The translations under genes were made by a program, and so were the position numbers. From a virus, in the IMG/VR virus record IMGVR_UViG_3300005309_000026, positions 1 through 6,512 of that record: a stretch of 6,512 bases of DNA; one strand, 5' to 3'. Positions 1 to 6,512 of this stretch are shown here, piece after piece (position 1 is the first letter of the stretch; every line of letters begins with the position of its first letter). The notes below the pieces were generated by a model. That model did no database searches. It saw only the letters and a program-made list of their open reading frames with translations, and was not told the origin of the DNA.

Positions 1-312
1 AAAAAGGTTCTGCAAAAATTACACCAAACGCATCTCAAGTTGCAAAAGTACTCGGACGAGGGGTTGCAGGTTATGCGCTATCTGTTGCTGTTCAAGAAAT
101 GCTTGGAGCCGTTGATTGGGTTCTTGACCCAGCAAACAATCGAATTAAATATTTTGACCCTACCTCTTGTACTTCAAATGGTTCAGCTTGTCCTCATGCT
201 CAAAAATACTATCAATGTTATTCGAGGGGCATGGCTACGTGTGCAAATTACTTTGATAATCCGCAATCTGCTTGTAATGATGTTTTAACAAAAAATTCTG
301 TAGGTGCTGTTT
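1..312. repeat. Terminal direct repeat copy 1, identical to 6201-6512 (overlap of a circular molecule, not a biological repeat)
   Basis: Block-by-block comparison shows 1-312 and 6201-6512 are identical. The repeat is bounded only by the window edges. Confidence 0.95.
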
Positions 313-1118
313 CTGTTACTTTAACTGGAACTATGTGTCGCGGTTACAATAAAGATGGCAAACTTGTTTATGATGGTTATTTAAATACCATAATTAATCC
401 AGCTTACGATCAAACAGCAGAACGTGAACAAAAATATTTACCTCTCGAAACAGTCGCACAAAAAGTTATTGATAATGCACAAAATAATGATAGAGAAGCT
501 CAAGTAGCTACTACTGCTGCTGCTGCTGATGTTATGAAAGATGCTGAAAATGACAATGTAAAAGCTAGACCCATTGCTGATCAATTTGAGCAATCTTCTA
601 CAACTGAAAATGCTGATGCAGATGCTCAAGCAAATAGTAATACTTCGACTGGTGAAGCTAAACCCAATGCCGAAACTGGCACAACTGATTTAGCACTGCA
701 ATTTCCAGTTTTTTGTAATTGGACTCCAACGATTTGTCGTGCTGCTGATGTTGTTATAAATTTTCCGAATAAATTAGAAGATTGGTATAACGAATCTGTT
801 AAATCAATTTCTGATGCATATACGGCAATAAAAGAATGGGCTACTACTGAAAAAGATAAAAATCAAGATGATACTGAAATTGAAATATTAGATGACGCTG
901 TCCCAAACTTAGACAAAGGTTTATTTCAAGCTTCTGGTCAATGCCCCCCTGATTTTAGCTATGCATTTCCTTTGCCATTAGGTGGCTCTTATAACATTAC
1001 ATATAGCTATTCAACTGCATGTAATTGGTTTTCTAAAATTTATTATGTCGTGATCTTGGTTGCTTCAATTATAGGCTTAAAAATAGTTACTGGTGCGGAT
1101 GGTAATAAAGATGGCTAA
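1..1118 (+). CDS. pIII-like minor coat / adsorption protein, 3' part. The full gene is 6029-6200 plus 1-1118 = 1,290 nt, 429 aa
   Basis: The frame is open from the first base (first full codon at 3) to TAA 1116-1118. It has an N-terminal domain with 6 Cys (168-338) and an acidic Ala/Asn/Thr-rich linker (471-689). It ends in a C-terminal hydrophobic anchor, KIYYVVILVASIIGLKIV. It lies just after pVIII and before the pVI/pI genes, as in Ff phages. Confidence 0.8.
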   Translation, partial: KGSAKITPNASQVAKVLGRGVAGYALSVAVQEMLGAVDWVLDPANNRIKYFDPTSCTSNGSACPHAQKYYQCYSRGMATCANYFDNPQSACNDVLTKNSVGAVSVTLTGTMCRGYNKDGKLVYDGYLNTIINPAYDQTAEREQKYLPLETVAQKVIDNAQNNDREAQVATTAAAADVMKDAENDNVKARPIADQFEQSSTTENADADAQANSNTSTGEAKPNAETGTTDLALQFPVFCNWTPTICRAADVVINFPNKLEDWYNESVKSISDAYTAIKEWATTEKDKNQDDTEIEILDDAVPNLDKGLFQASGQCPPDFSYAFPLPLGGSYNITYSYSTACNWFSKIYYVVILVASIIGLKIVTGADGNKDG

Positions 1119-1395
1119 CTTATCTACTTTATTAAATAGTGCAGGTGAGTTTTTTTCTAAATCATTTGTAAAAAATTCTCTTAAAGGTGCTGGCATCGGC
1201 TTAGGTTCTTATTTTGCTTTACAAGGACTTTATTCAACTTTTCTTTCATATCTTCAATCTAATTTCAGTCAATTGGCTGACATATTTTATGCGATCAATT
1301 TATCAGGTTTAGACGTTGGTCTTTCTATTGTTGTATCTGCTGTCAATATTCGAATCTTTATGAATTCTAAACAAATATTTTTAAGGAAACTCTAA
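1111..1395 (+). CDS. pVI-like small hydrophobic minor coat protein (94 aa from ATG 1111; alternative starts GTG 1093, ATG 1099)
   Basis: ATG 1111 overlaps the pIII stop (ATGGCTAA), which suggests translational coupling. The product has hydrophobic stretches (GAGIGLGSYFALQGLYSTFL, GLDVGLSIVVSAV). Its position between pIII and pI matches Ff gene VI. Function is assigned by position only. Confidence 0.6.
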   Translation: MANLSTLLNSAGEFFSKSFVKNSLKGAGIGLGSYFALQGLYSTFLSYLQSNFSQLADIFYAINLSGLDVGLSIVVSAVNIRIFMNSKQIFLRKL

Positions 1396-1397
1396 CA

Positions 1398-2912
1398 ATG
1401 AATTATTTAGTCGTTGGTAAAAATGGTTCAGGTAAAACATATTTCTGTGTGAAATTAATCAAAGATTTTGATGATCAAAATAAAACTAATATTTCATCAA
1501 ATAGTCTTTCTTGTTCACAAAACTATGAACTGCTCAAAGATAGAGATATTGATCAATTACTTAAGGATTTTTCTCTAACACTTGAACAACTCGTTTTAGA
1601 CAATATAAAAGTATATTCACGATACAAAGACAGTGAAGAATTTTTGATTGATCTCGCATTATTTCAAAATCTAGAAGATGCCATTGTATTTGATGATTAT
1701 TTTAGATTTCACTTGATGTATAACGATTTTATTAAGTTCGTTTTAAAACAACATGATTTAAAGCTCGAATTTCTTAAACCTGTACATAAACTTTATTCTG
1801 ATATTAATGGCTTAAAAATTGATGGTGTTGAAACTAGCCCAGAAGACTGGAGAACTGCTCCGCTTGGTTCAAAGATTTTTTATGATGAATTTCAAGATCG
1901 ACCTGAATACTTATTTGATGGTAATCGACCTTCAAAAAACCCCATGATTTTAGAATTATCTAAAATTCGTCACTATGATATTGATCTTTATTTGATTACC
2001 CCTGATTCTGACAATCTTCATAAATCACTACGAAAAATCATTCATGTAATGTACTTTGTCAAACGACCTCATGGTAATCCGCAATGCTGTTCTGTTTATA
2101 CATTTGACCAGTTTTTATCTAATCCTCGTGCAGCTGCTGATTCTAAACGTGAACCTAAAAAATATTCAGAATATGAATTATTAAGCTATAAAAAATCAAT
2201 TCAACGACTTTATACCAGTGCTGCTAATCATTCATCAATGCCCTTTCAAATCCCATGGAAATGGCTTCGTAATGCTTCACTCATTATTATTGGTTTTGGC
2301 ATTATTATTTCTATGCTCTTTAAGATTCCAATCTTTGGTTTTTTTGTAGATGCTGTCAAAGGCATGATGGGAGGTGATAATGCTGTCAAGGATGTTATGA
2401 AACCTAATATGAATCAAAACGGTAAACAAACCGCTTCAAATGCTTCACAGAGCCAACAAACACAATCTTCTAATACAATTGATTTAAATAATGAATGCCG
2501 TAAAGCTGTGAATGTAGAAAAGCCTGAGTGTGTCGAATGGTTTAATAATTTGTCAGAACAAAATGCTTCTGTCAGTTCTACTGGAGAGGTTTACGTTAAA
2601 TATGATTCTTCAAATCCTTATGATTTTAAACCCGAACCTAAAATTCAAGTTGTAGATTATCCTAGACTTAGTGGTTGTGGTCGTGATCTGCATGGTCGTT
2701 ATGTTGCTTTTGATCAACAGGGCAATGTAATGCCACAAATAAAACAATCTGACTGTAAAAAATGGATTAATGGAGAAAGACTCTTTGACTATACAAAACA
2801 ACATACTGTTGCACAGCAACCAATGCAACAACCACAACAGCAATCACAAGAGAAGTTAACACAAGAACAAATAGAAAAAATTCAGGAAGCTAAAAAACAA
2901 GGTTTGATCTGA
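1398..2912 (+). CDS. pI / Zot-family phage assembly ATPase, 504 aa
   Basis: Walker A GKNGSGKT (1416-1439). Walker B KIFYDEF (D163/E164 at 1884-1889). IRHYDIDLYLITPD resembles M13 pI ARKLGWDIIFLVQD. A single transmembrane segment ASLIIIGFGIIISMLFKIPIFGFFV lies at about 2274-2348, followed by a 187-aa C-terminal domain. AAGGAA lies upstream of the ATG. Confidence 0.9.
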   Translation: MNYLVVGKNGSGKTYFCVKLIKDFDDQNKTNISSNSLSCSQNYELLKDRDIDQLLKDFSLTLEQLVLDNIKVYSRYKDSEEFLIDLALFQNLEDAIVFDDYFRFHLMYNDFIKFVLKQHDLKLEFLKPVHKLYSDINGLKIDGVETSPEDWRTAPLGSKIFYDEFQDRPEYLFDGNRPSKNPMILELSKIRHYDIDLYLITPDSDNLHKSLRKIIHVMYFVKRPHGNPQCCSVYTFDQFLSNPRAAADSKREPKKYSEYELLSYKKSIQRLYTSAANHSSMPFQIPWKWLRNASLIIIGFGIIISMLFKIPIFGFFVDAVKGMMGGDNAVKDVMKPNMNQNGKQTASNASQSQQTQSSNTIDLNNECRKAVNVEKPECVEWFNNLSEQNASVSSTGEVYVKYDSSNPYDFKPEPKIQVVDYPRLSGCGRDLHGRYVAFDQQGNVMPQIKQSDCKKWINGERLFDYTKQHTVAQQPMQQPQQQSQEKLTQEQIEKIQEAKKQGLI

Positions 2913-2953
2913 CAGTGTTAACACTGTCATAAGTTTTTTAACAAAAAAAACTT
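2911..2953 (+). terminator. Hairpins immediately after the pI stop (probable rho-independent terminator)
   Basis: GACAGTG-TTAA-CACTGTC (2911-2928) overlaps the TGA stop and is followed by a T6 run (2934-2939). A second AT hairpin AAGTTTTTT/AAAAAACTT lies at 2931-2953. Confidence 0.5.
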
Positions 2954-2990
2954 ATCGTTAAGCTATCGCAATGAAGAACTCTAATAACAA

Positions 2991-3139
2991 CGTCATGTCT
3001 ATGACGCTTAGATTCGTGCCTACGAATCGACACAATCACAATAGAATATTTCCCCCTCTGATTACAAAAAAAATAATGTAAACTTTGAGCCAAATTTACA
3101 GAAGCGTCGGAGTATTACGACGCTGAACAGAGGGAATAT
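2991..3139 (+). other. Cluster of ssDNA hairpins in the large intergenic region; candidate packaging signal and/or minus-strand origin
   Basis: CGTCAT-gtct-ATGACG at 2991-3006. GATTCGT-gcct-ACGAATC at 3011-3028. A long-range stem ATATT(cc)CCCTCTG 3046-3060 pairs with CAGAGGGAATAT 3128-3139. That stem encloses TGTAAAcTTT-gagcc-AAATTTACA (3077-3100) and AGCGTCG-gagtatta-CGACGCT (3103-3124). The position between the assembly gene and rep equals the Ff intergenic region. Confidence 0.5.
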
Positions 3140-3377
3140 GAAACATATCGCACATAAAGTTTTTTTCTTTAGTAATGATAAAATTATTGTTTTATATAAA
3201 GTTTATTTTTTTAAAACCTATTTTTGTATTTATGAAAATTTTTTAGATTTTGATCGTGACTTTAAATCGGATGCATCTAGATATGTTGATTTTACATATT
3301 TATCAGATCAGCAAACGCAAGATTTTTTCTCTACTCTAGATATGTCTAATTTTAAAGATAAACCACATTTTCAATGA
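3138..3377 (+). CDS. Hypothetical 79-aa protein (Phe/Asp/Tyr/Lys-rich); coding status uncertain
   Basis: An 80-codon open frame in the most AT-rich part of the genome, where stop codons should be frequent. Codons mostly end in T, as in the other genes. GAGGG lies 3-4 nt before the ATG, but it is also part of the 3128-3139 stem. No recognisable motif. Confidence 0.35.
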   Translation: MKHIAHKVFFFSNDKIIVLYKVYFFKTYFCIYENFLDFDRDFKSDASRYVDFTYLSDQQTQDFFSTLDMSNFKDKPHFQ

Positions 3378-3435
3378 TGTAATATTATTGTTGTTGTTAA
3401 ACTTATGTGTTATTGCTGGTGAAATATTTTTAAAA

Positions 3436-3466
3436 TATTGATAACATGACAACATCTTTTTAAAAG
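3436..3466 (+). promoter_or_regulatory. Candidate rep promoter/operator (or origin core): TTGATA -35-like hexamer plus two 8-bp iterons
   Basis: TATTGATAACATGACAACAT (3436-3455) is 19/20 identical to 5065-5084. TTGATA lies at 3438-3443 and TAAAAG at 3461-3466, with a 17-bp spacing. The iterons are GATAACAT 3440-3447 and GACAACAT 3448-3455. AT-only palindromes flank the block at 3423-3439 and 3456-3466. Confidence 0.5.
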
Positions 3467-3468
3467 AC

Positions 3469-3501
3469 AAAAAAAAACCCATCTTGGCGGGCGGGTTTTT
3501 T
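3469..3501. other. Symmetric A-tract / GC / T-tract hairpin between the candidate promoter and the rep start
   Basis: AAAAAACCC (3472-3480) pairs with GGGTTTTTT (3493-3501) around a 12-nt loop. It looks the same on both strands. Confidence 0.4.
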
Positions 3502-3538
3502 CGGGTCTGTGTACTGCTAACACATAGGTTTATTATAA

Positions 3539-4108
3539 ATGAATATTGATTTAAGTCAAAAAAAATTGGCTCTTGGTATACTTACGAAATCTCACTCCAC
3601 AATAGATTCACAAAGGATTAGTGATTATTTACTGCAAGATCAGGCTTCTAAACTTCTTAAACATAAATTTCGTGTAAAGTATTGTTTAAAAAGAAAAATT
3701 AAAAGAACTGAAAATGTAAATGTGTGTTGGAATGAATCTACAAAAAAAGCACATTATGCAAATGTTATTAGATGTGGTTCAGTTTGGGTTTGTCCTGTTT
3801 GTGCAAAAAAAATTACTGAAAAAAGAAGAAATGAATTAGCTTTGATCAATAAAAAGTGGAAAGAAGGTATTACTTTATTTTCTCCAGTTGAACAATCTAA
3901 AAAAATTGTTGGTCCTCCTCGTTATTTAGAAGAGTTCGTTCATGGTTATACTTATCTTTTAACTCTTACTAATCCTCATTATGTTAATGATCGTTTAACG
4001 GATCTTCGAGAAAAACAAAAAAAAGCTATGAAATCATTTTTTTCAGACCGTAAGGGACAATATATTTTTAATCAGTTACTTGGTAAACGCTTTCATATCA
4101 CAAACTAA
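3539..4108 (+). CDS. Rolling-circle replication initiator (HUH superfamily, pC194/Rep_1-like; Ff gene II analogue), N-terminal fragment, 189 aa, ending at an in-frame TAA
   Basis: Cys cluster CGSVWVCPVCAKK, typical of pC194-type Rep N-terminal regions. Rep motif 1 YLLTLTNPH (LLTLT 3956-3970). Same reading frame as 4154-4825. Confidence 0.85.
   Translation: MNIDLSQKKLALGILTKSHSTIDSQRISDYLLQDQASKLLKHKFRVKYCLKRKIKRTENVNVCWNESTKKAHYANVIRCGSVWVCPVCAKKITEKRRNELALINKKWKEGITLFSPVEQSKKIVGPPRYLEEFVHGYTYLLTLTNPHYVNDRLTDLREKQKKAMKSFFSDRKGQYIFNQLLGKRFHITN
4106..4108 (+). other. Single in-frame TAA interrupting the rep reading frame
   Basis: 3539 and 4154 are in the same frame. The only stop between them is TAA 4106-4108 (context ACA AAC TAA GAA ATA). 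Confidence 0.95.
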
Positions 4109-4825
4109 GAAATAACTTACGGGCAAAATGGTTGGCATCCACATCATCATATTTTGATTTTTTCAGATAAATATTTATCAATTCGGGATTTTGATTCTAT
4201 TCATGAATTATTAGCTGATCATTGGAGTGATTCACTGCATAAAGCGGGTATTCGTAAAATTAAATCTAATGAAAAATTTATTGCTTGTGATCTTCAGGAC
4301 GGAACTTTTGCAGATCAGTATATTGGTAAATGGGGTATAGAGCATGAAATGACAAAAGGTCATGTCAAAAAAGGACGTGATACATATACTCCTTTTGATT
4401 TGCTTAGGCTATCTGATAAAGATGATTTAATTTTTGAGAAGAAGCCTTCTAAATTGTTTCAAGAATTCGCAATTGCCTTTAAAGGTGCTAGACAATTAGT
4501 TTTTAGTCGTGGTCTTAAATATGCTTTTGCTGTTCAGGAAAAAACAGATGATGAAATTATGGATGAAACACTTGAAGAATCTGTTTTATTGACAACAATC
4601 GAAGATATGGTGTTTAGACTTTTATGTAAATATAAAAAACGTGCTGAATACTTAGATTGTATAACTCAAGATAAATTGAACGGTGTTGTTGGTAGTGGAT
4701 CTGCCGAATTACTTGTTAGTAACTTGGCAGAAAATGAAATATTAATTTTAGAAGAAATGAATTCTCAAACTTTCTCTATTGTTGAATTACCTTTTGATGT
4801 TCCTAGAGTTTTACCTATTCAATAA
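4109..4825 (+). CDS. Rolling-circle replication initiator, C-terminal portion (238 codons). It carries the HUH and catalytic Tyr motifs. The first possible start is TTG 4154, downstream of the HUH motif
   Basis: 4109-4153 reads EITYGQNGWHPHHHI with no ATG/GTG/TTG. The HUH motif HPHHHIL lies at 4136-4156. The Tyr motif QYIGKWG (Y at 4319-4321) fits the Y-x-x-K motif 3 of superfamily I Reps. The stop is TAA 4823-4825. Confidence 0.8.
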   Translation, partial: EITYGQNGWHPHHHILIFSDKYLSIRDFDSIHELLADHWSDSLHKAGIRKIKSNEKFIACDLQDGTFADQYIGKWGIEHEMTKGHVKKGRDTYTPFDLLRLSDKDDLIFEKKPSKLFQEFAIAFKGARQLVFSRGLKYAFAVQEKTDDEIMDETLEESVLLTTIEDMVFRLLCKYKKRAEYLDCITQDKLNGVVGSGSAELLVSNLAENEILILEEMNSQTFSIVELPFDVPRVLPIQ

Positions 4826-5003
4826 TAATATTCCCGTCTTTTGCAATTGCTTTTTTGAATGCTTCATTTATTAGTAAATGAAGTATTTCACTTTCTTTAA
4901 GCACTGGCATATTCCTTTCCAATCTTTGCATATTAACTTCTTTTGATATTTTCATTAATGAAATTTCTTCATTTTTTTTAATCCTTAAATATGCTGAAAT
5001 CAT
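4815..5003 (-). CDS. Small antisense protein, 62 aa; candidate ribbon-helix-helix (Arc/Mnt/CopG-like) transcriptional regulator
   Basis: It is the only plausible minus-strand gene and is divergent from the 5134 operon across the iteron region. The N-terminal ISAYLRIKK is strand-like. The C-terminal KESEILHLLINEAFKKAIAK resembles helix B of P22 Arc (NSEIYQRVMESFKKEG, from memory). The SD (AGG) is 11 nt from the ATG, which is long. The 3' end overlaps the rep 3' end by 11 bp. Confidence 0.5.
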   Translation of the reverse strand: MISAYLRIKKNEEISLMKISKEVNMQRLERNMPVLKESEILHLLINEAFKKAIAKDGNIIIE

Positions 5004-5066
5004 TGATAAATAAACCTTTCTTTGTTTAACGATTTTTAGATTCTATCAACAAGTTTATTTGATGTA

Positions 5067-5110
5067 TTGACAACATGACAACATGACAACATACTATTTG
5101 TACAAATAAT
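5067..5110 (+). promoter_or_regulatory. Promoter/operator of the structural-gene operon: perfect -35, three tandem 8-bp iterons and a 14-bp palindrome
   Basis: TTGACA at 5067-5072. GACAACAT x3 exactly tandem at 5069-5092. Candidate -10 boxes are TACTAT 5092-5097 and AATAAT 5105-5110. The palindrome TATTTGTACAAATA lies at 5095-5108. The whole block sits 24-67 nt upstream of ATG 5134. Confidence 0.55.
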
Positions 5111-5133
5111 GCTTCTATTAACAGGATAGAAAA

Positions 5134-5373
5134 ATGGCTATGAAAACACTTATAGAACAAGCTCAAATTATGAAAGGCATGAAAAAGGATGGTGTAACTC
5201 CTTATTTTTATGTCGAAGTTTTAGAAAAAGTACGTAAATACATTAATCCTGATAAACCGCAAGATTCTGCAACTCTTCTTGCATTAGCTGATTCTGCTCA
5301 AGTTGTTCCAGAACTTGTTTTACATCAAAGAAGTAATCAACTTGTTTTTTCTTCTTTAGATTTAGAGAATTAG
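5134..5373 (+). CDS. Hypothetical 79-aa protein. Its position, first gene before the coat genes, is where inoviruses usually encode the ssDNA-binding protein (gene V analogue)
   Basis: AGGA at 5123-5126 lies 7 nt before the ATG. The frame is clean to TAG 5371-5373. I recognise no sequence motif, so the function is positional inference only. Confidence 0.6.
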   Translation: MAMKTLIEQAQIMKGMKKDGVTPYFYVEVLEKVRKYINPDKPQDSATLLALADSAQVVPELVLHQRSNQLVFSSLDLEN

Positions 5374-5380
5374 TAAAAAA

Positions 5381-5554
5381 ATGCTCGCTTTGTGTCAACT
5401 CGATGAAACGACACAGCAAGTACAAAGCTGTGTTGAATATACATTTTCAATAATTCCACAGCTTTCATTAACCGAAGCGACTTTGTTGGGTTGTAGTTAC
5501 TGGTTAATTCTAGTAGTTGCATCATCAGCAAAGGCTTTAAAACAATCGTTATAG
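5381..5554 (+). CDS. 57-aa protein with a hydrophobic C-terminal half; candidate pVII/pIX-type minor coat protein (below the ORF-track size cutoff)
   Basis: Manual translation gives MLALCQLDETTQQVQSCVEYTFSIIPQLSLTEATLLGCSYWLILVVASSAKALKQSL. The ATG lies 7 nt after the upstream stop. Its own stop TAG 5552-5554 overlaps the pVIII SD. It sits directly upstream of the major coat gene, as genes VII/IX do in Ff. Confidence 0.5.
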   Translation: MLALCQLDETTQQVQSCVEYTFSIIPQLSLTEATLLGCSYWLILVVASSAKALKQSL

Positions 5555-5563
5555 GGGGTTCTT

Positions 5564-5860
5564 ATGAACTTAAAAAATGTAGAGTTAATGGAAAATTCAA
5601 TGAATTCTCCAGTTGCTTATGTTTCTGATGAACAACATCAAAACAATGTTTCAACTTTTAATCAATCTTTAAAACTTGGTGTTGCTTTAGCTATCGCTAC
5701 TTTAGCAGTTAATGCCAATGCCGCTATGCCTGATATTGATGTTGCTGATATTTTGACTTATATCGGTTTACTTGTTGCTGCTGTTGCAACTGTAGCTAGT
5801 GCATCTTTGATGATCTGGTTAGCTGCTAAAGGTATCAAAGCAATTCGTGCTGCCTTCTAA
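5564..5860 (+). CDS. Major coat protein (pVIII-type) precursor, 98 aa; predicted mature protein 45 aa
   Basis: The SD GGGGG (5554-5558) lies 5 nt before the ATG. The leader ends LKLGVALAIATLAVNANA/A, an A-x-A site after codon 53 (5720-5722). The mature protein AMPDIDVADILTYIGLLVAAVATVASASLMIWLAAKGIKAIRAAF has the canonical layout: acidic N-terminus, hydrophobic core, basic C-terminus. Confidence 0.85.
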   Translation: MNLKNVELMENSMNSPVAYVSDEQHQNNVSTFNQSLKLGVALAIATLAVNANAAMPDIDVADILTYIGLLVAAVATVASASLMIWLAAKGIKAIRAAF

Positions 5861-5883
5861 TATTAATTAGAAATTCAATAAAA

Positions 5884-5935
5884 CGCTTTCGAGCGGAAAA
5901 AAATGCATCGAGGGCGCGCAGATGCATTTTTTTTT
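5884..5935 (+). terminator. Rho-independent terminator after the major coat gene (symmetric, potentially bidirectional)
   Basis: The stem AAAAAAATGCATC (5897-5909) pairs with GATGCATTTTTTT (5921-5933) around an 11-nt GC-rich loop. The T run is 9 long (5927-5935). A small CGCT-TTCG-AGCG hairpin precedes it at 5884-5895. Ff phages also terminate strongly after gene VIII. Confidence 0.75.
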
Positions 5936-5954
5936 ACGTGATGGAGGCGTTCAA

Positions 5955-6026
5955 ATGTCAATAATTTTCCCTTATTTCGTTTTGCTTTGCTTCATTTCAA
6001 CAGGTCATATAATTTTTGGACGTTGA
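5955..6026 (+). CDS. 23-aa hydrophobic mini-ORF (MSIIFPYFVLLCFISTGHIIFGR); candidate small membrane or virion-tip protein
   Basis: GGAGG (5943-5947) lies 7 nt before ATG 5955. This is the best Shine-Dalgarno sequence in the genome. TGA 6024-6026 ends 2 nt before the pIII ATG 6029. The size and hydrophobicity recall Ff pVII/pIX (32-33 aa). Confidence 0.4.
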   Translation: MSIIFPYFVLLCFISTGHIIFGR

Positions 6027-6028
6027 TT

Positions 6029-6512
6029 ATGAAAAAAATATTTATTACGTTTCTAACTTTCGTTCTTTATTTTAATTCTTTTACGTCTGCACATGCTCAA
6101 ACTGTGGGCGGTTGGTCTGTCGGTGGTGGCATTGCGCAAGGTGCTTCAACTGTATACAACGGAACAAGAAAAATTTTAATCGGCGGTAAAGAATTTATAC
6201 AAAAAGGTTCTGCAAAAATTACACCAAACGCATCTCAAGTTGCAAAAGTACTCGGACGAGGGGTTGCAGGTTATGCGCTATCTGTTGCTGTTCAAGAAAT
6301 GCTTGGAGCCGTTGATTGGGTTCTTGACCCAGCAAACAATCGAATTAAATATTTTGACCCTACCTCTTGTACTTCAAATGGTTCAGCTTGTCCTCATGCT
6401 CAAAAATACTATCAATGTTATTCGAGGGGCATGGCTACGTGTGCAAATTACTTTGATAATCCGCAATCTGCTTGTAATGATGTTTTAACAAAAAATTCTG
6501 TAGGTGCTGTTT
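6029..6512 (+). CDS. pIII-like minor coat / adsorption protein, 5' part (runs off the window end; continues at 1-1118 on the circle)
   Basis: ATG 6029 opens MKKIFITFLTFVLYFNSFTSAHA/QTVGGWSVGGG..., a typical signal peptide with an AHA-Q cleavage site. The frame stays open to the window end. After subtracting 6200 it is in phase with the 99-1118 ORF (6203 = position 3). Confidence 0.8.
   Translation, partial: MKKIFITFLTFVLYFNSFTSAHAQTVGGWSVGGGIAQGASTVYNGTRKILIGGKEFIQKGSAKITPNASQVAKVLGRGVAGYALSVAVQEMLGAVDWVLDPANNRIKYFDPTSCTSNGSACPHAQKYYQCYSRGMATCANYFDNPQSACNDVLTKNSVGAV
6201..6512. repeat. Terminal direct repeat copy 2, identical to 1-312
   Basis: Same comparison as copy 1. The reading frame opened at 6029 continues seamlessly into it. 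Confidence 0.95.

Follow-up and report, generated by a model that had tools for sequence, protein, structure and literature searches.

The window, meaning the whole stretch of 6,512 nt analysed here (IMG/VR record IMGVR_UViG_3300005309_000026), consists of a 6200-nt circle followed by a 312-nt wrap-around, in which bases 1-312 are repeated exactly at positions 6201-6512. The G+C content of the record is 32%, no tRNA genes are encoded in the genome according to ARAGORN, and the whole 6,512-nt stretch has no match among GenBank phages by megablast. The main genes and the candidate cis elements are listed below.

1398-2912: Zot/pI-like morphogenesis ATPase (phrog_197, E 5.3e-40)
ending at 1395: DUF2523 protein (DUF2523 is recorded on identical contigs)
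6029..1118, across the wrap point: pIII-like protein of 429 aa
5564-5860: Coat_B-like protein of 98 aa (Phage_Coat_B, E 7.2e-5, 23.2 bits, just below the 23.5 cut-off)
3539-4825, plus strand: rep, the replication gene, encoding a putative rolling-circle initiator (phrog_11698 match, homologs)
3438-3455, plus strand: upstream copy of the 18-mer TTGATAACATGACAACAT, candidate origin or operator, about 85 nt 5' of rep
5067-5092, plus strand: downstream copy, TTGACAACAT GACAACAT GACAACAT (three 8-mer iterations), candidate origin or operator

Judged by homology, this gene content fits a small filamentous (inovirus-like) phage of about 6.2 kb. A Zot/pI-like ATPase, a small major coat protein and a small circular genome, which are the features of Tubulavirales-type phages, were all found, and PF05707 and DUF2523 are on record for contigs identical to this genome. 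The downstream repeat copy is located between divergent genes of 62 and 79 aa. The 18-mer (3438-3455 and 5067-5084) occurs exactly in 25 related loci, some of which encode Rep proteins only 44-47% identical, and both candidate cis elements are intact in this record.

The replication gene appears in the record as two open reading frames. ORF 3539-4108 (189 aa) and ORF 4154-4825 (223 aa, TTG start) share one frame and are separated by the TAA at 4106-4108. The features of this region are the following.

3683-3802, plus strand: four invariant cysteines, C49, C79, C85 and C88 (51-sequence alignment)
3956-3970, plus strand: motif 1, L-L-T-L-T, residues 140-144 (T142, L143 and T144 invariant), in a predicted strand at 137-144
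4106-4108, plus strand: in-frame TAA, Rep codon 190; close relatives all have TAT (Tyr)
4108-4112, plus strand: five-base patch holding both differences from the contigs L001 and L002
4109-4117, plus strand: E191-x-T193, directly after the stop, in the first strand of the HUH hairpin (E191 and T193 invariant in 51 of 51 sequences)
4136-4156, plus strand: HUH motif H200-P-H202-H-H204-I-L206, outside both listed ORFs
4154-4825, plus strand: downstream ORF of 223 codons with a TTG start, the C-terminal remainder of rep and not a separate gene
4319-4330, plus strand: Y261-I-G-K264, candidate catalytic tyrosine motif (Y261 and K264 invariant in the 51-sequence alignment)
4823-4828, plus strand: natural terminator of rep, tandem TAA TAA

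The TAA lies seven codons upstream of the block that contains the HUH motif. The 15 codons that follow it (4109-4153) read GAA ATA ACT TAC GGG CAA AAT GGT TGG CAT CCA CAT CAT CAT ATT, with no ATG, GTG or TTG among them, and together with the TTG codon they translate as E-I-T-Y-G-Q-N-G-W-H-P-H-H-H-I-L, HUH motif included. The downstream ORF starts at the last residue of this motif and consequently lacks the metal site, and in this record the motif is reachable solely via readthrough of the TAA. Beyond the stop the frame stays open for 238 codons; it contains one in-frame stop, the terminator, whereas the two alternative frames of this stretch contain 14 and 41. The first-pass annotation had described this layout correctly: every ORF coordinate, the shared frame, the single TAA separator and the lack of start codons in the intervening 15 codons were verified, and its positions for HPHHHIL (4136-4156), LLTLT (3956-3970) and YIGK (4319-4330) are right, as is the assignment of motif 1 and the Cys cluster to the upstream side of the stop and of the HUH and Tyr motifs to the downstream side.

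On the evidence of homology, positions 3539-4825 constitute one gene, with 428 sense codons in relatives and an interruption at codon 190 here. The two ORFs are read as one gene because the alignment of the conceptual 428-aa product to phrog_11698 spans both from end to end (residues 5-410, profile positions 2-386 of 394, E 3.7e-89) and the homologs of that product are single proteins: 933 database proteins match it, nearly all of them undivided and of about 390-480 aa. Acinetobacter homologs that are 45-46% identical carry the names "rolling circle replication protein Rep63" or "protein rep" and hit PF01446. This family (Rep_1) is matched by 29 of the 51 aligned homologs (best E 1.3e-16), and many of the 933 carry a precomputed PF01446 hit. 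Neither the conceptual protein nor its closest match, P0001, hits PF01446 at E<=0.1 or E<=0.001; the sole Pfam hit of the conceptual protein is PF23343 (REP_ORF2-G2P, E 0.023), which is below the cut-off. NCBIfam holds no family for this Rep or for the Acinetobacter homologs, and a scan of GTDB genomes found no close Rep relatives.

The three Rep_1-type features, namely motif 1, the HUH motif and a Tyr motif downstream of it, are all found in the conceptual protein. A single uninterrupted polypeptide that carries the three is absent in this record and present in L001 and L002, the two contigs described below. In the 51-sequence alignment the invariant block comprises E191, T193, G195, G198-W-H-P-H202, H204 and L206, and within the HUH motif H200, P201, H202, H204 and L206 are invariant in 51 of 51 sequences; E191 is a candidate third metal ligand. 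The N-terminal Cys cluster may be zinc-finger-like, in a part of the structural model where pLDDT is low. The AlphaFold2 model (mean pLDDT 76.8) contains a confident beta-hairpin of strands 183-195 and 198-209, the latter, which bears the HUH histidines, with a block-mean pLDDT of about 87-91. The stop, at residue 190, would fall in the middle of the first of these strands. Foldseek against PDB returned nothing at E<=0.001; the weak hits were the AAV2 Rep OBD (probability 0.91, E 0.057) and, lower, MVM NS1, PCV2 Rep and Helitron. In the PDB sequence search the one match was SIRV1 ORF119, across the HUH block, at an insignificant E of 0.33. The fold support is weak, and the family placement therefore depends on sequence homology and motifs.

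By these criteria the Rep appears to be an ordinary single-polypeptide, 428-aa HUH rolling-circle initiator of the pC194/Rep_1 type. It has in common with the pC194/pUB110-type (PF01446 Rep_1) initiators motif 1 (xLTLT), the HUH motif (HPHxHxL) and an invariant Tyr-x-x-Lys, all in the same order. It differs from them in scoring below the PF01446 threshold, in its greater length (428 aa), in its N-terminal four-Cys cluster and helical C-terminal extension, in belonging to a filamentous-phage genome and not to a plasmid, and, in this record, in the TAA that interrupts it. It would thus be a new yet unremarkable member of the pC194/Rep_1-type initiators of inovirus-like phages and small plasmids.

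The origin of the stop becomes clearer when the record is compared with genomes that are otherwise identical to it. P0001 (428 aa) is identical to the conceptual product at 426 of 428 residues and reads ...ITN-Y-E-V-TYG... across the site. It is encoded by an intact gene on L001, which is Logan contig SRR6464610_2026 (6230 nt), by an intact gene on L002, which is JGI contig 3300005307 Ga0074308_1000190 (6209 nt), and on a third contig; the identical Zot protein is carried by the same three contigs. L001 and L002, which come from different pipelines and may or may not stem from one biological sample, show no differences from each other over 6200 nt. The present record differs from them at exactly two positions, 4108 and 4112. 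At 4108 they have T and this record has A, which changes TAT (Tyr190) to TAA; at 4112 they have G and this record has A, which changes GTA (Val192) to ATA (Ile). The wild-type context of the site is ACTATGAAGTAAC. Two independent substitutions would fall within 4 nt of each other on a 6200-nt circle with a chance of about 8/6199, or 0.0013 by simple arithmetic, and for this reason the paired change is most likely the result of one local event. A collection of 153 billion gene positions includes no entry for the 189-aa fragment or for the 223-aa one. Exact-pattern scans of IMG/VR and metagenome contigs with both alleles found neither version. Since the identical copies are intact and neither fragment is on record, the TAA stop is private to this record.

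The wider relatives give a concordant picture. The first-pass annotation had proposed that the 428-aa product be aligned to find the residue opposite the stop, and had also asked whether related phages carry the same TAA. The residue is Tyr (TAT) in all 12 close loci, which have 73-90% Rep identity and were drawn from IMG/VR, JGI, Logan and ENA, and all 12 read TAT GAA GTN at the codons of the stop region. A further 160 related loci were fetched from IMG/VR and metagenome contigs. Among the distinct contexts with E-x-T in register, position 190 is sense in 97 of 97 (L, F, Y, T or other), and at position 192 V predominates, I accounting for about 10%. Open frames were compared across 139 distinct Rep reading frames, those with an upstream stop inside the contig. 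With 7 open codons before the HUH block this record is an extreme outlier among them; the next smallest open stretches are 57 codons (L013, a rearranged scaffold) and 121 (L085), and all others are at least 172. None of the other 138 frames has a stop near the HUH motif. The same TAA was thus found in 0 of 12 close loci, 0 of 97 contexts and 0 of 138 other frames. Damage of other kinds is visible in about 2% of the related metagenomic Rep genes (L013, L085 and L071). The stop is not recurrent in these comparisons, and nothing conserved depends on it.

The TAA is accordingly no part of the phage design, and the two-product feature that had been flagged at this site is not real biology. The first-pass annotation had offered three explanations, of which a recent nonsense mutation and a sequencing error survive, while readthrough fails, given that identical genomes carry TAT. 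Between the two survivors we infer the cause from the circumstances of the change, and the inclination is towards an error of this record over a real null allele. The error is favoured because the change is paired and clustered, because it is absent from the other assemblies searched, because a Rep-null phage would have no advantage and because of the terminal overlaps of the sequences.

That the patch is an error of this record is thus considered probable, with confidence a little above even. The patch at 4108-4112 would stem from a local fault in base calling, in the consensus or in assembly merging, or from a later edit; the real phage would carry TAT...GTA and make full-length Rep. Taken at face value, the record would have translation stop at 4108, halfway along the first hairpin strand, and no nickase would be made. 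Several observations point in this direction. L001 and L002 are 100% identical to each other while this record departs from them only at 4108 and 4112, so that two changes fall within 5 nt and none in the other 6195 nt, a distribution that a mis-called stretch fits better. The allele is absent from every other assembly searched, the ORF fragments are not on record, and the 12 close loci, the 97 contexts and the 139 frames set this record apart in the same way. A Rep-null point mutant, moreover, would have no obvious replicative advantage by which to become the majority of a sample. Overlap-merging assembly steps can introduce local consensus errors, and the terminal overlaps of 312 nt in this record and 9 nt in L002 are atypical for k-mers and could reflect such an assembly; this argument is a weak one, however, as the wrap-around was possibly added when the sequence was prepared. 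Other considerations reduce the confidence placed in an error. It is deduced from assemblies and not from reads, and assembled consensus bases are usually accurate; T-to-A together with G-to-A is not a signature attributable to a particular sequencing platform; ssDNA phages mutate fast and multi-nucleotide mutations occur; and broken copies exist in nature, as the roughly 2% of disrupted relatives illustrate.

A real and very recent null allele is a serious possibility, though one given distinctly less than even confidence. It would have arisen by one multi-nucleotide event, TAT GAA GTA to TAA GAA ATA, in one lineage or sub-population. The genome would then make just the 189-aa N-terminal fragment, with the Cys cluster and motif 1, and would be unable to nick its own origin, so that it would be a dead end or would persist by means of Rep that co-resident wild-type genomes provide in trans and that acts on the intact cis elements. 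Trans action is possible for the initiators of rolling-circle plasmids and of Ff, and in a chronic infection by filamentous phage each cell contains many copies of the replicative form. Such a lesion must be very young, because there are zero other differences from the wild type and 238 codons remain open downstream. These two facts are compatible with a fresh null allele, as are the intact 18-mers and the disruption of rep elsewhere among relatives (by rearrangement in L013, and in L085 and L071). The first-pass annotation was also right to infer that the gene is not an old pseudogene. Against a real mutation, the allele was not seen in any other public assembly searched, and a point-nonsense mutant gains neither in size nor in replication, which leaves it no advantage for becoming the consensus of the sample. 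A search of the genome for a donor of CTAAGAAATAAC, made with template switching and quasi-palindrome correction in mind, found only the site itself, which leaves a template-switch origin of the pair without a donor in this genome. Recombination of the patch from a related strain was rejected, no close relative having TAA or ATA at these codons.

A genome with a real TAA allele would need Rep from elsewhere, acting in trans. A stronger version, in which the TAA allele is not only real but maintained in a population, so that the phage is a Rep-null "cheater" inovirus with intact origin and operator elements that uses wild-type Rep in trans, is considered very improbable; such a phage would express only the 189-aa Cys-cluster fragment, which might attach to the origin and serve as a regulatory or interfering protein. 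Should the allele be real and also frequent in reads, it would represent a small natural defective filamentous-phage genome living on helper Rep, a matter of modest interest.

Programmed or suppressor-dependent readthrough, which would yield an abundant 189-aa protein and rare full-length Rep in the manner of Ff gII/gX or Qbeta A1, is very unlikely. The resemblance to Ff gII/gX is limited to the abstract idea of two products from one replication gene. In Ff, gX is made from an internal in-frame start and corresponds to the C-terminal part of gII, without any stop codon taking part, whereas the split here is due to a stop that identical genomes lack, and no ribosome-binding sequence is evident before the TTG at 4154. 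In Qbeta A1, too, a long open frame follows an in-frame stop, but there the stop is a leaky UGA that is conserved, while the stop here is UAA followed by G, is not conserved and is accompanied by no stimulatory structure. The 238 open codons and the identity of the wild-type residue, a Tyr, are what readthrough can claim in its favour, since near-cognate or ochre-suppressor tRNAs can insert Tyr at UAA. In yeast, Tyr is among the tRNAs that misread stop codons (PMC5289835). UAA is nevertheless a substrate of both release factors, RF1 and RF2, and of the three stops it is the one least read through (PMC5289835); here it is followed by G. RNA folding at the site is no more stable than that of its own shuffles in either the mutant or the wild-type sequence (z +0.65 to +0.91), and Rfam has no element overlapping the site; the genome encodes no tRNA, and no recoding signal is present. 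The paired V192I change would have no role in such a scheme, and the stop is missing from the identical genomes and from every relative examined. The first-pass annotation had itself stated that uninterrupted close relatives without readthrough would leave the stop no regulatory meaning; the identical genomes are intact and no recoding signal was found, and the two-product proposal is abandoned. Because just two bases, one of them creating the stop, set this record apart from otherwise identical intact copies, the TAA is most reasonably taken as an error in the sequence or as a newly arisen knock-out, not as a regulatory device.

The two remaining readings are extremely improbable. A two-piece Rep, in which the N-terminal 189-aa protein and a C-terminal fragment re-initiated at TTG 4154 assemble into a nickase, has to its credit that both ORFs together cover most of the protein, but it is excluded by residues 190-205 being in neither piece: the invariant E191, T193, G195, W199, H200, H202 and H204 would be lost and the predicted central beta-hairpin 183-195/198-209 destroyed, no purine-rich ribosome-binding sequence is evident in ...CATCCACATCATCATATT before TTG 4154, and the 223-aa fragment is not on record. 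Reassignment of TAA to sense (e.g., Tyr) by an alternative genetic code of the host would agree with the Tyr aligned in relatives, but it is rejected because TAA terminates four other genes of this genome where their homologs lead one to expect the end, and also rep, in the form TAATAA; in the identical genomes the codon is TAT, the conserved genes of this genome contain no other in-frame TAA, and we know of no bacterial code that reassigns TAA.

The case is instructive mainly as a caution, in that an in-frame stop in an essential and otherwise pristine metagenomic phage gene mimics recoding, and comparison with identical public copies exposes the apparent recoding as a private two-base lesion. 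For annotation, positions 3539-4825 are best entered as one rep gene, marked as a pseudogene or a suspected sequence error, and neither as two genes nor as a readthrough gene. The replication proteins of Pseudomonas phage PMBT54, Phage blackswan219-6 and Propionibacterium phage B5, distant homologs with the same genomic role, are far more divergent, with 23-31% identity over 63-85% of the protein, and all three are annotated as uninterrupted genes.

The window has two copies of an 18-mer, TTGAYAACATGACAACAT (3438-3455 and in the 5067-5092 region), of which the downstream one runs on into three tandem GACAACAT units. Twenty-five related loci carry the exact 18-mer, among them phages and plasmids with a Rep just 44-47% identical (L024, L027, L030, L108 and L114), and its usual site is directly past the small divergent gene downstream of rep. 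Because TTGACA/TTGATA lies within it, the 18-mer may represent the double-strand origin or nick region, an iteron-type element to which Rep binds, or a promoter-operator that is shared. Three small conserved genes occur in the window, none of which gave a Pfam match:

4815-5003, minus strand: divergent gene of 62 aa, phrog_5642
5134-5373: gene of 79 aa, phrog_21135
3138-3377: gene of 79 aa, without a family match

The end of the 62-aa gene overlaps the end of rep, and its position adjoining the conserved 18-mer suggests that it encodes a regulator. On the other side of rep, just upstream of the gene, a hairpin was detected:

3477-3492 (region 3468-3500): G+C-rich hairpin, with A9 adjoining one end and a T-run adjoining the opposite end

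This element looks like a bidirectional intrinsic terminator. An Rfam match to Trp_leader over 3411-3504 was sub-threshold (26.7 bits vs. a gathering score of 41) and is probably due to chance.

Apparently disrupted rep genes were also observed among relatives. The rep homolog of L013 (ENA scaffold ERZ23497778 scaffold_128) lies in two halves, 332-763 and 2821-3678, with the break at residue 144/145, immediately past motif 1. The approximately 2 kb between them codes for a pIII/TspB-like protein, a DUF2523 protein and residues 1-61 of Zot, the morphogenesis ATPase, which directly adjoin the C-terminal part of Rep. Either this genome is rearranged or defective, or it has been mis-scaffolded. 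In two further relatives, both from IMG/VR, the frame around the HUH motif stays open for an unusually short distance, with 121 codons upstream of the motif in L085 and 90 codons downstream of it in L071. The rep genes of both may be truncated or disrupted, which puts the base rate of broken rep among metagenomic relatives at very roughly 2%. One 452-aa Rep homolog with 60% identity (P0020) belongs to an assembled eukaryotic transcriptome (EukProt TRINITY_DN383), where it presumably reflects contamination by a bacterium or phage.

The phage's pIII-like adsorption protein spans the wrap point, which is why the ORF list gives only an internal piece of 339 aa:

6029-6512, then 1-1118: pIII-like adsorption protein of 429 aa, phrog_7568

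Its layout comprises a signal peptide, a Cys-rich N-terminal part, an acidic low-complexity linker and a C-terminal membrane anchor.

Follow-up and report, generated by a model that had tools for sequence, protein, structure and literature searches.

Tandem 8-bp repeats as putative operators of a small regulator in a filamentous phage genome

Two arrays of the 8-bp unit GACAACAT were found on promoter regions of the filamentous phage genome analysed here, and we consider it probable (about 0.7) that they are operators of the phage's own 62-aa protein, through which the rightward operon, the gene of the protein itself and rep would be controlled. Site 1 (5069-5092, plus strand) is a putative operator array made of three exact tandem GACAACAT units, recognised in the sequence, by Tandem Repeats Finder and in the relatives, and site 2 (3440-3455, plus strand) is a putative array that reads GATAACAT GACAACAT, recognised in the sequence and in the relatives. 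These arrays are a real and very probably functional feature of the genome. A first-pass annotation of this DNA had proposed that the 62-aa ORF on the minus strand binds the repeats and serves both regions. This ORF remains the best candidate, since the unit adjoins a homologue of the regulator even where the Rep belongs to a different family, and the comparative evidence makes it probable that one regulator acts on both rep and the operon downstream of 5134.

The genome and its repeat arrays

The window, that is, the whole stretch of 6,512 nt that was analysed, represents a circular genome of about 6200 nt because its positions 1-312 are repeated at 6201-6512. By its gene content, it is a filamentous phage (inovirus): it carries genes for a Zot/pI-like protein (1398-2912, Pfam Zot), a DUF2523 minor coat protein (1114-1395), a major coat protein (5564-5860, Phage_Coat_B) and a pIII-like protein, the gene for the latter spanning the junction (6029 to 1118). 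The rightward gene order is ORF79 (5134-5373, plus strand; phrog_21135, a family of unknown function), ORF57 and the major coat gene. A search of the phage collection with the nucleotide sequence of the window gave 0 matches, and a scan of viral contigs with ORF79 found nothing. Related contigs are present in Acinetobacter baumannii assemblies; the first description of filamentous phages of Acinetobacter and related bacteria is only recent (PMC11209303).

Three other stretches of the genome deserve mention. The region 2913-3128, after the Zot-like gene, is an intergenic stretch with many hairpins in or near it (a terminator-like one at 2910-2929, then CGTCAT..ATGACG, GATTCGT..ACGAATC and GCGTCG..CGACGC), and gave no alignment even to relatives that are 82% identical; it may be an exchangeable module with a packaging signal or a minus-strand origin. 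An ORF of 79 aa at 3138-3377 has no family match and has a counterpart of 81 aa in the closest relatives (L029-L032), which suggests that it is probably a real gene, in the slot where other relatives carry a ribbon-helix-helix (RHH) gene. Directly 3' of the major coat gene, at 5895-5935, there is a strong hairpin resembling an intrinsic terminator (ATGCATC…GATGCAT plus T9) that the automatic scan missed, and Ff phages likewise have a terminator right after the major coat gene.

The segment 5065-5092 reads TATTGACAACATGACAACATGACAACAT and the segment 3436-3455 reads TATTGATAACATGACAACAT, with 19 of 20 positions identical between both sites. This identity, the three exact tandem units at 5069-5092 and the two at 3440-3455 were already described in the first-pass annotation and could all be read in the sequence, and so could the overlap of the first units with -35 hexamers (TTGACA at 5067-5072 and TTGATA at 3438-3443). 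One of the two 8-bp units of site 2 (3440-3455) carries a C to T change. Tandem Repeats Finder reported a period of 8 with 3.1 copies and 100% matches at 5068-5092, and in a repeat search the similarity between both sites stretched to 34 nt at 79% (3422-3455 versus 5051-5084). The exact unit occurs four times in the genome, always within sites 1 and 2, and across 12 genomes exact units were almost confined to the two sites. When the 6200-nt genome was shuffled 1000 times with its dinucleotide composition preserved, at least three exact tandem 8-mers never appeared, and a dispersed pair of 20-mers with at most one mismatch appeared in 15 of the shuffles. Single units with at most one mismatch (14 found versus 7.95 expected) were not significant alone, and it is the clustering and tandem arrangement of the units that constitutes the non-random signal. 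The unit itself is asymmetric, with CATG present at each junction between units. The exact repeat string was not found in the literature searched. In an informal comparison with the boxes of host factors (Fur, Zur, IHF and DnaA), none matched the geometry of 8-bp direct repeats, and these factors were therefore rejected.

Conservation in related phages, named in the first-pass annotation as a check on its proposal, was investigated in more than 20 related loci gathered by means of the 62-aa protein, with regulator identities from 97% down to 44%; the P0080 locus (L033) was left out, its upstream sequence being too short. The closest genomes have only about 82% DNA identity to the window. In every one of these loci, the intergenic region from the regulator gene to the homologue of ORF79, which is always 3' of site 1, contains GACAACAT-type units. 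The only long invariant block among nine aligned intergenic regions was TGACAA(C/T)ATGACAACATGACAACAT, and the site 1 array is kept even where the regulator is down to 44-58% identity and the flanking sequence has diverged. Site 1 comprises three direct units in most relatives, and four in L020. The orientation is -> <- -> inside the same 24 bp in L017 and L023 and <- -> <- in L008, with the 24-bp length kept; L016 carries one additional inverted unit, and in L013, L022 and L024 the units are dispersed or of the GACAAnnn type. These results do not sustain two more specific statements made earlier. The repeats need not be exactly tandem and direct, as relatives have units in mixed orientation or dispersed, and the proposed rule of two versus three units does not extend to the relatives, which have three or four at site 1 and two or three degenerate ones at site 2. 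The general pattern across relatives is that the units are perfect at site 1 and degenerate at site 2. Judged from these alignments, keeping the unit while its orientation and number change is the behaviour of an independently recognised protein-binding subsite. The invariance of the arrays and the conserved promoter geometry in diverged relatives thus support the view that the repeats function as arrays bound by a protein at promoter regions.

Predicted promoters and hairpins at the two sites

At site 1, the array and the predicted promoter of the ORF79/coat operon coincide. This promoter, P(+), is of the sigma-70 type (5067-5095, plus strand) and consists of TTGACA (5067-5072), a spacer of 17 nt and CATACT (5090-5095); with 10 of 12 matches, it was the second-best promoter-like site in the window, and transcription from it would begin near 5102. 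It is composed wholly of the array: TT before unit 1 plus GACA make the -35 hexamer, the three 8-bp units yield the exact 17-nt spacer, and the CAT of unit 3 opens the -10 hexamer. The same arrangement (TTGACA-17-CATACT, CATAAT or CATTAT) ranked first among the promoter-like sites of nearly all relatives, whether or not their units are flipped, so that the predicted promoter has the -35 and -10 hexamers, the spacing (17±1 nt) and the conservation of a sigma-70 promoter. Since P(+) is formed by the units, a protein bound to them would cover the whole core promoter and exclude RNA polymerase.

The regulator gene diverges from this promoter, and a predicted extended -10 element of its own promoter (TGATAGAAT; 5040-5048, minus strand) could be read from the sequence. 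The leftward site, AATACA-17-TAGAAT, TAAAAT or TAAACT, recurs in relatives, each time preceded by TGn, as TGnTA(A/G)A(A/C)T. The regulator mRNA would start near 5033. The array would then lie at about -36 to -59 of the predicted promoter, and autoregulation of the 62-aa gene through site 1, whether positive or negative, is therefore likely. In most relatives, a (C/T)TTG(A/C)TGTATT motif adjoins the first site 1 unit (5051-5066 in the window), and CAACTTGAT, presumably identical to the origin core of phiX174, lies close to site 1 in L001. The motif beside site 1 may be a coincidence or a Rep nick region.

Site 2 precedes rep (3539-4825, plus strand; phrog_11698), which encodes a pC194-type, Rep_1-like HUH protein. 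The Reps of the relatives match Pfam Rep_1 (pC194 family), one copy reaching 25.6 bits, below the cut-off of 33.2, and the motifs TYLLTLTN and HPHHHIL resemble what we take to be motifs 1 and 2 of pC194-type proteins. Immediately 5' of the HUH motif, the window copy is interrupted by an in-frame TAA (4106-4108; …FHITN, stop, EITYGQNGWHPHHHIL). The codon at this position is TAT (Tyr) in the closest relatives L029, L030 and L002, and the rep of the window therefore contains either a nonsense mutation or a sequencing error. All relatives with Rep_1-type proteins carry two or three phased, degenerate units upstream of rep (for example GACAACAA GACAAAAA GACAACAT, or GATAACAT GATTACAT GACAACAA), at 15-35 nt from a GC hairpin that is followed by rep. 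A putative weak rep promoter (3438-3466, plus strand) was read from the sequence as TTGATA (3438-3443), 17 nt and TAAAAG (3461-3466); the -10 hexamer is poor and the site was not listed by the promoter scan. The -35 hexamer falls within the first site 2 unit in relatives too, and in L001 and L018 the site reads TTGACA-17-TACAAT. As there is no space for a promoter between the hairpin and the ATG of rep, site 2 appears to be a weak rep promoter with a start near 3473, although, given the poor -10 of the window, it might not be a promoter at all.

The GC hairpin (3472-3501) is flanked by an A-run and a T-run and resembles a terminator above all on the minus strand, where it is always followed by 5-9 T; the T-run of the plus strand is broken in some relatives. 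Its stems vary among relatives yet still pair. The loop (ATCTTGGCGGGC at 3478-3489 of the window) keeps the core TTGGCG over differing stems in the window, L008, L014 and L022, with TTGCAG or TTGCCG in other relatives. Such constancy of the loop over changing stems is uncommon among simple terminators and could point to an RNA kissing loop or a Rep nick site. A smaller conserved hairpin, GTGT-ACTGCTA-ACAC, was found at 3508-3524, in the rep leader and the predicted antisense RNA, and shows one compensatory change (UA to AU) in L022. Over the rep start codon, on the minus strand (3532-3559), the promoter scan detected an antisense site, TTGACT-16-TATAAT, which with 11 of 12 matches is the best promoter-like site in the window and is kept in L001, L002, L003 and L008. 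As this promoter points through both hairpins to the T-run, the prediction is a countertranscript of about 55-60 nt, from about 3525 to 3466, complementary to the leader of rep, which in turn supports an mRNA start for rep at site 2. RNAalifold folded the region into two hairpins and a U-run, with 7 of 17 predicted pairs surviving changes on both sides. In Rfam, the only match was a sub-threshold one to Trp_leader at 3411-3504 (26.7 bits versus a gathering score of 41), which we read as a generic resemblance to terminators and attenuators. The first-pass annotation was incomplete for this region: it lacked the hairpin and the antisense promoter between site 2 and rep, the in-frame stop in rep and the RHH gene that relatives carry here.

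The 62-aa protein and its association with the units

The candidate regulator gene (4815-5003, minus strand, stop codon included) encodes 62 aa and belongs to the phrog_5642 family (PHROG match, E 7e-17). It converges with rep and diverges from the rightward operon, of which ORF79 (5134) is the first gene. At their 3' ends, rep and the regulator gene share 11 nt (4815-4825) in the window and 8 nt in L010. There is no terminator 3' of the regulator gene in the window, and its transcript may therefore run antisense across rep to the hairpin at 3472-3501. We collected 66 homologues; the members of the clade with GACAACAT arrays all share MISAYLRI and KESEILH. With 23 representatives at 50% identity among 1.8 billion proteins, this family is small, and it occurs solely on contigs of inovirus size; a scan of genome contigs with the regulator alignment found nothing. 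In all loci examined, the regulator gene lies beside the arrays.

The assignment of this protein to the RHH class, made in the first-pass annotation, could not be upheld. None of 31 members matched an RHH family in Pfam at E<=10, Pfam gave no helix-turn-helix (HTH) match either, NCBIfam gave no RHH or HTH match for the 62-aa protein, and PHROGs placed it in a function-unknown family only. An hhalign comparison with Arc gave the expected register but an E of 0.27 and a probability of 0.2%, and one with the true RHH_9 proteins encoded nearby gave an E of 0.61. A PDB profile search returned nothing relevant, and Foldseek searches of PDB and BFVD with the model yielded no RHH structure. In the AlphaFold2 monomer (pLDDT 94), residues 2-6 form a short helix, 10-29 and 37-51 two further helices and 52-61 a C-terminal beta-hairpin; the model is not an HTH and shows no N-terminal strand, an intermolecular ribbon not being visible in a monomer. 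By eye only, the RHH pattern fits the invariant, beta-prone N-terminus MISAYLRI, the two helices and the start of helix 2 at KESEILH. The operators are of the kind typical of RHH proteins, that is, short reiterated subsites: phased 8-bp units, two to four in each array, in either orientation. By analogy, the 62-aa protein may work like omega or MetJ, and we do not file it as RHH. That it binds DNA at all is deduced from its context only.

Relatives with other replication proteins were informative in this respect. In L025, a regulator homologue of 35% identity (N-terminus MAKKDMYLRIK) is divergent from a Rep of the Phage_CRI/G2P type (Pfam E 1e-39), a family unrelated to Rep_1. The 127-nt intergenic region between them contains the 7-mer GACAACA in one inverted and three direct copies, two of the latter being full CATGACAACATG units and the third ending in ...ACAG; as the contig is of 1.4 kb, another shared protein could sit on its unseen part. 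L026 and L027, whose regulators start with ..TTALRLTK and whose Rep is also Phage_CRI, carry five GTTAAC repeats at spacings of 16, 18, 16 and 22 nt. In L006 (inovirus D_HF3_19; regulator MKSLRIK, Rep_trans), ATGCAAAT-type units occur in both orientations with an 8-nt period. These comparisons are good, if indirect, evidence that the units travel with the small protein and not with Rep across three Rep families. The repeat specificity also seems to follow the amino acid that precedes the invariant L-R (Tyr with GACAAC), a co-change of N-terminus and repeat seen in three or four lineages. Phage blackswan219-6, which has a Rep of 34% identity and no regulator, was considered as a case in which Rep occurs alone; being GC-rich and too distant, and lacking iterons in front of rep, it proved uninformative.

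The same comparisons bear on the possibility that Rep binds the units as iterons of a rolling-circle origin, site 2 and the hairpin being the double-strand origin and site 1 a second Rep site. Origins of pMV158 and of geminiviruses and circoviruses combine a bind locus with a nick hairpin, and this possibility would account for the constant position of site 2 at 15-35 nt from a hairpin with a variable stem and a recurrent loop, as well as for the CTTG(A/C)TG motif that adjoins site 1 in several relatives and resembles CTTGATA, which we take to be the nick sequence of pC194 and phiX174. Nevertheless, we regard it as quite improbable. The repeat does not change with Rep, the unit being common to the Rep_1-like clade and to the regulator homologue's locus in L025 with its Phage_CRI Rep; site 1 has an exact promoter geometry; and the hairpin is better read as the terminator of an antisense RNA, since the longer T-run is always that of the minus strand and relatives retain the antisense promoter. 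To our knowledge, pC194-type Rep_1 origins also use no iterons. The conserved hairpin adjoins site 2, with no such hairpin at site 1, and its recurrent loop over differing stems leaves a small probability of an additional origin role for it at site 2.

A different phage protein might bind the units, either ORF79 (5134-5373), which is always found 3' of site 1, or the canonical RHH protein of the relatives (PIRVDxELK...TASQELRKYM; Pfam RHH_9 25.2 bits, cut-off 23.4). The gene for the latter lies just upstream of site 2 and rep in L002 (2058-2216), L010 (3480-3677), L003, L004 and L014, ending at or inside site 2, and in L003, L004 and L010 the site 2 units are part of its 3' coding sequence (…MTTRQKDN). 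This seems unlikely to us, because both arrays are kept in the window and in L008, from which the RHH gene is absent, and because the short L025 contig carries units and no ORF79 homologue was seen on it. We also think it rather implausible that no dedicated regulator is involved and that reiterated -35-like hexamers (TTGACA/ATGACA), or the site of a host factor, are kept for a strong or adjustable promoter. It is true that each unit contains a near -35 hexamer (TGACAA, or TTGTCA on the other strand) and that the scan returned overlapping promoter-like sites on both strands. However, units are dispersed outside promoter geometry in L022, L025 and L013, the flips of orientation keep the unit and not the hexamer, site 2 retains its units despite a weak promoter, and the repeats differ between regulator lineages. 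Control by the 62-aa protein thus remains the reading that we prefer.

A possible mechanism and its relation to known systems

If the 62-aa protein is the regulator, it would be made from its own leftward promoter and would fill the three perfect units of site 1 first, and occupancy of site 1 would switch off the operon of ORF79, ORF57, coat and assembly genes. At a higher level of regulator, the two weaker units of site 2 would be filled and rep damped, with the predicted antisense RNA further limiting Rep. Probably one dimer would bind to each unit, with independent reading of the units and cooperativity between neighbours; independent reading of each unit would explain why either orientation is tolerated in relatives. 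The outcome would be a carrier state of low output, with immunity-like behaviour.

Several known systems resemble parts of this arrangement. The omega (ParB-pSM) repressor of pSM19035 reads 7-bp heptads, in the native arrangement ->-><-->-><-<-, and binds three or more repeats over 50-fold better than one (PMC9499535). As in that system, the phage units are short, non-palindromic and contiguous, direct or inverted, and are found at several promoters of one replicon (PMC9499535). The phage arrays share the freedom of orientation of the omega sites (-> -> ->, -> <- -> and <- -> <-), but the units have 8 bp instead of 7, the 62-aa protein has no detectable RHH signature, there is no apparent role in partition, and binding in the phage is a prediction. 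MetJ binds 8-bp metboxes, palindromic AGACGTCT sequences present as 2-5 tandem units that overlap promoters, and needs a co-repressor. The 8-bp period and the tandem units over promoters are alike in both cases, whereas the phage GACAACAT is asymmetric and the 62-aa protein has no match to MetJ in sequence or fold.

Among filamentous phages, RstR, acting at PrstA of CTXphi, and Pf4r are small HTH repressors, and in CTXphi the replication module is the one controlled. At all loci examined here, there is likewise a small phage regulator divergent from the promoter that it would control, with the operators in between, and in relatives of the L025 and L006 types the controlled module would be replication, as in CTXphi. 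In contrast, the 62-aa protein has no HTH match, and in the clade of the window the divergent promoter drives the ORF79/coat operon, with rep on a separate and weaker site. In the copG-repB system of pMV158, control is exerted by the RHH protein CopG and the antisense RNAII. Its likeness to the phages lies in the small RHH gene of relatives directly upstream of an HUH rep and in the antisense promoter and terminator opposite the rep leader in all of them. This likeness concerns the surroundings of site 2 and not GACAACAT; besides, the phage Rep is Rep_1-like and not Rep_2, the window has no RHH gene and the RNA is only predicted.

A divergent control region with reiterated subsites for a small repressor is, then, a familiar system, here with an uncharacterised protein family. 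As the principle is well known, it would bring little surprise to a specialist. More tentatively, phrog_5642 might represent an as yet unrecognised class of small regulators that bind DNA without a detectable RHH or HTH relationship; they would read 8-bp units either way, and one or two N-terminal residues (Tyr5 for GACAAC) would determine their specificity. Such a class would form a portable cassette of regulator plus operator among inoviruses with three unrelated initiators, placed beside an antisense-RNA control of rep in the clade of the window. For the phage itself, the analysis points to a candidate switch in which the 62-aa protein would act on a 24-bp operator doubling as the promoter and on another, weaker site at rep. 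If true, this switch would explain the restraint of virion production and replication and probably superinfection exclusion, and it would provide a function for an orphan PHROG family and a compact repressible promoter module.
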